Program-made: the position numbers and the translations under genes
Source of the DNA: Chloroflexota bacterium
Lineage (GTDB): Bacteria > Chloroflexota > UBA6077 > JACCZL01
DNA: 64,000 nucleotides
Reading direction: 5' to 3'
NCBI GenBank assembly: GCA_046328125.1
Contig: JAXLXF010000004.1
Coordinates: 118,280-182,279 of the forward strand
Shown here: positions 1 to 64,000 of the stretch, piece after piece
Numbering within the stretch: the first letter of the stretch is position 1
Layout of the letters: each line of letters begins with the position of its first letter
The notes under the pieces: generated by a model
What the model saw: the letters and a program-made list of their open reading frames with translations, nothing else
Database searches by the model: none
Told to the model about the DNA's origin: nothing

Positions 1-594
1 CTCCAGGCGGACGCGCTGGGTCTGCTGACGCTCGGTAACCAGCGTGGACAGGCTGCTGGCGGCCGACAGCATCTCGTTCTTGAGGTCTTCTGTCGAGCGG
101 TGCTCGACGGCGACCTTCAAGCGGTCGATCTGGGCCTTGAGCTTGTTGTCCATCCGCTGGTCTTCGATGAGCGCGGTGCCGAGGCTCTGCGCGAACGCCC
201 AGATCCCCTGCCGCAAGTCCCCCAGCGACTTGTTGACGTGCTGCTGCTCGCGCTGGCGCCGCGCGAGGACGAACTGGCGGACGGTCGGCCAGTCACGGGG
301 GCCGTCGTACGGGGCAGGCCGGCCCTCGGCGTCCAGCACGACCTCGGCGGTCGGCGGCGGGGCGAGGATCGCCAGGTGCCTGGCCCACGATTCGCACAAC
401 TGGCTGAACGTGATGGCGTTCTCATGCTCCAGGTCGAACGCATGCTGGCCGAGCGCTCGCAGCACGCCGATGAAGGCGTCCAGCGCGCTCTCCTGGTCGC
501 CGTCGTCGGCGGTCGCAGCGGCAAGGTGCGGGGCGGCGAGCAGGCTCGACGCCGCGAGCGACTCGTCAGTCTGGGTCCGTTTCCACTTAAACAT
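1..594 (-). CDS. hypothetical coiled-coil protein, N-terminal part only (ORF runs off the window edge). It may be the regulatory N-terminus of a GGDEF-type signalling protein
   Basis: The - strand frame is open from ATG (594-592) to base 1 with no stop. It is absent from the ORF track because it is open-ended. The translation MFKWKRTQTDESL...DLKNEMLSAASSLSTLVTERQQTQRVRLE has realistic composition. The competing + ORFs 44-817 and 100-726 look like Arg/Ala/Ser-rich GC artefacts. Confidence 0.5.
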   Translation of the reverse strand, partial: MFKWKRTQTDESLAASSLLAAPHLAAATADDGDQESALDAFIGVLRALGQHAFDLEHENAITFSQLCESWARHLAILAPPPTAEVVLDAEGRPAPYDGPRDWPTVRQFVLARRQREQQHVNKSLGDLRQGIWAFAQSLGTALIEDQRMDNKLKAQIDRLKVAVEHRSTEDLKNEMLSAASSLSTLVTERQQTQRVRLE

Positions 595-792
595 CACGCC
601 TCGTCCAGCGACGCTCCTGGGGCCAGTGCGGTGCGCGGCAGCCGCCGGGATGACGACGATGCATCAGTATGGGCATCGCCATCGCAGCCGCGCGCCGTTC
701 CGCTGGGCCGTCTCTACTGTCGATAACGCCAGCCGAGGGCGAACAGTGTCCTGGTGCGAGAAAATTGGCCCACCTGGGCGCGTCCGCGTGGG

Positions 793-2478
793 TCAGGGCG
801 CGGCCGGCGCGGCGTAGCGCATCGGAACCCAGCCGCTGACGCCGCACGGATCGCGGACCGGGGTCCAGCGCAGGCCGTCCTGCACGACCTCTGGCCCGAG
901 CAGCTCGAGCAGGGTGCCGTCAGACCAGGCGCGGAGGCGGTCGTCCGCGCGGGGGCTCTTGCGAAGGAAGACGCCCAGGCCGTCCGTGCCCGCCACGACC
1001 AGTTTGCCGATGGCTGGCGTGCGCGGCGCAGCAGCCGCGTCTCGGGCGTCACAGGGGACGGGGGCCGCCACGGCCGCCGCCGTCAACGCGCCGTTGGCGG
1101 ATGGCGCGGTCTGGGCGTAGGCGCGCAGGGCCGTGGCGATCGGCTTGGCGGTGCCGTCTGCCCGAAGCATCCCGAAGGCGTTCTCGCGGGCGTTGGCGCC
1201 GTTCGGCACGTCGTTAAGCATCCACTTGATGGCGCCAGCGCCGCCTCGCTCGCGGATGCCGCGCATCAGGTCGAGCTCGAGGGCGGCGCTGGTGGCCTCG
1301 TCGGTGGCGTCGTTCGAGACGCCAAACTCGCCGAGCACCAGCGGACGGCCGGGCACGGCCGCGCGCACGTCGTCCCAGAGGGTGAGCGCCGCCTTGACGC
1401 CGGCCGGGCTGGCGGACGGGTAGCGGTGGTAGGTGCGGTAGTCGAGCCAGGCGTTCACGGGCAGCGTGGCGAGGATCGTGTCAACCTGGGCGACAGTCAC
1501 CAGCCGCGTCGGATCGGCCTTGCGGACGGCGGCGAGGCGAGGCCGGAGCCAGAGCGCCAGGCTGTCGTTGAGGGCATCCAGGAACGGCGCCCAGGCAGCG
1601 GCGTCCGGCGAGCGCTGGTAGCGCACCACGTTGCCGTCCTTGGTGGCCTTGACCCAGGCGCCGGAGTCGTCCAGCAGCTGGAGGTACGCGCGCAGGACGT
1701 TGACGTAGACGTACGCCTGCTCGTCGTCCAGGCGCTGGGGGACGTTCTTCTGGCCGGCTTCGGAGGCACGGTACTCGGGAATCTCCGCGCGGGTGATCCG
1801 CTCGCCGATCCGAGCGACCAGCGTGGCGTCCTGGAGAGGCGGCGCCTGCCCGGACGGATAGACCGAGAGGGCGAGATCGCCGAGATGTGGCTCGTTCTTC
1901 AGATCCAGGGCGACGACGGTGGCGCGACCCTTCAGGTGGGCGGCAATGGCGCCGTCATAGCTGGCGACCCGCGCGAGGTCCCAATCGGTGTAGTCGGCGA
2001 GAGTCAGGATGATGCCGAGGCCGTGCTTGTCGGCAAGGTCGAGCACCTTGTCGAGCTTCTGCCAGCGGCCGGCCTGGACGTCGTCGGCGAGCGGCTTCTG
2101 GACGAAGATGCGCAGGACGCCGAGGCCGGCCGCTTTTGCACGAGCGAAGTCCTGGCCGATGAGCGTGAGGTCGAACTGGTCGTCGGCCCACATCTGCCAG
2201 GCGCGGTCGGCCGGGCCTTCGTAGCTCGCGCCGATCAGGAAGCTGGCCCGGCCGGCCGGATCGAGAAGGGCAGTGCCGCTGACGGTGTAGCCGGTTGGCG
2301 GGGCGGCACTGGCGGCGGCAGCTTCCGCGACGTACGGCAGGCAGGTTGACAGCGCGACGAGGATCGCGATGACGAGGAGCGCAAGTCTGGCAATCACAAT
2401 TGAGGAACGAAATGACAGGTCGGCCGGTCCCGACTTCCCGCCGCCCGAATGGCGGGAGAATCGGCGGCTTGCACGCAA
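793..2478 (-). CDS. membrane-anchored or secreted glycoside hydrolase, GH5-like (clan GH-A), with C-terminal SH3b-like domain
   Basis: 561-aa ORF with the hydrophobic anchor IVIARLALLVIAILVAL. It has the acid/base motif LDLKNEPH and the nucleophile motif LVLGEFGV. The C-terminal GKLVVAGTDGLGVFLRKSP...GWVPMRY is SH3-like. The TTG start at 2478 is preceded by GGAGA. An alternative GTG start lies at 2397. Confidence 0.75.
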   Translation of the reverse strand: MRASRRFSRHSGGGKSGPADLSFRSSIVIARLALLVIAILVALSTCLPYVAEAAAASAAPPTGYTVSGTALLDPAGRASFLIGASYEGPADRAWQMWADDQFDLTLIGQDFARAKAAGLGVLRIFVQKPLADDVQAGRWQKLDKVLDLADKHGLGIILTLADYTDWDLARVASYDGAIAAHLKGRATVVALDLKNEPHLGDLALSVYPSGQAPPLQDATLVARIGERITRAEIPEYRASEAGQKNVPQRLDDEQAYVYVNVLRAYLQLLDDSGAWVKATKDGNVVRYQRSPDAAAWAPFLDALNDSLALWLRPRLAAVRKADPTRLVTVAQVDTILATLPVNAWLDYRTYHRYPSASPAGVKAALTLWDDVRAAVPGRPLVLGEFGVSNDATDEATSAALELDLMRGIRERGGAGAIKWMLNDVPNGANARENAFGMLRADGTAKPIATALRAYAQTAPSANGALTAAAVAAPVPCDARDAAAAPRTPAIGKLVVAGTDGLGVFLRKSPRADDRLRAWSDGTLLELLGPEVVQDGLRWTPVRDPCGVSGWVPMRYAAPAAP

Positions 2479-2511
2479 AAGTCTCCACGGCGTTCGGATG
2501 GATCAGACGAT

Positions 2512-3903
2512 CTAGCGACGCTGGTGCCGCCACCGGTAGTCCTGGGCGGCGACGCCAAGCCAGGGGGCGGCCAGGCCGAGCGGCAGGAAGCCTGAACCCG
2601 CCAACATAATGCCGACCCCGCCAGTGAGGACGAGGATCGCCCAGAGCCAGAACAGTCCCCCACCAGCGCTCCGATGGAGCAGCACGACCGTCGCCAGAGC
2701 CCCAAGGAGCACCCCGAGCGGCGCTCCGTAGAAGAGCATCTCCCCGGAGAGGATGCCGCCCTGAAGCGCGGCCAACGCCAGGATGACGACTGCCGACGCC
2801 ACGACGCTGAGAACCCAGAACAGGGCGGCCACCAGGAACGAATGCACGACGATCCGCCGGAACCCGTCACTCGGACTAGGCGGGAAGGCGGCGCTGGGCG
2901 AGCTCGGCGTGGACGATGGCGGCGGAGCTGGCGACCGTGGCTGAGGCTCGGGCTGGAACGGCAGCGGAGTCGGGGCCGGCCGAGCGACCGGCGGCGGCGT
3001 TGACGCGACGGGCATCGGCCGCGGCCAGGGCGCAGGCTCGGGAACTGGAGGCGTCACAACGGTCGGCGGCGTGGGCGGCGGGACGTACATGGTGGACCTG
3101 AGCGCCGCGACGAATGCCGTGCAGGTGGGGAACCGGTCGGCGGACGACTTCGCCAGCACCTTGAACAGGACCGCCTCGACGGGGATCGAGAGCAACGGAT
3201 TGAGCGAGCGCGGTGGCGGCAGTGGGCGGTCCACGTGGGCGCGCAACAGGGCGAGCGGCGTCTCGGCGACGTAGGGCGGGCGGCCGGTCAGCATCTCGTA
3301 CGCGACGATTCCGAGACTGTACAGGTCGCTCGACGGACCGGCTGGCGAGCCGTCGGCCTGCTCCGGCGACATGTACATCGGCGTGCCGACGACGACACCG
3401 GCCAGGCTGAGCGTCGCCGAGCCTTCGACCATCCGCGCGATCCCGAAGTCGCTCAGCACGAGCCGTCCGCGCTCGTTCATCAGGACGTTGGACGGCTTGA
3501 CGTCACGGTGGACGATCCCCTCCGCGTGGGCGTAGTCCAGGGCGGACGCGAGCGACTCCAGGATCGGCAGCGCCTCGGCGACGGGCCAGGGGCCACGCCC
3601 CAGCCGTGCCGCGAGCGTCCCGCCGCCGAGAAACGGGCTGACCATGTAGGTCCAGCCGGCCTGCTCGCCGAAATCGAAGATGGTCAGGATGTTCGGGTGG
3701 TCGAGCCGTGAGATCGCCCGAGCCTCGCGGCGGAAGCGCTCCAGATAGGTGGAGTCGGTGGCGTACTGGGGCGAGAGGAACTTGATCGCGACGTACCGGT
3801 CCAGTCGGGTGTCGTAGGCGCGCCAGACCTGGGCCATGCCGCCAGCGCCGGCCGGCGCGGACAGGCGGTACGGCCCAAGTGCTGCGCCAGGGATCAGGTC
3901 CAT
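2512..3903 (-). CDS. Hanks-type serine/threonine protein kinase with Pro-rich linker and C-terminal transmembrane segments
   Basis: Motifs present: VAIKFL (ATP Lys), HRDVKPSNVLM (catalytic loop), SDFGIARM (DFG), GTPMYMSPEQ (APE). A PPxP-rich linker follows, then 3-4 hydrophobic helices. GAGAGGG lies upstream of the ATG at 3903. Confidence 0.9.
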   Translation of the reverse strand: MDLIPGAALGPYRLSAPAGAGGMAQVWRAYDTRLDRYVAIKFLSPQYATDSTYLERFRREARAISRLDHPNILTIFDFGEQAGWTYMVSPFLGGGTLAARLGRGPWPVAEALPILESLASALDYAHAEGIVHRDVKPSNVLMNERGRLVLSDFGIARMVEGSATLSLAGVVVGTPMYMSPEQADGSPAGPSSDLYSLGIVAYEMLTGRPPYVAETPLALLRAHVDRPLPPPRSLNPLLSIPVEAVLFKVLAKSSADRFPTCTAFVAALRSTMYVPPPTPPTVVTPPVPEPAPWPRPMPVASTPPPVARPAPTPLPFQPEPQPRSPAPPPSSTPSSPSAAFPPSPSDGFRRIVVHSFLVAALFWVLSVVASAVVILALAALQGGILSGEMLFYGAPLGVLLGALATVVLLHRSAGGGLFWLWAILVLTGGVGIMLAGSGFLPLGLAAPWLGVAAQDYRWRHQRR

Positions 3904-4076
3904 CCGGGCACCCTCTCACCAGATCGGACGACGGTCGCGGGTCGAGTATAGGCCAGCGGCGGCATTCCTCATACCGTTCTCACGCCGTCCTCATCTCGTC
4001 CCGTGGAAGCCGTCGTATCGTGGAGTCAGAGCCGGCGCGGCATACAAAGATCGGCGCCAGGACGAAGCAGCGGACC

Positions 4077-4172
4077 GTGTACATCCAGATCGTCAACTTC
4101 CACCTGAAGGACATGGCCGAGGCGGCCTATGCCGAGCTGCGCGGCGCTGACGCTCACCGCGCGCTTGCATGA
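4077..4172 (+). pseudogene. possible 5' remnant of a small YdhR/ABM-like (dimeric alpha-beta barrel) protein gene
   Basis: GTG at 4077 opens VYIQIVNFHLKDMAEAAYAELRGADAHRALA*. The first ~22 aa look like the N-terminal beta-alpha unit of YdhR-type proteins, then a stop follows after 31 codons. It sits in an otherwise empty 370-nt intergenic gap. Confidence 0.3.
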
Positions 4173-4276
4173 CCGTCGGCCTGCCTCGGGCCAGGACGCC
4201 GCTCGGGACCGGCTCGCCTGGGCTACAATCGGCCTCGAAGGCTGACGTTGCGTCGGCCACTTCGGAGGTCAGTGTT

Positions 4277-5245
4277 GTGCCAGAGCGTGTGAAGATCGTG
4301 GTTCCCGGGGACAACCCTCACCAGATCCAGGGCTCCCCACGGCTCGCCGCCCTGGAGCCGTACGGCGACGTGACGGTGTACACGGACCGTCCGAGCAGCC
4401 CGGAGCAGCAGGTCGAGCGCGCGCAGGGCGCCACGATCCTCCTCAACTCGCGCGGCGCGGTGCGCTGGCCCGGCGACGTGCTGCGCCAGTTGCCGACGTT
4501 GAAGTTCATCACCGTCTTCGGGATCGGCACGGACTCCATCGACCTGGTGACGGCGAAGGAGCTGGGGATCACCGTCTCGAACATCCCGGGCAAGACGGCG
4601 CCGGTGGTGGCCGAGCACGCCTTCGGGCTGATGCTGGCGGCGGCGAAGCGGGTGGTGTTTCAGACCGGCGAGCTGCGAGACGGCCGCTGGGGCACCCGCA
4701 TCGACAACATCTACCTGAACGGTAAGACGCTGGGCGTGATCGGGGCCGGGCCGATCGGGGCGCGGATGATCCAGCTCGGCAAGGCGATCGGCATGAACGT
4801 CATCGCCTGGACGTTCAACCCGACCCCGGAGCGGGCCGCTCGTCTCGGCGCGGAGTTTGTGAGCCTGGACGAGCTGATCCAGCGCTCGGACGTGGTGAGC
4901 CTGCACCTGCCGCTGACCGACAAGAGCCGGGGGATGATCGGGGCGCGCGAGCTGGGGATGATGAAGCCGAACGCCCTGCTGGTCAACACCGGGCGTGGCC
5001 CGCTGGTGGACGAGGCGGCGCTGGTGGCGGCGCTGGAGGCCGGCCAGATCGCCGGCGCCGGTCTGGACGTCTTCGCGCAGGAGCCGCTGCCATCGGACAG
5101 CGCGATCCTGAGATGCAAGCAGGTGGTCTTGACGCCCCACAACGCAGACTCGACCCCGGAGGGTCTAGACTTCTTGAACGAGGGCGCGGTCGAGAACGCG
5201 ATCGCGTTCCTGGAGGGCCGGCCGCAGAACGTGGTGAACCGGTAA
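4277..5245 (+). CDS. D-isomer-specific 2-hydroxyacid dehydrogenase (phosphoglycerate/glyoxylate reductase-like)
   Basis: Motifs present: GIGTDSIDL, the NAD fold GVIGAGPIGARM, NTGRGPLVDE and LTPHNADST. GTG at 4277 lies 8 nt after GGAGG (4264-4268). The longer track ORF from 4169 adds a non-homologous leader. Confidence 0.85.
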   Translation: MPERVKIVVPGDNPHQIQGSPRLAALEPYGDVTVYTDRPSSPEQQVERAQGATILLNSRGAVRWPGDVLRQLPTLKFITVFGIGTDSIDLVTAKELGITVSNIPGKTAPVVAEHAFGLMLAAAKRVVFQTGELRDGRWGTRIDNIYLNGKTLGVIGAGPIGARMIQLGKAIGMNVIAWTFNPTPERAARLGAEFVSLDELIQRSDVVSLHLPLTDKSRGMIGARELGMMKPNALLVNTGRGPLVDEAALVAALEAGQIAGAGLDVFAQEPLPSDSAILRCKQVVLTPHNADSTPEGLDFLNEGAVENAIAFLEGRPQNVVNR

Positions 5246-5316
5246 GAAACGGGGGCAGAGCCATCGACGAGGAGCGCGAGCGGGCAGCGGAGTGCGCGGC
5301 CAACGCGTATGACGGG

Positions 5317-6429
5317 ATGCAACGCCAGCTGTACCTGGACGGTGCTCGCCTGTACCGCGAGTCTGTGCCCGGAACGCCGGGCGGCAACCCGTTCGCCTTC
5401 CTCTGGCCGTTCGAGGAGGCGGCGAAGGCGACCCTCTGCATGCGCGGCCTGCCGGAGATCGGGCAGCGCTACGCCGCCGACCTCGAAGACGTGGTGGACC
5501 GCCAGGCGTACTGGCAGCCGCTCCGGCGCACCGCCATCGTCAAGAAGCCGGCCTACGCCTCATACCCGCCGCTGCCGCTCGGGAAGGGCGGCGACGCCTA
5601 CTTCGACGACAACACCTGGGTGGCGCTCGACTTGATCATGGCGCACCGGATGCGGGTGGCCGGCCTGATGGGTGGTCGAGAGGCGGTGCTAGAACGGGCG
5701 CGAGCAGTGTACGAGCTGGTCGCCGGCGGCTGGTGCCGCGACCCGAGGCCGTACCCCGGCGGCGTCTACTGGGTGGACGCGACCTGGAACCGAGATCGCG
5801 GGGCGGCGGTGACGGCCGGGCTGGCGGTGCTGGCGCTCCACCTGCACGAGCTGACGACCGCCGAGACGGTGCCCTCCTCCGAGCAGGAGCGGGAGGATGT
5901 CCGAGCGGAGTACTTGAGCACGGCGCAGCGGGCGTACGACTGGCTACGGCGAACGCTCTGGATCGCGGACGGCTCGGAGGCGGGGCTGTACCACGACAAG
6001 GTGCTGGGCAACGGCAGTATCGACGCGAGCCAGTGGGTCTACAACGCGGGCGTGCCGGTGGCGGCGGGGGTGATGCTGTATCGCGTCACCGGCGAGCAGC
6101 AGTACCTGGACGAGGCGCAGCAGACGGCCGAGGCGGCGCTGGACTGGTACGGCTCGCGGCGGTTCGCGGGGCAGCCGGCGATCTTCGTGGCGATCTTCTT
6201 CCGCAACCTGCTGACGCTGGCGGCCGTGACGGGCGAGACGGCATACCGCGAGGCGATGCTGGAATTTGCCGACCGCGCCTGGGACAACCCGATGCTCCAC
6301 GACATCCGGACCGATCTGGTCCGGTTCGACGGGCCGTCCTCGGCCTGCACGCTGCTGGACCAGTCGGCGATGGTGCAGATGTACGCGCTGGCCGGCTGGC
6401 CGGAGGAGCAGTACCGCCTGCTCGCGTAG
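5317..6429 (+). CDS. glycoside hydrolase family 76-like (alpha-1,6-mannanase-like) protein
   Basis: The motifs YFDDNTWVALDL, GGVYWVD..WNRDRGA, VYNAGVPVAAGVMLYRVTGEQQYLDEA are typical of the GH76 (alpha/alpha)6 barrel. The first usable start after the upstream gene's stop is ATG 5317, so the start is uncertain. Confidence 0.7.
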   Translation: MQRQLYLDGARLYRESVPGTPGGNPFAFLWPFEEAAKATLCMRGLPEIGQRYAADLEDVVDRQAYWQPLRRTAIVKKPAYASYPPLPLGKGGDAYFDDNTWVALDLIMAHRMRVAGLMGGREAVLERARAVYELVAGGWCRDPRPYPGGVYWVDATWNRDRGAAVTAGLAVLALHLHELTTAETVPSSEQEREDVRAEYLSTAQRAYDWLRRTLWIADGSEAGLYHDKVLGNGSIDASQWVYNAGVPVAAGVMLYRVTGEQQYLDEAQQTAEAALDWYGSRRFAGQPAIFVAIFFRNLLTLAAVTGETAYREAMLEFADRAWDNPMLHDIRTDLVRFDGPSSACTLLDQSAMVQMYALAGWPEEQYRLLA

Positions 6430-6473
6430 TCGGTAGAATTTCCGCAAACAACGTTGACGATTCGGGAGCGAGC

Positions 6474-6965
6474 ATGCCTGCTGACAGTAGCTTTGACGTG
6501 GTATCGCAGATCGACCGGCAGGAGATGGTGAACGCGGTCGACCAGGTGACGCGCGAGGTCTCGACACGGTTCGACCTGAAGAACACCGGCAGCTCGGTGA
6601 CGCTGGAGAAAGAGGCCGTGGTGCTGGCCTGCGACACCGAGTTCACGCTGAAGGCGGTCCGCGACATCCTGATCGAGCGGGCGGCGAAGCGCGGGTTCTC
6701 GAACAAGGTGTTCGACTTCGGGAAGGTCGAGCCGGCCACGAAGGGCACGGTGCGGCAGACATGCAAGCTCCGGCAGGGGATCGACCAGGAGCTGGGGAAG
6801 TCGATCACGAAGCTGATCCGCGACAAGTTCCCGAAGCTGAAATCGCAGATCCAGGGCGACGCGGTGCGGGTGTCGGGCTCGTCGAAGGACATGCTCCAGG
6901 GCGCAATGAAGCTGCTCAAGGATCAGGACTACGTGGTGCCGCTCCAGTTCAACAACTACCGGTAG
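6474..6965 (+). CDS. yajQ: YajQ-family nucleotide (c-di-GMP)-binding protein (UPF0234)
   Basis: The 163-aa product MPADSSFDVVSQIDRQEMVNAVDQ...VPLQFNNYR matches the YajQ family end to end. GGGAG lies 6 nt upstream of the ATG. Confidence 0.9.
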   Translation: MPADSSFDVVSQIDRQEMVNAVDQVTREVSTRFDLKNTGSSVTLEKEAVVLACDTEFTLKAVRDILIERAAKRGFSNKVFDFGKVEPATKGTVRQTCKLRQGIDQELGKSITKLIRDKFPKLKSQIQGDAVRVSGSSKDMLQGAMKLLKDQDYVVPLQFNNYR

Positions 6966-7703
6966 CAAAAGCACCTTCGTCGGCGAAGGCACACTCGACG
7001 ACAGCGCGTGCCGCGAGTGGCCCGCGGTCGCCGACAGTATGTATATCGATCCGACGAACGAGCGCCCTCACCACGGTGGCCCGGGTTATGTCGTCGAGGC
7101 CGGCGTCCAGTGGGCTGCGTAGTTCGGCGAGAAGCATCTGGTCGCCTCGATCTGCTGGCTGGCGGCCTCCATCACGCCCTGCTGGCCACTCAGCCGATCC
7201 AGTTCTGATCGCGCGACGCCATACCAGCGACCCTGTCGAGCGCCTCGAGCACGTCCGCGCGTCGTGTTATCCAAGATAGTCTCGCGGTCGAGCTCGGCGA
7301 ACGCTCCAAGCATCTGGAAGATGAAGCGGCCGATCGGCTGAGAAGTATCGATGTGCTCGGTGGCGCTCTTGATGACCACGTTCTCGGCATCCAACGCATC
7401 GTAGGCGTCCAGGACGACCGCGAGCCGCCGACTGAGGCGCCATACACGGTGACAGATGACCGACCGGAAGCGACCCGCTGCTGCGTCTGCCACCAGTCGG
7501 GCGCACTCGGGTCGCTGAGTGAGAGCAACGGTGCCGCTCACACCATCGTCGAGGTATTCGCCAACAGTATCCAGGCCGTGAAGCTCACAGTAGCGGCGCA
7601 GGAGCTCGACTTGTGGCTGGATGGTTTCGGCCGCGGCTTGATCCTCGGTCGAGACCCGAGCGTAGATAGCTACTTGGCCTGTCGAGAGGGGTGACGTGGT
7701 CAC
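6949..7703 (-). pseudogene. large serine recombinase, internally deleted and frameshifted
   Basis: GTG at 7703 (GGAG upstream) opens an intact resolvase catalytic domain: VAIYARVSTEDQ...GVSG...RLSRR...IFQMLGAFAELDRETI..RGRARGARQGRWYG. The sequence then degenerates and stops at 7086. A different frame (ORF 6949-7137) encodes ...TVVRALVRRIDIHTVGDRGPLAARAVVECAF, which looks like the extreme C-terminus of large serine recombinases. About 0.8-0.9 kb of the normal gene is missing. Confidence 0.65.
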
Positions 7704-8061
7704 AATGTTCGCTCCGAATGTAGGTCTCTGGCGGTCGTTCGTTGGTCGGCCGGCAACGGCTTGACTGCGCCGCCAACCGTATCGTTGGCACGATAGGGTG
7801 ACAGCACGGCGGACAGACTGGCCCCAGTTCCAGCAACGCACCCCTCCCTACAATCTCCAGTCCGTTCGAGACTAGGGAGACGTGGGATGCCTCGGATCTT
7901 CTGACCAACTTTCTGATTGAGAATTGAGATGGACGACCGCCTCGGCATTTGCCGATCGATCTCGTTATCTACAGTCAGCCACCCTGACGAAGACATGATG
8001 CGAGGGTGGCTGGCTGTGGAGGCAATCGTGGAGAATCGCGGCAGGGACGCTATCGAGGGGC

Positions 8062-8508
8062 TGCTGGGACTCGCGGGTCGCCCCGGAGCTGGTGTTCGAC
8101 GCGGGGCTCGGCGATCTCTTCACGGTGCGGGTGGCTGGCAACGTCGCGGATGCCGCGGCAGTCGCCAGCATCGAGTACGCGGTCGAGCACCTGGGCGCGA
8201 CGCTGGTGATGGTGCTGGGCCACGAGCGCTGCGGCGCGGTGGCCGCGACGGTGGACACCGTCAAGAGCGGCGGTACGCCTGAGGGGCACCTCGCCGCGCT
8301 GATCGACCCGATCCGGCCGGCTGTCGCCCAGGCGAACGCTCAGGGCGGAGACGTAGTGGACCTGGCGGTGGTGGCGAACGTGAGCAACATGGTGGCGCTG
8401 CTGAAGTCCAGTGAGCCCCTGCTCGGCGAGATGGTGCACCACGAGAAGATCAAGGTCGTGGGTGGCCGCTACGACCTGGACACCGGGGAGGTGACGATCG
8501 TCGCCTGA
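8062..8508 (+). pseudogene. beta-class carbonic anhydrase, 5'-truncated
   Basis: Core motifs CWDSRVAPELVFDAGLGDLFTVRVAGN and VLGHERCGAV are present. However, there is an in-frame TGA at 7996-7998, and the first in-frame start (GTG 8092) lies after the Cys-x-Asp-Ser-Arg zinc-ligand motif. The 40-60 aa that normally precede the motif are absent. Confidence 0.55.
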
Positions 8509-8521
8509 CGTCCTGGTTGGG

Positions 8522-9277
8522 GTGATGGCATACACTCCTGGCATGGAGTCGCTCATCGACAGGATCGCGCCGACGCTCAGGCCAGTGGCGCCGGTAGTCG
8601 GGCATCAGCGCTGGCGCGATCTGCTCTTCCTGCACTGGCCGGTCCCGGTTTCGGTGCTACGCCCGCTGATCCCCCAGCAGCTCTCGATCGACACGTATGA
8701 GGGAGTCGCGTACGTCGGGCTGGTGCCGTTCTGGATGACCGGCGTCCGGCCCACCTGGGCGCCGGAGCGCGTGGCGTTCCGGTTCCTGGAGACGAACGTC
8801 CGGACCTACACCCACCGAGAGGGCCACGATCCCGGCGTCTACTTCTTCTCGTTGGAGGCCGCCTCGCGGATCGCCGTCGAGGTGGCGCGGGCGCAGTTCG
8901 GACTGCCGTACTACTGGGCGCTGATGCGGATGCGGCGCGACGGCCAGCGGATCGAGTACCGCAGCCGGCGGATCGGCGGCTGGCGCCCGCGCACGCGCGT
9001 CGTCTTCGAGCCGGGCGAGTACCTCGGGCCGTCGGCGCCCGGGTCGCTGGAGCACTTTCTCATCGAGCGGTACTACCTGCACGTCGAGCGGGGCGGGAGG
9101 ATCTGGCAGGGCCAGGTGCACCACGGAGCATATCCCGTTCAGCGAGCCACGCTCCTGGGCCTGCGCGACGAGCTGCTGACGGCGGCGGGCCTCCCGCGGC
9201 CGGAGGGGCCGCCACCGCTGGTGCACTACGTCCGGGGTGTGGACGTCGAGATCTTCGGGCCAAAGCCGGTCATCTAG
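8522..9277 (+). CDS. DUF2071 (YqjF-like) domain protein
   Basis: The 251-aa product contains HQRWRDLLFLHWPV, AYVGLVPFWM, ETNVRTY and ERYYLH, which are characteristic of DUF2071. Confidence 0.75.
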   Translation: MMAYTPGMESLIDRIAPTLRPVAPVVGHQRWRDLLFLHWPVPVSVLRPLIPQQLSIDTYEGVAYVGLVPFWMTGVRPTWAPERVAFRFLETNVRTYTHREGHDPGVYFFSLEAASRIAVEVARAQFGLPYYWALMRMRRDGQRIEYRSRRIGGWRPRTRVVFEPGEYLGPSAPGSLEHFLIERYYLHVERGGRIWQGQVHHGAYPVQRATLLGLRDELLTAAGLPRPEGPPPLVHYVRGVDVEIFGPKPVI

Positions 9278-10643
9278 CGGCAGGCGGCTGGCGCTTCAGC
9301 AATTGCCCCCGCCCCGGCTTCCCCACCACCTGGCCGTCCTTCGCGATGAGCTCGCCGCGCGAGAACGTCGCGACCGGCCAGCCGGTGACCTCCATCCCCT
9401 CGCACGGCTCGTAGCCGGCTCGTGAGTGCAGCCGCGACTGGCTTACGGTCTCGCGCCGGTTCGGGTCGAACAGCACGATGTCCGCGTCCGAGCCGACCGC
9501 GATGGTGCCCTTGCGGGGATACAGGCCGTGCAGCCGGGCCGGCCCGGTCGACATCGCCTCCACCAGCCGCTGCGCCGAGAGCTTCCCGCCGCCCACGCCC
9601 ACGCCCCACAACGTCGGTAGCTGGGTCTCCAGGGCCGGGATGCCATGCGGAATCTGGCTGAAGTCCTCGGCGCCGACCGATTTCTCGGTCAGGGTCCAGG
9701 CGCAGTGGTCGCTGCCCACCACGTCGATGGTCCCCTCCGCGAGGCCGGCCCAGAGCAGGTCGAGATCGCCGATCTGGCGCAGCGGGGGGCAGCCGCTCAA
9801 GGTCAACGGGTCCACGCCCTCGGCGGTGTAACGGGTCGAGTCCAGCAAGAGGTAGCACGGCCGGACCTCGATCCAGGTCTTCGAGCCACGCGCCTTCGCG
9901 GCTCGCGCCCGCTGGAGGGCCGCGTCGCACGAGATGTGGACGATGCACGCCTGCGCGCCGGTCAGCTCGGCGTAGTCGAGGGCGCGCGAGGTGGCGTCGG
10001 CCTCGCCCAGCTCCGGGCGACTGTCCACGTACCAGCGCGCGGAGCGCCTCCCCTCCGCGAAGAGGCGCTCCTTCTGGTAGTCCAGGACGGCGGCGTTCTC
10101 GGCGTGCACCATCGTCAGGCCGCCGGCCGCCGCGCTGGCCGACATCAACATCAGCAGCTGCTCGTCGGTGATCCGCATCATGAACGCCTTGACGGAGGGA
10201 AAGCCGTCTGCGAGCAGGGCCGGGATCTCGGCGAGCGACCGTTCCGAGAAGTCGGTCACGATGATGTGGAAGCTGTAGTCGATCAACGACTTCGGAGCGG
10301 CGCGCGAGTCCCACTCCCGAATGCCGTCCGAGAGCGACATGCCGGGGAACTGACGGGCGTAGTCGATGATCGTCGTGACGCCGCCACAGGCCGCCGCCTC
10401 GGTGCCGGAGAGGAAGTCGTCGGCGGTGCCGGGGCCGCCGGCCCGGAACTGGGCCTCCAGGTGGGTGTGCGGGTCCACGACGCCGGGCAGCAGGAGCAGG
10501 CCGGTGGCGTCGTGCTCGACCGTCGCGTCGCCGACATCGCCAATCGCGACGACCTGGCCGCCGGCCACGCCGACGTCGGCACGACGAGTCTCGGCGGCAG
10601 TGACGATGGTTCCCCCTCGGATCGCCAGGTCGAGCGGCGGCAT
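9270..10643 (-). CDS. cyclic amidohydrolase (D-hydantoinase/dihydropyrimidinase-like)
   Basis: Motifs present: GVVDPHTHL metal ligands, KAFM (carbamylated Lys), VHAEN and GSDHC. ATG at 10643 lies 6 nt after GGAG. The track ORF starts 2 codons earlier at a GTG. Confidence 0.85.
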   Translation of the reverse strand: MPPLDLAIRGGTIVTAAETRRADVGVAGGQVVAIGDVGDATVEHDATGLLLLPGVVDPHTHLEAQFRAGGPGTADDFLSGTEAAACGGVTTIIDYARQFPGMSLSDGIREWDSRAAPKSLIDYSFHIIVTDFSERSLAEIPALLADGFPSVKAFMMRITDEQLLMLMSASAAAGGLTMVHAENAAVLDYQKERLFAEGRRSARWYVDSRPELGEADATSRALDYAELTGAQACIVHISCDAALQRARAAKARGSKTWIEVRPCYLLLDSTRYTAEGVDPLTLSGCPPLRQIGDLDLLWAGLAEGTIDVVGSDHCAWTLTEKSVGAEDFSQIPHGIPALETQLPTLWGVGVGGGKLSAQRLVEAMSTGPARLHGLYPRKGTIAVGSDADIVLFDPNRRETVSQSRLHSRAGYEPCEGMEVTGWPVATFSRGELIAKDGQVVGKPGRGQLLKRQPPAAR

Positions 10644-10683
10644 GGGCACCTCCAGATCGCGTCGTACTCGGCAGTATCGCTGA

Positions 10684-10793
10684 GAGGAAGCCCCACCCCC
10701 CAGCCCCCTCCCACTGCGGTGGAGAGGGGAGACGGAAACCTGCTCCCCCTCTCCATCGCAATGGGGAGGGGGCTGGGGGGTGGGGCTTCCTCA
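10684..10793. repeat. GC-rich nested palindromic (REP-like) element, family R1, complete copy
   Basis: There are perfect 27-nt inverted arms: ggaagccccaccccccagccccctccc (10686-10712) and gggagggggctggggggtggggcttcc (10764-10790). Between them is an inner imperfect palindrome ggagaggggag...ctccccctctcc. The element lies between two co-oriented genes. Confidence 0.9.
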
Positions 10794-11669
10794 GTACAGG
10801 ATCGACGGGAGGAAGGCGCCCTTCGGCTCGTTGTACAGGCCGATGCTCATCAGCGTGAGCAGCTGCTCCACACGGTATCTCTGCTCCAGGCACCAGCGCA
10901 CCAACGGGCTGCGGGCCGGCACCAGGAAGCCCGGTCCCGCGAAGACCGGCGTGTCGCCGATCAATGCCTTGACGTCGTCGTCCGTTTCGCCCACGGTGTG
11001 CCCAAAGAACGCGACCGCGGTCGAGTAGCCGGTGACCCGCCCGCCGTGCTCCACCAGGGTGGCGGTACCAGCTCGGACGGCGTCCGCCAGCTCGCCGGCT
11101 CGGGTGTGTCCGTGGACGCGCAGGCTGACCGCGTTACAGGCGTCCAGGTCGCGCTCCTGCACCACGCGCGTGGACCGGCCGGGAATCTCGATGCGCTTCG
11201 CCTCGCCCTGGACGCAGGCCAGCGTCTCGCGAACCTGGAACCCCAGCGAGGTGTACAACGAGAACGAGCGCGCGTGATAGCCGGCCTGCACCAGCCGCAC
11301 ACCCGCGAACCGGCGCTCGGCCGCCCGATCCAGCACGCCCTGCATCAGCTGCCGTCCGACGCCTCGATTCTGCGCCGACGGATCGACGGTGATCGGGCCG
11401 ACGCCGGCGATGACGTTCCGCTCGTCCAGGAAGTTGCTCCCGACGACGCGACCGTCCCGCTCGGCGACGAGGCCGTAGAACTGGGGATGCTCGATCAGCA
11501 TCCCGACCACGCCGGTCGCGGCCTCGACGTTCGGAAAGTCGTTCGGGAAGTTGTGCTGTCCGGAGATCGCGCCAAAAGCCTCGAAGCAGATGCGGCCACA
11601 CTCTTGCGCGTCGTCAGAGTGTGGGGGGCGCAGACGGACGCCGGCGGTGGTGGGGACGTGCGCAGCCAT
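10791..11669 (-). CDS. GNAT-family N-acetyltransferase (two-domain, about 290 aa)
   Basis: It has the acetyl-CoA motif ITVDPSAQNRGVGRQLMQ and YTSLGF. ATG at 11669 is preceded by AGGAG at about 10 nt. The upstream ATG at 11711 has no SD sequence. Confidence 0.8.
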   Translation of the reverse strand: MAAHVPTTAGVRLRPPHSDDAQECGRICFEAFGAISGQHNFPNDFPNVEAATGVVGMLIEHPQFYGLVAERDGRVVGSNFLDERNVIAGVGPITVDPSAQNRGVGRQLMQGVLDRAAERRFAGVRLVQAGYHARSFSLYTSLGFQVRETLACVQGEAKRIEIPGRSTRVVQERDLDACNAVSLRVHGHTRAGELADAVRAGTATLVEHGGRVTGYSTAVAFFGHTVGETDDDVKALIGDTPVFAGPGFLVPARSPLVRWCLEQRYRVEQLLTLMSIGLYNEPKGAFLPSILY

Positions 11670-11875
11670 GTGAGGGCGCTCCTGGTACTGAGTCTGTGGG
11701 TGAGAGGGCATGGGTTAACGATAGACGGCGCGCGGACAGGCGGACTGTCCTTTCGGGCACAGCGTGAACGCCGGGTGTCAGGCAGACTGGAAGACGTGCT
11801 CTGAGTCAGACCAGAGGTGCATGCTGAGTGGCGGCTCGAACGCTTGTTCCACCACAATCATCGTATGCGTCCGAG

Positions 11876-12907
11876 ATGCCGGCTTGCGGCGAGCGCGGCG
11901 TGATAGACCCGATCGTCGTGGTGGACGGCCTGGTCAAGCGCTACAAGAGCGCCGACCGCAACGCCGTGGACGGCATCTCGTTCAGCGTCGAGCGCGGCGA
12001 GCTGTTCGCGCTGCTCGGACCGAACGGTGCCGGCAAGACGACCGCGATCTCGGTGCTGACCACGACCCTGGCCCCGACCAGCGGCACGGTCACCATCGCC
12101 GGGCACGATCTGGTTACTGAAGCGGCGGCGGTGCGACGAAGCATCGGGATCGTGTTCCAGCGGGCCAGCCTGGACATGAACCTGACCGCCGAGGAGAACG
12201 TCCGCCTGCACGCGGTGATGTACGGCCTCTTCCCGTTTCGCCCGACCTTCGGGCTGATGCCGAGTGCCTACAAGGAGCAGATCCTCCAGCTCGCCGGCAT
12301 CCTGGGCTTGCAGAACGAGCTGTTCCAGCCGATCAAGACGTACTCGGGCGGGATGCGTCGCAAGCTGGAGATCGTGCGGAGCCTGATCCACCGGCCGCAA
12401 GTCCTGTTCCTGGACGAGCCGACGGTCGGGCTGGACCCAGCCAGTCGGCGGAGCCTCTGGGAGTACCTGCGCCAGGTCCGCGCCGAGACTGCCACGACGA
12501 TCTTTCTGACGACCCACTACCTGGAGGAGGCCGAGGAGGCCGACACGATCTGCATCATCAATCGGGGCAAGATCGTCTCGCTCGGGACGCCGGCCGAGGT
12601 GAAGGCTGAGCTGGTGGAGGAGTACTTGCTGCTGGACGCCGAGGACCGTGGCCAGCTGCGCGCGGAACTGACGGAGAAGGCGATCCCGTTCCAGGAGCTG
12701 CCGCCGTTCAAGGTGCCGCTTGACGGGCGCTCGGCGCAGGCGACCATCAAGGCGATCGACACGCCACTGTCCGTGCTCCAGACCCGAACCCCGAGCCTGG
12801 AAGACGCGTACTTGAGCATCGTGGACGCCCCCTCTCCCGGCCCACAGGAGGTCCCCTCCCCCAGCCCCTCCCCCGTGCGCGGGAGAGGGGAGACGGACAA
12901 CTCATGA
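11876..12907 (+). CDS. ABC transporter ATP-binding protein (ABC-2/DrrA-like) with repeat-derived C-terminal tail
   Basis: Motifs present: Walker A GPNGAGKTT, signature YSGGMRRKL, Walker B LFLDEPTVGLD and H-loop TTHY. The family-typical end is ..TPSLEDAYLSIV. The last 27 codons are encoded by a half copy of repeat R1. The start is ATG 11876 or GTG 11900. Confidence 0.9.
   Translation: MPACGERGVIDPIVVVDGLVKRYKSADRNAVDGISFSVERGELFALLGPNGAGKTTAISVLTTTLAPTSGTVTIAGHDLVTEAAAVRRSIGIVFQRASLDMNLTAEENVRLHAVMYGLFPFRPTFGLMPSAYKEQILQLAGILGLQNELFQPIKTYSGGMRRKLEIVRSLIHRPQVLFLDEPTVGLDPASRRSLWEYLRQVRAETATTIFLTTHYLEEAEEADTICIINRGKIVSLGTPAEVKAELVEEYLLLDAEDRGQLRAELTEKAIPFQELPPFKVPLDGRSAQATIKAIDTPLSVLQTRTPSLEDAYLSIVDAPSPGPQEVPSPSPSPVRGRGETDNS
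12847..12897. repeat. half copy of repeat family R1 embedded in coding sequence
   Basis: gaggtcccctcccccagcccctcccccgtgcgcgggagaggggagacgga aligns by eye at roughly 80 percent with the left half of the 10684-10793 element. Confidence 0.7.
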
Positions 12908-13683
12908 GCGAGCTCAACCCGATCCTCGCCATCGCGTTCCGCGATCTGGTCAAGTTCCTCAGAGATCGGGGGCGGCTGGTCGGCACCTTCGTCTTCCCAT
13001 TCATCTTCATCGGGATTCTGGGCGGCAGCTTCCAGTCCAATATGTCGAGCGATTTCGGCTTCGACTTCATCGCGTTCACGTTCACCGGCGTGTTCGGCCA
13101 GACGCTCTTTCAGTCGGCGGCGAACGGGATCATCTCGCTGATCGACGACCGCGAGACGGACTTCAGCCAGGAGATTTTCGTGGCGCCGATCTCGCGCTAC
13201 TCGATCGTCTTCGGCAAGATCGTGGGCGAGTCGCTGGTGGCGCTGGCGCAGGGGATCGGGATCATGCTGTTCGGCGCGATCGTCGGGGTGCCGATGTCGG
13301 TTGGGCAACTGCTGGCGATGATCCCGGTGGCCGTCATCGCCTGCCTGCTGGGCGGTGCCTTCGGCATCCTGATCCTCTCGAACCTGAGCAGCCGGATGCT
13401 GGCGAACCAGATCTTCCCGTTCATAATGCTGCCGCAGTTCTTCCTGGCCGGCGTCTTCAACCCGATCCGGGTGCTGCCGCTGCCGCTGGAGATTCTCTCG
13501 CTCATTTCGCCGATGCGGTACGCGGTGGACCTGACGCGCGGCATCTTCTACGCCGGCCGCCCGGAGTACGAGAAAGTCGTGCTCCAGTCGCCGCTGGTGA
13601 ACATGGCGATCATCGGCGCGATGTTCGCGGTCTTCCTGGTGGCCGGGACGGTGCTGTTCGTCCGCCGGGAGCAGAACCGGTAG
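12904..13683 (+). CDS. ABC-2 type transporter permease
   Basis: The 259-aa product has 6 predicted TM segments. Its ATG overlaps the ATPase stop (ATGA at 12904-12907). Confidence 0.85.
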   Translation: MSELNPILAIAFRDLVKFLRDRGRLVGTFVFPFIFIGILGGSFQSNMSSDFGFDFIAFTFTGVFGQTLFQSAANGIISLIDDRETDFSQEIFVAPISRYSIVFGKIVGESLVALAQGIGIMLFGAIVGVPMSVGQLLAMIPVAVIACLLGGAFGILILSNLSSRMLANQIFPFIMLPQFFLAGVFNPIRVLPLPLEILSLISPMRYAVDLTRGIFYAGRPEYEKVVLQSPLVNMAIIGAMFAVFLVAGTVLFVRREQNR

Positions 13684-13691
13684 GCGAGCCC

Positions 13692-13766
13692 CGAGCAGAC
13701 GAGCCGTGAGCAGACGAGCCGTGAGCAGACGAGCCAGGAGTCACTGCTCATCACTCGTCTGCTCAC
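13692..13766. repeat. 15-bp tandem repeat (3 units) plus inverted partner. It is hairpin-forming and sits between convergent genes
   Basis: Units: cgagcagacgagcc (13692-13705), gtgagcagacgagcc (13706-13720), gtgagcagacgagcc (13721-13735). The complement tcgtctgctcac follows at 13755-13766. Confidence 0.85.
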
Positions 13767-15562
13767 ACGAGGCGTTCGGATTCGCGCTGGAGGATGCGCC
13801 GCGCGATGGCGACCGTCGAGCCGTACGTCGAGTCGATGCCCTCGAAGGAGAGCCGCCGACTGCCCAGCGTCCGCGCCCGCGTGTACGGCGTGTCTGAGGC
13901 ATAGTGGATGAAGCCCACGTCGAACGGCAGGTCGCGGAAGTGGACCGAGTCGTCCAGCGGGTGCCGCTCCGGGTAGGTCGCCTCGTAGATGGCGCTCAAG
14001 TACGGCCCGGCCTCCATCTCCACGATGGTGTAGGCGTCGCGGTAGAACAGCTCCAAATACTCGCGGTTCTGGAGGAAGGTGCCACGGACTGTGACGGCCT
14101 TCTGTCGATCCAGCGCCGCTCCACGCTCCAGCCAGGGCGCCACCTCGTCGTAGCCGAATGCGTTGGCGAACGAGTAGACGTTGCCAGTGTGCTCGTCGAA
14201 CACCTCGTCGGCGAACATCACGTCGCCGACCGCGCCGTTGAGGGTGGCCGCCTTTCCGAGCACGTAGAACCCGCGCAGATCGACCAGCGCCTCCGCGACC
14301 TGATGCCCGATGTAGTAGGCCGCCATCCCGAGCGGGTAGTCGATGTTCAGGATGACGGCGTCGGTCTTGCCGATCACGCCGGCCAGCTCCTCCAACCGGG
14401 GATCGAGGTCTTCGGGCCGCACCTTGCACAGATCGACCACCTGGGCGATCACGTCGAAGCCGCTGGTGGGGCGGATCGTGGTGATGCCGCGATCGGCCTC
14501 CTCGTCGGCGCGCTGGATCTTGAGGCGCTCGTCGCTGTTGGCGGCGTGCCACAGCCTGGCGGCGTAGTAGAGCACGTTCTCGGGGTTGGAGTAGTTCTTG
14601 GCCCGCCGCAACGCCTCGATCTCGGCGGCGGCGGCGCCGTCGCGGGTCGATTCGAGGAAGCGCCACAACGTCTCGGCCCGGCGGCGGACGTACCCCGAGC
14701 ACAGGTTCACGATGCTGTGCGGGTTGGAAGAGACGAAGTAGACCGGTCTCTCCAGCAGGCCGTGATCCGCCAGGTAAGCGCCGATCGGCTGCCACCAGCG
14801 GTCCACCAGCCGCGCGTAGCCGACGTGGGTGCCGCCGAGCATCCGGACCCGGACGTCCTTTGGGCCGGCCGCGATAGCCTGGAGGGTTGACCAGAGCTGG
14901 CCGCCCCAGATGCGCCGCAGCCGCTCCCAGTCCTCGACCGGGAGATGCAGCCGCTCCCCGAGCGCGGCCCACTCGCGGTCCTCGTCTGGCGGTGACTCGC
15001 GCGTCAGCAGCGCGGCGACGTCCGGCTGCGATTCGATCACCTGATGGAGCTTGTTCCACTCCAACTGGTACGCCACCATCGTCGGGATGACGTCGTCAAG
15101 GTCGGAGGTCGAGGCGATGGCGACGGCGAGGGTCGCCGCGCCGTCCCAGTGCCACTCGCGGCGGCGGCCCGGCGCCGAAACCTGCTGCCAGCCTTCGATG
15201 CCGCCGTCGATAGCCGAGGCAAGCTGCTCTGGCAACTGCCCGAGCACGACCCGGTCCACCGAGGCGATGCAGGACGGCAGGCGCTGGACGGCGTAGATGA
15301 AGGCGCCGGCGTCCGGCTCGTCGGAGAGCGCGCCGGGATGGAGGCTGGATCCGACGCCCTGGTGGGCCGCCTCGAAGGCCCGGACCGGCACGTCGCCGTG
15401 GGTCCGCAAGATCGTCGTGTAGGTGCGGACGTACAGGTTGATGGCGTCGCGCCCGATGATCTGGTCCATCTCGACGTCGTGCGCCGCCTGCCCGATCCGC
15501 CCAGACGATGCTCCGGCCAGGCGGGTGGCCCGCGCCAGTCGCCGATCGTCCCCCAGCCTCAT
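13763..15562 (-). CDS. uncharacterised 599-aa protein with C-terminal nucleoside phosphorylase/AMP-nucleosidase-like (PNP_UDP_1 fold) domain
   Basis: The C-terminal half contains ILNIDYPLGMAAY, VLGKAATLNGAVGDVM, TVRGTFLQNRE and IVEMEAGPY, which resemble the phosphorylase-I fold. I do not recognise the N-terminal ~330 aa. GGGAGGA lies 8 nt upstream of the ATG at 15562. Confidence 0.6.
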   Translation of the reverse strand: MRLGDDRRLARATRLAGASSGRIGQAAHDVEMDQIIGRDAINLYVRTYTTILRTHGDVPVRAFEAAHQGVGSSLHPGALSDEPDAGAFIYAVQRLPSCIASVDRVVLGQLPEQLASAIDGGIEGWQQVSAPGRRREWHWDGAATLAVAIASTSDLDDVIPTMVAYQLEWNKLHQVIESQPDVAALLTRESPPDEDREWAALGERLHLPVEDWERLRRIWGGQLWSTLQAIAAGPKDVRVRMLGGTHVGYARLVDRWWQPIGAYLADHGLLERPVYFVSSNPHSIVNLCSGYVRRRAETLWRFLESTRDGAAAAEIEALRRAKNYSNPENVLYYAARLWHAANSDERLKIQRADEEADRGITTIRPTSGFDVIAQVVDLCKVRPEDLDPRLEELAGVIGKTDAVILNIDYPLGMAAYYIGHQVAEALVDLRGFYVLGKAATLNGAVGDVMFADEVFDEHTGNVYSFANAFGYDEVAPWLERGAALDRQKAVTVRGTFLQNREYLELFYRDAYTIVEMEAGPYLSAIYEATYPERHPLDDSVHFRDLPFDVGFIHYASDTPYTRARTLGSRRLSFEGIDSTYGSTVAIARRILQRESERLV

Positions 15563-15651
15563 CTCGCCTATCCTCCCGATTCGATCCCGCTCTGGGAAGG
15601 TTCACCCCCAACTCCCTCCGCCGTCCGTGTGCGTGAGTGAGGGGAGGCTTC

Positions 15652-15824
15652 CACTGTCATCCTGAGATCGACCATGCGCCTCGGCGCACCAACCCTGATG
15701 AAAATGCCCGTTTACCAGGGTTTTGTGTGATCGACGGGCTATTTTCACGAGAGCTTGCGAAGGATCTCACAGCCTGTCGCCGCTCGTCTGGGTGAGATGC
15801 TTCGCTGCGCTCAGCATGACAGTG
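15652..15824. repeat. composite palindromic repeat, family R2, copy A: REP-like unit interrupted by an 87-nt insert, then a spacer and an inverted unit
   Basis: The left unit is cactgtcatcctgag[87 nt, 15667-15753]cttgcgaaggatctcac. The inverted unit gtgagatgcttcgctgcgctcagcatgacagtg lies at 15792-15824. The insert has 1 mismatch in 87 nt against 60620-60706. Confidence 0.9.
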
Positions 15825-17458
15825 TTACTCTCCTCTGCTGTCCACCGCAGTGGGGAGGATGTCGGCGCAGCCGACATCCGCGCCGCGCAGTGGCTGGGGG
15901 TGGGGCTGCCCGCCGCTCGTGCCAGCAGCCGCACGCCCTCGACGATCCTCGCCTCGTCCAGCGCCGCGTACCCGAGCATCAGCCCTGGTCTTCTGACCGC
16001 TCCGAGATAGTATGGGTCAAGCGCGGGCGCCGCGACCCCCAGCGCCGCCGCCGTGGCTGAGAGTGCCGCCGCGTCCGTGCCCGTCGGCAGCCAGCCGACT
16101 AGATGCAGACCGGCCCCGTCGCCACCAGGGGTCATCACGTCGCCCAGGTGGGTCTGGAGCGCGTCCAGCAGGGTGTCGCGGCGAGCCTGGTACAGCCGCC
16201 GCATCCGCCGAAGGTGTCGCTCGAAGTGGCCTTCGGTGATGAAGTCGGAGAGCACTTGCTGGTCGAGGGTGGCGGTCTGACGGTCAGCCAGCCACTTGGC
16301 CGCGACGAACGGCTGCACGAGCTGCGGCGGCAGCACCACGAAGCCGACCCGCAGCGGCGGGAACAACGCCTTTGAGAAGCTGCCGACGTACGCTACGACG
16401 CCGTGGGTATCCAACCCCTGCAACGACTCCAGCGGCCGGCCGGAGTAGCGGAAGTCGGAGTCGTAGTCGTCCTCCACGATCAGTGCACCGCGCCGGGCGG
16501 CCCACTCTAGCAGGCGCAGGCGGCGGGGCAGGCTCATCGTGGCGCCGGTCGGGAACTGGTGCGAGGGCGTCACGTAGACCAGCCTCGGAGCGAGCGGATC
16601 GTCCGGGGACGGCAGCGCGGCCACGTCCAGGCCATCCTCGTCCACCGGCACGCCGCCGACCGTCATGCCGTGGGCGCGCAACGCCAGGGCCGCGCCGGCG
16701 TAGCCGGGGTCCTCCAGAGCGGCACGGTCTCCAGGGTCCAGGAACAGGCGGATCAGCAGGTCGGTGCCCTGCTGCGAGCCGTTGACCACCACGACCTGCT
16801 CGGCGGTGCAGCGAACGCCGCGTGTCTGCCCGAGGTGGGCGGCCACGGCCTCGCGGAGGGGACGGTAGCCGGCCGGGTCGCCGTACGAGGCGAGCTCCTC
16901 GGAGCGCTCGCGGACCTGGCGGCCGGTCAGCTTGGCCCAGATCTGGCGCGGGAACGTGTCCCAGTCCGGCCGTCCAGGCCGGAAGTCGTACGGAAGCGAG
17001 CCGTACCGCTCGGCGACGCGGCCGTCCGCGCCCCAGACCAGCTGATGGACGTCTGCCATCCGCTCGCCCCACACCGAGAGCGCACGGCTAGCGTCCCGCT
17101 CGGCGCTCGGGTCCGGGCTGGCGTCGAAGGGTGCGTCGGGGCGGGCGCGGCTCGGCGACGGCGCGACCAGCTTCGGGCGGCGCGCAGCTATCAGCGCCTC
17201 GTCCGGGATCTGGCGCGAGACGAAGGTGCCGGCCCCCTGTCGCGCTTCCGCGTACCCCTCCGCCACGAGCTGGTCGTAGACCACCACGACGGTCGTCCGC
17301 GAGACCGCCAGTTGGACGGCGAGCGTCCTGGATGGCGGCAGGCGCTCGCCCGGCCGGAGCCTGCGCGCCAGGATGTCGTCGCGGAGGCGCGTGTACAGCT
17401 GCTGCTGGAGGGAGAGCGAGCCGTGCTCGTCCAGCGGGATCGTCAAGGCGGTCGCCAT
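15767..17458 (-). CDS. pdxR: MocR-family (GntR HTH + aminotransferase-like) regulator PdxR
   Basis: Starting at MATALTIPLDEHG it has a GntR wHTH (LPPSRTLAVQLAVSRTTV) and a fold-type I domain (GYRPLREAVA, YVTPSHQFPTG, SFSKALFPPLRVG with the PLP Lys). It is divergent from pdxS. The N-terminal 305 aa of the track ORF 15767-18373 are antisense to pdxS and were discarded. The start coordinate is taken from the ORF track, because my hand count near 17455-17460 differed by 1 nt. Confidence 0.85.
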   Translation of the reverse strand: MATALTIPLDEHGSLSLQQQLYTRLRDDILARRLRPGERLPPSRTLAVQLAVSRTTVVVVYDQLVAEGYAEARQGAGTFVSRQIPDEALIAARRPKLVAPSPSRARPDAPFDASPDPSAERDASRALSVWGERMADVHQLVWGADGRVAERYGSLPYDFRPGRPDWDTFPRQIWAKLTGRQVRERSEELASYGDPAGYRPLREAVAAHLGQTRGVRCTAEQVVVVNGSQQGTDLLIRLFLDPGDRAALEDPGYAGAALALRAHGMTVGGVPVDEDGLDVAALPSPDDPLAPRLVYVTPSHQFPTGATMSLPRRLRLLEWAARRGALIVEDDYDSDFRYSGRPLESLQGLDTHGVVAYVGSFSKALFPPLRVGFVVLPPQLVQPFVAAKWLADRQTATLDQQVLSDFITEGHFERHLRRMRRLYQARRDTLLDALQTHLGDVMTPGGDGAGLHLVGWLPTGTDAAALSATAAALGVAAPALDPYYLGAVRRPGLMLGYAALDEARIVEGVRLLARAAGSPTPSHCAARMSAAPTSSPLRWTAEESNTVMLSAAKHLTQTSGDRL

Positions 17459-17475
17459 CGGGCCTCCGCGAAATG

Positions 17476-17530
17476 AATTGGTCTGATGGTACCACACGAA
17501 ATTGGATCTTGTACCAGACCAGTGGACTTC
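17476..17530. promoter_or_regulatory. candidate PdxR operator: three direct repeats in the pdxR-pdxS intergenic region
   Basis: Boxes: aattggtctg (17476-17485), aattggatct (17500-17509) and cagtggactt (17520-17529), spaced 20-24 nt apart. The palindrome tggtacca lies between the first two boxes. MocR regulators typically bind direct repeats in this position. Confidence 0.4.
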
Positions 17531-17605
17531 CGTAACGTTCTTCTTCAGACGCAGGCAGCCGGCTCGCGCCAGACGCCTGACGGACACCCCTCGGAGGTCT
17601 CGGCC

Positions 17606-18487
17606 ATGCAGGAAGCCACATTTACCGTCAAGAAGGGCCTGGCGCAGATGCTCAAGGGCGGCGTCATCATGGACGTCGTCACGCCCGAGCAGGCGAAGAT
17701 CGCCGAGGACGCCGGCGCCTGCGCCGTGATGGCGCTGGAGCGCATCCCGGCCGAGATCCGGGCGCACGGTGGCGTCGCGCGGATGAGCCCGCCGGAGCTG
17801 ATCGAGCGGATCTGCGAGGCCGTCACGATCCCGGTCATGGCGAAGGCCCGCATCGGCCACTTCGTCGAGGCCCAGGTGCTCGAAGCGCTCAGCGTGGACT
17901 ACATCGACGAGTCCGAGGTTTTGACGCCGGCCGACGAGGAGCACCACACCGACAAGCACGGTTTCAAGGTGCCGTTCGTCTGCGGCGCGCGCGACCTGGG
18001 CGAGGCGCTGCGCCGAATCGGCGAGGGCGCGGCGATGATCCGCTCGAAGGGCGAGCCGGGCACCGGCAACATCGTCGAGGCGGTCCGTCACCTGCGCTCG
18101 ATCGTCGGCGCGATCAAGAAGCTGACCGTGCTCGGTCCAGACCAGTGGATGGCCGAAGCGAAGAACCTTGGCGCGCCGTACGAGCTGGTCCGCGAGGTGG
18201 CCCAGGAAGGCAAGCTGCCGGTCGTGCTGTTCTGCGCGGGCGGCGTGGCGACGCCGGCCGACGCGGCGCTGGTGATGCAGCTTGGCGCCGAGGGCGTGTT
18301 CGTCGGCTCGGGCATCTTCAAGGCGGAGAGCCCGGCCCGAACGGCGGCGGCGATCGTCAAGGCGACCACCCACTTCCGCGATGCCGGCATCATCGCCGAG
18401 GTCTCGAAGGGGCTGGGCGAGGCGATGTCCGGGATCGAGATCGGCGCGATCCCCGAGCGCGAGCTGATGGCTCCGCGCGGCTGGTAG
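17606..18487 (+). CDS. pdxS: pyridoxal 5'-phosphate synthase lyase subunit PdxS
   Basis: The product [49 protein letters not shown]... shows full-length PdxS similarity. GGAGG lies 8 nt upstream of the ATG at 17606. Confidence 0.95.
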
Positions 18488-18529
18488 ACGAGTAGACCGT
18501 AGTCAGGAGTCAGTAGGAGAGCTCACAGC

Positions 18530-19195
18530 ATGGCGAAATCCAGCATGACAGGTACCGCGGAGGGTGGGTTCTCCGATCTGACTATCGGCGTGCTGGCGTT
18601 GCAGGGCGCGTTCGTCGAGCACGTCCACATGCTGGAGCGGCTCGGGGCGCACGCGCGGGAGGTCCGCCTGCCGAGCGACCTCGACGGCCTGGACGGGCTG
18701 ATCATCCCTGGCGGCGAGAGCACGACGATCGGCAAACTGCTGGTGCACTACGAGCTGCTGGAGCCGCTCCGCGGCCTCGTGGACTCCGGCTTCCCGATCT
18801 ACGGCACCTGCGCCGGCACGATCTTGCTGGCGAAGGACATCGGCGGGCTGGATCAGCCGCTCCTGGCGACGATGGATCTGGTGGTCGAGCGTAACGCGTT
18901 CGGCCGCCAGCTCCAGAGCTTCGAGACGGATCTGAAGATCGCCGGGCTGGGCGAGGAGCCGTTCCGGGCAGTGTTCATCCGCGCGCCGGCCATCACCTCG
19001 ACCGGCCCCGGTGTGGACGTGCTGGCGAGCCTGGAGAATGGCACCATCGTGGCGGCGCGCCAGAACAGCCTGGTGGTCAGCTGCTTCCACCCGGAGCTGA
19101 CCGACGACGACCGCTTCCATCGGGCGTTCCTGGAGCAGGTCCGGGCGTACCACGCGGGGCGCCTGCCCTCTGCGCAGGCGGTGCCAGCTTCCTGA
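18530..19195 (+). CDS. pdxT: pyridoxal 5'-phosphate synthase glutaminase subunit PdxT
   Basis: Motifs present: IGVLALQGAF, LIIPGGESTT, GTCAG (catalytic Cys) and CFHPELT. It lies immediately downstream of pdxS. Confidence 0.9.
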   Translation: MAKSSMTGTAEGGFSDLTIGVLALQGAFVEHVHMLERLGAHAREVRLPSDLDGLDGLIIPGGESTTIGKLLVHYELLEPLRGLVDSGFPIYGTCAGTILLAKDIGGLDQPLLATMDLVVERNAFGRQLQSFETDLKIAGLGEEPFRAVFIRAPAITSTGPGVDVLASLENGTIVAARQNSLVVSCFHPELTDDDRFHRAFLEQVRAYHAGRLPSAQAVPAS

Positions 19196-19267
19196 CAGGG
19201 GCCAACGGCGTATCCCCCTGGGAGCGCGGCCATCTCACTGCCGTGGACCCGCATTGTCTGACAATCC

Positions 19268-19297
19268 TTGACAGCTGCCGGCTGCCGGGCCTACAGT
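19268..19297 (+). promoter_or_regulatory. candidate sigma70-type promoter for the solute-binding protein gene
   Basis: TTGACA (19268-19273), an 18-nt spacer, then TACAGT (19292-19297), about 120 nt upstream of the GTG start. Confidence 0.3.
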
Positions 19298-19416
19298 CGG
19301 GAGAGGTCTGCCCTGCTGCTCTGCTGACGTTCATTCGCGCATTCGGCAGGCCGCCCCATCCATTCGATGACTGGCGTAGCTCTTGAACGACGTTCGCGAT
19401 CACGAGGAGGTGACGC

Positions 19417-21267
19417 GTGGCTTCGAGGCAGCCCAGCGACGCATATCCCGAGCCAGGCTCATCTGACGAAGCTCCCGCGCTGAGCCGTCGTACCTTTCTC
19501 CAGCTTGCAGCCATGGGTGGTCTCCCCCTCGCCCTGGCCGCCTGCTCGCCAGGAGCGCCAGCCGGCGCCGGCGGGCAATCGGCTGGCCCGGCGGCCACGG
19601 CGCCAGCCGGGCAGTCGGCTGCGCAGTCAGCGCCGCCAGCCTCGGGCCAGGGCCAGCCGACGGCGCAGTCGCAGGCTGCCGCCCAGGCGAAGCCGGCCGC
19701 CACCGGCAAGATCGCGTTCCCGACCTATGCCGCGTACAAGAACGCCAGCCTCAAGCCGGACTTCCACCTGGACGACCCGCTCTACAGCGACGCGTTCGAG
19801 ACGTATCCGGCCCCGTTCAAGTCCGTCGATGCGCCGCCGGGCACGGGCAGTAACGTCAACGTGCTGATCCCGTCGTACTTCCCGGCCCCGACCCCGTTCG
19901 ACCAGAACCCGACCTGGCAGGAGGTCAACAAGCGGCTGAACGCGAACGTGCAGATGAACATGGTGGCCGGCGCCGACTACCGTCCGAAATTCGCGACGGT
20001 CATCGCCAGCGACGACCTGCCGGACATCATGCACATCTTCTTCGGGTTCAGCGTGGCGCCGAACCTGCCGGCCTTCTTCAAGGCGAAGTGCGCCGACCTC
20101 GCACCGTACCTGAGCGGCGACGCAGCCAAAGAGTACCCGTACCTCGCGGCCATCCCGACGCCGGCCTGGAAGAACTCGATCTCGATCATCGACGGCGCAC
20201 TCTACTTGATCCCGATTCAGCGCCAGATGACCTCGATCCCGCCCTTTGGCGGCAACTTCTTCAAGAACCTAGACTTCTACGACCCGGACATCGGCGCGGA
20301 CTACACCCCGAAGGACGCCGACGACTTCAAGCGGGTGCTCCAGCAGCTGAATCGGCCGCAGGAGAACCGCTGGGCGATGGGCAACTTCGGCACCAACGAC
20401 CGGCTGTTCGGGCTGAGCGGCTACCTCCAGATGTTCGGGGCGCCCAACAACTGGAAACTGGACGCCAGCGGCAAGCTGGTGAAGGATCGCGAGACCGAGG
20501 AGTACAAGGCGGCGGTCGGCTACCTGCGGGAGCTGATCGCGGCAGGCTTGCACACCCCGGACATCGCGACGATGACCACCTCGCGCACGGACTGGGTCGC
20601 CAAGAAGTTCGTGCTGACGGTGGAGGGACACGGGAACTCCTGGGTGGACGCCTGGCAGCGTGGGCTCCAGCAGAAGCCGCCGACCCGGACCGGCCTGGTC
20701 AAGCCGTTCTCGGCGCAGGCGGGCCAGAAGCCGGTGACGTACCTGAGCACCGGCTTCGTCTCGATGAACGTGCTGAAGAAGGCGCCGCCGGAGCGGATCA
20801 AGGAGCTGCTCCGGATCATGAACTATCTGGCCGCGCCGTTCGGCAGCGAGGAGAGCACCCTGCTGCGGTACGGGATCAAGGACCAGGACTACAAGCTGGA
20901 CGAGAAGGGCACGCCGATCTCCTCAGCCGAGGGGATGAGCCGCTCTGGGTACGTGCCGTGGCGCTACATCGCCGAGCACCCCTGGGTCCACTGCGAGCCG
21001 GCCCTGACCGGCTACGCGAAGGCGGCCCACGAGGCGGAGAAGGCGGTCCTGCCGTACGGCATCGACGACCCGACCAACGGCTTCTATGCGCCCACGGTGT
21101 ATGCGCGCGGCGCCGTCGCGGACACGACCTACAACGACGGCATCCGCGAGATCCTGCTGGGCCGCAAGCAGTTCAGTGAGTTTGACCAGATCCTCAAGAG
21201 CTGGCAATCTGACGCCGGCGAGCAGATCCGCAAGGAGTATCTGGACGCGATGGCGGCGGCGAAGTAG
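19417..21267 (+). CDS. large extracellular solute-binding lipoprotein (family 1 / LplA-like ABC SBP), Tat signal
   Basis: GTG start after GAGGAGG. It has the twin-arginine motif SRRTFLQL, the lipobox LAAC and a low-complexity Ala/Gln/Pro linker, followed by an SBP-like body of about 500 aa. No cognate permease genes are adjacent. Confidence 0.75.
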   Translation: MASRQPSDAYPEPGSSDEAPALSRRTFLQLAAMGGLPLALAACSPGAPAGAGGQSAGPAATAPAGQSAAQSAPPASGQGQPTAQSQAAAQAKPAATGKIAFPTYAAYKNASLKPDFHLDDPLYSDAFETYPAPFKSVDAPPGTGSNVNVLIPSYFPAPTPFDQNPTWQEVNKRLNANVQMNMVAGADYRPKFATVIASDDLPDIMHIFFGFSVAPNLPAFFKAKCADLAPYLSGDAAKEYPYLAAIPTPAWKNSISIIDGALYLIPIQRQMTSIPPFGGNFFKNLDFYDPDIGADYTPKDADDFKRVLQQLNRPQENRWAMGNFGTNDRLFGLSGYLQMFGAPNNWKLDASGKLVKDRETEEYKAAVGYLRELIAAGLHTPDIATMTTSRTDWVAKKFVLTVEGHGNSWVDAWQRGLQQKPPTRTGLVKPFSAQAGQKPVTYLSTGFVSMNVLKKAPPERIKELLRIMNYLAAPFGSEESTLLRYGIKDQDYKLDEKGTPISSAEGMSRSGYVPWRYIAEHPWVHCEPALTGYAKAAHEAEKAVLPYGIDDPTNGFYAPTVYARGAVADTTYNDGIREILLGRKQFSEFDQILKSWQSDAGEQIRKEYLDAMAAAK

Positions 21268-21278
21268 GTTCGCCGCCG

Positions 21279-21494
21279 TCAGGCTCGGTCAGCGCGTGAC
21301 CGCGAGGTGGCCGAGCCGGCGCCGGTCTGACGGCCGGGGAGCTGCCCGGTCATGCCCGGGGCGTTCTGGCCCTTGCGCGTCAGCCAGTTCCTGGCCTGCA
21401 TCAGCCAGCCGATGTTCATGAAGATCAGCACCGCGGCCACCAGCACCGCGATCGCGAGCTGCATCCAGACCGGCAAACCTTGAAGGATGTCCAC
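21279..21494 (-). CDS. small hypothetical membrane protein (71 aa)
   Basis: GTG at 21494 lies 7 nt after GGAGAGGAGG. It has one clear TM helix (WMQLAIAVLVAAVLIFMNIGWL). Confidence 0.45.
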   Translation of the reverse strand: MDILQGLPVWMQLAIAVLVAAVLIFMNIGWLMQARNWLTRKGQNAPGMTGQLPGRQTGAGSATSRSRADRA

Positions 21495-21599
21495 CGCCGG
21501 CCTCCTCTCCTCGAAAGCGTCCTACGACGCTCCCAATACAAGAAGTGTACCGCGCCGAAGGCTCACCTCACCCCAACCGTCTCCCAGGAGCGAGGGAGC

Positions 21600-22517
21600 T
21601 CAGCCGGAGCGGAGGGTCGGATCGAGGACGTCGCGGACCCAGTCGCCGCCACGGCTGATGGCGATCGTGGTCAGCATGATCGCCAGTCCGGGGAAGGTGC
21701 TGAGCCACCAGGCTGTGTCCAGGTACTGGCGGCCCTGGCCCAACATGCCGCCCCAGGACGGGCTCGGCGGCTGGACCCCAAGTCCCAGGAAGCTCAAGGT
21801 GGACTCCAGCACGATCAGCCGGGCCAGGTCGAGCGTCGCCAGCACGATCACCGGCGACAGGATGTTCGGTAGGATGTGGCGGAACAGGATCCGGAAGTCC
21901 GAGCCGCCGAGCGCGCGAACGGACTGCACGAGCTCCTGCTCCTTGATCGTCAGCACCACACCTCGACAGACCCGCGCGTACGTCATCCAGCCGCTGACTC
22001 CGACGATGACGATCAGCTTCCACGGGACGGCCTCGGCGGGGTCTGGGCCGAGCACCGCGATGATGGCGATGGCGAGCAGGATGAACGGAAACGCCAGCTG
22101 CATGTCCGCCACCAGCATGATGACCTCGTCCACCGCGCCCGCGAAGTAGCCGGCCAGCATTCCCAGGACCGTCCCGAAGGTCGAGCCGATCGCGACGCCG
22201 ACCAGCCCGACGGCCAGCGAGATCCGCGCGCCGTAGATCATCCGGCTCAGGATGTCGCGGCCAACCTCGTCAGTCCCGAGGATGTAGCCCGGCTCGGCGT
22301 CCTCCAGCCAGATCGGCGGCTTCAAGCGGAGCATCAGCGACTGCTCGGATGGGCTCCTGGGCGCCAGGACCGGCGCCAGAACCGCGAACAGCGCCATCGT
22401 CACCAGGATGAACGCGCACAGCCAGACGACCGCCGGCACCCGCCGCAGGTGGTACCCGAGCGTCGGACCTGAACGGCGGACCTCCGACGTTGGATCGACA
22501 ACGACAGTCGCGCTCAT
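21600..22517 (-). CDS. ABC transporter permease, DppC/OppC-like
   Basis: Motifs MSATVVVDP..., GTDEVGRDILSR and the EAA-loop region ALGGSDFRILFRHILPN are present. It overlaps the upstream permease by 4 nt. The N-terminal 420 aa of the track ORF 21600-23783 were discarded as a read-through artefact. Confidence 0.9.
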   Translation of the reverse strand: MSATVVVDPTSEVRRSGPTLGYHLRRVPAVVWLCAFILVTMALFAVLAPVLAPRSPSEQSLMLRLKPPIWLEDAEPGYILGTDEVGRDILSRMIYGARISLAVGLVGVAIGSTFGTVLGMLAGYFAGAVDEVIMLVADMQLAFPFILLAIAIIAVLGPDPAEAVPWKLIVIVGVSGWMTYARVCRGVVLTIKEQELVQSVRALGGSDFRILFRHILPNILSPVIVLATLDLARLIVLESTLSFLGLGVQPPSPSWGGMLGQGRQYLDTAWWLSTFPGLAIMLTTIAISRGGDWVRDVLDPTLRSG

Positions 22518-23467
22518 GCGTAGCGAATCCGGGGATTGAGCCAGCCGTACGCCAGGTCCACCAGGAAGTTGACCACGACGAACGCCATCGCCACCAGCAG
22601 CACCGAGGACTGGACGATCGGATAGTCGCGGCTGCCAATCGACTTGATCGCCAGCAGCCCGATGCCCGGCCAGGAGAACACGGTCTCGGTGACGACCGCG
22701 CCGCCAAGCAGCGTCCCGAACTGAAGCCCCATGATGGTGATGATGGGGATCGCGGCGTTCGTCAGATTGTGCCGCAGCAGCACCACCACGTCGCGCAGGC
22801 CCTTGGCACGCGCCGTCCGGATGTAGTCCTGGCGCATCACCTCCAGCACCGCCGAGCGGGTCAGCCGCGCGATGCTCGCCATCGCGAAGGCGCCCAGCGT
22901 CACGGCGGGCAGGCAGACGTGCCAGAGCATCGTCGGCCAGTCCGCCGGGTTCAGCCAGCTGCCATCGCCGCGACCGGAGACCGGGAACCAGCCGAGCTGG
23001 AGCCCAAGCACCAGGATCAGCATGATGCCGATGTAGAAGGTCGGCGCAGACTGGCCGATCAGCGCGAGCAGCATAGCCAGGTTGTCCCAGATCGAGTTGC
23101 GCTTCGCCGCCGAGATCAGGCCAGCCGGCAGCGCGATCATGACGGCCAGCAGGAACGCCGAGATCGCAAGCTCGAAAGTGGCCGGCAACCGCTCCAGCGC
23201 CACGTTGACGGCTGGCTGACGCAGGTGGATCGACCGGCCGAGATCGCCGTGCAGGACGTTTCCCAGGAAGACGACGTACTGGATCGGAATGGGCCGATCG
23301 AGGCCCAGCTCGGCGCGGACCCGGTTCATCTCGGACGGCGGCGCGTCCGGCGGCAGCATCAGCGGGACCGGGTCGCCTGAGAGCCGCATCGTGATGAAGA
23401 CGATGGTGACGATGCCCCAGAGGGCGACCACCGCGCGAAGCACCCGGCGCGTCAGAAATGGCAGCAT
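22514..23467 (-). CDS. ABC transporter permease, DppB/OppB-like
   Basis: Starting at MLPFLTRRVLRAVVALWGIVTIVF, with YIRTARAKGL in the EAA loop. The start is the ATG at 23467, as is typical for the family. Confidence 0.9.
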   Translation of the reverse strand: MLPFLTRRVLRAVVALWGIVTIVFITMRLSGDPVPLMLPPDAPPSEMNRVRAELGLDRPIPIQYVVFLGNVLHGDLGRSIHLRQPAVNVALERLPATFELAISAFLLAVMIALPAGLISAAKRNSIWDNLAMLLALIGQSAPTFYIGIMLILVLGLQLGWFPVSGRGDGSWLNPADWPTMLWHVCLPAVTLGAFAMASIARLTRSAVLEVMRQDYIRTARAKGLRDVVVLLRHNLTNAAIPIITIMGLQFGTLLGGAVVTETVFSWPGIGLLAIKSIGSRDYPIVQSSVLLVAMAFVVVNFLVDLAYGWLNPRIRYA

Positions 23468-23604
23468 GGCGCCAGCGATGACCTCCCCCGACGAGGCGTT
23501 GCTCGAATCGTGCGGCAAGCGACCTGGCCGGAGCATCAATTTGCCCCGGCTCCTGGGGGTCACCGGGCGCGCGAATGCTCGCATTTCGGCGTATCCCTGT
23601 CGAC

Positions 23605-23667
23605 GCGAGTAGCGAGTAGCGAGTAGCGAGTAGCGAGTAGCGAGTAGCGAGGGGCGAGGGGCGAGCC
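23605..23667. repeat. heptanucleotide tandem repeat (6 perfect gcgagta units plus 3 variant units)
   Basis: gcgagta x6 (23605-23646), then gcgaggg x2 and gcgagcc. It is non-coding and sits between the divergent permease operon and the 23770 gene. Confidence 0.9.
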
Positions 23668-23769
23668 ATGCGTACGGCATGCGTTGTGCTTCGTCTTGTC
23701 GTGCGGCCCGCTTCCAGGCTGCCGAATCGGTCCTGGTTGTGCGCCTCGTCAGGAAAGGACTTGAACAGC

Positions 23770-24105
23770 ATGAAGCGACGCAACGTCCAGATGGCGTTTG
23801 TAGGCGAGGGTGTGACCTCAGGCGACGATGCAGTGGATCAGCTCGTCGAGGGCGACGAGGCGGTAGACGTCGAAGTGCGCGGTGGCAAGCTGATGATCGT
23901 CGTTCCGGCCGGCACGCCTGATGAGCGGATCTTCGACGCGGCGACGAACCTGGGCGGGGAGCTCGTCCTGGAGAACGGGATGCGGTTCAGCTTCACACTT
24001 GAAGACGCGGCGGTCGGAGCGCAGTTCTCAGCCACTCGCGAGGCCGAGCGCGACGACACCCATGAGGGCCTCAGCTCGCTGCCAGACGTGCCGAGCGGCA
24101 CCTGA
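23770..24105 (+). CDS. hypothetical acidic protein (111 aa)
   Basis: The ATG at 23770 is preceded by AGGAAAGGA. The product has balanced composition (MKRRNVQMAFVGEGVTSGDDAVDQLVEGDE...). I recognise no family. Confidence 0.4.
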   Translation: MKRRNVQMAFVGEGVTSGDDAVDQLVEGDEAVDVEVRGGKLMIVVPAGTPDERIFDAATNLGGELVLENGMRFSFTLEDAAVGAQFSATREAERDDTHEGLSSLPDVPSGT

Positions 24106-24213
24106 CAGCCACGGAGGCGGATGTCCGCGAGCGCTGCATCTCGGTGGCGTAGGCTCACGGAGGACAGAGCGGCGGAGCAGCCAAACGGACGATTCGCGCA
24201 CGCCCGCGTGGAG

Positions 24214-24272
24214 GCAAACAAAAAGGGTGTTGAGGTACGGCGGCAGCAGTGTGCCATCGGACCTCAACACCC
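24214..24272 (-). terminator. rho-independent terminator for the 24284-25144 gene
   Basis: A 12-bp stem, gggtgttgaggt (24225-24236) paired with acctcaacaccc (24261-24272). On the - strand it is followed by TTTTTGTTT (24216-24224). Confidence 0.65.
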
Positions 24273-24283
24273 GTTGGGTACCA

Positions 24284-25144
24284 TTATTTGACGCGCGTCC
24301 AGACCACCTTCCGCTCCCGCTGACCCCGTGCCCGTTGCACTGCACGCCATCGCTGCACGAGGGTGAGTGCGGTCCCGACGCAGACGCTGACAACCGCCTG
24401 TCCGACCCAAGACAACAGCGTGCCTGGAAATCCGGTGGTCACGCTTTGCCCCACCACGATGAGCGCGAGGGCGACGCCCGTTCCGCTTCCAAACGAGAGC
24501 CACAAGCCGCGGAGCTCGTGGCTCGGCCAGAGACCACGATCCTCGCCCCGCATCTCGACCTCGCTGCCAATCCATCGAATGCGGCGCTCCTCTGGGTAGC
24601 TGATTGCGAGGTCGCGCACGACGCCAAAGCAGACTCGGTCACCAAGGTGCCGGTCCTGCCACTCGCCAAGCGCCAGGATAAGCTGTTCGCCCGTAGTCTG
24701 CAGTACGAGATCGCTGCTGTCGAAGAGTACTAAGAACCATCGCCAGTTACCTGGCGACCCATCGCGCAGGAGCAGTCCTTCGACGTCCAGACCGACGTGG
24801 AAGACCGCGCACGCGATGTCGTCGTTGATGAGACGACGAAGGACCGGCGGAAGACTGGGCCTGATCCTCGCCATCAGCGCCTCGAGCTCCTCGCCGGTCA
24901 GCGAGCGGGTGCTGAACCCCGCCGCCCCTAGCTGCTCCTTGAGATGACCCTCGATCGACTTGTGAAGCAGGGCGATCTGGGCCGGTGTCGCGTTCTGAGG
25001 CACGCATCTCTCGGCGTACGGTACCTCCTGCAAGCCTGCCAGCAATCGGAACTGAGGGCCGACCGGTCGTTCGGCCTGTTGCTCGTCCTTTGGCTCGTCC
25101 ATCGAACGTGTGGTGACTACGCTGTCATCCACCATGCTCTCCAC
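24284..25144 (-). CDS. hypothetical membrane protein (soluble N-terminal domain, two C-terminal TM helices)
   Basis: 286-aa ORF with a proper terminator. Its TM segments are GVALALIVVGQSV and AVVSVCVGTALTLV. It lies in a stretch that looks lower in G+C. I recognise no family. Confidence 0.5.
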   Translation of the reverse strand: MESMVDDSVVTTRSMDEPKDEQQAERPVGPQFRLLAGLQEVPYAERCVPQNATPAQIALLHKSIEGHLKEQLGAAGFSTRSLTGEELEALMARIRPSLPPVLRRLINDDIACAVFHVGLDVEGLLLRDGSPGNWRWFLVLFDSSDLVLQTTGEQLILALGEWQDRHLGDRVCFGVVRDLAISYPEERRIRWIGSEVEMRGEDRGLWPSHELRGLWLSFGSGTGVALALIVVGQSVTTGFPGTLLSWVGQAVVSVCVGTALTLVQRWRAVQRARGQRERKVVWTRVK

Positions 25145-25821
25145 CCTTCACACTGCGCTACGGCAAGTTGTCTACCCCACGTGCCCGCCTCCGATCGCTC
25201 GGCCAGATGCCCCGTTCCACCAGCACGTCGCGCAGCGTACCGAAGCACTCCCCGATGGGCCTCGGATCAACCGCGCGACGCGCGATCCAGCTACTGGGCT
25301 ATCCATCCCGCTCCCTTCCCCGCGACTCAGACCTCGCGGCCGGCCATTGAATGCGACGGTGATTCTCTGACGATAGGGCCTGCCAACCTGCTCGACATAT
25401 CGAAGTGGGGAGCTTTCATGTGGGAGTCATCCGGGCTTCGTTGGCCTCGCCTGGGTCCAGCTGGGGCGCTCGTCTGAAGATCGTCGGGGGCTCCGGGAAA
25501 CCAGTGTCCGCGGCGGCCCGAAGTCCAGTGAGCGGCGCACTGAGCCCGCTAAAAGGTTTCGAGCGGGCGCTTCGTCGGCGACGCTGATACCGAGCGACGG
25601 GATCGCCGCGACACCCGACTGGATTTGTCCGGTGACGTTTCGCTGCCGGTGGCCGGCGGCCCGTCACTGGCGCGAAAGGCGTGCGTTTGGCCGACTCTCC
25701 GCGGCGATCTGCTGACGTTCGTGTTACAGACTGGTAACCGGTGGGCGGTTCGGACTAGACTTGCCCGGTCTCATGACGCTTCGGCGCTGCTATGTCGCAG
25801 TAACGGCCCGATGTTCAGTCT

Positions 25822-28764
25822 ATGGGAGACGAGCATGGCTGCATGGATGGCACTCGCCACCAACATCGTACGAACGTACCAGAGCCGCGCCGAATGTCGT
25901 CCGAAGAGGACAGCGTCGTGAGCGTTTCGGACGCGTACCTGTCACACGCCGATCTGGAGGCGGTCGACCAGAGGCTCCAGGGAGAGGTCCGCCGTCGCGG
26001 CCTGACTGACCAGGAGCTGCGCCAATCCGAGCTCTTGCGGTGCGCGCGGGACATCATGCAACAGATCATCGGACCGGATGCCGGCGACCGCTGTACGCGG
26101 GCGACGCTGAACGCACTCATGCCTCGACGCGAGAAGGGTCCCCCGCGCGCTCGGCTCTACACGCCCGAACAGGTCCGGGCCTTGCTCCTGATGCTGTACC
26201 TCGTCGAACCGCCGAACAACCTCACCCTCGAATCTGCCCGGCGTCGCGTGGAGTCGTATCTGACTCGCATTACGTCGAGGTCCAACAGTCTCCTCGAAAC
26301 CATCGTTGAGTCCGCCATTCGGCGCTTCGAGACCACGGTCGTCGGCCGCCTGCTGATGGCGCTGATCCTCCAGACGTTTCAGGTTGGCGTAGTCCCAGCC
26401 GGAAGCATCGTGGTCGCCGGTCGATTGGCCGGCGGCGACTCGCGCCTTTTACGAGAACGGTCGATCCAGGACTGGATCGACCAACTGGCCGAGGATAGCG
26501 TCGCTCGGATCGGCTTGGTCGGTGAGTCGGGCGAGATCGCACTGATCGAGCCAACGCAGGTTTCGCCGGTCGCCTCGCGCTATGCGTTTCGAGTCACCAG
26601 TATCGACACGCATGGTCACCAGTTCCTGGTCGCGCTCGGGATCCTGGGCTCAAAAGACGAAGTGGTCGGTTCGTGCGAGTTCGAGCCATTCCGCGACGCC
26701 ATCATGCCCCCCAATGAGGGCACCCCCACGACGGTCGGCGTTGCAGTGCGCCTGATCCGCGTGATCTGCGAAGGATTCACCTCACTCATCGAGCGAGTAC
26801 GAGCCGAGGCGACGGCCGCGTCCGCCACCAGCGACACCTGGCTGTTCACCCAGCACAGCGACGTGATCATCTGGCTGATGACGCAGTTCGCGTGCTACCT
26901 GGCACAGCCAGACGAGCCCACCGCCGCTCGCTGCCTCGTCTTACAGCCTGAAGCCAATACACAAGACAACATTTTCCGACTCGTCGACGACTTCGCGAGC
27001 GATCGTCTGCCATGGTCCGGACTCCCGTCGGTGCGCACCATCAACAGTAGCCGACTCCTCTCCGGATTCGGACGTGCGATGACCATGTCGCTGAGCGTAC
27101 CAACGACTGAGCCTCCATTTGACGAGATGATGACGCGCCACAGTCAGGAGTCTACGGATCCGGACGATGGCATGGGCACGCCCTACTCGGGCGTTTCGAT
27201 CCCGATTCCGACCGCGGACGGCAGACGGTACGCACAGCTCTACGTCTGGGCGAAGCGCATCTCTGACGCCGACTTTCCATCAGTGGTCAGGTGCCTCGAA
27301 TTCCTGGCGCCGTTGGTCGGCGAGATCGTTGAGCGCCGGCGGAGCGTCGCCTCCTCGGTTCGTTCCCTCCAGCACCTCACAGCCCGCCGGTGCCTGGATG
27401 CGGCCACATTCGAGAAAACCGTACAGGCCACGCTCGGGGATCTGCTCGTCAGTGGCGTTCAGGCCGGCGCATCACGAACAGGAGCTGCGGGGGGACGGAT
27501 CGCGATGATCGTCCTGCGACCAGCTACGCATCTGCCGGGCGCGCACCCCGGCACCGTCCCCGACTTCGCGGACACCGCGTGGGAGTGGCTCAGTGGGGAG
27601 CTCCAGCGCCTGGAGCCTGTGCACTTCCTCCGGAGCTGGCTCGGGGAGCGTCTTGGGGGTGCTCTCGACGGTGGCGTCGTTTTCGGGCGCCTCAGCAGCC
27701 AGGCCGTCGCTATTATGATCCCACGCCAACTCCCGAAGGAGCAGATCGACGACGTTCGCCTACGTCTCATCTCCGAAGTGAACGGCCTGGCGTGCGCTGA
27801 GGATCAGAAAGGCCAGCACGTATTCCGACTGTACGCCTGGTGCGTCGACGTCCGCCTGTCCGACTTCTCACCTGCCGATGCAGCCGTCGCAGCCGGCCGC
27901 CTCCTTGATCGGGCGCGTTCTTCCGAGCGGGTCATGCCATATCTCGTCGAAAGCTACGCCCAGGCTGTCACCGGCCACTGGCAGCAAGCGTTCGACTACG
28001 CCAACGAAGGGCTGGAGAACGACGACCAGAATGGCTACCTGCATCGGCGAGCCGCGTACTTCCTGATGCGCCAGGGACATTTCAATGTCGCCGCACGGCA
28101 CGCCCGACTCGCCGTCACGATCGCGGACGATATCGTCGCTGACCGTTGCTTGTTGGGAGACGCGATTCTGGGGCAGGGGCAGCTGATCCACGCCTTACAG
28201 GAGTATGCCGAAGCTGCAGGGCACAATCCGGAGCACCCGCTGCCAGCCTACCACCTGGGCTACGCCTTGATCCTCGTCGGGACGCTCCTCGAACGGGAGA
28301 TCTTTGATCGCCTGGTCATCCGAGACAACGTTCAGACGTCAGACATCGAGCCGAATCTTGACGCCGGGATAAAGCGATTCGAGTACGAGTTGAAGCTGAT
28401 TCGCGAACGTCGACAGGTCCTAGGCAAGGCCGCCACCACCGCCTTCGGGCGCGCATGGGCCCGCTTCGCGCAGCCCGAGTATGCGTCAAGTCGGCGCGTG
28501 AACTACCTGGACCAGCGCGTATCGACCCGGATCGGCCTCTACCGAAGCGCCTGGATGGAATCGGACGAACCATCCGTACCGACAGTGAGCAGTGCCGTGA
28601 GCGCATTCCACTTTAGCGATTCTCTGCATCGAGAATTGATTCTCGCAAACATGTGGGAACGTCGGATGGGGCAGGTGCTGTGGGACGCGGTGCTGAACGA
28701 CTTGACCTGGTCTGGTGTCCTCCACCAGCTTGGACTGCTTCCTCCCGCGGCTACCGGACCATAG
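25822..28764 (+). CDS. large multidomain regulator-like protein: MerR-like HTH, GAF-like region(s), degenerate GGDEF-like domain, C-terminal TPR
   Basis: Up to 980 aa. CTRATLNALMP..RARLYTPEQVRALLLMLYLV resembles the MerR helix-wing. YSGVSIPIPTADGRRYAQLYVWAK...FLAPLVGEIVERRR is GAF-like. IAMIVLRPA...VFGRLSSQAVAIMIP..DDVRLRL is GGDEF-like, with RLSSQA where RxGGDEF would be. The C-terminus is TPR-like (AAYFLMRQGHFNVAARHARLA.., GQLIHALQEYAEA). The start is uncertain among 25822, 25843 and 25894. Confidence 0.6.
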   Translation: MGDEHGCMDGTRHQHRTNVPEPRRMSSEEDSVVSVSDAYLSHADLEAVDQRLQGEVRRRGLTDQELRQSELLRCARDIMQQIIGPDAGDRCTRATLNALMPRREKGPPRARLYTPEQVRALLLMLYLVEPPNNLTLESARRRVESYLTRITSRSNSLLETIVESAIRRFETTVVGRLLMALILQTFQVGVVPAGSIVVAGRLAGGDSRLLRERSIQDWIDQLAEDSVARIGLVGESGEIALIEPTQVSPVASRYAFRVTSIDTHGHQFLVALGILGSKDEVVGSCEFEPFRDAIMPPNEGTPTTVGVAVRLIRVICEGFTSLIERVRAEATAASATSDTWLFTQHSDVIIWLMTQFACYLAQPDEPTAARCLVLQPEANTQDNIFRLVDDFASDRLPWSGLPSVRTINSSRLLSGFGRAMTMSLSVPTTEPPFDEMMTRHSQESTDPDDGMGTPYSGVSIPIPTADGRRYAQLYVWAKRISDADFPSVVRCLEFLAPLVGEIVERRRSVASSVRSLQHLTARRCLDAATFEKTVQATLGDLLVSGVQAGASRTGAAGGRIAMIVLRPATHLPGAHPGTVPDFADTAWEWLSGELQRLEPVHFLRSWLGERLGGALDGGVVFGRLSSQAVAIMIPRQLPKEQIDDVRLRLISEVNGLACAEDQKGQHVFRLYAWCVDVRLSDFSPADAAVAAGRLLDRARSSERVMPYLVESYAQAVTGHWQQAFDYANEGLENDDQNGYLHRRAAYFLMRQGHFNVAARHARLAVTIADDIVADRCLLGDAILGQGQLIHALQEYAEAAGHNPEHPLPAYHLGYALILVGTLLEREIFDRLVIRDNVQTSDIEPNLDAGIKRFEYELKLIRERRQVLGKAATTAFGRAWARFAQPEYASSRRVNYLDQRVSTRIGLYRSAWMESDEPSVPTVSSAVSAFHFSDSLHRELILANMWERRMGQVLWDAVLNDLTWSGVLHQLGLLPPAATGP

Positions 28765-28807
28765 CCAGGCATGTCGGCACGGATCGAGTCGATCCGCCTG
28801 ACTGTTG

Positions 28808-29431
28808 TCATGCGGCTGTGCGACCTCTGGAGCGGACAAGGGCGAGGTCCAGGTCCGGCGATGGCGTCGTGTCGGCGCCGAGCAGCTCGCGCATCTGTTT
28901 GAGCGCGTGCGCGTTGTCGTCCGGGTCGATGGAGGCGACGCAGTCCTCGGGGACGATCAGGTGATAGTCCCGCATGAAGGCGTCATTGGCGGTGAACAGG
29001 ACGCAGGAGTTGCCGGCGATGCCGGTCAAGATCAACGTGGACGCCTTCAGGTAGGCAAGCAGGGTGTCGAGCGTCGTCGAGTAAAAGCCGGAGTGCTTCG
29101 GCTTGAGCACGAAGTAGTCGTCGTCGGCAGGCTTCACCAGCTCGACCATCGGCCGGCCGCGCACGTCGTCTTCGAGACAGTGGCTCAGCACCGCCGCCAG
29201 GTCGGATTGCCAGCGACCGAAGTTGTCGTTGACGTAGAGCGTCGGGATGCCGAGCGCGCGGGCACGTCGCCGAAGCTCGCGAATTCGTCCCGCCACGGGC
29301 ATCACCTGCTCGGCGAGACGGTCGCCGCCGGGAAACTCCAGGTCGTTGATCATGTCCACGATCAGCAGCGCCACCGGCGACGTGTCGGGCACGTTCCCGT
29401 GCAGGTCCTGGTTCTTCGCGGGAGCGGTCAT
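28808..29431 (-). CDS. isochorismatase-family cysteine hydrolase
   Basis: Starting at MTAPAKNQDL, with ALLIVDMINDL (catalytic Asp), VLKPKHSGFY (Lys) and LTGIAGNSCV (Cys). Confidence 0.85.
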   Translation of the reverse strand: MTAPAKNQDLHGNVPDTSPVALLIVDMINDLEFPGGDRLAEQVMPVAGRIRELRRRARALGIPTLYVNDNFGRWQSDLAAVLSHCLEDDVRGRPMVELVKPADDDYFVLKPKHSGFYSTTLDTLLAYLKASTLILTGIAGNSCVLFTANDAFMRDYHLIVPEDCVASIDPDDNAHALKQMRELLGADTTPSPDLDLALVRSRGRTAA

Positions 29432-29628
29432 CACGCAGCGCACACCTCGAATGAGATCTTCGGCGGGCTGTAACGCAACGAGTGTGCCCCCGGCCCGCCC
29501 CGCACCGGAACTGGGATGGTGGGCATGTCTCTTGCCTGGCACGCCTGCTGTAGATGACGCCGCACGGCCGGGACCAGCCGGGCACGGGCGTGGCCGTCCA
29601 GTTTGGCGGCGGACGAGGAGAGCGCACG

Positions 29629-30285
29629 ATGACGAAGCACGCGCGGATCGAGCCGGGTGCGTCCGTGGAGACGACGGACGGCACGTTCGGCACGGTGAGG
29701 GAGGTGCTTGTCAACCCGAAGACGCGTGAGCTTTCGCAGCTCCTCGTCGAGCATGATGAGAGCCTCGTTCTCGTGCCCGTCGACCTGATCCTCGACATCG
29801 TCGGTCCGACCCAGGTCCGCCTGAGCTCCACGCGGGCGGACGCGCTCGCACGCCTCAGTGGGATTGTCTCGACGCCTGACCTGGGCGGGCAGGTGCGGGT
29901 GCCGATCTACGAAGAGCGCCTGCGGGTCGGCATCAGGTCGGTGGACCGAGGCGAGGTGGTCGTGCGGAAGTCCGTGGAGCACGTTCCGGAGACGGTCGTC
30001 CAGCCCGTCGAGCGCGACGAGGTCGAGATCGAGCGGATCCGGCTCGACCGCCCGATCGACCAGCCTGCACGGACGCGCGAGGAGGACGGCTGGCTGATCG
30101 TGCCGGTCATGGAAGAGGTGCTGGTCGTCACCAAGCAGCTGGTCCTGACCGAGGAGGTCCGGATCCGGACCCGCCGGGTGCTGGAGGAGCAGGAGGTGTA
30201 CGAGATCGTGCGGCACGAACGAATCGACGTGAAAGACACCACGGGCGCCGACAACGCCGACGAATCGATCGGGCACGAGATATGA
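29629..30285 (+). CDS. PRC-barrel + DUF2382 (YsnF/AvaK-like) stress-response domain protein
   Basis: The ATG at 29629 follows GAGGAG. The N-terminus VETTDGTFGTVREVLVNP is PRC-like. It is followed by VPIYEERLRVG..VVRKSVEHVPETV..VERDEVEIER and EEVRIRTRRV, which are typical DUF2382 repeats. Confidence 0.75.
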   Translation: MTKHARIEPGASVETTDGTFGTVREVLVNPKTRELSQLLVEHDESLVLVPVDLILDIVGPTQVRLSSTRADALARLSGIVSTPDLGGQVRVPIYEERLRVGIRSVDRGEVVVRKSVEHVPETVVQPVERDEVEIERIRLDRPIDQPARTREEDGWLIVPVMEEVLVVTKQLVLTEEVRIRTRRVLEEQEVYEIVRHERIDVKDTTGADNADESIGHEI

Positions 30286-30436
30286 CAACGATGTCATGGT
30301 CCTTCTATCACGAATAGGTGCTTCAGTCGTCAGGCATGACGTGTGCCTGCTGTTCGCATAGCGCATAGCGCAGCAGAGTGCGCCACGAGCGTCCTTTCAG
30401 GATCGTCTCGTTCATTTCTACCTCCGGGAGACCAGA

Positions 30437-31294
30437 ATGGGTCTGTTCGACAAGCTTCGACGCGGCACGCATGTCTACAGCCACGACGACCGAGACCTGG
30501 GCACGATCGACCGCTGGGATGACACGAACGTCTACATCAGTGGCAGACCGTATGCACGCTCGATGTTCGACCGTTTCGACAACGACCGTCTCTACTTCAG
30601 CGACGCGGGATATCGCTCCTATCAGTCCATGGTCGGAACGCAGATCGGCGATGCCGTGGGTGGTGGCGAGGTCCGGGTGCCCGTCCGCGAGGAGCGACTG
30701 AACGTCGAGAAGCAGCAAGGCGAGTACGGCTCGGTTGACGTCCACAAGGAGGTCGAAACAGAGCGCGTGGACGTCCCGGTGACGCTCCGGCACGAAGAGG
30801 TGAACGTCGAGCGGGTGGACGTTCCGGACCGTCCGATCGCGGTGGGCGACGCTCCGGACGCATTCAAGGAAGGGACGATCCGCGTGCCGGTCCGGGGGGA
30901 GGAGGCGGTCGCCCGCAAGGAGGCCGTGGTCACCGGCGAGGTGGTGGTCGATCGCGACGTGAAGACCGAGAGCCAGACCTTCTCCGACACGATCCGGAAG
31001 GAGCAGGTCGACGTCGACGAGAACTACAACACCTACCGCGAAGGGTTCCGCAGGCACTTCGAGGGCCGCAAGGCCGGCCTGACCGGCACCGCCGTCGACA
31101 CGCGCACATTCGAGGACGCCGAGTCGAACTACCAGCGCGGCTACGCGGCATCGCGTGACCGGCGGTACGCCGGGCGGACGTTCGAGGATGCCGAGCCGGA
31201 GCTCCGGCGTGACCATCGCTCAGGCAACTCGGACCAGGACTGGGAGCGACTCCGCGAGGAGATCCGCGAAGGGTTCGACCGAGGGCGCAGCTAA
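30437..31294 (+). CDS. DUF2382 (YsnF/AvaK-like) stress-response domain protein
   Basis: RVPVREERLNVEKQ..VDVHKEVETERVDVPVTLRHEEVNVERV and VPVRGEEAVARKEAVVTGEVVVDRDV are characteristic of DUF2382. Confidence 0.75.
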   Translation: MGLFDKLRRGTHVYSHDDRDLGTIDRWDDTNVYISGRPYARSMFDRFDNDRLYFSDAGYRSYQSMVGTQIGDAVGGGEVRVPVREERLNVEKQQGEYGSVDVHKEVETERVDVPVTLRHEEVNVERVDVPDRPIAVGDAPDAFKEGTIRVPVRGEEAVARKEAVVTGEVVVDRDVKTESQTFSDTIRKEQVDVDENYNTYREGFRRHFEGRKAGLTGTAVDTRTFEDAESNYQRGYAASRDRRYAGRTFEDAEPELRRDHRSGNSDQDWERLREEIREGFDRGRS

Positions 31295-31321
31295 GCTCGG
31301 CAGTTGAATCGTGAACGCCAC

Positions 31322-31350
31322 GGAGCCGGTCAGTTGACCGGCTCCTCTTC
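31322..31350. terminator. bidirectional stem-loop terminator between convergent genes
   Basis: Palindrome ggagccggtca-gt-tgaccggctcc (31322-31345) followed by tcttc. Confidence 0.55.
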
Positions 31351-31366
31351 GTACGTAGCACGGGGA

Positions 31367-32107
31367 TCAGCGTGCGTGGAGCTCCGAGGCGACCACGCCG
31401 GCCGGGTCGATGGAGGCTAACGCGGCCAGCTCCTCGTTCGTCGGCGGTGGCGTGACCGGCGTCTCCGGCCCGACCTCGACCGGAAATCCCGTCGCGGCTC
31501 GGACCCCGTCAGGCGAGCTGAACGGGTGGACGCTCTCCACGCAGAGCAGCCCGTCCACGCGGCGTAGCACGCAGAGCGGCGTCACCACTCGGTCGACGTT
31601 GCCGGCCGCAGTCACGAACGGCAGCTCCGAGACGAACGTGCGGGTGTCGTGGCGCGTGCGCCAGAGGAGAGTGCGACGAGCGACCGGCATCAGCGCGGCG
31701 CTGCCGGCCCCACCCGGCAGCCGCACCTTCGGATGGCGCGGGTCGCCAATGGAGCTCATGTTGATCCGTCCTTGCCGGTCGATCTGCACCCCGCCGAGGA
31801 ACGCCGTGTCGAGCCGTCCTCGTGCCGCCAGGTCGAATACGTCGGCCAGGACGGTCGACGCCGCCGCACCGTCGATCAGGCGCGGATCGACCGTCGAGAC
31901 GGGGAGCTGGGCCGGCGACGGATCGACGCCACCGGGCAGGGTCAGGATCACGAGATCGGGGGCGTGGAGCCGCTTCGCGAGCAAGGCTGCCACCATCGGC
32001 AGCGGCGAGGCGACGCCGAAGAAGACCCGCTCGCCGTCCCGCAGCAGACGCGCCAGCGCGACGGCCATCTGCGCCGCGACGGTGGCCGGGTCATGTGGCG
32101 CGGTCAC
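31367..32107 (-). CDS. CoA-transferase subunit B (glutaconate/3-oxoacid CoA-transferase family)
   Basis: A 246-aa beta-subunit-like sequence (GVASPLPMVAALLA..., GGVQIDRQGRINMS). It overlaps subunit A by 4 nt. Confidence 0.75.
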   Translation of the reverse strand: MTAPHDPATVAAQMAVALARLLRDGERVFFGVASPLPMVAALLAKRLHAPDLVILTLPGGVDPSPAQLPVSTVDPRLIDGAAASTVLADVFDLAARGRLDTAFLGGVQIDRQGRINMSSIGDPRHPKVRLPGGAGSAALMPVARRTLLWRTRHDTRTFVSELPFVTAAGNVDRVVTPLCVLRRVDGLLCVESVHPFSSPDGVRAATGFPVEVGPETPVTPPPTNEELAALASIDPAGVVASELHAR

Positions 32108-32934
32108 CGGAGCACTCCAACGCCCGGGGCTCCGCTCAAAATGCGCGCCTCAACAAACTCGCGCAGCGTCTCAGGATGGTGGGCCGCCGCCAGCAGCTCG
32201 GCCAGGAACGGCTCGTCGTACGCGTAGAGGCCGGCGCACGAGGTCGGCCAGGCTCCGCCCGGCGCCTCGACGACCGCGTCCACCAGGAAGCCGGGGATAT
32301 CGGTGCGGGACGGGTCGGCGGCAAGCGTAGCGCGGTCCACGAGTCGCTCGGCGCTCAGGATCACCCGACGGGCAGCGCGCGCCATCAATGTGTCCTCGAA
32401 CTTCGATCCCCAAATGCGGGCGTTGCCGTCCTGGTCAGCCTCCTGAACGTGAATCAGCGCCACGTCCGGCACGATGGCCGGCACGGTCATCACGTCCTGG
32501 CCTGAGTATGGATCGTGGACCGACTTGAAGCCGCGCAGCCCGACCAGATCCGAGCCCTGGAGGCCGTTCAACGGCATGAACGGGACGCCCTGCACGGCCG
32601 CCCGCAGCCCCGCGATGATCGTGTAGCAGGCGTGCTCGCGTGCTTCGACCCGGCCGCTCTCGACAGCCCGGCGGTACATCGGGGCGAGCCCGAACACCGT
32701 CTCGTAACCGACGAACCCCGCCGAGACCGCCGTCGCGCAGCCGAGTCCGCACAGCAGATCGACGTCGTACGCCGCGGCGGTCTTCACCAGCTCCAGCGCG
32801 CGCTTGCCCTGCCGCACGAGCTCGTGGACGAACGCGGCCGGCGCCCGGTGCAAGGTGTTGCCGCCGAGGGCCAGCCGGCTGCCATCGGGAATCGTGGCGA
32901 TGACCTCGGCGAGCGAGCGGCGCTTGTCAGCCAT
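32104..32934 (-). CDS. CoA-transferase subunit A
   Basis: MADKRRSLAEVIATIPDGSRLALGG... and ALIHVQEADQDGNARI are typical of family I CoA-transferase alpha subunits. Confidence 0.75.
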   Translation of the reverse strand: MADKRRSLAEVIATIPDGSRLALGGNTLHRAPAAFVHELVRQGKRALELVKTAAAYDVDLLCGLGCATAVSAGFVGYETVFGLAPMYRRAVESGRVEAREHACYTIIAGLRAAVQGVPFMPLNGLQGSDLVGLRGFKSVHDPYSGQDVMTVPAIVPDVALIHVQEADQDGNARIWGSKFEDTLMARAARRVILSAERLVDRATLAADPSRTDIPGFLVDAVVEAPGGAWPTSCAGLYAYDEPFLAELLAAAHHPETLREFVEARILSGAPGVGVLR

Positions 32935-32964
32935 CGTGTCCCTCCGTCCCCGGAAGTGTACCGG

Positions 32965-33984
32965 TCAGGCTGCCGTGACGGGCACGGTCGGTCCGATGGC
33001 GCGGCAGGCCGGCAGCACCTCGGCGGCGAACAGCTCCATCTGCGCCAGCGTCGTCGCGCGGTCCAGGCCGCCGAGCGCGTTGAAGACGCAGCGGAGATGG
33101 CCGGTCCCGACTTCGCGGACCAGCCGCGCGATCTCCGAGACGCACTCGTCCGGTGAGCCGACGATCGCCTGATCCCGGATCAGGGTGGCGCGAGCGGCTC
33201 GCACTGCCTCGGGATCGTTCACGTCCACGGGCGCCCAGCGGCGACGACGCAGGATCGGCATCAGTGCCCGGTCGAGCCGGGTGTGGGCCTCGGCGGTCGT
33301 GCGCCCGATGAAGACGTACCGGTTGAGCGAGAAGCGCCAGAGATCGGCGGCCTGCTCGGGGGACTTTGGGAGTGCGCGCCACCGTTCGAGCTGAAGCCCC
33401 TCGGGACGCTCCAGGCTGAGCAGGACCGGCAGGCGGTGCTCGACGGCGAACCCGATACTCTCCGCGCTCATGCCGGCCACGTAGATCGGCGGGTGCGGCT
33501 GCTGGACAGGGGCCGGGCCGACCTCGGTGGCGTCGAAGCGCCAGGGTCCAGTTGCCGATGCGACGCGCCCGTCCGTCCAGGCCGCCCGGAGCAGCTCGTA
33601 GCCGGCCACGAACCGCTCGTGCTTCGTGGCTGGGTCGATGCCGAGCGCGGCGAGCACGGCCGGGTCGTTCGGGCGGCCAATACCCACGTCGAGGCGTCCG
33701 TTACTCTGGACGTCGAGCTGAGCCAGCTGCTCGGCCAGGATCAGCGGGTGGTGGAGCGGCACCAGGGTGATGCCGGTCCCGACTCGCATCTGCTCGGTCC
33801 GGGCGAAGACCGCCGCTGCCAGCAACGTCGGCGAGGGGTAGGTTAGCCCGATCCGCTTGAAGTGGTACTCGGCCAGCCAGAGCGAGTCGAAGCCAAGCTC
33901 GTCGGCCCGCTGGAAGATCGTCAGCAGCTCGCGATGGTCGCCCTCGGCGGCCTCACTCTGCCAGCCGGTCAGCCCGATGTGCAT
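32965..33984 (-). CDS. LLM-class (luciferase-like) flavin-dependent oxidoreductase
   Basis: Starting at MHIGLTGW, with GFDSLWLAEYHF, GTGITLVPLHHP and GRLDVGIGRP. AAGGA lies upstream of the ATG at 33984. The 5' 100 aa of the track ORF were discarded. Confidence 0.85.
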   Translation of the reverse strand: MHIGLTGWQSEAAEGDHRELLTIFQRADELGFDSLWLAEYHFKRIGLTYPSPTLLAAAVFARTEQMRVGTGITLVPLHHPLILAEQLAQLDVQSNGRLDVGIGRPNDPAVLAALGIDPATKHERFVAGYELLRAAWTDGRVASATGPWRFDATEVGPAPVQQPHPPIYVAGMSAESIGFAVEHRLPVLLSLERPEGLQLERWRALPKSPEQAADLWRFSLNRYVFIGRTTAEAHTRLDRALMPILRRRRWAPVDVNDPEAVRAARATLIRDQAIVGSPDECVSEIARLVREVGTGHLRCVFNALGGLDRATTLAQMELFAAEVLPACRAIGPTVPVTAA

Positions 33985-34843
33985 CGTCGTCCTTTCGTGC
34001 GGCGCGCCGAGCGGCGTGCGTGAAGGTCGTCGGGTCGAGGGCGTCGCGGAGGGCGTCCCCGAGCAGGGTGGCCGCGACGGAGACCACCAGGATCGCCAGT
34101 CCGGGGTAGAGCGCGAGGGCGGGATAGTCCCAGATCCGCGACTGCGCGGATGCCAGCATGTTGCCCCACGACGGCGTGGGTGGCACGATCCCGAATCCGA
34201 GGTAGCTGAGCGAGGTCTCGGCCACGATCCTGGCGCGCGCCCCGACCGCCGCCGCGACGAGTAATGGGCCGGCGATGCCCGGCCAGACATGAGCGCGGAG
34301 CACGCGCGGGCCGTCCGCGCCGAGCGCTCGCGCCGCCTCGACGTACGGCTCCTGGCGAGCGCCGAGCGCGCCGAGATAGGCCAGCCGCGCGAAGGCCGGC
34401 CACTCGAAGGCTGCCAGGATCACCACGACCGACCAGTAACCCGGCCCGACTAGCGTCAACAGCACGAGGTAGAGCGGCAGGCGTGGCACTGCCAGCAGAC
34501 CGTCCACCACCCGCATCGCCAGCTCGCCGGCCAGCGATGGCAATTCGGCCGCCACCAGCCCGTACGCCGTGCCGAGGGCCGGCGCCCCGAGCGTCACCAG
34601 CACCATCACCGACAGCGAGATCCGCCCGCCCCAGAGCAGGCGCGCCAGCACGTCTCGCCCCAGCTCGTCCGTCCCCAACCAGTGGCGAGCGTCGGGCCGG
34701 CGCAACGCCTCCGAGAGCGCGCCGGCCTCCGGCCCGGCCGGCGCCAGGACCGGCGCGAGCGCGCAGAGCAGCCCCAACGCCCCAAGGAGGATCAAGACCG
34801 GACGGCCAGTCCGGTGGCGCCACACCCTCCCGATCACTCGCAT
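33953..34843 (-). CDS. ABC transporter permease, DppC-like
   Basis: Starting at MRVIGRVWRHR, with GTDELGRDVLARLLWG and ARALGADGPRVLRAHVWP. Its 3' end overlaps the LLM gene start by 32 nt. Confidence 0.85.
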   Translation of the reverse strand: MRVIGRVWRHRTGRPVLILLGALGLLCALAPVLAPAGPEAGALSEALRRPDARHWLGTDELGRDVLARLLWGGRISLSVMVLVTLGAPALGTAYGLVAAELPSLAGELAMRVVDGLLAVPRLPLYLVLLTLVGPGYWSVVVILAAFEWPAFARLAYLGALGARQEPYVEAARALGADGPRVLRAHVWPGIAGPLLVAAAVGARARIVAETSLSYLGFGIVPPTPSWGNMLASAQSRIWDYPALALYPGLAILVVSVAATLLGDALRDALDPTTFTHAARRAARKDDDAHRADRLAE

Positions 34844-34976
34844 GGAGACCCGGCCTGCCCGTGGAGCGCGGCCATCCTGGCCGCTCCGGTGCGACAAGCC
34901 CGGGGCGGCCAGGATGGCCGCGCTCCCAGCGGATGTCTGCCAGCTGCCGCCCACGCGCGCTCGTCATGCACGGGCG

Positions 34977-35939
34977 TCAAATTCGCAGGCGCGGGTCGGC
35001 CAAGGCCAGGACGACCTCGGCGGCGAGGCTGGAGAGCACGACGGAGACGGCGAGGATCAGCGCAATCCCTTGCACCAGCGGCCAGTCGTACGCCCGTAGC
35101 GCGGTGAGCAGCAGCCGTCCGAGACCAGGGTAGCTGAACACCGCCTCGGTGACGGTGGCGCCGGCGATCAGCGCGGGCGTCTCCAGCGAGAGCAGCGCGA
35201 TCAGCGGTGGCACCGCGTTCGGGACAGCGTGCCGCAGCAGCACGACCCGTTCGGAAAGCCCCTTCGCGCGGGCGGTCCGCAAGTGATCGCGCCCAAGCTC
35301 CTCCAGCAGCGCCGCGCGCACGTACCGTCCCCAGGCCGCTAGCTGGACCGCTGCCAGCGTCAGAACCGGCAGCACGAGGTAGCGCACGCGGTCCAGCGGA
35401 TCGTCCCGGCCAATGGTCTGGGCTCCCCCCGCCGGCAGCCACGCCAGCTCAACGGCGAACGCGATCGACAGCAGCATCCCAAGCCAGAATGTGGGGGCGC
35501 CGCCGACCACCAGCGAGGCCACTCCGAGTCCGACATCCAGCGCGGACCCGGGGCGCAGCGCCGATGCGACACCAATCGCGCTGCCGAGCAGCAGCGCCAG
35601 CACCAGAGCACTCACGGTCAGCAGCAGCGAGTTGACCAGGGCCGTTGCGAGCAGTGGCCCGACCGCCCGGCCGGGCGCCACGATCCAGGACGTCCCGAGG
35701 TCGCCGACCAGGACGCCGCCGACCCAGCTGAGATACCGCTCCAGCGGCGGACGATCCAGCCCAAGCAGCGCCTCGGCGCGCTCGGCGGCGGCCGGGTCGC
35801 CGCCAACGGACTCCCCGATCAGGCTGCGCAACGGGCCGCCAGGGATCGCGTGGAGCAGCCCGAACAGCAGCACCGTCACGAGGAACAAGGTCAGCACGGC
35901 CTGGACCAGACGACGGAGTACGTAACGGGCCTGGAGCAT
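34977..35939 (-). CDS. ABC transporter permease, DppB-like
   Basis: Contains MLQARYVLRRLVQAVLTLFLV... and HLRTARAKGLSERVVLLRHAVPNA. Confidence 0.9.
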   Translation of the reverse strand: MLQARYVLRRLVQAVLTLFLVTVLLFGLLHAIPGGPLRSLIGESVGGDPAAAERAEALLGLDRPPLERYLSWVGGVLVGDLGTSWIVAPGRAVGPLLATALVNSLLLTVSALVLALLLGSAIGVASALRPGSALDVGLGVASLVVGGAPTFWLGMLLSIAFAVELAWLPAGGAQTIGRDDPLDRVRYLVLPVLTLAAVQLAAWGRYVRAALLEELGRDHLRTARAKGLSERVVLLRHAVPNAVPPLIALLSLETPALIAGATVTEAVFSYPGLGRLLLTALRAYDWPLVQGIALILAVSVVLSSLAAEVVLALADPRLRI

Positions 35940-35951
35940 GATGGAAAGCCG

Positions 35952-37700
35952 CTACTGTGCCGATTCCCACTCGAAGGCGTTCCAGGTGTCCGCGACCCGC
36001 ACCGAGCTGGTCGGACGATACCCCTTGACGCTCGACCTGACGAGATGGATCAGGTCATGGGAGAAGAGGGGCAGGGCCGGCAGGTCTTCCATGAACAGCT
36101 TCTGATGCTCCCGGTAGGCGGCGAGGCGCTCGTCGTCCGATGGTGTGCTGCGCGCCTTCGCCAGCAGCTCGTCGGCGCGCGGGTTCTTCCAGCCGAAGTA
36201 ATTCTCGCCGGTCATGCCGTTCGCCTGGCTCGGGATCTGGCTGGAGTGGAGCATCGTGTAGCCGCCGGCGGCGTCCATCGTGCTGACCTGCCAGACGATC
36301 GCGTCGAAGTCGCGGCGGCTGATGACGCCCGCGCCCTTCTTGCCGAACACGAGGTCGGTTGGCTGAAGCGTGATGGTGGCGTTGACGCCGATCGCCTTCC
36401 AGTCCCGCGCGATGGCTTGCATGTACAGCTCGCGCTGGCGATCCTCGGTGCGGCCCCAGAAGGTGATCTCGAAGCGCTGTCCGTCCTTTTGGAGGACGCC
36501 GTCCGAGCCGGGCGTCCAGCCGCCGTCTTTCAGGAGCGCCTTTGCGCCGTCCTGGCCGCCGGTGGGGGCGGGCAGGTCTGGCACGTAGGCCGGGCTGGCG
36601 GCCGTCATCCAGCTGTTCAGCACACCCACCCTGCCGTGCAGGATCGCCTCGTTCATCCCCTTGCGGTCGAGCGCCATCAGGAGGGCACGCCGCACGCGAA
36701 CGTCGGACAGGATCGGGCGGTCCACGTTCAGTCCGACGATCAGGGTGCTGGTGCTGGGCCGCACGATGACCTGATGCCTGCCGTCGGCGGCGAATTTCTC
36801 CAGCTCCGGCAGGAGGTCGGCGCCGGTGTAGCCGAACATCGTGATCTCCTGCTGGCCGGCCTTCGCCTGCGCGAACATCGCGTTGCTGTCGGCGGCCACC
36901 TTCATCACCACGGTCGGCGTCTTCGGCGGACCGGCCCAGTACTTCGGGTTCGCCTCGAACAGGGCGTACTCGTTCGGCCGAAACTCCTTCAGCCTGTACG
37001 GGCCGGCGTGGACCGGTTTCGTGGCATGCTCGCTCTTGAGCAACTGGGCCGGCGGGATGCCGCTCCAGAGGTGTTTCGGGTACGGCTCGCCGACCCGCGC
37101 GAAGTCCGGGTCGAAGGCGCCCGGCTTGAACACGAATTCGGCGGTCTGGGCGTCCGGGATCTTGACCTCGTCCACCTTGCCGACCAGCGAGCGGTCGATC
37201 AGCGGGAAGTCAGGCGTGCGCTGGAGCTCGAAGGCGAAGGCAACGTCCGCCGAGGTCAACGGGGTGCCGTCCTGCCACGTCAGCCCGTCTCTGAGGTGAT
37301 AGGTCACCCGCAACCGCCGCGCGGCGCCCTCGCCGTCGAAGCGTGCGCCGCCGTTCGAGAGCGAGGGCACTTCCTTCGCCAGCCTCGGGACCAGGATGCC
37401 GTCGGCATCCGGCATCACCAGCCAGTCGCCGGTCAGCGCATCGACCTTACTGAGGTTGCTCCAGCCGTTCGGGACGCCCCACAGCAGGCTTGGGGGGAGG
37501 GCGAGCTGGGTTGCGGTGAGGATGTCGGCGCGCTTGCCGCCAGCTGGGGCCGCCTGGGTCGGGGCCGGAGCGGATTGGGCGGCGGGCTTCGCGGCCGGTG
37601 GCAATGGGCTCGCCTGTGGACCACAAGCGAGGGTGAGGCCAGCCCCCAGGCCAGCCACGAGCGCCAGGTACCGTCGCCTGCTGAGCCGGGTCATGCCCAT
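35952..37700 (-). CDS. ABC transporter substrate-binding protein, family 5 (peptide/nickel/opine type), Tat signal + lipobox
   Basis: MGMTRLSRRRYLALVAGLGAGLTLAC followed by an SBP_bac_5-like body. GAGGGA lies 6 nt upstream of the ATG at 37700. Confidence 0.85.
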   Translation of the reverse strand: MGMTRLSRRRYLALVAGLGAGLTLACGPQASPLPPAAKPAAQSAPAPTQAAPAGGKRADILTATQLALPPSLLWGVPNGWSNLSKVDALTGDWLVMPDADGILVPRLAKEVPSLSNGGARFDGEGAARRLRVTYHLRDGLTWQDGTPLTSADVAFAFELQRTPDFPLIDRSLVGKVDEVKIPDAQTAEFVFKPGAFDPDFARVGEPYPKHLWSGIPPAQLLKSEHATKPVHAGPYRLKEFRPNEYALFEANPKYWAGPPKTPTVVMKVAADSNAMFAQAKAGQQEITMFGYTGADLLPELEKFAADGRHQVIVRPSTSTLIVGLNVDRPILSDVRVRRALLMALDRKGMNEAILHGRVGVLNSWMTAASPAYVPDLPAPTGGQDGAKALLKDGGWTPGSDGVLQKDGQRFEITFWGRTEDRQRELYMQAIARDWKAIGVNATITLQPTDLVFGKKGAGVISRRDFDAIVWQVSTMDAAGGYTMLHSSQIPSQANGMTGENYFGWKNPRADELLAKARSTPSDDERLAAYREHQKLFMEDLPALPLFSHDLIHLVRSSVKGYRPTSSVRVADTWNAFEWESAQ

Positions 37701-37796
37701 CGAGTATCCCTCTCGCACGCCAACTGAACGAAACGAGTTGTGAGCAACGATGCAAGTGTACTGTCAGTGCATCTAGCGGGCAACGCCGGTCCGCGC

Positions 37797-37876
37797 GAGG
37801 GGTGTGCGTCAGAGCTTTGCGGCTAGCCCGGCAGGGGGCGCGATTCATCGCGCCCCAACGAAGTGACGCACACCTC
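37797..37876. repeat. nested palindrome, family R3, copy 1
   Basis: The inner hairpin is ggggcgcgattcatcgcgcccc (37835-37856). The outer arms are gaggggtgtgcgtca (37797-37811) and tgacgcacacctc (37864-37876). Confidence 0.85.
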
Positions 37877-37969
37877 CGCGCGAGCGATGGTGTGGGTGTC
37901 GGGCGTAACAAACCAACAGTGCCGGTACCTCTGTCAGCAGGATCACGCCGTTGACAGAGGAGAGCAAAG

Positions 37970-39496
37970 ATGCTGGCGAAGGTCTGGACCTGTGCGGTCA
38001 TCGGGCTGGAGGGCGAGCTCGTCCAGGTCGAGGTGGACATCGCCCGACAGGGATTGGTCAAACTGACCATCGTCGGGCTGCCGGACACGGCGGTCCAGGA
38101 GGCCGGCGAACGGGTCAGGGCGGCGGTCCGAAACAGCGGACACGTCTTTCCGCCCCGGCGGATCACCGTCAATCTGGCTCCGGCCGAGATGCGCAAGTCC
38201 GGCCCAGCCTACGACCTGCCGATCGCCATCGGGGTGCTGCTGGCGTCCGAGCAGATCGTGACCGACGCCTCGAAGGTGGTGTTCCTGGGCGAATTGTCGC
38301 TGGACGGCACGCTCCGCCACCTCCAGGGCGTCCTGCCGATGGTCGGGCTGGCCCGCGAGCGGGGGATGCGCACGGTGTACGTGCCGGCCGTGGATGCCGC
38401 CGAGGCGTCGTTGGTGGACGGGATCGACGTCATCCCGGTCCAGACCCTCGCCGAGCTGGTGGCGCACCTCAAAGGCGAGCGGCTGCTGAAGCCGGTCACG
38501 GGCGGCGCCCCGGTCGAGACTGCGGACCATCCCGAACCGGCCGTGGACCTAGCGCACGTCAAGGGGCAGGAGCACGCCCGCCGCGCGCTGGAGGTGGCGG
38601 CGGCCGGCGCCCACAACCTCTTGCTTGGTGGTCCGCCGGGGACGGGCAAGACCCTGCTCGCGCGGGCCATCCCGTCGATTCTGCCCCGGATGACGCTGGA
38701 CGAAGCGCTGGAAGTGACCCGCATCTACTCGGTGGCGGGCCGCCTCCACGAGCACGGCTCGCTGGTCCGGCGCCGGCCGTTCAGGGCGCCCCACCACACG
38801 ATCAGCCCGGCCGGGCTGGTCGGCGGTGGCGTGGGGTGGGCGCGGCCGGGCGAGCTCTCGCTGGCCCATCGCGGCGTCCTGTTCCTGGACGAGATGCCGG
38901 AGCTGTCGCACACGGTTCTGGAAGTGATGCGCCAGCCGCTCGAAGACGGCGTCGTCTCGATCGGGCGGGCGCGCGGGACGGTGGTGTTCCCGGCCAGGTT
39001 CATGCTGGTGGGGGCGATGAACCCGTGCCCATGCGGGTATTTCGGGGATCCGACGAGAGCCTGCACCTGCCAGACCGTCGCGGTGGACCGCTATCAGAAG
39101 CGCCTCTCCGGGCCGCTGCTGGACCGGATCGACCTCCACGTCGAGGTGCCGCGCGTCGAGTACGAGAAGCTGGCGGCGGACACCGTCGCGGAGTCGTCGG
39201 CGGTGGTGCGCGAGCGGGTCGAGATGGCGAGGGCTCGCCAGTGGGCGCGCTTCGCGGGGAGCCGGGTGGCGGCCAACGCCGAGATGGGCATCCGCGAGCT
39301 GAAGCTGTACTGCGCGCTCGACGCGGCAGGCGAGGCGCTGCTGAAGGCGGCGGTCCACCGGCTCGGATTGTCGGCGCGGGCATACCACCGCGTCCTGAAG
39401 GTGGCGCGGACCATCGCCGACCTGGCCGGGGCGGACCGGATCGGGCCGGCGCACCTGGCCGAGGCGATCCAGTACCAGCGCCGCTCGGAGCGCTGA
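37970..39496 (+). CDS. comM: YifB/ComM-family Mg-chelatase-like ATPase
   Basis: Full-length similarity. Features include the Lon-like N-terminus (DLPIAIGVL), Walker A GPPGTGKT, FLDE and the C-terminal ARAYHRVLKVARTIADL. Confidence 0.9.
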   Translation: MLAKVWTCAVIGLEGELVQVEVDIARQGLVKLTIVGLPDTAVQEAGERVRAAVRNSGHVFPPRRITVNLAPAEMRKSGPAYDLPIAIGVLLASEQIVTDASKVVFLGELSLDGTLRHLQGVLPMVGLARERGMRTVYVPAVDAAEASLVDGIDVIPVQTLAELVAHLKGERLLKPVTGGAPVETADHPEPAVDLAHVKGQEHARRALEVAAAGAHNLLLGGPPGTGKTLLARAIPSILPRMTLDEALEVTRIYSVAGRLHEHGSLVRRRPFRAPHHTISPAGLVGGGVGWARPGELSLAHRGVLFLDEMPELSHTVLEVMRQPLEDGVVSIGRARGTVVFPARFMLVGAMNPCPCGYFGDPTRACTCQTVAVDRYQKRLSGPLLDRIDLHVEVPRVEYEKLAADTVAESSAVVRERVEMARARQWARFAGSRVAANAEMGIRELKLYCALDAAGEALLKAAVHRLGLSARAYHRVLKVARTIADLAGADRIGPAHLAEAIQYQRRSER

Positions 39497-39537
39497 CCGA
39501 TGCGTAGGGGACGTACAATGACCGAGGAGGCAGAGCG

Positions 39538-40110
39538 ATGGCCGTGTCGGTGCCGCGACGGCTGTTCACCGTCGACGAGTATTACAAGATGGCGAAGGTG
39601 GGCATCCTCAAGCCCGACGAGCGCGTCGAGCTGCTCGACGGCGAGATCGTCAGGATGAACGCGATCGGCTCGCCACACGCCTGGTGCGTCATTCGCCTCA
39701 ATCGGCAGTTCTCGGCGTTTCCCGACCAGTGCCTCGTCAGCGTCCAGGCTCCGCTCCGGCTGGGCGACCGGTCCGAGCCGGAGCCGGACATCGTCTTGCT
39801 TCAGCTCGACACGCCGGAAGACCGACATCCGCAGCCACAAGACGTCTTCCTGGTCATCGAGGTAGCGGACAGCTCAATCCAGATCGACCGACGCCGGAAG
39901 CTGCCGATGTACGCGCGGGCCGGCATCCCTGAATACTGGATCGTCGATCTGAACGCGGACCGGATCGAGGTGTACCGCGACCCGCTCCGCGCCCGGTACC
40001 GGTCCGTCTCCATCCTCGGGCGCGGCAGCACCGTGAGCCCGTCGTTCGCGCCGGACCTCGTGGTGGACGTGAGCCGCATCCTCGGGCAGGCCCGCGCCGA
40101 GCAGGAGTAG
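39538..40110 (+). CDS. Uma2-family (DUF820) PD-(D/E)xK endonuclease, paralogue 1
   Basis: FTVDEYYKMAKVGIL..RVELLDGEIV, EPEPDIV, LVIEVADSS and KLPMYARAGIPEYWIVDL are hallmark Uma2 motifs. Confidence 0.85.
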   Translation: MAVSVPRRLFTVDEYYKMAKVGILKPDERVELLDGEIVRMNAIGSPHAWCVIRLNRQFSAFPDQCLVSVQAPLRLGDRSEPEPDIVLLQLDTPEDRHPQPQDVFLVIEVADSSIQIDRRRKLPMYARAGIPEYWIVDLNADRIEVYRDPLRARYRSVSILGRGSTVSPSFAPDLVVDVSRILGQARAEQE

Positions 40111-40211
40111 CGCTCGGACGCGAGCCATGCCGTCAGGTTGAGCGGATGGGTGGGAGCGTGGCCGGACGAGAGACCGCGTCAGGCCACGCCGTCCGTGGCC
40201 CGACGGCGCCG

Positions 40212-41249
40212 TCAGACGTTGACCGGCGTCTGGCTCAGCGCCAGCAGGAAGGCATCCTGGGCTGCCAGCCCGTTGAAGTCACGATCGGTGAGGCCGAACT
40301 GCTCCACCATCCGGTCCGAGTAGCAGAACTGGATCGCATCGCCGACCGCGTCCAGCCTGACGAGGGTCCGAACCATGTTCCCGATGTACTCGGCCTGCCC
40401 CGCCCGAGCCTCGGGTGAGCCCAGCGGCCCGCCGCCGATCTCGTCAGGCGCGCTCGCCTGGGCGGCCGGCTGCGCCTTGATGCGGCGGATGTAGTCGCCG
40501 AAATCCTCGGGCGCCTCCACCGTGTCGGGCGGGCTCGGCGGGCGTGGCTCGAAGTCCTTGACGGGTGCGCCCCATTCGGTGATGTGGAGCGACTTGTCCG
40601 GCCGATGTGCGTCCAGCCAGTCCCGGTACTCGCGCACCTTGTGGTCCACCCGCCCGAACGGCCCGCCCTGGCTCTCTGGGAACGGCAGCCCGGGGCTCTG
40701 CCCATACGGGTGGATGGCGATGCCGTTCACCCAGTCCAGGTTGACCGGCTTATTGTGCTCGTTCCAGTCGTAGTGGGCGAGGGCCGAGGTGACCTTCAGC
40801 TCGTGGCTCCTGAATCTGTTGACCCACTCAGGCTCGTCGCCGGCGAGCCAGCCGGGCAGCCCGCTGGCGAGCCCGCCGGCCGAGATCTTCGCGTCTGGCC
40901 CGAGGCGGTCGCGGGCGGTGAGCAGGAGCCGCTCGTACGTCCCCGGCGCCAGCGTCCAGCTGGAGTCGCTGACGATGTCCGGCTCGTTGCCGGCCTCCCA
41001 CCAGTCCACCAGCGAGAAGTACCGGCGCCTGTACTCGTCGAACGCGTCGGGCCAGTTGTCGAAGCCGGCAAAGCTCTCGCTCGCCATCGTCAGCCAGATC
41101 CGAATGCCGGCCTGGCGCAGCTGCTCGAAGTATGCCGTGTCGTCCTCGGGCTTGTGCGCCACCACGCGCACCGCCGAGATGCCGAGGCTCTGGAGCCCCG
41201 TGATTGGAATCCCGCCACCGTACGAGATGTTCGTGCCGATTCGGCCCAT
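40212..41249 (-). CDS. glycoside hydrolase-like TIM-barrel protein (clan GH-A-like)
   Basis: Starting at MGRIGTNISYGG, with WWEAGNEPD (acid/base-like) and LHITEWG (nucleophile-like). GGGGAGGG lies upstream of the ATG at 41249. The rest of the track ORF 40212-42533 was discarded. Confidence 0.6.
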   Translation of the reverse strand: MGRIGTNISYGGGIPITGLQSLGISAVRVVAHKPEDDTAYFEQLRQAGIRIWLTMASESFAGFDNWPDAFDEYRRRYFSLVDWWEAGNEPDIVSDSSWTLAPGTYERLLLTARDRLGPDAKISAGGLASGLPGWLAGDEPEWVNRFRSHELKVTSALAHYDWNEHNKPVNLDWVNGIAIHPYGQSPGLPFPESQGGPFGRVDHKVREYRDWLDAHRPDKSLHITEWGAPVKDFEPRPPSPPDTVEAPEDFGDYIRRIKAQPAAQASAPDEIGGGPLGSPEARAGQAEYIGNMVRTLVRLDAVGDAIQFCYSDRMVEQFGLTDRDFNGLAAQDAFLLALSQTPVNV

Positions 41250-41455
41250 GGTGCCCTCCCCGAGGCGTGAACGGGCGATCGCGCCGGCCCTCTTTCTCCA
41301 TCCAGGCTCGCACACCGATGCGCGGACCCGGCCCCCGTGGAGCGAGGCGCCTGGACAGGCGTGCGGTCCAGGCTCGCGCCGACGAGACCAGCTTACCAGC
41401 CGCCGCGCGCGAAAAGTGTGTGCCAGATCACAGACAGGCGAGCTCCGCGTCTTTC

Positions 41456-43762
41456 CTAGACCGATCTCACGCGTGAGCGGGCCGCGGCGCCGTCCTGGTG
41501 CCCGGAATGCGCACCGTGGAGGGCGTCCAGGGCGGCGCTGGCGGCGACGTGCAGCTCCCTGACGAAACCGCCCAGGTAGTCCACGCCCTGGCTCTCCGCC
41601 TCCGAGTACAGCGGGTTCATGACGGTCGAGCGGAGGACGAACAGGCCGTGCGACTCGTACTCGGCTGGAGTGACGCCGAGGTGGTCCAGGACACGGCGGA
41701 TCGAGTGGGCGGCGTACTGGCCCTGCCGAAACCAGGTCCGAGAGACGAAGTACGGCTGCCCGTACGGCAGGCGCGGCCCGTCCTCGGTGCCGGAGAGACT
41801 GAGGGCGCGGTAGATGCGCTCGTTGAGCTCGTTGACGCGAGGCAGCTCTAGCGGAGCGCGGACCAGCTCGTCGCCGCGTCGGGCCAGCGGGACCGCCACG
41901 AAGCAGACGATGTTGGTGTCTGGCGTGGCGAGCGGCACGAACGTGAACGGGTGCTTGCATTGCTGTTCGCCGAAGCACTCGCGGTCGATCTGGGCGAACA
42001 GCTTGCGGTGATAGTCCAGCAATCGCTTCAGCTTCTGGGCGCTGAGGAGGGCGTTGCGGATCATCCGACCGTGGTGGGCGTGATCCAGCGGGATCGTCTT
42101 GTGGGCGAGCCAGCAGGCGGTGGCGGCGGCGCCGGGCTTGCTGCCCTCCAGGATGAACGGGCCGACGGCGTCCACCTGAACTGGCTGGTCGAGGGGGGCG
42201 ACGCCGCCGGACACGTCGGAGATGTACTGGGCTTGCTGAACGACGAGGTCGGTGACGACGCCCTGCTTGAAGGCGACCAGCCCGGCCGGATACGGGATGT
42301 AGCCGAGCTTGTGGGGGTCCACAGTGGTGGAGTCGGCGTCCACCATCGCCAGGAAGGCGGCGCAGACGTCCGGATCGCTCCAACCGACTTGCAGCGTCCA
42401 GCCCGGCGAGGCGGACGGTCCGGCGACCGTCTGGGGCCGGTCGCGGCCACCGCCGGCGGGGCTCTGGGGCCGGTCGCGGGCACTGACCGAGGCGATCCTG
42501 AGCCGGTCCCGCGCGCCGATGGTGTCGATCCACTCGCGTGCGATCTCCTCGATGGGCCGCTTGCCGGTGAGGCGGCGCTCGCGGCGCTCGTGTCCTCGGA
42601 ACAACGTCCGGACGTACCCGCCCCAGGCCGCGTCCACGTGGAGCCAGAAGGAGCGGTTGCGCTCGCGCTGGAGGTCGTCGCGCAGGAACTTGATCTCGTG
42701 GATCGGATCGACGGCGCCCTCTTCGGTGGTGCCGACGATCCCGACGACGGCGGCGATGTAGTCGCGCTCGTCCAGGTCGAACAGCATCGCGCGGAGCTGG
42801 CGAGCGTCCAGGCGGAAGCGGTCGGTGACGGGGACGGGGCAGATGGCGTCTTCGCCGTAGCCGAGCAGGTCGGCGGCCTTCTTGACCGAGTAGTGGGCAG
42901 CCTCCGAGACGAACATGCGCGGCTGCATTCCCAGGTGGGCGACGACGGTGGCGAATCCCCGGCGCTTGACGTTGTAGGCGCTCGCGGCGATGAACGCCTC
43001 CAGCTCGGCGCGGACGGCTTCGTGGGGCTGGCCGAGGTCATGGACGAGGTGGCGCACCAGCCGGCGCAGCATGAAGATCGCCTCGTTGGGGCGCAGGTCG
43101 ATGGTCTGGCGGTCAGTCAGGCTCCGGAGCGGGGCACCTTCGCCGTTCGCCTGCTTGACTTCGAAGGTGAGGTCGTGCTCCCGTGCGTACTCCCGCGCGA
43201 TGAACGGCACGAACTGGGCGGCCCTGGCGACCCACAACGCTTCGAGATTGGCGACGGTGCCACCGGAGCAGAGGTGCGCCCAGGCAGTGCGCGGGTTGTA
43301 CCCTAGCATCTCCGCGACCATCCGACCCACTTCGAGCTCCAGCTTGACGGTGACGGGGGCGGCCTCGTCGGTGACGTTGTTCGGGTTGTAGAGCATGCCC
43401 GCGAAGTAGCCGAGGACGCTGGGGAGGGTCTGCTCGGAGAGCATGTGGGCGATGTAGCGGGGTGAGAAGAACGGGTAGTGGGCCTTGAGCTGGTTGAGGG
43501 TGGCATCGACCTGGGTGGTGAGCTCGTCGGTCCAGGCAGCGTGCTCGGCGGAGCGGCGGCTCAGCCGCGTGATGACGGCGCGGTCGTCGGGGCGGTAGTT
43601 GCGGCGCCAGTGGACGTAGTCCTGGAAGACGTAGGAGAGGAGCTCGAACCAGAGATCGGCGTGCTCGGCTTTGGGGCCGAGGAACCACGCAGAGAGGGGC
43701 GGGGCGCTGGCGGGCGACGGCGCGTCTGCCAATGGGGGCTGGTCTGGTTGACCGTCGAACAT
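41456..43762 (-). CDS. group II PLP-dependent decarboxylase, tyrosine-decarboxylase-like, unusually long (768 aa)
   Basis: The N-terminal WFLGPKAEHADLW...WRRNYRPDD is like the enterococcal TyrDC family. CSGGTVANLEALWVAR, HVDAAWGGY and DPHKLGYIPYPAG (PLP Lys) are present. A Pro/Arg-rich insert carries a 33-nt in-frame tandem duplication. Confidence 0.8.
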   Translation of the reverse strand: MFDGQPDQPPLADAPSPASAPPLSAWFLGPKAEHADLWFELLSYVFQDYVHWRRNYRPDDRAVITRLSRRSAEHAAWTDELTTQVDATLNQLKAHYPFFSPRYIAHMLSEQTLPSVLGYFAGMLYNPNNVTDEAAPVTVKLELEVGRMVAEMLGYNPRTAWAHLCSGGTVANLEALWVARAAQFVPFIAREYAREHDLTFEVKQANGEGAPLRSLTDRQTIDLRPNEAIFMLRRLVRHLVHDLGQPHEAVRAELEAFIAASAYNVKRRGFATVVAHLGMQPRMFVSEAAHYSVKKAADLLGYGEDAICPVPVTDRFRLDARQLRAMLFDLDERDYIAAVVGIVGTTEEGAVDPIHEIKFLRDDLQRERNRSFWLHVDAAWGGYVRTLFRGHERRERRLTGKRPIEEIAREWIDTIGARDRLRIASVSARDRPQSPAGGGRDRPQTVAGPSASPGWTLQVGWSDPDVCAAFLAMVDADSTTVDPHKLGYIPYPAGLVAFKQGVVTDLVVQQAQYISDVSGGVAPLDQPVQVDAVGPFILEGSKPGAAATACWLAHKTIPLDHAHHGRMIRNALLSAQKLKRLLDYHRKLFAQIDRECFGEQQCKHPFTFVPLATPDTNIVCFVAVPLARRGDELVRAPLELPRVNELNERIYRALSLSGTEDGPRLPYGQPYFVSRTWFRQGQYAAHSIRRVLDHLGVTPAEYESHGLFVLRSTVMNPLYSEAESQGVDYLGGFVRELHVAASAALDALHGAHSGHQDGAAARSRVRSV

Positions 43763-44081
43763 CTCTGGCTCCCGCTGGCAGGATAGTCCATCAGCGGTTG
43801 CCGAGGTGCGGGTCAGGAAGCCTCGAGCCTTCCCGCCTCATACGATTCTCGCGACAAAACGGATTGCGGGTGCGGCTGTTCAAATCCAAACATGGTGGGT
43901 GTCCAGTGCTGGACACGACGTGCCAACCGCCGTCCGTACGCTGTTTGTAGAAGCCTGTGGCGGGCGCCGGGCTTCGGTGAATGGGCCGCACTGACGCGGC
44001 CCTCGGCGAATGGGCGCCGTTCACGCTCTGCGCTGAGCCATGCCTCCGATCTGCTCGCCCGTCTCGGATCGAGCATCAACT

Positions 44082-44639
44082 ATGAAAGGCACGACCATGT
44101 CGAACACCCTGAGGAGCAGAACCGCGATACGCTTGGTGGCGATCTCCGCCTTCGCCCTTTCGCTGCTTCCGTCGGCGCTCGGGCCGGCCACGACGGCTGC
44201 CGCTGCGCCCCTGACCGGCAGTGCCTCGGACGCTGCGAGCGACGTCCGGGCTGCCGGTTTCCCCGATCTCACACCAGTCGAGATCAAGGTGCTCAACGTG
44301 CCGGGCAGCTCCCAGCGTCTCCTTTGCGTCGCCATACAGAACGTCGGCACGGGCAACGCCGGCCCGTTTGACGTCGAATTCAAGATTGACGGCGTGGTGC
44401 CGCCAGGCGGCATTGCGAGCGCCGGAAAGCTGGACGCTGGAAAGAGCGGCGAGCTGTGCATCCAGACCACTCTGCCGGCAAGTGGTCTGCACATGCTGTC
44501 GGCAGTCGTGGATTCGACGAACGCGGTTGCGGAGTCGAACGAGACCAACAACACCAAGTCCGTGCGCGTCTTCCTGGGGACACTTGTCCACGATCTCACC
44601 GCTCCGAAGCCCTCAGCGGGGATCAGCCCGGCCCCCTGA
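44082..44639 (+). CDS. secreted CARDB-domain protein
   Basis: The signal peptide is followed by PDLTPVEIKV...VAIQNVGTGNAGPFDVEF...LDAGKSGEL...LSAVVDSTNAVAESNETNN, which is the classic CARDB pattern. The start is ATG 44082 or 44097. Confidence 0.75.
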   Translation: MKGTTMSNTLRSRTAIRLVAISAFALSLLPSALGPATTAAAAPLTGSASDAASDVRAAGFPDLTPVEIKVLNVPGSSQRLLCVAIQNVGTGNAGPFDVEFKIDGVVPPGGIASAGKLDAGKSGELCIQTTLPASGLHMLSAVVDSTNAVAESNETNNTKSVRVFLGTLVHDLTAPKPSAGISPAP

Positions 44640-44700
44640 CACGCTGATGGCGTCAAGCCATTCGAGGGGCGAAACGACGGTGTGTGCGGCAGTTCTCTGT

Positions 44701-44722
44701 GGGGCGCGATTCATCGTGCCCC
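44701..44722. repeat. hairpin repeat, family R3, copy 2
   Basis: ggggcgcgattcatcgtgcccc matches 37835-37856 at 21 of 22 positions. It lies just after the CARDB gene stop. Confidence 0.8.
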
Positions 44723-44923
44723 AGTGTTTTGGCTCGGCAAGACTCTGACGCGCACCCGCGCCAACGGTCGGGATTGACGGGAGGGTGGCGACCGGGTAGG
44801 CTCCGGGCATCGGCACAGCGCACGAGGGGCAGCACAAGGGCACAGCATGACGACCCAGGTGACGCACCCGACGTAGGTCCGCATCGGTATGTGGAGGCGT
44901 ACAATGACCGAGGAGGCAGACCG

Positions 44924-45493
44924 ATGGCCATGCCCAGCCCGCGACGCCTGTTCACCGTGGACGAGTATTACAAGATGGCGGAAGTGGGCATCATTAAGCC
45001 CGGTGAGCGCGTCGAGCTGCTCGACGGCGAGATCGTTCCGATGAGCCCGATCGGGTCGCCTCACGCCTGGTGCGTCAAGCGCCTCATCGAGATCTTCGCG
45101 CCGCTCATCGGCATGATTCGTCTGAGCGTCCAGGATCCTCTCCGGCTGGGTGCCCGTGCCGAGCCAGAGCCGGACGTGGTGATCGTGCGAGCGGACGCGC
45201 CCGAGGACCGACATCCCGGCCCGGCCGAGGCACTCCTCGTCATCGAGGTCAGCGACACCTCGATTCAGACCGATCGTGGCCGAAAGCGACTGATGTACGC
45301 CCGCGCCGGCATTCCCGACTACTGGATCGTAGATCTCGATTCAGATCGTCTGGAGGTGTATCGGGAGCCTTCGCCACGAGGCTATCGCTCTGCTGCCTTG
45401 CTGTCCCGAGGCAACACCGTCAGCCCGCTGTTCGCGCCGGATATTGCGATCGACGTGGCGACGATCCTGGGCCGGGTCCGCACAGAGGAATAG
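44924..45493 (+). CDS. Uma2-family (DUF820) endonuclease, paralogue 2
   Basis: It has the same motif set as 39538-40110 and is roughly two thirds identical by eye. Its 23-nt leader (44898-44920) is identical to 39512-39534. Confidence 0.85.
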   Translation: MAMPSPRRLFTVDEYYKMAEVGIIKPGERVELLDGEIVPMSPIGSPHAWCVKRLIEIFAPLIGMIRLSVQDPLRLGARAEPEPDVVIVRADAPEDRHPGPAEALLVIEVSDTSIQTDRGRKRLMYARAGIPDYWIVDLDSDRLEVYREPSPRGYRSAALLSRGNTVSPLFAPDIAIDVATILGRVRTEE

Positions 45494-45505
45494 CCAGCGT
45501 CAGAG

Positions 45506-47167
45506 TCAGGTGGGGGTGGCGCCGCGCAGCAGATCCACCAGGGCGACCGGATCGGATGGGATGGCGTGGCCGCGCCAGGCGACGTGCTGGTCCGGTCGGG
45601 CGATCACCAGCGCGGTCTGGTAGACGTCCGCGGCTTCGGGTGATGAGATGTCGAGCAGGGTCAGGGGCACGCTACGGGCAGCTGCCGCGTCCAGCAGGCC
45701 GTCCACCGGGATCGAACGGTCGAGCCGGAGCAGGGTATAGCCATCCCCGAGCGCGTCGTAGAGCGAGCGGCCGTCCTGCAGCCAGACGTGCGGCACTCGG
45801 CAGCCCGGCACCGTTGACGGCGTGAAATGGCCCATCGAGTACGGCGGATGCATGCCTGCATCGTGGGCGTCATAGGCGATGATCGGGGAGCGGTCGTAGT
45901 AGTAGCCGAAGTTGAGCCCGGCGGCGCAATACTGCAACACGTTGAGGTCGTACGCAGCTTGCCCGAGCGCCGCCCGAGCTGCCTCGCCGGCCGGGCTCTC
46001 TTCCTCGATCTCCGGCGGCACGCCTTTGCGCTGACGGGCCATCGCGTGGGCATGATCCATCGCAAAGTATGAGACCTGCTCGGTGATCGGCAGGCGCTCC
46101 CGCTCGTAGGCGTCCAGGATGCCCTCGGTGCCCCACCCCGCGAGATGCGCGGCCAGCAGCCATGCCAGGTCGGCGCCGTCCGCGAGGCCGGCGTTCATCC
46201 CGTAGCCGCCGTACGGCACCCAGATGTGGGCCGAGTCGCCGGCCAGGAAGACCCGGCCCTCGCGCAGCTTGTCGGCCACCAGCCGCCGCCCGAACCAGTC
46301 CTCTCGACTCAGGATCTCGTACTCGAAGTCCGGGCCGACGCCGAGGATCGAGCGGATCGACCAGTCGCGGTCCACCGAGTCGAAGTCGGCCTCGGCGTCA
46401 CGGAGGTAGTTGTGGACGATCCAGGTCTCGCGGCCGTCCACGGCGTAGACGGTGCCGCTCCGACGCGGGTTGAGCGAGACGTTGCCCCAGCACGGCGCGG
46501 TCTGGAGCATCGGCAGGAGCTGAGGGGCGCGGATGTAGCTGCTCTGGCAGCGCTGCACCACGGCATCGCCGGAGAGCGTGCCGCCGATGGCGCGGCGGAC
46601 GGGAGAGCGCCCGCCGTCGCAGCCGACCAGGAAGCGTGCCCACAGCCGGATCTCCTCGCCGGAGTCCAGGTGGTGGGCGGTGGCCGTCACGCCGTCATCG
46701 TCCTGCGCCAGCCGCTCGAAGCTGGTCCGGTTCAGAATCGTCAGGCCCGGCACCGCCGCCGCGTGCTCGAACAGGATCGGCTCCAGGAAGATCTGGTTGA
46801 TCCGGTGGGCCGGCTCCGGGGTGGGCCACCACGTGTCGGGGCCAGTGGCGTCGGTCTGCCGGCCGTTGCGGCTCGGGATCGGGATGCGGGAGAGCTCCGG
46901 CCCGGTCATCGTGGTCCGGTACGCGATGTCGTGGGCGAAGTCCGGCGGCAGGCCGGCATCGCGCAGCTTCTGAGCGAGGCCCAACCGGCGGAACAGCTCC
47001 ATGGAGCGCGCGGCGACGTGGTTGCACTTGGGGCTGGGCGGCTCGGCGGGGTGCCTAAGCTCCAGCACGGTGACCGCCACGCCGCGACCGGCCAGGTCGA
47101 TGGCCAGCGTCAGGCCGACCGGGCCGCCGCCCACCACTACGACGTCCGTCTCCACGGTCCGCGTCAT
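45506..47167 (-). CDS. FAD-dependent aromatic-ring monooxygenase (PheA/TfdB-like)
   Basis: Starting at MTRTVETDVVVVGGGPVGL (GxGxxG), with GCDGGRSPVRR and LAGDSAHIWVPYGGYGMNAG. It has a C-terminal thioredoxin-like dimerisation region. Confidence 0.85.
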   Translation of the reverse strand: MTRTVETDVVVVGGGPVGLTLAIDLAGRGVAVTVLELRHPAEPPSPKCNHVAARSMELFRRLGLAQKLRDAGLPPDFAHDIAYRTTMTGPELSRIPIPSRNGRQTDATGPDTWWPTPEPAHRINQIFLEPILFEHAAAVPGLTILNRTSFERLAQDDDGVTATAHHLDSGEEIRLWARFLVGCDGGRSPVRRAIGGTLSGDAVVQRCQSSYIRAPQLLPMLQTAPCWGNVSLNPRRSGTVYAVDGRETWIVHNYLRDAEADFDSVDRDWSIRSILGVGPDFEYEILSREDWFGRRLVADKLREGRVFLAGDSAHIWVPYGGYGMNAGLADGADLAWLLAAHLAGWGTEGILDAYERERLPITEQVSYFAMDHAHAMARQRKGVPPEIEEESPAGEAARAALGQAAYDLNVLQYCAAGLNFGYYYDRSPIIAYDAHDAGMHPPYSMGHFTPSTVPGCRVPHVWLQDGRSLYDALGDGYTLLRLDRSIPVDGLLDAAAARSVPLTLLDISSPEAADVYQTALVIARPDQHVAWRGHAIPSDPVALVDLLRGATPT

Positions 47168-47180
47168 CGCCGAGAATCCC

Positions 47181-47750
47181 CTACCCACGCAAGGGGCGCA
47201 GGGCGGCTTCCCAGCGCACCAGCTCGTCCAGCATGGTGGCGGCGGCACGGTCGAGGGCATCGGTCGCCTGGAGCTGGCCGTCTGCGTCCACGAGCTGCCC
47301 GACGAACGGGATCGGGACCGACTCGACCATCGGGATCATCTTGAGGACCGCCAGCACCGGCTTGAGCATCTGGATCGCGCGCGTGCCGGCCGCCACGCCG
47401 CCGTACGCCACGAACCCGACCGGCTTGTGCTGCCACTCCGCCCAGAGATAGTCGATGGCGTTCTTGAGCGGCGCGTTGAAGCCGTGGTTGTACTCGGGTG
47501 TGACTATGACAAACGCGTCCTGCGCGGCCACCGTCGCGCTCCACGCCTTCGTGTGGTCGTGGAGGTACTGGCCCAGGCGCGGGTGTTTCGGCTCGTCGAA
47601 GAACGGCAACGCGATCTCGGCGAGGTCCAGCAGCTCCGCCTCGAAGCCGCCGTGCTCCACGGCACGATGGTGGACCCACTCCCCGACCGGCAACCCGACC
47701 CGCCCCGGGCGCGTGCTGGCGATGATGATCCCAAGTCTGGGACGCGTCAC
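47181..47750 (-). CDS. NADPH-dependent FMN reductase
   Basis: Motifs GIIIASTRPGR and VIVTPEYNHGFNAPLKNAIDYL are present. GTG start lies 7 nt after GAGGAGG. It is directly upstream of the monooxygenase. Confidence 0.85.
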   Translation of the reverse strand: MTRPRLGIIIASTRPGRVGLPVGEWVHHRAVEHGGFEAELLDLAEIALPFFDEPKHPRLGQYLHDHTKAWSATVAAQDAFVIVTPEYNHGFNAPLKNAIDYLWAEWQHKPVGFVAYGGVAAGTRAIQMLKPVLAVLKMIPMVESVPIPFVGQLVDADGQLQATDALDRAAATMLDELVRWEAALRPLRG

Positions 47751-47883
47751 GACTGAGCCTCCTCACGCTGTCGCTGAAGGATACAGACACACGCCGTCCG
47801 AGCGTTGAAACCGATGGTGACCGGCCGGGATCGGCCAGCGGCGTACAATCGTGAGATCAGGGAGCGCCACCAGGGAGGGGCCG

Positions 47884-48201
47884 ATGCAGCGAGTTGCGTT
47901 CATCATCAATTTGAAGCCAGACGCCGACCCGGTCGAGTACAAGCGGCGCCACGACGAGATCTGGCCCGAGATGCTGGCCGCGCTCAGCGGAGCCGGCATC
48001 CGCAATTACAGCATCTTTCGAGACGGCTCGAAGCTGTTCGCCTATCTGGAGGTGGACGACTTCGAGCGGATGACGAAGCTGCTGGCGGACGACGCGGTCA
48101 ACGCGCGTTGGCAGGCATACATGCGCGACATGATCTCGGTCGAGGCCGACCCGGAGACCGGGTTCGCGAAGCTGCTGCCGAAGATGTTCCACATGGATTG
48201 A
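47884..48201 (+). CDS. rhaM: L-rhamnose mutarotase
   Basis: MQRVAFIINLKPD..EYKRRHDEIWPEMLAAL..GIRNYSIF shows full-length RhaM similarity (105 aa). GGGAGG lies upstream. Confidence 0.8.
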   Translation: MQRVAFIINLKPDADPVEYKRRHDEIWPEMLAALSGAGIRNYSIFRDGSKLFAYLEVDDFERMTKLLADDAVNARWQAYMRDMISVEADPETGFAKLLPKMFHMD

Positions 48202-48284
48202 GCCCCGCCAGCTCCAGGCGGCTGCCGGTGTCGTGATGGTGCGTCCCGTAGACTATCGCCTACTGCGTCAATTGGGAGATCAAC

Positions 48285-49052
48285 ATGACAGATCGCGCGG
48301 CAGCTCCGAAGCGGGTGCTGGTGACTGGCTCGACCGGCGCCATCGGCCAGCCGCTCAGCCGCCACCTCACCGCGCGCGGCCACACCGTCCGAGGCTTCGC
48401 CCGCCGGCCCACGCCGGGCCTCACCGATTATGTCGAGGGCGACCTGACCGATCGCGACGCCGTCCGCCGGGCCGTCGAGGGGAACGAGGTCGTCGTCCAC
48501 CTGGGCGCCTACCCGAATCCGGCCGACTTCATCGACGTGCTGCTCGGACCGAACGTGATCGGGCTATACCACGTCTGCGAGGCCGCCGTGGAGTTTGGCG
48601 TCAAGCGGCTGGTGCTGGCGAGCACCGTCCAGGTCATCTCCGGCCACCCGCGAGACGGTCGCACGGTGAAGGTCGAGGACGGCCCGATGCCAGTCAACCA
48701 CTACGCCCTGACGAAAGTCTGGGCCGAGGCGACCGGCGACATGTACGCACGGGTCCACGGACTCTCGGTCATCAGCGTGCGGATCGGCTGGCTGCCCCGC
48801 AACACCGAGGAGTGCCGGCGGCTGGCCGCCAGCGCGCACGGGAAGGACATCTTCTTCAGCATCGACGACTCGGACCGCTTCTTCGAGCGGTGCGTCGAGT
48901 CCGAGAACCCGCCAGCCGGGAAGTCCGTCATCTTGCAGGCGACGAGCAAGCCGACCGGCACGGCCCGCATGGACATCGAATCAGCGCGTGAGGTGATCGG
49001 CTACGTGCCGAAGGACATCTGGCCGGAGGGCCTGCCGTTCCCGATCGACTGA
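48285..49052 (+). CDS. NAD-dependent epimerase/dehydratase family protein
   Basis: It has the Rossmann motif VLVTGSTGAIG and a YxxxK-like YALTK. Confidence 0.8.
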   Translation: MTDRAAAPKRVLVTGSTGAIGQPLSRHLTARGHTVRGFARRPTPGLTDYVEGDLTDRDAVRRAVEGNEVVVHLGAYPNPADFIDVLLGPNVIGLYHVCEAAVEFGVKRLVLASTVQVISGHPRDGRTVKVEDGPMPVNHYALTKVWAEATGDMYARVHGLSVISVRIGWLPRNTEECRRLAASAHGKDIFFSIDDSDRFFERCVESENPPAGKSVILQATSKPTGTARMDIESAREVIGYVPKDIWPEGLPFPID

Positions 49053-50663
49053 TTACCCGCCGGCGAGGGTGACCCGTACGTCTGCGCCGTCGGGGGGCAA
49101 GGGGCTCTCGTGGATGGCGTCGGCGGGGAGCTGGAGGAGAGCGGCGACGTGCGCGCCGGCCCGCCGGAAGCCGGGCCGGACCTCCACTGCGGTTGCGCCC
49201 CGGGTCAGGCCGGCGTTGCCGACGTTGACGACACGGACGCCCTGGCCGCGCAGGCGGTCGGCGGTCTGGGTGGCGAGGCCGGCCGTGGCGGTGCCGTTCA
49301 GCACCTCCACCGTCGCGGCGGCCGGCGCCAGGAATCCGGCCACCCGTGTGCGGAGGAGCGGAGTCGGGCGCAGCAGGTAGGCGCCCCCTCCTCCCCGAAA
49401 CTCCTCCACCACCCCGAAGTCGAGCGTCAGGCGGTCCGGCTCGGCGGGGCCGGCGCCGAACGCGAGCGCCAGCGTCGCCAGATCCAGCGGGCCGAGATCG
49501 GTCCTGGTGGCCTGCCGAATCGCCTGCGCCACAAAGGGGATGCGCCACCAGTTGACCGGGCGCAGCATGGCGCTGCGCACGGCGACCAGCACCTGCTGCT
49601 GGCGTGCCATCCGTCCGAAGTCGTTGTCCTGGTGGCGCGTCCGCGCGTACCTGAGCGCCATTTCGCCGTCCATGTGCTGGCGCCCGGCCGGGATGTCCAG
49701 CACCATCGTGCCGTAGTCGTCGGTCGGGTAGGCATCGTCGTGGATCGGCCTCGGCACGTCGATCTCGACGCCGCCGGCCGCGTCCACCACGTCGCGGACG
49801 CCCTGGAGGCCGATGGTGAGGTAGTGGTCCACGCCGAGGCCGAGCGTGTCGCCCACCACCCGTTCGGCGGCAGCGGGGCCGCCCAGCACGTACGCCGCGT
49901 TGATCCGCTCGGCGCCGTGGCCGGGGATTTCGACCCAGAGGTCTCTCGGCACCGAGATCAGCCCGACCTGGCTCGGGGAGCGGTCCGCGACGACGGCCAG
50001 CATCGTGTCGGTGCGGCCGACCTCGCCACGCGCGAGCTCGTCAGGGCGGGCGTCGCTGCCGAGCACCAGGAGGGTCACCCGCGCGGGCGCCAGGAGCCCG
50101 GCCACTCCGGCGATGACGACGGCCAGCAGCACCAGCGCCAGCAGCAGCCGGAGCGCCAGCCGCGTGACCCAGCGGCCGGCGTGTCGGCCGGCACGCCGGA
50201 CTGCCCCGGGGCCGGACGGTTGCCGCTCCGGGGTAGGGGCGGGCGCGGGAATCGTGGCGACGGCCGGCGCTGCCCCCGTCCCCGAGCCGCCCGCGCCAGG
50301 CAGGCCGAGCAGGATGGTCTGGAGAAACCCGCCTGATGCGCTGCCATTTCGGTCGTCGCGGCGGTAGGTCAGGTCCGACTTGCCGATCTGGATCACGTCG
50401 CCGTCGTGGAGGGCGGCCGGGCGGCCCGGCGCGACGCTCTGGCCGTTCAGGCGCGTCCCGTTGGTGCTGCCCAGGTCGGCGAGACAGCGCTGGCCGTGGT
50501 GCTCCGCCAGCTCGGCGTGCTGGCCCGAGGCGAACGTGTCCCGCAGGACGATCTGGTTGCCCTCGTCCCGCCCGATCCGCAGCGCCGATTGGCCCAGCTC
50601 GACGCGCGTGGCCCGCTCGCCCGCGTCACGCACCAGCAGCCACTCTCGCCGCTCGCCGCCCAT
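49053..50663 (-). CDS. FHA-domain / TM / LCP (LytR-CpsA-Psr) fusion protein with LytR_C-like tail
   Basis: The FHA domain is LRIGRDEGNQIVL..SGQHAEL...LGSTNGTRLNG. One TM helix follows. The LCP core is LVLGSDAR..RTDTMLAV...ISVPRDLWVEIPGHG..RINAAY...RYARTRHQDNDFGRMARQQ. Confidence 0.85.
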   Translation of the reverse strand: MGGERREWLLVRDAGERATRVELGQSALRIGRDEGNQIVLRDTFASGQHAELAEHHGQRCLADLGSTNGTRLNGQSVAPGRPAALHDGDVIQIGKSDLTYRRDDRNGSASGGFLQTILLGLPGAGGSGTGAAPAVATIPAPAPTPERQPSGPGAVRRAGRHAGRWVTRLALRLLLALVLLAVVIAGVAGLLAPARVTLLVLGSDARPDELARGEVGRTDTMLAVVADRSPSQVGLISVPRDLWVEIPGHGAERINAAYVLGGPAAAERVVGDTLGLGVDHYLTIGLQGVRDVVDAAGGVEIDVPRPIHDDAYPTDDYGTMVLDIPAGRQHMDGEMALRYARTRHQDNDFGRMARQQQVLVAVRSAMLRPVNWWRIPFVAQAIRQATRTDLGPLDLATLALAFGAGPAEPDRLTLDFGVVEEFRGGGGAYLLRPTPLLRTRVAGFLAPAAATVEVLNGTATAGLATQTADRLRGQGVRVVNVGNAGLTRGATAVEVRPGFRRAGAHVAALLQLPADAIHESPLPPDGADVRVTLAGG

Positions 50664-50786
50664 GTCTCTGCCCCGATTCGTGCCGGCTACGCATCGACCG
50701 TGGATGCCGTCTTACCAGAACGGTTGTACCGGACGGCTGGTTCCAGGGCGTCGCGTTTCCGACCCGACGACAGCTACAATGCCGGC

Positions 50787-51497
50787 ATGAACGAGCAGAC
50801 CGGCGCCCAACAATCGTCTCAGGCGACCGTCCGCGTGATCCTGGTCACGGCGACGGCCGGCTTCCGCCACCTGTCGATCCCGACCGTCTTGCGGACCATG
50901 CCGGAGATCGCGCGGGAGGCCGGCAACTTCTCGGTGAAGACGCTCCTGGCCGAGGTGTCGGATCTGGACCGGCTCACCGCCGCCACGCTCGCCGAGCACG
51001 ATCTCTTGTGCCTGATCCACACCAGCGGCGATCTCCCGCTCTCGGACGAGCAGAAGGCGGCGATTCTGGACTTCGTGGCCTCTGGGCACGGCTTCGTCGG
51101 CGTCCACGGCGCGACCACGATCTGCTACGACTGGCTGGAGTACGGCGCGATGCTTGGCGGGCAGTTCAACGGCCACCCGCCGGCTTCGACATTCACCGTC
51201 ACGGTGGAAGACACCGGCCACCCGTCCACCCGACACCTGCCGGCCAGCTTCGCGGTGAAGGACGAGCTGTACACATTTCGGGCGAAGCCTCGGGACACGG
51301 CGCACGTCCTGTTGAGCGCGCCGTCCGGCTCGCTCGACCTGGAGGGCGACCTGCCGCTGGCCTGGACGAAGACGCACGGCGCCGGGCGGGTCTACTACAA
51401 CTCGCTGGGGCATTTCGACGAGGCGTGGGAAGAGCCGTCGTTCCGGGCACAGATCGCGGGTGGCCTGCGTTGGGCGGCTGGCCTGGACGCAGAGTAA
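50787..51497 (+). CDS. ThuA-domain protein
   Basis: Starting at MNEQTG, with VTATAGFRH, GHGFVGVHGA, GHPSTRHLP and YYNSLGH. Confidence 0.8.
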   Translation: MNEQTGAQQSSQATVRVILVTATAGFRHLSIPTVLRTMPEIAREAGNFSVKTLLAEVSDLDRLTAATLAEHDLLCLIHTSGDLPLSDEQKAAILDFVASGHGFVGVHGATTICYDWLEYGAMLGGQFNGHPPASTFTVTVEDTGHPSTRHLPASFAVKDELYTFRAKPRDTAHVLLSAPSGSLDLEGDLPLAWTKTHGAGRVYYNSLGHFDEAWEEPSFRAQIAGGLRWAAGLDAE

Positions 51498-51500
51498 GGG

Positions 51501-53300
51501 TCAGGGGAGGGCGGGAAACGGCGAGGGGCCATCTTCGTCTACGGCGAAGATGTGGTGGCGCTCTCTTGTGCCCTTGACCCGGCGGGCGCCCAGGTCGATC
51601 AGGCGGATGCCCGAGCCGGCGACCAGTCCCCTCACCGTCTCCGAGACGACGACCTCGCCAGCACCGGCCATGCTCATGATCCAGGCCGCGTAGCTGATCG
51701 CGATGCCGATCACGTCGTCGTCCACGGCCTCGTACTCGCCGGCGTGCAGCCCGGCCCGAACCTGTAACCCGAGCGGTCGGACGGCGCTGGCGATCGAGGT
51801 GGCGCAGCGGATCGCGGCGGCCGGGGCGTCGAAGAGGGCCAGGAAGCCGTCGCCCATCGTCTTGACCTCGCGGCCTCGGAAGATGGCGAGCTGCTGACGG
51901 ACTCGGGCGTTGTGGGCGCTGACGACTTCGAGCCAGCGGCGGTCCCCGAGCTCGGCGGTGAGGCGGGTGGAGCCGACGATGTCGGTGAAGAGGACGGTGG
52001 CGATGCGGCGGCTGGCGCCATCGCCGTCACCGGGGGCGGGCTCCGACAGTGGCGGGTCGGCAGGAGAGTGCGTGGAGCTCGGGTCGTCGGAGGGGCGGTC
52101 GGCGGGCTGAAGGCGGAACGGCAAGGGGGACAGAGACGGCGGCTGGCTCGGGAGCGGCAGGGCGCCAGACGAGACAGGCTGGGCCGGGAGAGCTCGCGCG
52201 GTCGAAGGCTGGCTGGGGAGGGCGTTCTCCTGCGCCCAGCGCTGGAACAGCGTGCCGGCCGCCTCGACGGTCCGCGCGGCACGGTCCCAGTGCACCACGC
52301 CGGTGTGGGCCAGCACGTCGAGGGCGCGCTTGCCCTGGCCGGGGAAGCGGGCGATGAGCTCGCCCTCTGGCAGTGAGATGCTGGCGCTGACCTCGGCGTA
52401 GATCGTCTGAGCCGGCGCCTCGAAGCTCTGCCACCAGCTGCTGAACATGGTGGCGTGCTCGCGGAGGAAGCGCTGCTCGGCCTCGGCGAGGGTCTCCGCC
52501 CAGCGCTCGACCTCGCGCTCGCAGAGACGCTGCATCAGGAACTGGATCAGGCAGGGTTGGCCGCCGCTGACCGCGAAGACGCGCTCGACGGCCGGGTCGG
52601 GCCAGGGGTAGTGGGATGGCTCGCGCATCAGGCGGGCGGTCTCCGACAGGCTGAACGGCTCCAGCTCGTGCCAGGCCAGGATGTTGCCGAGCGGCGATCC
52701 AGCGTCCTGGGCGATGCGGTAGATCTCGTGGGCGCCGCAGAAGACGGCGCTGACGCAGCGCGAGAGCTCGCCCATGTTGTTGAGCAGCATCCGCCAGTGC
52801 GCCAGGAACCCGCCGCCCCAATCGGTTGCGTGGATGCGCTCGATCTCGTCGAAGAGGAAGACGAGCTGGAGCCGGCCGTGCCGCCTGGATGCGTCCAGGA
52901 GGGCGCGGAGGGCATCGGCGAAGGCCGGGCCGTCGGTGGTGGCGGTTGACGTGAGGGCGTCGAGGGCGCCGGCCGGGTCGTCGCCGAGGCCGAGCGCGCG
53001 GGCAGCCTGCGCGACTCTTCGTCCGAGCAGGCGGTAGGCGTCCTCCGACGACATCGTGTACAGCTCGGCCACGTCCACGAAGACTGGCAGCACCAGCAGC
53101 CCGCCGTCCGCGCCGATCTGCCCGAGGGTGCGCTCGAGCCAGCGCAGCAGGGTGGTCTTGCCCATCCGGCGCCCGCCGGCCACCGCGAAACGGTCGCCCG
53201 CGAGCAGCCGCTCGACCAGCGACTCGGCGGCCTCGCGGCGCCCGTAGAAGAGGTCGGGATCGACCAGGCTCCAGCGGTACGGGTTCGCGTCAGTGCGCAC
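51501..53300 (-). CDS. Arch_ATPase/STAND-like NTPase fused via a Pro-rich linker to a C-terminal class III nucleotidyl cyclase domain
   Basis: FYGRREAAESLVERLL..VAGGRRMGKTTLL (Walker A), LVFLFDEIERI (Walker B) and a wHTH-like LDVLAHTGVVHWD are present. A P/S-rich linker follows. The cyclase core is IATVLFTDIVGST...VKTMGDGFLALF...RAGLHAGE. The gene ends 3 nt from the convergent ThuA gene. Confidence 0.8.
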   Translation of the reverse strand: MRTDANPYRWSLVDPDLFYGRREAAESLVERLLAGDRFAVAGGRRMGKTTLLRWLERTLGQIGADGGLLVLPVFVDVAELYTMSSEDAYRLLGRRVAQAARALGLGDDPAGALDALTSTATTDGPAFADALRALLDASRRHGRLQLVFLFDEIERIHATDWGGGFLAHWRMLLNNMGELSRCVSAVFCGAHEIYRIAQDAGSPLGNILAWHELEPFSLSETARLMREPSHYPWPDPAVERVFAVSGGQPCLIQFLMQRLCEREVERWAETLAEAEQRFLREHATMFSSWWQSFEAPAQTIYAEVSASISLPEGELIARFPGQGKRALDVLAHTGVVHWDRAARTVEAAGTLFQRWAQENALPSQPSTARALPAQPVSSGALPLPSQPPSLSPLPFRLQPADRPSDDPSSTHSPADPPLSEPAPGDGDGASRRIATVLFTDIVGSTRLTAELGDRRWLEVVSAHNARVRQQLAIFRGREVKTMGDGFLALFDAPAAAIRCATSIASAVRPLGLQVRAGLHAGEYEAVDDDVIGIAISYAAWIMSMAGAGEVVVSETVRGLVAGSGIRLIDLGARRVKGTRERHHIFAVDEDGPSPFPALP

Positions 53301-53303
53301 CGG

Positions 53304-55403
53304 TCACTCCACCTGGCCGAGGCGGAAGCGGCGCAGCCAGCGGTCCAGCAGGCGGATCTTGATGCGGTACTCGTGGTCCACGTACTCGACGATCTGGTAG
53401 CCCAGGAGGTGGCGCAGGGCGCGGTCGATCGGCTGGTCGGAGAGGGTGGCGAGGCCGGCTGGCGTCACGACGCCGTCCGCGATGAACGGCAGCAGCTCGT
53501 TCTCCTCGGGGAAGTGGGTCTCCAGGCGGTAGAGGATCTCCTCGAAGATGGCGCCCTTGTCGCGGACGAACGTTTCGAGGGAGTCCTCCACGATCTGGCG
53601 GGTGATCCGAAGCGGGCGGTAGGCGTACCCTCTGACGATGTGCCCGCACAGCTGGCGGGTGATGTACGGGTGGCCGCCCGCCTCGCGGTAGATGTGGGCC
53701 AGGCTGTCCTCGTCGAACTGGACGCCCATGCCGCGCCCCAGCTGGGCCACCATCTCGCCGCAGACGTCCTCGTCCAGCGGCGGCAAAAAGACGTCCTGGT
53801 AGAACTGGAAGACCGGGTTCTCACGAGAGCCCCAGTTCGGAGTCTCGCTGACGAGCGGGTTGGCGGCGGTGACGACGCTGACGACGCGGCCCCTGGTGCG
53901 CTGCCCGACGCCTCTCAGGTAGGCGAAGAAGTCGGCGTACCCCTTGAAGCCGGGGTTCGCCTCGGAGATCGGCAGCATGTACTCCAGCTCGTCGATGGTG
54001 ATGACGATCTTGGTGTACGGCAGGGTCGGGTCGGCGTCGAGGGCGTCCAGCAGGCGGGCGAGGTCTTCGTCGAAGCGCAGGGCGTTGTGGTGGGTCTGAC
54101 GGATCGCGGTGTAGGTGGGGACCGCGCCGAGCTGCATCGTCTGGGCGGCAAGCTCGGGATCGAGCAGCTGGCGCTCGACCACCCGCTGATACAGCCGCCG
54201 CCCGATGGCCCAGTACAAATAGGCGCAGTCCTGCTGGCCGGTCCCCCTGATCTCCTGGAGATCGACGTACACCACCAGGTCCGAGGGGCGGGTCTCGCGG
54301 AGCTGGTACAAGAGCGAGGTCTTGCCGACTTTCCGGAGGCCGTAGATGCCGGTGTGGCGGCCATCGTCGATATTGGCGCGGATCTGGCGCAGCTCCAATT
54401 CTCGGCCGTAGAAGTGCCGGCCGGAGACCGGGAAGCGGTCGTCGTACAGGTTCCTTCGAGACAGCCAGCGATCTAACACCTGCTGGAGGTTGCCGCCGGT
54501 CAGGGTCTCGTGGTCCAGTGGCACGATCGCCTCGTGACTGTCGCCGATGAAGCGGTACAGCGCGTTGTGCCAGCGGGTCGCGTCTGGCAGGACCACGAAA
54601 GCCACGTCGCGGTTCAGCTCGGGGTACGGTGGATGAGCCAGCGCGTCCGGCACCTGGAGCAGGGTGGCCCAGTCGATGACATCCCGCAAGTAGCAGCGGA
54701 CGAGTACGTTGCCGCCGAGGCCGTAGCCGTCGGTGTACGCTGGCTGGGCGGTGCGGACGGTCAGGTCGGCGTACTCCTCAGTCAGCTTCTCGACGCGGAC
54801 GTCAAATCCCGCGCTTCGGAAGCAGCCGACGGTCTCGCGGCCAAGCTTCGAGGTGGTGACGAACCAGAGGGTGCGGTACCGTGGGTCGTCGCGGACCTCG
54901 GGCATCCCGAGCTGCTCGGCCTTGCGGGCGTATCGTGCGGCGGCGGCGAACTCCTTCTCGTCGCCGATATCGACAAGCAGGCTGGCGAGCGCCCAGTGCA
55001 GGCTGGCGGCGCCCGGGTTGCGGGTGAGACCTCTTCTGAGGGCGGCGGCGGCCTGCTCGTGGCGGCCCCGCAGCACCAGCAGTGAGGCGAGGCTGACGTA
55101 CATGGCTGGCGAGTCTGGGAAGCGTTTGAGGCCGTTCTGGAGGACGGCGATGGCGCGCTCGGTGCTGCCGGCCCGCTCGGAGACGTCGGCATAGGCGAGG
55201 TACAGATCGACGTGGGGCGCCCAGCCAATCGCCTCTTCGAGGAGGTCACGGGCGGGGCCCAGCTCGTTGCGGGCCTGGGCGGCTTCGGCCTGGCGGAACA
55301 GCCTCTCGGCCTTGGGAGACATCGGGGAGCTGAGGACGGCAGCGGGCGCCGCGCGGGCGGCCTGGGCAGGCCGCTTCGCCTGACGGGTGTTGCGTCGCTG
55401 CAT
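53304..55403 (-). CDS. TPR / restriction-endonuclease-like / Arch_ATPase (STAND-like) NTPase / C-terminal wHTH protein
   Basis: TPR-like repeats span aa ~45-185. The middle domain FRSAGFDVRVEKLTEEYADLTVRT..GNVLVRCYLRD is Mrr-like. FYGRELELRQIRANI..GIYGLRKVGKTSLL is Walker A and IVITIDELEYM is Walker B. The C-terminal LGYQIVEYVDHEYRIKIRLLDRWL is DUF234-like. ATG at 55403 has GGAG 7 nt upstream, and the track ORF starts at GTG 55448. Its stop lies 3 nt before the next gene's start. Confidence 0.75.
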   Translation of the reverse strand: MQRRNTRQAKRPAQAARAAPAAVLSSPMSPKAERLFRQAEAAQARNELGPARDLLEEAIGWAPHVDLYLAYADVSERAGSTERAIAVLQNGLKRFPDSPAMYVSLASLLVLRGRHEQAAAALRRGLTRNPGAASLHWALASLLVDIGDEKEFAAAARYARKAEQLGMPEVRDDPRYRTLWFVTTSKLGRETVGCFRSAGFDVRVEKLTEEYADLTVRTAQPAYTDGYGLGGNVLVRCYLRDVIDWATLLQVPDALAHPPYPELNRDVAFVVLPDATRWHNALYRFIGDSHEAIVPLDHETLTGGNLQQVLDRWLSRRNLYDDRFPVSGRHFYGRELELRQIRANIDDGRHTGIYGLRKVGKTSLLYQLRETRPSDLVVYVDLQEIRGTGQQDCAYLYWAIGRRLYQRVVERQLLDPELAAQTMQLGAVPTYTAIRQTHHNALRFDEDLARLLDALDADPTLPYTKIVITIDELEYMLPISEANPGFKGYADFFAYLRGVGQRTRGRVVSVVTAANPLVSETPNWGSRENPVFQFYQDVFLPPLDEDVCGEMVAQLGRGMGVQFDEDSLAHIYREAGGHPYITRQLCGHIVRGYAYRPLRITRQIVEDSLETFVRDKGAIFEEILYRLETHFPEENELLPFIADGVVTPAGLATLSDQPIDRALRHLLGYQIVEYVDHEYRIKIRLLDRWLRRFRLGQVE

Positions 55404-55706
55404 GGCCAGCTCCGAGTAGATGAATGCGAGCGCGGCGGTGGCTACCACGAGTGTACCCGGATTTCGCGGTCACACGAGGTACACGGGTACTCCGGCGTGG
55501 AACAAACGTGCCCGGCGTGGGGCAAACCCACGGTTCGACGGGGGCTGACCTGGAGTGGATCGGGCTGGTTTTGGCTTTGTTCCGGCCGGATCGATAGCTC
55601 GGGAGCTGGCGTGGCGACTGGCATGGGCGACTCCGACAGGGTGCTTGGTTGGAGTTACCCGTGGGAGCGCCTGTCGTGACAGCCAGATCGCTGATGGTGG
55701 CTGATG

Positions 55707-55754
55707 GAGAGAAGCCCCACCCCCTGACCCTCCCAATCGCAATTGAGATGGGGA
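55707..55754. repeat. diverged partial copy of repeat family R1
   Basis: gagaagccccaccccctgaccctcccaatcgcaattgagatgggga aligns by eye at roughly 75 percent with the reverse complement of 10741-10793. Confidence 0.5.
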
Positions 55755-56035
55755 TCGCGTTGCGAGGTGCAGTGCCTCGCACTCGGTCACCCATCAGCGA
55801 TGAGGAATTGGCAGTCATTTTGACGCTCGCCCTGAGCTCGACTTTGTCCATTTCGCCAGCACGCGAGTCTCGGCTCGCTCTAGAGCACCGGTAGGCCCAT
55901 CTGCGTTGCGCCGGGGTTTCTTCGCGGTCCTGTTTTCGGCCGACATCCAAAAACTCCGGCGCAAATTCGTGCCCTAGATAGGGATCGGTCTTGCGCAACC
56001 TCCAGGAACCACCCCAAATGGGCAAAGTCGAGCTA

Positions 56036-57179
56036 ATACCAAACCCGCGTAGCCTCGTCGCATAATTCTAGCAGCAGGCTGACCCGAGGATGTCATGGCA
56101 CGGCGAGGGCGGAGACTGGCGATCGAGTGGGCGGCGGGGGACGACGCGGCGAGCCTGTACGGGCGGTATCGACGTGAGCGGCGGGCGGACGTGCGGCCAC
56201 GGTTGCATGCGCTGTGGCTGGTGCGGAGCGGGCACCGCGCGCGAGGCGGCTGAGGTCCTCGGCGTGGACGAGCGATCGGTGCAGCGCTGGGCTGGGTGGT
56301 ATCGAGCCGGCGGACTGACACCGATCGAGGGACGGCATGCTGGCAGCCAGGGGGCGCCGTCGTTCTTGACGTCCGAGCAGAAGACGGAACTGGGGGACGA
56401 GGTGGCGACCGGGCGGTTCCGGACGGCGGCGGAGATCCGGCGCTGGGTCACCGAACGCTGGGGGGTGAGCTACACGGAGGGTGGGATGTATGCGCTGCTG
56501 CATCGGCTGCAGTGCACGCCGAAGGTGCCGCGCCCCATCCACGAGAAGACCGACCAGATGGCGCAGGTGCGGTGGAAAAAGGGGGGCTCGCGACGGCTCT
56601 CCAGGCAATCGGCCTGATGCGGGCCAGCCGCCTCGGCTTCGCCGACGAGATGCGCCTCGGGCTGCGCGGGACCAGTCGGCGCGCCTGGGGGCGCCGAGGC
56701 GTCACGGTCCGCCAGCGGCTCCAACTCACGTACGACTGGTGGTACCTGTTCGTCGCCGTCGACGGTCAGGCCGGCACCATCTCGTGGACCTGGCTCGACT
56801 CGATGAAGGCGACCGATCTCGTGCCACTCTTGGAGGCGTTGCGGACCGACGCCCCGCTCGACGCGCTCGTCTGGGACGGCGCCTCCAGCCACCGCGACGA
56901 CGCCGTCCGGGCGGTCGGCGTCCCACTGGTTCAGTTGCCCCCCTATAGCCCGGAGCTGAACCCGGCCGAGCGCCTGCTGGAGGAGATCCGCCGTCACACC
57001 GAAGGCCAGGTCTACGCTACCCTGGCCGACAAGGTCGCCGCCGTCAACGCCTTCCTGGACGACCTGGACGCCGACCCGGCCCGGGTCCGCAGCCTCTGTG
57101 GCTGGGACTGGATCAACGCCGCCATCGCCACCCTCCCAGCTCCCCTGGAAAAGGCGGCATAGCTATGCGGGATTGGTAT
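56036..57179 (+). mobile_element. IS630-family insertion sequence (1144 bp) flanked by a TA duplication
   Basis: The terminal inverted repeats are ataccaaacccgcgtag (56036-56052) and ctatgcgggattggtat (57163-57179). TA lies at 56034-56035 and at 57180-57181. A DDE_3 transposase is encoded inside. Confidence 0.85.
56095..57162 (+). pseudogene. IS630-family transposase, disrupted by an extra frameshift in the HTH region
   Basis: Segment 1 (ATG 56095) encodes MARRGRRLAIEWAAGDDAASLYGRYRRERRADVRPRLHALWLVRSG and stops at 56251. The HTH continues in another frame: TAREAAEVLGVDERSVQRWAGWY...KVPRPIHEK. After the A5G6 run (56576-56586) the DDE part (FADEMRLGL..VAVDG..WDGASSH..PYSPELNPAE) is back in the first frame. 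The second shift fits a programmed -1 frameshift. The first does not. Confidence 0.75.
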
Positions 57180-57572
57180 TAGCACACCAGAGTGCTGAGG
57201 GCTGAGCTAGCAGCCTAAGTCGAAGCTGCTCTTGCGAAGCCGAGGAGGGCATCCTCTTCAGATCTGATTCTCGAGGCGAACGGAGGACGTTGATCTCCTT
57301 CGCACAGCTACATCTAGGGGGCTCTGGCCGGGTCTGGTTTCGAGAATCTCTACTCGTCGCAGGGAAATCTCGGCACAGTGGCTGGGAGCACCGTGCCCGG
57401 CTCCTCCATGTAGTGGATCGGCGACGGCCCGGCACCGGTCCACTGTTGACGGAGTAGATCCTGGCTGTACACTCAGCACCGACCGGGCAGACACGACAAT
57501 CCAGGGAGCAGGTTCTCCCTTCAGTTTCAGTGAGTAGGCGCCGGTGGGCCACGTCGCACGAGGGACTGTATT

Positions 57573-57730
57573 GTGGACGGGCAGGTACCTCAACGTCTCC
57601 TGTTGGTCGATGATGAGCCAATGATCGCAGCGACGCCGACGCTGCTTTTGGAGCTCGCGGGGTTTGGCGTTCTCCACATCCGCGACGGCGACGAGGCAAT
57701 GCAGCGGATTGCCGAGAGCACATCCGACCG
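57573..57730 (+). pseudogene. response-regulator receiver domain fragment (first ~50 aa only)
   Basis: GTG at 57573 opens ..RLLLVDDEPMIAATPTLLLELAGFGVLHIRDGDEAMQRIAES, which is the beta1-alpha1-beta2-alpha2 part of a REC domain. Similarity is then lost. The phospho-acceptor Asp region is absent. Confidence 0.5.
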
Positions 57731-57783
57731 GACTCTCTGCATCGGGATCAAGCCGGCAACACAGTGGGGAGGACAGTTTCGAC

Positions 57784-58563
57784 ATGACGCCACGGATGCT
57801 TCGGCCCTTGGTCGCCCTACTCGTCGTTTTGACGGCTGGCTGTACGCCGGGAGCCGGAGTCGCCCCGAGTACGACGTCCACGCCCGACCTCTCAGCTCAG
57901 GCTACGAGCACGGCGATTGCAGCCGAGCGCGATCGTCCGACTATCCAAGTCGCCGCCGCGACGCCAGCCGCTAGCCCATTGGCACCCGCTACCATTGCCG
58001 CTCCCCCGACCACGCCCATCGTCGCCAGCGCGTCCCCAGCCGCTAGCCCCTCAGTACCCGTTGCCGCTGCCGCTCCCCCGCGCCCGAATCAAATCCTGGC
58101 CGGTGATTTTGGTAGAGCAGCACCCGTTGCCGCTGCCGCTCCCCCGCGCACGCCCATCGTCGTCGCAGCGACGTCGGTTCCACCGCAAAGCCCCACTCCA
58201 GTCCCGTCGCCAGACCCGAGGCTGACCGGCGCGGGAACAACTGGGGAGTGGATCGCGAGCACCGATTTTGGCAACTTTGGCTTCACCGTGAACGCTGAAC
58301 AGACTGGTATCGTGAAGTTCACCGTTGAGCCGTCGCAGAAGCCGTGTCGTCTGATAACCACTCCGGGAGGGGTAACCCTGATGCCTGAAGAACCATCGCC
58401 CATCGTGAATAACCGGTTCAACCTGCAAACAGGTGTGTTCGACATCAGGGTCAGTTTCGACGGCGAATTCGAACCGACGCGCACGTCGGCGTCAGGAGCT
58501 TGGCGCGTTACGGGAGAGGGCGGGTGCTCGGTTTCAGGCACGTGGACAGCTCACCCACGGTGA
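57784..58563 (+). CDS. hypothetical lipoprotein with Ala/Pro-rich repeat linker
   Basis: MTPRMLRPLVALLVVLTAGC contains a lipobox. The linker has a duplicated 26-nt segment (58058-58083 and 58133-58158) encoding PVAAAAPPR. I do not recognise the C-terminal ~110-aa beta-rich domain. Confidence 0.6.
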   Translation: MTPRMLRPLVALLVVLTAGCTPGAGVAPSTTSTPDLSAQATSTAIAAERDRPTIQVAAATPAASPLAPATIAAPPTTPIVASASPAASPSVPVAAAAPPRPNQILAGDFGRAAPVAAAAPPRTPIVVAATSVPPQSPTPVPSPDPRLTGAGTTGEWIASTDFGNFGFTVNAEQTGIVKFTVEPSQKPCRLITTPGGVTLMPEEPSPIVNNRFNLQTGVFDIRVSFDGEFEPTRTSASGAWRVTGEGGCSVSGTWTAHPR

Positions 58564-58690
58564 TGTCACCAGCAGGCTTGACGAATCCCTGTGGTCCTAG
58601 CAATCGATCTCGGCGGAGCGTGGCAGGCAAACGATCGAGCTGTGCTGTCCGTTGCATGTCCCACAGATAGGTGTGAGGGTCACGCAGCAA
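58508..58690 (-). pseudogene. HepT (DUF86) toxin remnant
   Basis: The ATG at 58690 overlaps the MntA 3' end by 11 nt, which is typical TA coupling. MLRDPHTYLWDMQRTAQL matches the HepT N-terminus. The sequence then diverges, with no RxxxxH motif and only 60 codons. The convergent lipoprotein gene ends inside it. Confidence 0.5.
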
Positions 58691-58988
58691 AGAGAGGCAC
58701 CTTTGTCGCGTCGATGGCCTTGCGGAGATACGGATTGACGACCGTGGAGTCCACCACGAGGTCGATGGGCTGGTGGAACAGGTCTTCGAGCGCCGCGAGT
58801 AGGCCTAAGTACGCCCTTGCAAACGCCCCGGGCGGCAGCTCATCGAACTCGACCAGGAAGTCGAGGTCGCTCTCGCCTGGACGGTCGGTGCCTCTGGCCG
58901 CCGAGCCGAACAGGTCGAGCCGCCGCACGTGAAACGCGCGGCACAACTGCTCGACGTCGTGCTGGTGGCGGACGAGATCGGGACTCAC
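58680..58988 (-). CDS. MntA-type nucleotidyltransferase (type VII TA antitoxin)
   Basis: LDLFGSAARGTDRPGESDLDFLVEF is the GSxxxGx..DxD motif. GTG at 58988 lies 4 nt after GGAGGGAGG. The track ORF starts 5 codons earlier. Confidence 0.75.
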   Translation of the reverse strand: MSPDLVRHQHDVEQLCRAFHVRRLDLFGSAARGTDRPGESDLDFLVEFDELPPGAFARAYLGLLAALEDLFHQPIDLVVDSTVVNPYLRKAIDATKVPLFAA

Positions 58989-59085
58989 GCGGCCTCCCTC
59001 CACGAGTGTATCGCATAGGATCGGGTGCCCAACGGGTCTCTGCGTCTGCTTGCCTGGGCCGTGGGTTGAATCCCACGGCGTGCGG

Positions 59086-60414
59086 CTACTGCCCCACGGC
59101 CAGCGGCAGGCGTGGCGCCGGCCGCGACGCCGGGAACAGGTGGCTCTGGGTCGCGGCGGTGGCCGGCGCCTGTCCGAGAATCGCGCGGTACACCTCGGCG
59201 GCGTCCCGACACATCCGGGCCGGATTGTGGTACTCCTCGACCCGCCGCCGCCCGGCCCGCCCGAACCGTCGCCGCAGCTCCGGGTCGCGCAACACGCGCA
59301 GCAGCGCCTCGGCCAGGACTGGCGCCGAGTTGGGCTCCACCAGGAAGCCAGCCTCGCCGTCGATCACCATCTCGGGGGTGCCGCCGCTCTTCCAGGCCAC
59401 GATCGGCTTCGCCATCGCCATCGCCTCCAGGAACGCGATGGCGCACGGCTCCTCCCAGGTCGGCAGCGACATCACGTCGAACGCCGCCAGCAGCTGGGGG
59501 ATGTCCTTGCGGAAGCCGGTGAAGATCACGTTCTCCTCGATGCCGAGACGACGGGCCTGCGCCTTCAGCTCCGCGAGGTAGCTGCCCCGGACAGGGTCGG
59601 CACGCGGGTCGTCCTCGCCGACGACGGCCAGCCGGACCTCGGGGATCTGCTCCTTGACGATCGCCAGGGCGTCCAGCAGCCAGTGATGTCCCTTGTAGCG
59701 GAACAGTCGCGCCGTGATCCCGATCAGCGGCTGGTCTGGACGGACCCCCAGCTCCTGCCGAGTCGGGCCGCCGTCGATGGTCGGATCCCACCGGGACCCT
59801 GCCAGGTCGAGCGAGTTGACGATGTGGAAGACGCGCTGTGGGTCGTGGCCGGCGGCGTTGGCCGAGTTGGCCACGAACGACGAGACCCCGACGATGGCGT
59901 CCGCGTGGTCGAGCGCCCAGCGAGCGGTGCCCTTGATCCAGTCGGCGTGCTTGACGTGCAGGTGAACGATGCTCTTCGCGCCGCTCAGCTTGCCCACCAG
60001 CACGCCGTAGAAGGCGTCTCTGGGCTTCTCAGTGCCGTGGATCACCTGAATGCGGTTCCGCCTGACGTACCGTGCCAGCCCGAGCAGGCTGAACGGGACC
60101 GGCGCCATCAGCGGCAGCCGCAGCAGCTTGGTGTGCTTCGGCAGGTCGAACATCGTCGGCCCGAAGTAGGTCGGCCGGACCGTCAGGTTCGGGATCGCGC
60201 GGAACCGCCGCGCGCTGGCGAGGTCCGGGTCCTCGAACTCGGTGGTGGTCAGCGCGACGTGCGGCCGGACGATGCTCCGGTCGAAGTGACGCAGCATGAG
60301 CGCCTGAATCCCCGAGTCCGCGCCGAAGTACTGCTGGGACTGCATGAACATGACGCGAAGCAAGAGAGCCTCCCGCAACTGATACCTGTCATTCCCGGGG
60401 CTTGTGACCAGCAC
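59086..60414 (-). CDS. GT4-family glycosyltransferase
   Basis: It has a C-terminal Glycos_transf_1 signature: FLEAMAMAKPIVAWKSGGTPEMVIDGEAGFLVEP. The start is uncertain between GTG 60414 and TTG 60363, which lies 5 nt after GGGAGG. Confidence 0.85.
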   Translation of the reverse strand: MLVTSPGNDRYQLREALLLRVMFMQSQQYFGADSGIQALMLRHFDRSIVRPHVALTTTEFEDPDLASARRFRAIPNLTVRPTYFGPTMFDLPKHTKLLRLPLMAPVPFSLLGLARYVRRNRIQVIHGTEKPRDAFYGVLVGKLSGAKSIVHLHVKHADWIKGTARWALDHADAIVGVSSFVANSANAAGHDPQRVFHIVNSLDLAGSRWDPTIDGGPTRQELGVRPDQPLIGITARLFRYKGHHWLLDALAIVKEQIPEVRLAVVGEDDPRADPVRGSYLAELKAQARRLGIEENVIFTGFRKDIPQLLAAFDVMSLPTWEEPCAIAFLEAMAMAKPIVAWKSGGTPEMVIDGEAGFLVEPNSAPVLAEALLRVLRDPELRRRFGRAGRRRVEEYHNPARMCRDAAEVYRAILGQAPATAATQSHLFPASRPAPRLPLAVGQ

Positions 60415-60583
60415 GAGGTTGAACAGTGCAGAAACGACGCCGAAGGGCGCAAAGCCGTGGTCGCACCCTCATCTGAATGAACGTCCCGGACGGCCGGATA
60501 GTGGCGACCATCAAGCACAGAGCGCACAACAGCCGAGCTCACAGGTAGAGCGGGCCGTCAAGCTCCCGTTGTCATGGTGCGCT

Positions 60584-60791
60584 CCCACTGTCATCCTGAG
60601 CCCACCCTGTCATCCTGAGATCGACCATGCGCCTCGGCGCACCAACCCTAATGAAAATGCCCGTTTACCAGGGTTTTGTGTGATCGACGGGCTATTTTCA
60701 CGAGAGCCTGCGAAGGATCTCACATGCCTGCCCTGCTCTCAGGGAGTTGCGCTGCTCTGTCGGAAGATCCTTCGCAGGCTCAGGATGACAA
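60584..60791. repeat. composite palindromic repeat, family R2, copy B (with a duplicated 5' half-unit)
   Basis: Layout: cccactgtcatcctgag (60584-60600), cccaccctgtcatcctgag (60601-60619), the 87-nt insert (60620-60706), cctgcgaaggatctcac (60707-60723), a spacer, then the inverted unit ggaagatccttcgcaggctcaggatgacaa (60762-60791). Confidence 0.9.
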
Positions 60792-61041
60792 TTGGGTGGC
60801 GGCATCGGACATCGTGCTGTGCCCAGCTGGAGCGTCGCGGCGGCGTGCGTCACGATGCCGCGATATGTCCGTTCGGACGTGACCAGATCGGCCGCCTCGC
60901 TCGTTCAACATGTGGCGGGCGACGCGGACCGCGCTGCCAGCCTGACCAGCGTACGAGCGAGAGGGACACGGCGTGATCGGGACGACGAGGGCTCGGGCCA
61001 CCAGCCCGTTCGGCAAGCGGGCTACCAACCCGTTCGGCAGG

Positions 61042-62355
61042 ATGTGGCGGCCACGCGTCGGGCGGCGGCTGCTGCTGGCGACGAGCGCCTTGCTCTGGCT
61101 CGCCGCTATCTCGGTGGCCATCGCCGTCGGCGTCTGGCTGCTCTGGCCCCGCCCGACCCTCGCCTCCGTCCGCTCGATGCCGCCGCTGCCGGCCGGCTGG
61201 CCGAGCACCCTCCAGCTCGGCACCTTCAACGGCCCCGACGACGCTGCCGCTCTCAAGGCGACCGCGCCGTTCGGGTTTCGGTACCAGTACCTGGCCGGCG
61301 GCGTGAACACCGGCAACGGCTGGGCCACCTGGAAGCCAGACGGCGCGTTCGTCACCAACTACATTCACGACTCGGTTAGCCGCCAGATCACGCCGGTCTT
61401 CACCTACTACATGCTGACCCAGTCCGCGCCCGGCCTGGGCAACGGCCCGAGCGAGCCGCAAGCCGTCCAGGCCAACGTTTCCAACCCCGAGACGATGCGA
61501 GCGTACTACCAGGATCTGCGCCTGTTCTTCCAGCGGGCTGGATCGTTCAAGGACAGCCCGGTCGTGCTGCACGTCGAGCCGGACCTCTGGGGCTTCTTGC
61601 ACCAGCGCGGCAAGACCGACGACGCGACGAAGATCTCGGTCATGGTCGGCTCGACCGGCCTGCCGGAGCTGGCCGACCTGCCGGACACCGTGGCGGGCTT
61701 CGCCCAGGCCATCGTCCGCCTCCGCGACCGTGGCGCCCCGAACGTCATCCTGGGCTACCACGTCAGCAGCTGGGGCACCGGCACCGACCTGTTCGTCTCG
61801 AACGCCACCGACGCCACCGTCGACGACGCGGCGATACGCGAGGCCGCCTTCTACCGCTCCCTCGACGCCCGCTTCGACGTCACCTTTGCCGAGCTCAGCG
61901 ACCGCGACGCCGCCTTCAAGCAGTTCGTCTACAAGGACAAGGGCCGGTCCTGGTGGGACGGCGACGACTTCACCCGCCACGTCCGGTTCCTCTCGCGGTT
62001 CGTGGACCTGACCGGGCAGCGGATCGTGCTGTGGCAGATCCCGTTCGGGAACACTCGGATGCGGGCCATGAACAACACCTGGAACCACTTCCAGGACACC
62101 CGCGTCGAGTGGCTGCTGGACGACCCGTCAGGCGAGCACCTGCGCCAGTACCTCCAGGCCGGCGCGATCGCGCTGCTGTTCGGGCGCGGCGCGGACGGCG
62201 CGACCAACGCCGGCGACTCGGCCGGCGACGGCGTCACCGACCCGGCACCGATCAACGGCAACGACCGCCCGTCATTGAATGCCGACGACGACGGCGGCTA
62301 CTTCAAGGAGCGCGCGGCGGCCTACTACCAGGGCGGGGCGCTCACCTTACCTTGA
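61042..62355 (+). CDS. hypothetical membrane-anchored protein, possibly glycoside-hydrolase-like
   Basis: It has an N-terminal TM helix (LLLATSALLWLAAISVAIAVGVWLLW). VLHVEPDLWGF, GYHVSSWG and LWQIPFGNTRM are reminiscent of polysaccharide hydrolases. It is adjacent to a GT4 gene. The track ORF starts at GTG 60973, inside a direct repeat. Confidence 0.55.
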   Translation: MWRPRVGRRLLLATSALLWLAAISVAIAVGVWLLWPRPTLASVRSMPPLPAGWPSTLQLGTFNGPDDAAALKATAPFGFRYQYLAGGVNTGNGWATWKPDGAFVTNYIHDSVSRQITPVFTYYMLTQSAPGLGNGPSEPQAVQANVSNPETMRAYYQDLRLFFQRAGSFKDSPVVLHVEPDLWGFLHQRGKTDDATKISVMVGSTGLPELADLPDTVAGFAQAIVRLRDRGAPNVILGYHVSSWGTGTDLFVSNATDATVDDAAIREAAFYRSLDARFDVTFAELSDRDAAFKQFVYKDKGRSWWDGDDFTRHVRFLSRFVDLTGQRIVLWQIPFGNTRMRAMNNTWNHFQDTRVEWLLDDPSGEHLRQYLQAGAIALLFGRGADGATNAGDSAGDGVTDPAPINGNDRPSLNADDDGGYFKERAAAYYQGGALTLP

Positions 62356-62540
62356 CCCGACGGCCGCTGACCGTGGGCAGATCAGGAAGAAGCCTGAAGC
62401 AACCGTTTCTCATACCGATTCGGCTGGACGGTGGCGGGCATCCTCACCGCGAGCGTGAGCGAGTCGGACCTTCGTTCGCCGCCATCCTGCCTCGGAATCG
62501 GTATCAGGCACTTCTCAGCCGTCCGCATCCCCGCCCGACG

Positions 62541-62831
62541 CTAACGGACCCGATTGTATTCGTAGTCCTCGCGCGCTCCACCTTCCGCGCGCAGGCCGGG
62601 TGGCAGCGGCGCCCGGGTCTTGTTCGCTTCTGCGTGGACGGCCAGGGCAGCCTGATCGGTCCACAGCTCCAACAGCGTGAGCTTGTCAGGGTCCAGGGCG
62701 CTCTGGAACACCTCGAACTGCTCGCAGCCTGGCTCCCGCATCACCTCAACGCAGCGCTCTCGCATCGCCTGCGCGAGCTCAGATCCCTTGCCGGGAGCGG
62801 CGCTGATGGTCACGACGAGTCGAACTGACAT
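62541..62831 (-). CDS. ABM-domain (antibiotic biosynthesis monooxygenase-like) protein
   Basis: MSVRLVVTISAAPGKGSELAQAM...EPGCEQFEVFQS..DPDKLTLLELWTDQAALAVH is typical of ABM proteins. GGAGGGA lies upstream of the ATG at 62831. Confidence 0.8.
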   Translation of the reverse strand: MSVRLVVTISAAPGKGSELAQAMRERCVEVMREPGCEQFEVFQSALDPDKLTLLELWTDQAALAVHAEANKTRAPLPPGLRAEGGAREDYEYNRVR

Positions 62832-62870
62832 CTCATTCCCTCCGAGGACAAGCACCCATGCGGCCCCGTA

Positions 62871-62940
62871 CTGACGACATTCCGCACCCGAGAGCAGGCT
62901 AGATCCTGACGACGGTCCGTACCCGAGAGCAGGCTAGCAC
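62871..62940. repeat. 35-bp tandem direct repeat (2 units) upstream of the ABM gene
   Basis: Unit 1 is ctgacgacattccgcacccgagagcaggctagatc (62871-62905). Unit 2 is ctgacgacggtccgtacccgagagcaggctagcac (62906-62940). They match at 30 of 35 positions. Confidence 0.85.
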
Positions 62941-62962
62941 AGGCTAGCGGGAACCTGCTCGT

Positions 62963-63820
62963 TCAGGCCCGAGTCGGCGGGTTGCCGCGCTCCATGATGC
63001 TCTCGAACCGGGCACGCAGCATGGCGTCATACTCGGTGTGCGGCAGGATGTAGAACCGCTTCTCGCGGATCGCCTGGAGGACCGCTTCGGCCATCTCGGC
63101 CGGCGGCACCCCGCCCACCACCAGCGCGGTCAGCCGCTCGATGTAGCGCGTGCCCTCCGGCCGATGCCCGCTGATCTCGGCCGCCGCGTCGTTCTCCAGC
63201 CGGCCCGGCCGGTTCCGCCCGGCTTCCATGATCTTGGTGCTGACCGGGCCAGGGCAGAGCACCGAGACGCCGATCCGCGAGCCGATCGCCTCCATCTCGC
63301 GGTACAGCGACTCGGTGAGCGCCAACACCCCGAATTTCGAGACGTCGTAGCTCGTCTTGAAGCCGCTCGTGATGAGGCCAGCCGCCGAGGCGGTGTTGAC
63401 GATGTGGCCGTCGTCGCCGCCGTCCAGCATCCTCGGCACAAAGGCGCGCACGCCGTGGATCACGCCCCACAGGTTGACGCCCAGCACCCACTCCCAGTCC
63501 TCGGGCGTCTCCTCCCAGGACGGCTTGCCGCCGGCCGCCACCACGCCGGCGTTGTTGCAGACCACGTGCGCCGCGCCGAACGTCGCGTAGGTGCGCTCGG
63601 CCAGCGCTTCGATCTGCTCCGGCTGGAGCACGTCCAGCTGGACCGACAGCACCTCGGCGCCCCGACTGCTGAGCGTCGCCTCGGTCCGGGCCAGCGCCTC
63701 GGCCTCCACGTCCGCCACAACCAGCTTCATGCCCTCGGCCGCGAATCGCTCGGCCAGCGCCCGTCCGATGCCGCTGCCCGCCCCCGTCACGACGGCCACC
63801 TTGCCCGTGAGATCCTGCAT
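62963..63820 (-). CDS. SDR-family oxidoreductase
   Basis: Starting at MQDLTGKVAVVTGAGSGIGRA (TGxxxGxG), with NNAG and YDVSKFG (YxxxK). GGAGGAAGGGGG lies upstream of the ATG at 63820. Confidence 0.9.
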   Translation of the reverse strand: MQDLTGKVAVVTGAGSGIGRALAERFAAEGMKLVVADVEAEALARTEATLSSRGAEVLSVQLDVLQPEQIEALAERTYATFGAAHVVCNNAGVVAAGGKPSWEETPEDWEWVLGVNLWGVIHGVRAFVPRMLDGGDDGHIVNTASAAGLITSGFKTSYDVSKFGVLALTESLYREMEAIGSRIGVSVLCPGPVSTKIMEAGRNRPGRLENDAAAEISGHRPEGTRYIERLTALVVGGVPPAEMAEAVLQAIREKRFYILPHTEYDAMLRARFESIMERGNPPTRA

Positions 63821-64000
63821 CGCGCGCCCCCTTCCTCCGCCGACATCGTACCCGCTCGCCATCCCGACGTCGGGGCAAGAGGCGCGGCGGCGCGGCATGT
63901 CGCGGCAACGGTCAGTCGCCGGGCGCCGCTGCCCCGCCCGCCTCCGTGCGCCACGGAGTACCAACAGGGTAGATCTTGACGTGCTTGCTCATCTCTTCGG

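Follow-up and report, generated by a model that had tools for sequence, protein, structure and literature searches.

What do two adjacent genes do together when each encodes a STAND-like NTPase and one of them ends in a class III cyclase-homology domain? Such a locus lies in a 64,000-nt stretch of a Chloroflexota bacterium genome, here called the window (contig JAXLXF010000004.1, positions 118,280 to 182,279). On balance we lean, with modest confidence, towards the view that the two products, A and B, make up a STAND (NLR-like) module of two subunits that belongs to the conflict or immunity type. A sequence-only reading of the same stretch had proposed a STAND sensor/second-messenger module for defence or stress signalling; comparative genomics favours the conflict part of that proposal, while the second-messenger output is uncertain.

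A coupled pair of paralogous STAND genes

Both genes are located on the minus strand. Gene A (53304..55448) is a 714-aa ORF for a sensor-type STAND protein with a GTG start, an alternative start being M16 at 55403, which is used by the database gene call P0001. Gene B (51501..53300) encodes an effector-type STAND protein of 599 aa, also from GTG. At the coupling junction (53298..53306, minus strand), the A stop codon TGA (53304-53306) is followed by the 3-nt spacer 'ccg' and the B start codon (53298-53300), with a Shine-Dalgarno-like run, GGTGGAG, just upstream of the latter. The co-orientation and the 3-nt distance given in the sequence-only reading were thus read directly in the sequence, and the conserved, translationally coupled nature of the pair was confirmed across genomes: in 52 of 80 non-redundant genome loci, the gene directly downstream of A encodes a B homologue, which starts -450 to +150 nt from the A stop, and all 27 full-length-type loci have an in-frame candidate B start within -35 to +35 nt of it. 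Paired loci span Chloroflexota, Cyanobacteriota, Acidobacteriota, Verrucomicrobiota, Pseudomonadota, Spirochaetia, Deinococcus, Myxococcota and Planctomycetota. Archaeal MAGs contain A homologues and B homologues, which refers to presence alone and not to adjacency.

The N-terminal part of A carries TPR repeats (residues 45-185, 54894..55316, minus strand), supported by Pfam TPR_14 (E 3e-10), TPR_16 and TPR_19 above their cut-offs and by profile matches to TPR/HAT proteins in the PDB. Its STAND NTPase module (residues 341-714, 53307..54428, minus strand) is matched only weakly by Pfam AAA_16, ATPase_2, nSTAND1 and nSTAND6, with AAA_16 and ATPase_2 on residues 346-514 scoring below their cut-offs. 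Nevertheless, the module has an intact Walker A (GLRKVGKTS, 54315-54341) and Walker B motif (ITIDEL with invariant DE, 53985-54002), both invariant across the A family alignment, as well as a GGHP (GxP) motif at residue 591 and a winged helix predicted from profile alignment.

The corresponding module of B (residues 1-365, 52206..53300, minus strand) scores above the cut-off for Pfam AAA_22 and below it for AAA_35. Its Walker A (GGRRMGKTT, 53151-53177) and Walker B (FLFDEI, 52842-52859) are likewise intact and nearly invariant among 57 B proteins; a GGQP motif is found at residue 246 and a winged helix at residues 312-359. The winged-helix-like end predicted earlier for both ATPases is visible in an AF2 model of B residues 1-375 (pLDDT 91), which resembles archaeal ATPase_2 proteins and retrieved SSO1545 (2fna, TM 0.60/0.64), PAB2304 (2qen), ORC/Cdc6, plant NLR resistosomes and CED-4 in Foldseek. 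The A and B modules are paralogous: hhalign aligned them over 331 columns with a probability of 99.1 (E 6e-19), and they have the motifs FYGR-GxxxxGKT, DE and GG(H/Q)P in common. In B, the module is followed by the expected Pro-rich linker (residues 366-427, 52020..52205, minus strand), the longest of its clade.

Between the TPRs and the NTPase of A lies a family-specific alpha/beta domain (residues 186-340, 54429..54893, minus strand; AF2 model pLDDT 89). It is rare, with only 33 clusters in 1.84e9 representatives, every one directly preceding an ATPase. No covering match was found in Pfam, NCBIfam or PADLOC, and comparison of the model with the PDB yielded nothing significant (best E 0.06). 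Matches in BFVD were borderline and confined to REase-like folds (RPB5, E 1e-3; a phage 'restriction endonuclease', E 0.026; TM 0.45-0.51). The domain possibly adopts an REase-like fold devoid of a nuclease motif, and its earlier identification as Mrr/PD-(D/E)xK is not supported; no (D/E)xK motif is made up by the invariant D228, Y242, R251 and C252.

Variable sensor and effector slots

Across the family, the two ends of the pair vary. The N-terminal sensor slot of A is occupied by HTH_17+CSD+TPR, WD40 or Reg_prop/Sortilin propellers, while the C-terminal effector slot of B contains TIR_2 (5), TIR (4), HEPN_Swt1 (4), CAP12-PCTIR TIR (2), Guanylate_cyc (2), SLFN_AlbA_2 (1) and the calcineurin-like Metallophos (1), further C-termini being OLD-TOPRIM, a pPIWI-associated REase, a ThsB-like TIR (E 4e-60) and the PDC-S60 N-terminal domain. 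Judged by domain architecture, a variable A N-terminus combined with a swappable B C-terminus is characteristic of conflict or immune systems. The cyclase-type pair appears in this picture as one small clade of soil Chloroflexota, in which 16 B homologues (55-83% BLASTP identity) have the architecture of the window protein. Homologues of A with 82-85% identity have 672-711 aa, and those with 40-50% identity (~920 aa) carry additional HTH_17 and CSD domains, which the clade lacks. Two results speak against an immune role: a search of 50,697 phage records yielded no homologue, and PADLOC v2 lacks a model for the core proteins, the window proteins matching only weakly to PDC-S27 (4e-6) and PycC (2.5e-3). 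As a separate observation, some family members have known defence genes as neighbours (REase/MTase, a DRT reverse transcriptase, AriA, PDC-S39), a modest signal from a count made without a control set.

How could such a pair work? We propose that A serves as the sensor, with its TPRs and family-specific domain placed before an active STAND NTPase; close relatives outside the clade carry an HTH and a nucleic-acid-binding domain of the cold-shock type in addition. B would be the executor, combining the paralogous active NTPase with a C-terminal output domain. Binding of a ligand by A would lead to nucleotide-dependent co-oligomerisation of A and B, thereby bringing the B C-termini together. In the cyclase-type clade, the output would be a LipJ-type class III cyclase-homology domain. 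Since such domains function only as head-to-tail dimers, bringing them close would turn on the binding or turnover of ATP, resulting either in cAMP synthesis or in ATP sequestration.

The cyclase-homology domain of B

The class III domain reported by the sequence-only reading is indeed present (residues 428-586, 51543..52019, minus strand; Pfam Guanylate_cyc at residues 434-581, E 4e-10). It scores 164 bits with the NCBIfam LipJ model, is 55-60% identical to LipJ-type cyclases and matches 1ybt (Rv1900c, E 6e-39) and Ma1120 in the PDB. The metal-binding aspartates D440 and D484 as well as K480, D529 and R515 are kept throughout the clade, which argues for nucleotide and metal binding retained under purifying selection; the Lys/Asp pair predicts adenine specificity. 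However, the position of the transition-state Arg is occupied by Trp (W540, codon 51681-51683) in 17/17 clade members, compared to Arg in 75/75 of the nearest cyclases. At the Asn position, Ser (S536) is found in 13 of the 17 (12 homologues and the window protein). The Arg loss is a feature that the earlier reading did not mention. The N-R pair was reported to be essential in mammalian AC (Yan 1997, cited in PMC4215837). The clade-wide replacement renders catalytic competence doubtful and predicts weak or altered catalysis, hence of the earlier 'second-messenger generator' the class III domain stands, while cNMP production is uncertain.

It is a real possibility, albeit short of probable, that the domain makes no cNMP at all and acts as a nucleotide-binding or dimerisation module, either as a regulatory or dominant-negative output or as an ATP sink, or else that it constitutes a 'C1-like' half-site, catalytic only with a canonical cyclase subunit that provides Asn and Arg. 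The Trp and Ser substitutions next to a preserved metal and Lys/Asp site point in this direction, and Kaur et al. 2020 described conflict systems whose cNMP cyclase domains are catalytically inactive and suggested mere nucleotide binding or dominant-negative regulation for these domains. A candidate partner is encoded on three related contigs, where a divergent gene beside A specifies a canonical cyclase-TPR protein whose N-R pair is intact; the three are orthologous and not independent contexts, though, and the window and the L092 locus lack this neighbour. Moreover, the residue at the Asn position differs naturally within this cyclase subfamily (H, N or A), and Ma1120, which has Ala at this site, is an active enzyme, indicating that non-canonical transition-state residues are tolerated.

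Genomic context and relation to known systems

Upstream of A, an IS630-family element (56090..57162, plus strand; HTH_33/HTH_29 and DDE_3), noted earlier, belongs to the context and not to the module. Synteny with relatives stops at this element: the block in common with relative L008 covers 48301-55325 only (77% nucleotide identity) and includes the downstream-side neighbours ThuA, FHA-LytR and NmrA. The 'accessory context' claimed before is therefore accurate for the IS630 side and not for the syntenic downstream side. Such a stable one-sided chromosomal block, together with the loss of HTH and CSD, would fit a domestication of the pair for ordinary signalling, in which a STAND-controlled adenylate cyclase feeds a general cAMP network as a stress or physiology regulator and not against invaders, comparable to MalT/AfsR-type STAND regulators or mycobacterial multidomain cyclases. 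We regard this as unlikely but tenable. It would agree with the housekeeping-type flanks, the similarity to LipJ-type 'physiological' cyclases, the strong conservation of the clade (64% mean column identity) and the result that neither a toxic effector adjoining the pair nor a cNMP-binding gene was found among the window ORFs scanned (10 by Pfam for the latter) and on the relatives' contigs; that no cNMP-binding effector is visible near the pair had already been stated by the sequence-only reading. On the other hand, TIR, HEPN, nuclease and Schlafen domains in the same slot of paralogous pairs are hard to reconcile with housekeeping, upstream synteny ends at the IS630 element, other clade members reside in different contexts (L092, and the P0004 contig with an integrase and an NYN gene nearby), and loss of the catalytic Arg would be odd in a dedicated cAMP source.

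That B generates a signal in a Pycsar-like defence, with the cNMP acting on a receptor-effector whose gene lies at another genomic site, seems improbable: the class III domain and the conflict-type family would allow it, but the PycC similarity is marginal in a LipJ-type domain, the clade contexts covered showed no cNMP-binding effector, the catalytic Arg is gone and sister pairs carry terminal effectors in the slot instead of a signal relay. Very improbable is an Avs-like function with the effector on A, its middle domain cutting DNA as an Mrr/PD-(D/E)xK nuclease after STAND activation, as weak structural likeness to the RPB5 N-terminal domain, MspJI, Mus81-Eme1 and a phage restriction endonuclease (TM 0.3-0.5) contrasts with Foldseek E-values that never fall below 1e-3, the lack of a family match or acidic constellation, and a constant domain in A while the variable slot sits on B.

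The conflict-type module that we favour has computational precedents, so that calling it undescribed was too strong. Kaur et al. 2021 (PMC8195603) predicted two-gene operons with a STAND NTPase per gene, one of them with swappable effectors, cNMP cyclases were placed in effector positions of NTP-dependent conflict systems (PMC7159879), and a 2026 preprint flagged fusions of STAND NTPases with cNMP cyclases as a clade of predicted immune function. What the present locus would add is the paired form with a cyclase slot lacking the catalytic Arg. Its layout, as the sequence-only reading had concluded, corresponds neither to Avs nor to Pycsar or mycobacterial AC-ATPase-LuxR proteins; Pycsar cyclases adjoin cNMP-binding TIR or TM effectors, whereas none was found in the A/B clade contexts covered. 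The proposed co-oligomerisation of A and B would liken them to sensor/helper NLR pairs or to NAIP/NLRC4.

The A-B gene pair and its surroundings

The sequence-only reading had described a co-oriented gene pair with intact Walker motifs, and both features can be read directly from the window as two minus-strand ORFs with a 3-nt spacer. The upstream gene, here called A, occupies 53304-55448 (minus strand) and encodes 714 aa from a GTG codon; the public gene call P0001 begins at its Met16. The downstream gene B (51501-53300, minus strand) encodes 599 aa, also from GTG. A ends with TGA at 53304-53306, and after three bases the GTG of B follows at 53298-53300, preceded by a GGTGGAG run. In the product of A, Pfam places TPR_14, TPR_16 and TPR_19 at residues ~45-185 and sub-threshold matches to AAA_16 and ATPase_2 at residues 346-514, with GLRKVGKTS as Walker A and ITIDEL as Walker B. 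The product of B carries AAA_22 (above cut-off) and AAA_35 (below) at residues 34-275, with GGRRMGKTT and FLFDEI, and a Guanylate_cyc domain at residues 434-581; all four motifs are intact. The Pro-rich linker of B (52020-52205, residues 366-427) is the longest in the clade formed by B and 16 homologues of the same layout, exceeding that of most relatives by about 25-45 residues.

The NTPase modules of A and B are paralogous (profile-profile probability 99.1, E 6e-19, 331 columns), and the profile comparison gives both of them FYGR-Walker A, DE and GG(H/Q)P motifs together with a C-terminal winged helix; the GxP motif reads GGHP at residue 591 of A and GGQP at residue 246 of B. The Walker motifs are invariant or nearly so across the homologues of both proteins: among 57 B-type proteins G47 never varies, and conservation is at least 90% at G42, G43, K48 and D151. 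An AF2 model of B residues 1-375 (pLDDT 91) shows a winged helix (H-E-E-H) as well as the helical bundle. According to Foldseek, its closest structures are the archaeal ATPase_2 proteins SSO1545 (2fna) and PAB2304 (2qen), with TM about 0.6, together with ORC/Cdc6, the plant NLR resistosomes NRC4, ZAR1 and RPP1, and CED-4. Pfam matches to ATPase_2 and AAA_35 recur across the family, and the fusion to a sensor or effector expected of STAND proteins is present as TPRs in A and the cyclase domain in B. Given the paralogy, the common motifs and the structural matches of the B model, the earlier label of STAND-like ATPases is justified by P-loop, GxP motif, winged helix and NLR/CED-4 likeness alike.

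The same reading had assigned an Mrr/PD-(D/E)xK-like domain to the middle of A, an assignment that did not survive. For residues 186-340, neither Pfam nor NCBIfam nor PADLOC gave a family match. The AF2 model is confident (pLDDT 89), and its best Foldseek match in the PDB reaches E 0.06, the weak matches including RPB5, MspJI and Mus81-Eme1; in BFVD, RPB5 (E 1e-3, TMq 0.45) and a phage "restriction endonuclease" (E 0.026, TMq 0.51) are borderline. Only D228, Y242, R251 and C252 are invariant, a set without the D...(D/E)xK constellation, and the third strand (LVRCY) has no acidic residue or Lys. We therefore reject a nuclease of this type on the missing family match, the borderline folds and the missing catalytic motif. 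As the weak structural matches are all to REase-like folds, the guess at the fold itself may be correct. A phmmer search of 1.84 billion representatives returned the domain in just 33 clusters, in every one of which it directly precedes the ATPase, in proteins of 600-1140 aa; it is a constant part of A, specific to the family.

Window positions 48301-55325 are collinear with the related contig L008 in three blocks of 72-77% nucleotide identity, which comprise an NmrA-type epimerase, FHA-LytR, ThuA, B and A; within the 5' end of A, at about 55325, the collinearity is lost. The NmrA-type epimerase, the FHA+LytR_cpsA_psr protein and ThuA, located downstream of B at 48285-51497, share 70-78% protein identity with their L008 counterparts, and since this block is conserved, the pair is chromosomally stable on its downstream side. 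The A-B locus is real and no mere chance juxtaposition. Other clade members occupy differing genomic contexts. Upstream of A, a 640-bp ORF-poor stretch (55449-56089) with no credible ORF leads to the IS630-family element noted before (56090-57162, plus strand), which is recognisable by an HTH_33/HTH_29 ORF (56090-56617) and a DDE_3 ORF (56296-57162); given this split over two overlapping frames, the element either uses programmed frameshifting or is broken. Beyond the element lie a Pro/Ala-rich ORF of 299 aa (57664-58563, plus strand) that has no Pfam match and whose N-terminus (…LLVVLTAGC) resembles that of a lipoprotein, a glycosyltransferase gene, and an NTP_transf_2 (MNT antitoxin-like) ORF (58680-59003, minus strand). 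The latter is followed by a 60-aa ORF (58508-58690, minus strand) beginning MLRDPHTYLWDMQRT..., which looks like a truncated DUF86/HepT toxin, suggesting that 58508-59003 is a putative decayed HEPN-MNT toxin-antitoxin pair. A tRNA scan of the window returned none.

Pairing and modularity across the family

Homologues of A fall into a tight group from soil metagenomes and one Chloroflexota MAG (82-85% identity, 672-711 aa) and a broad group from cyanobacteria, Kouleothrix, Anaerolineae, Accumulibacter and archaeal MAGs (30-50% identity, ~770-960 aa), most members of which have an HTH_17 of the excisionase type and a cold-shock domain (CSD) ahead of the TPRs. Neither domain occurs anywhere in the cyclase-bearing clade, and tblastn found no HTH/CSD remnants upstream of A in the window. 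The homologues of B likewise form two groups, one of 16 proteins with the NTPase-plus-cyclase layout (55-83% BLASTP identity) and one of ~510-590 aa that resembles only the N-terminal 60% of B. On cyanobacterial, Kouleothrix, Accumulibacter and soil contigs, A and B homologues are adjacent and tightly spaced. Whether the genes stay together had been posed as a question by the sequence-only reading. Our survey of 80 loci, for which one genome per species was scanned, answers it largely in the affirmative: a B homologue starts between -450 and +150 nt from the A stop in 52 of the 80 non-redundant loci, and all 27 loci of the full-length-A type have a candidate start for B no more than 35 nt from that stop. 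Members of the family are spread over many bacterial phyla and also turn up in archaeal MAGs. A search of 50,697 phage records gave no match; on plasmids, only distant single-ATPase proteins were found (Klebsiella, Ralstonia, Deinococcus), which proved uninformative. One of these is a single 'AAA-like domain' relative of the A NTPase module on the Klebsiella pneumoniae plasmid pF13_1 (5539-7542); such relatives on conjugative IncF Klebsiella plasmids have a tyrosine recombinase and VapBC as neighbours and seem to lack a partner B.

Both ends of the pair vary. Pfam assigns the C-termini of the 57 B-type proteins to TIR_2 (five), TIR (four), HEPN_Swt1 (four), CAP12-PCTIR TIR (two), DUF4062 (two), Schlafen AlbA_2 (one) and calcineurin-like phosphoesterase (one), and Guanylate_cyc is found in two of them, from the window and from L008. 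Other members have an OLD-type TOPRIM or a pPIWI-associated REase at this end, or else a ThsB-like TIR (E 4e-60) or a PDC-S60 N-terminal domain. The N-terminus of A varies between HTH+CSD+TPR, WD40 and Reg_prop/Sortilin propellers. Judged from these domain assignments, the C-terminus of B is a swappable slot. Such a pair, in which the NTPase core stays constant while the sensor on one subunit and the toxic-enzyme slot on the other change, is built like a conflict or immune system. The window pair belongs to this paired-STAND family, which is widespread and shows immune-type modularity. Separately, the metagenome protein P0081 (464 aa) fuses a B-like NTPase (68% identity over 43% of B) to UvrD_C_2; this helicase C-terminal domain in place of the cyclase may be a further variant of effector or partner, unless the gene call is chimeric.

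PADLOC v2, run on the window proteins and 20 relatives, has no model that matches the core proteins and recognised effector domains only; the comparison with known defence systems, for which the sequence-only reading had named PADLOC, thus links the A/B core to none of them. Among 128 neighbour ORFs from 27 loci, PADLOC found a few matches (RM enzymes, a DRT reverse transcriptase, AriA, PDC-S39), which as a raw count without a control set lend weak support to a conflict role.

The cyclase domain of B and a proposed mechanism

The C-terminus of B matches the cyclase part of the NCBIfam LipJ model with 164 bits. Its nearest solved relatives are Rv1900c/LipJ (1ybt, E 6e-39) and Ma1120 (4wp9, E 6e-23), and its nearest database relatives are LipJ-like hydrolase-cyclases of 55-60% identity, a closeness suggesting that the domain was captured fairly recently. 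The metal-binding residues D440 and D484 are kept in 17 of 17 clade members, D529 is invariant in the clade, K480 is kept by all but one of the 16 homologues, which has Asn instead, and R515 is conserved. At the transition-state Asn position the window has S536, four deeper members of the clade have Asn, and cyclases from outside it have H, N or A. The position of the catalytic Arg is occupied by Trp (W540) in the window and in all 16 other clade members; Arg stands there in 75 of the 75 nearest non-clade cyclases as well as in Rv1900c and Ma1120. With S536 and W540, B thus lacks the Asn-Arg pair, which stabilises the transition state and is essential in mammalian adenylyl cyclase according to PMC4215837, where Yan et al. 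1997 is cited. From its Lys/Asp pair, B is predicted to be specific for adenine; from W540, its catalysis is predicted to be low or altered. Since it is conserved and keeps a complete binding site, the domain is probably functional; that B is an efficient cyclase is doubtful. Inactive cNMP cyclase domains at effector positions have been described in NTP-dependent conflict systems (Kaur et al. 2020, PMC7159879). The Arg-less, cyclase-bearing variant is confined to a small Chloroflexota clade.

A divergently oriented cyclase-TPR gene adjoins A on three related contigs (L008 7683-9479, L091 3545-5341 and L093 3370-5136, all minus strand), whose contexts are orthologous and not independent; the window contains no copy. 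The encoded protein (588-598 aa) has an N-terminal canonical class III cyclase domain followed by TPRs and keeps the metal Asps, the Lys/Asp and the Asn-Arg pair, so that it could in principle supply the Arg missing from B. Neither the ORFs scanned around the pair in the window nor the relatives' contigs yielded a gene for a cNMP-binding protein, in agreement with the sequence-only reading, which had seen no such effector nearby.

How might such a pair work? We propose that A would sense a ligand via its TPRs and middle domain, its relatives possibly also via the nucleic-acid-binding CSD, and that nucleotide-dependent co-assembly of A with B would bring the C-terminal domains of B together. 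Because class III cyclase domains have to dimerise head to tail, such clustering would switch on the output of B, be it ATP binding or ATP turnover. A bolder reading would make A-B a prokaryotic counterpart of a sensor/helper NLR pair: the sensor STAND A would nucleate a hetero-oligomer with the executor STAND B, and the output, unique to this clade, would be nucleotide-based and non-lethal. The cyclase of B would be a conditional, 'C1-like' half-site with metal, Lys and Asp residues kept and Trp in place of the catalytic Arg, which would be active, or sequester ATP, only once the complex has assembled or when paired with a canonical cyclase. We consider this bolder reading unlikely and offer it as a speculative one.

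If it were true, A-B would provide the first immune output of cAMP (or ATP depletion) under STAND control, and would exemplify a natural effector swap from killing to signalling domains. The division between sensing and execution in paired STANDs is central to plant and animal NLR immunity; to our knowledge, prokaryotic pairs of this kind have only been predicted, never tested. Being widespread, with intact NTPases and a swappable effector slot, the family is a tractable model for hetero-oligomeric STAND signalling and its evolution. The cyclase-bearing clade raises two questions of its own: whether a STAND switch can drive a nucleotide signal or an ATP sink instead of a killing enzyme, and what role a class III cyclase without its catalytic arginine plays. 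Should the family serve ordinary signalling and not defence, it would nonetheless represent a new type of STAND-regulated cyclase.

Comparison with known systems

Among described systems, the nSTAND2 counter-invader system deserves the closest look. It is a mobile two-gene operon with an MNS-like STAND core in both products (Kaur et al. 2021, PMC8195603, Fig. 6C) and a variable C-terminal effector (HEPN, GT4) in the downstream one, and a hetero-oligomer is predicted. The likeness to A/B consists of two adjacent STAND genes, the downstream one with a variable C-terminal effector. However, in nSTAND2 the effector-bearing STAND has eroded NTP-binding motifs, whereas both NTPases are intact here, and the proteins, mostly proteobacterial, place a wHTH and TPRs ahead of the effector, unlike B. 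The Pfam model PF20702 (nSTAND2) is passed by two of 57 B-family members, window B does not match it at E<=0.1, and hhalign of the B profile with the nSTAND2 sequence WP_094198012 is non-significant (E 0.067). Hence, membership of B in nSTAND2 is rejected on the intact Walker motifs and the sequence scores. The table of PMC8195603, in its available part, lists neither a cyclase effector nor a CSD/TPR sensor architecture.

The best structural matches of the B module, SSO1545 and PAB2304 (MNS clade/ATPase_2, PF01637), are single-domain archaeal proteins without sensor, effector or partner gene. Another family of the MNS clade bears the name Npun2340/2341, which may denote an adjacent gene pair in Nostoc. 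This family goes back to Leipe et al. 2004, a paper cited in PMC8195603.

The predicted STAND-linked cyclases resemble the output side. 'Immune clade 1' of the Pucsar preprint (10.64898/2026.08.12.744502) comprises STAND-fused cNMP cyclases, predicted and uncharacterised; like B and the cyclase effectors of vWA-MoxR ternary systems (PMC7159879), these place a cyclase, fused to or controlled by an NTPase, in a predicted immune setting. Some of the previously predicted versions are catalytically inactive. They are fused to NACHT/AP-ATPase or found in vWA/VMAP proteins, however, and none is described in a paired MNS-like STAND operon. Rv1900c/LipJ and Ma1120 share with B the metal Asps, Arg515 and a non-canonical Asn position, but have the transition-state Arg where B has Trp, and the LipJ cyclase is fused to an alpha/beta-hydrolase, that of B to a STAND module.

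In plant paired NLRs, the NRC network and NAIP/NLRC4, a sensing STAND and an executing STAND co-oligomerise. The B module structurally resembles NRC4, ZAR1 and RPP1; the likeness of A/B to these pairs would lie in the division of labour and is an analogy, specific homology stopping at the STAND fold.

The sequence-only reading had held that the locus fits none of the Avs, Pycsar and mycobacterial layouts, and in each case the defining features are indeed missing. The mycobacterial AC-ATPase-(TPR)-LuxR proteins of the Rv0386 type are single chains with an N-terminal cyclase, a LuxR HTH output and no partner STAND. They have a class III cyclase, an AAA_16-type ATPase and TPRs in common with A/B, but here the cyclase forms the C-terminal part of the second STAND protein of a pair, and Pfam finds no LuxR/GerE domain in A or B. 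Avs proteins combine a STAND NTPase, TPR-type sensors and toxic effectors with oligomerisation-driven activation (PMC13581612), yet in a single chain with N-terminal effector and C-terminal sensor, whereas in A/B, split over two genes, the sensor comes at the N-terminus and the effector at the C-terminus; the Avs models in PADLOC do not match the window proteins. Pycsar, which shares a class III-type cyclase and a defence context, requires a PycC-family cyclase and a cNMP-binding effector (TIR or TM), neither of which the A/B locus has, the best match of B to the PycC HMM being E 2.5e-3 at 15 bits as against 164 bits for LipJ.

The earlier suggestion of an undescribed module can be kept in part. 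A literature search found no experimental paper on the A/B family, which is in this sense untouched, but two-STAND operons and STAND-linked cyclases are already part of the computational literature. Of the systems described there, the two-gene nSTAND2 operon (Kaur et al. 2021) comes closest to A/B.
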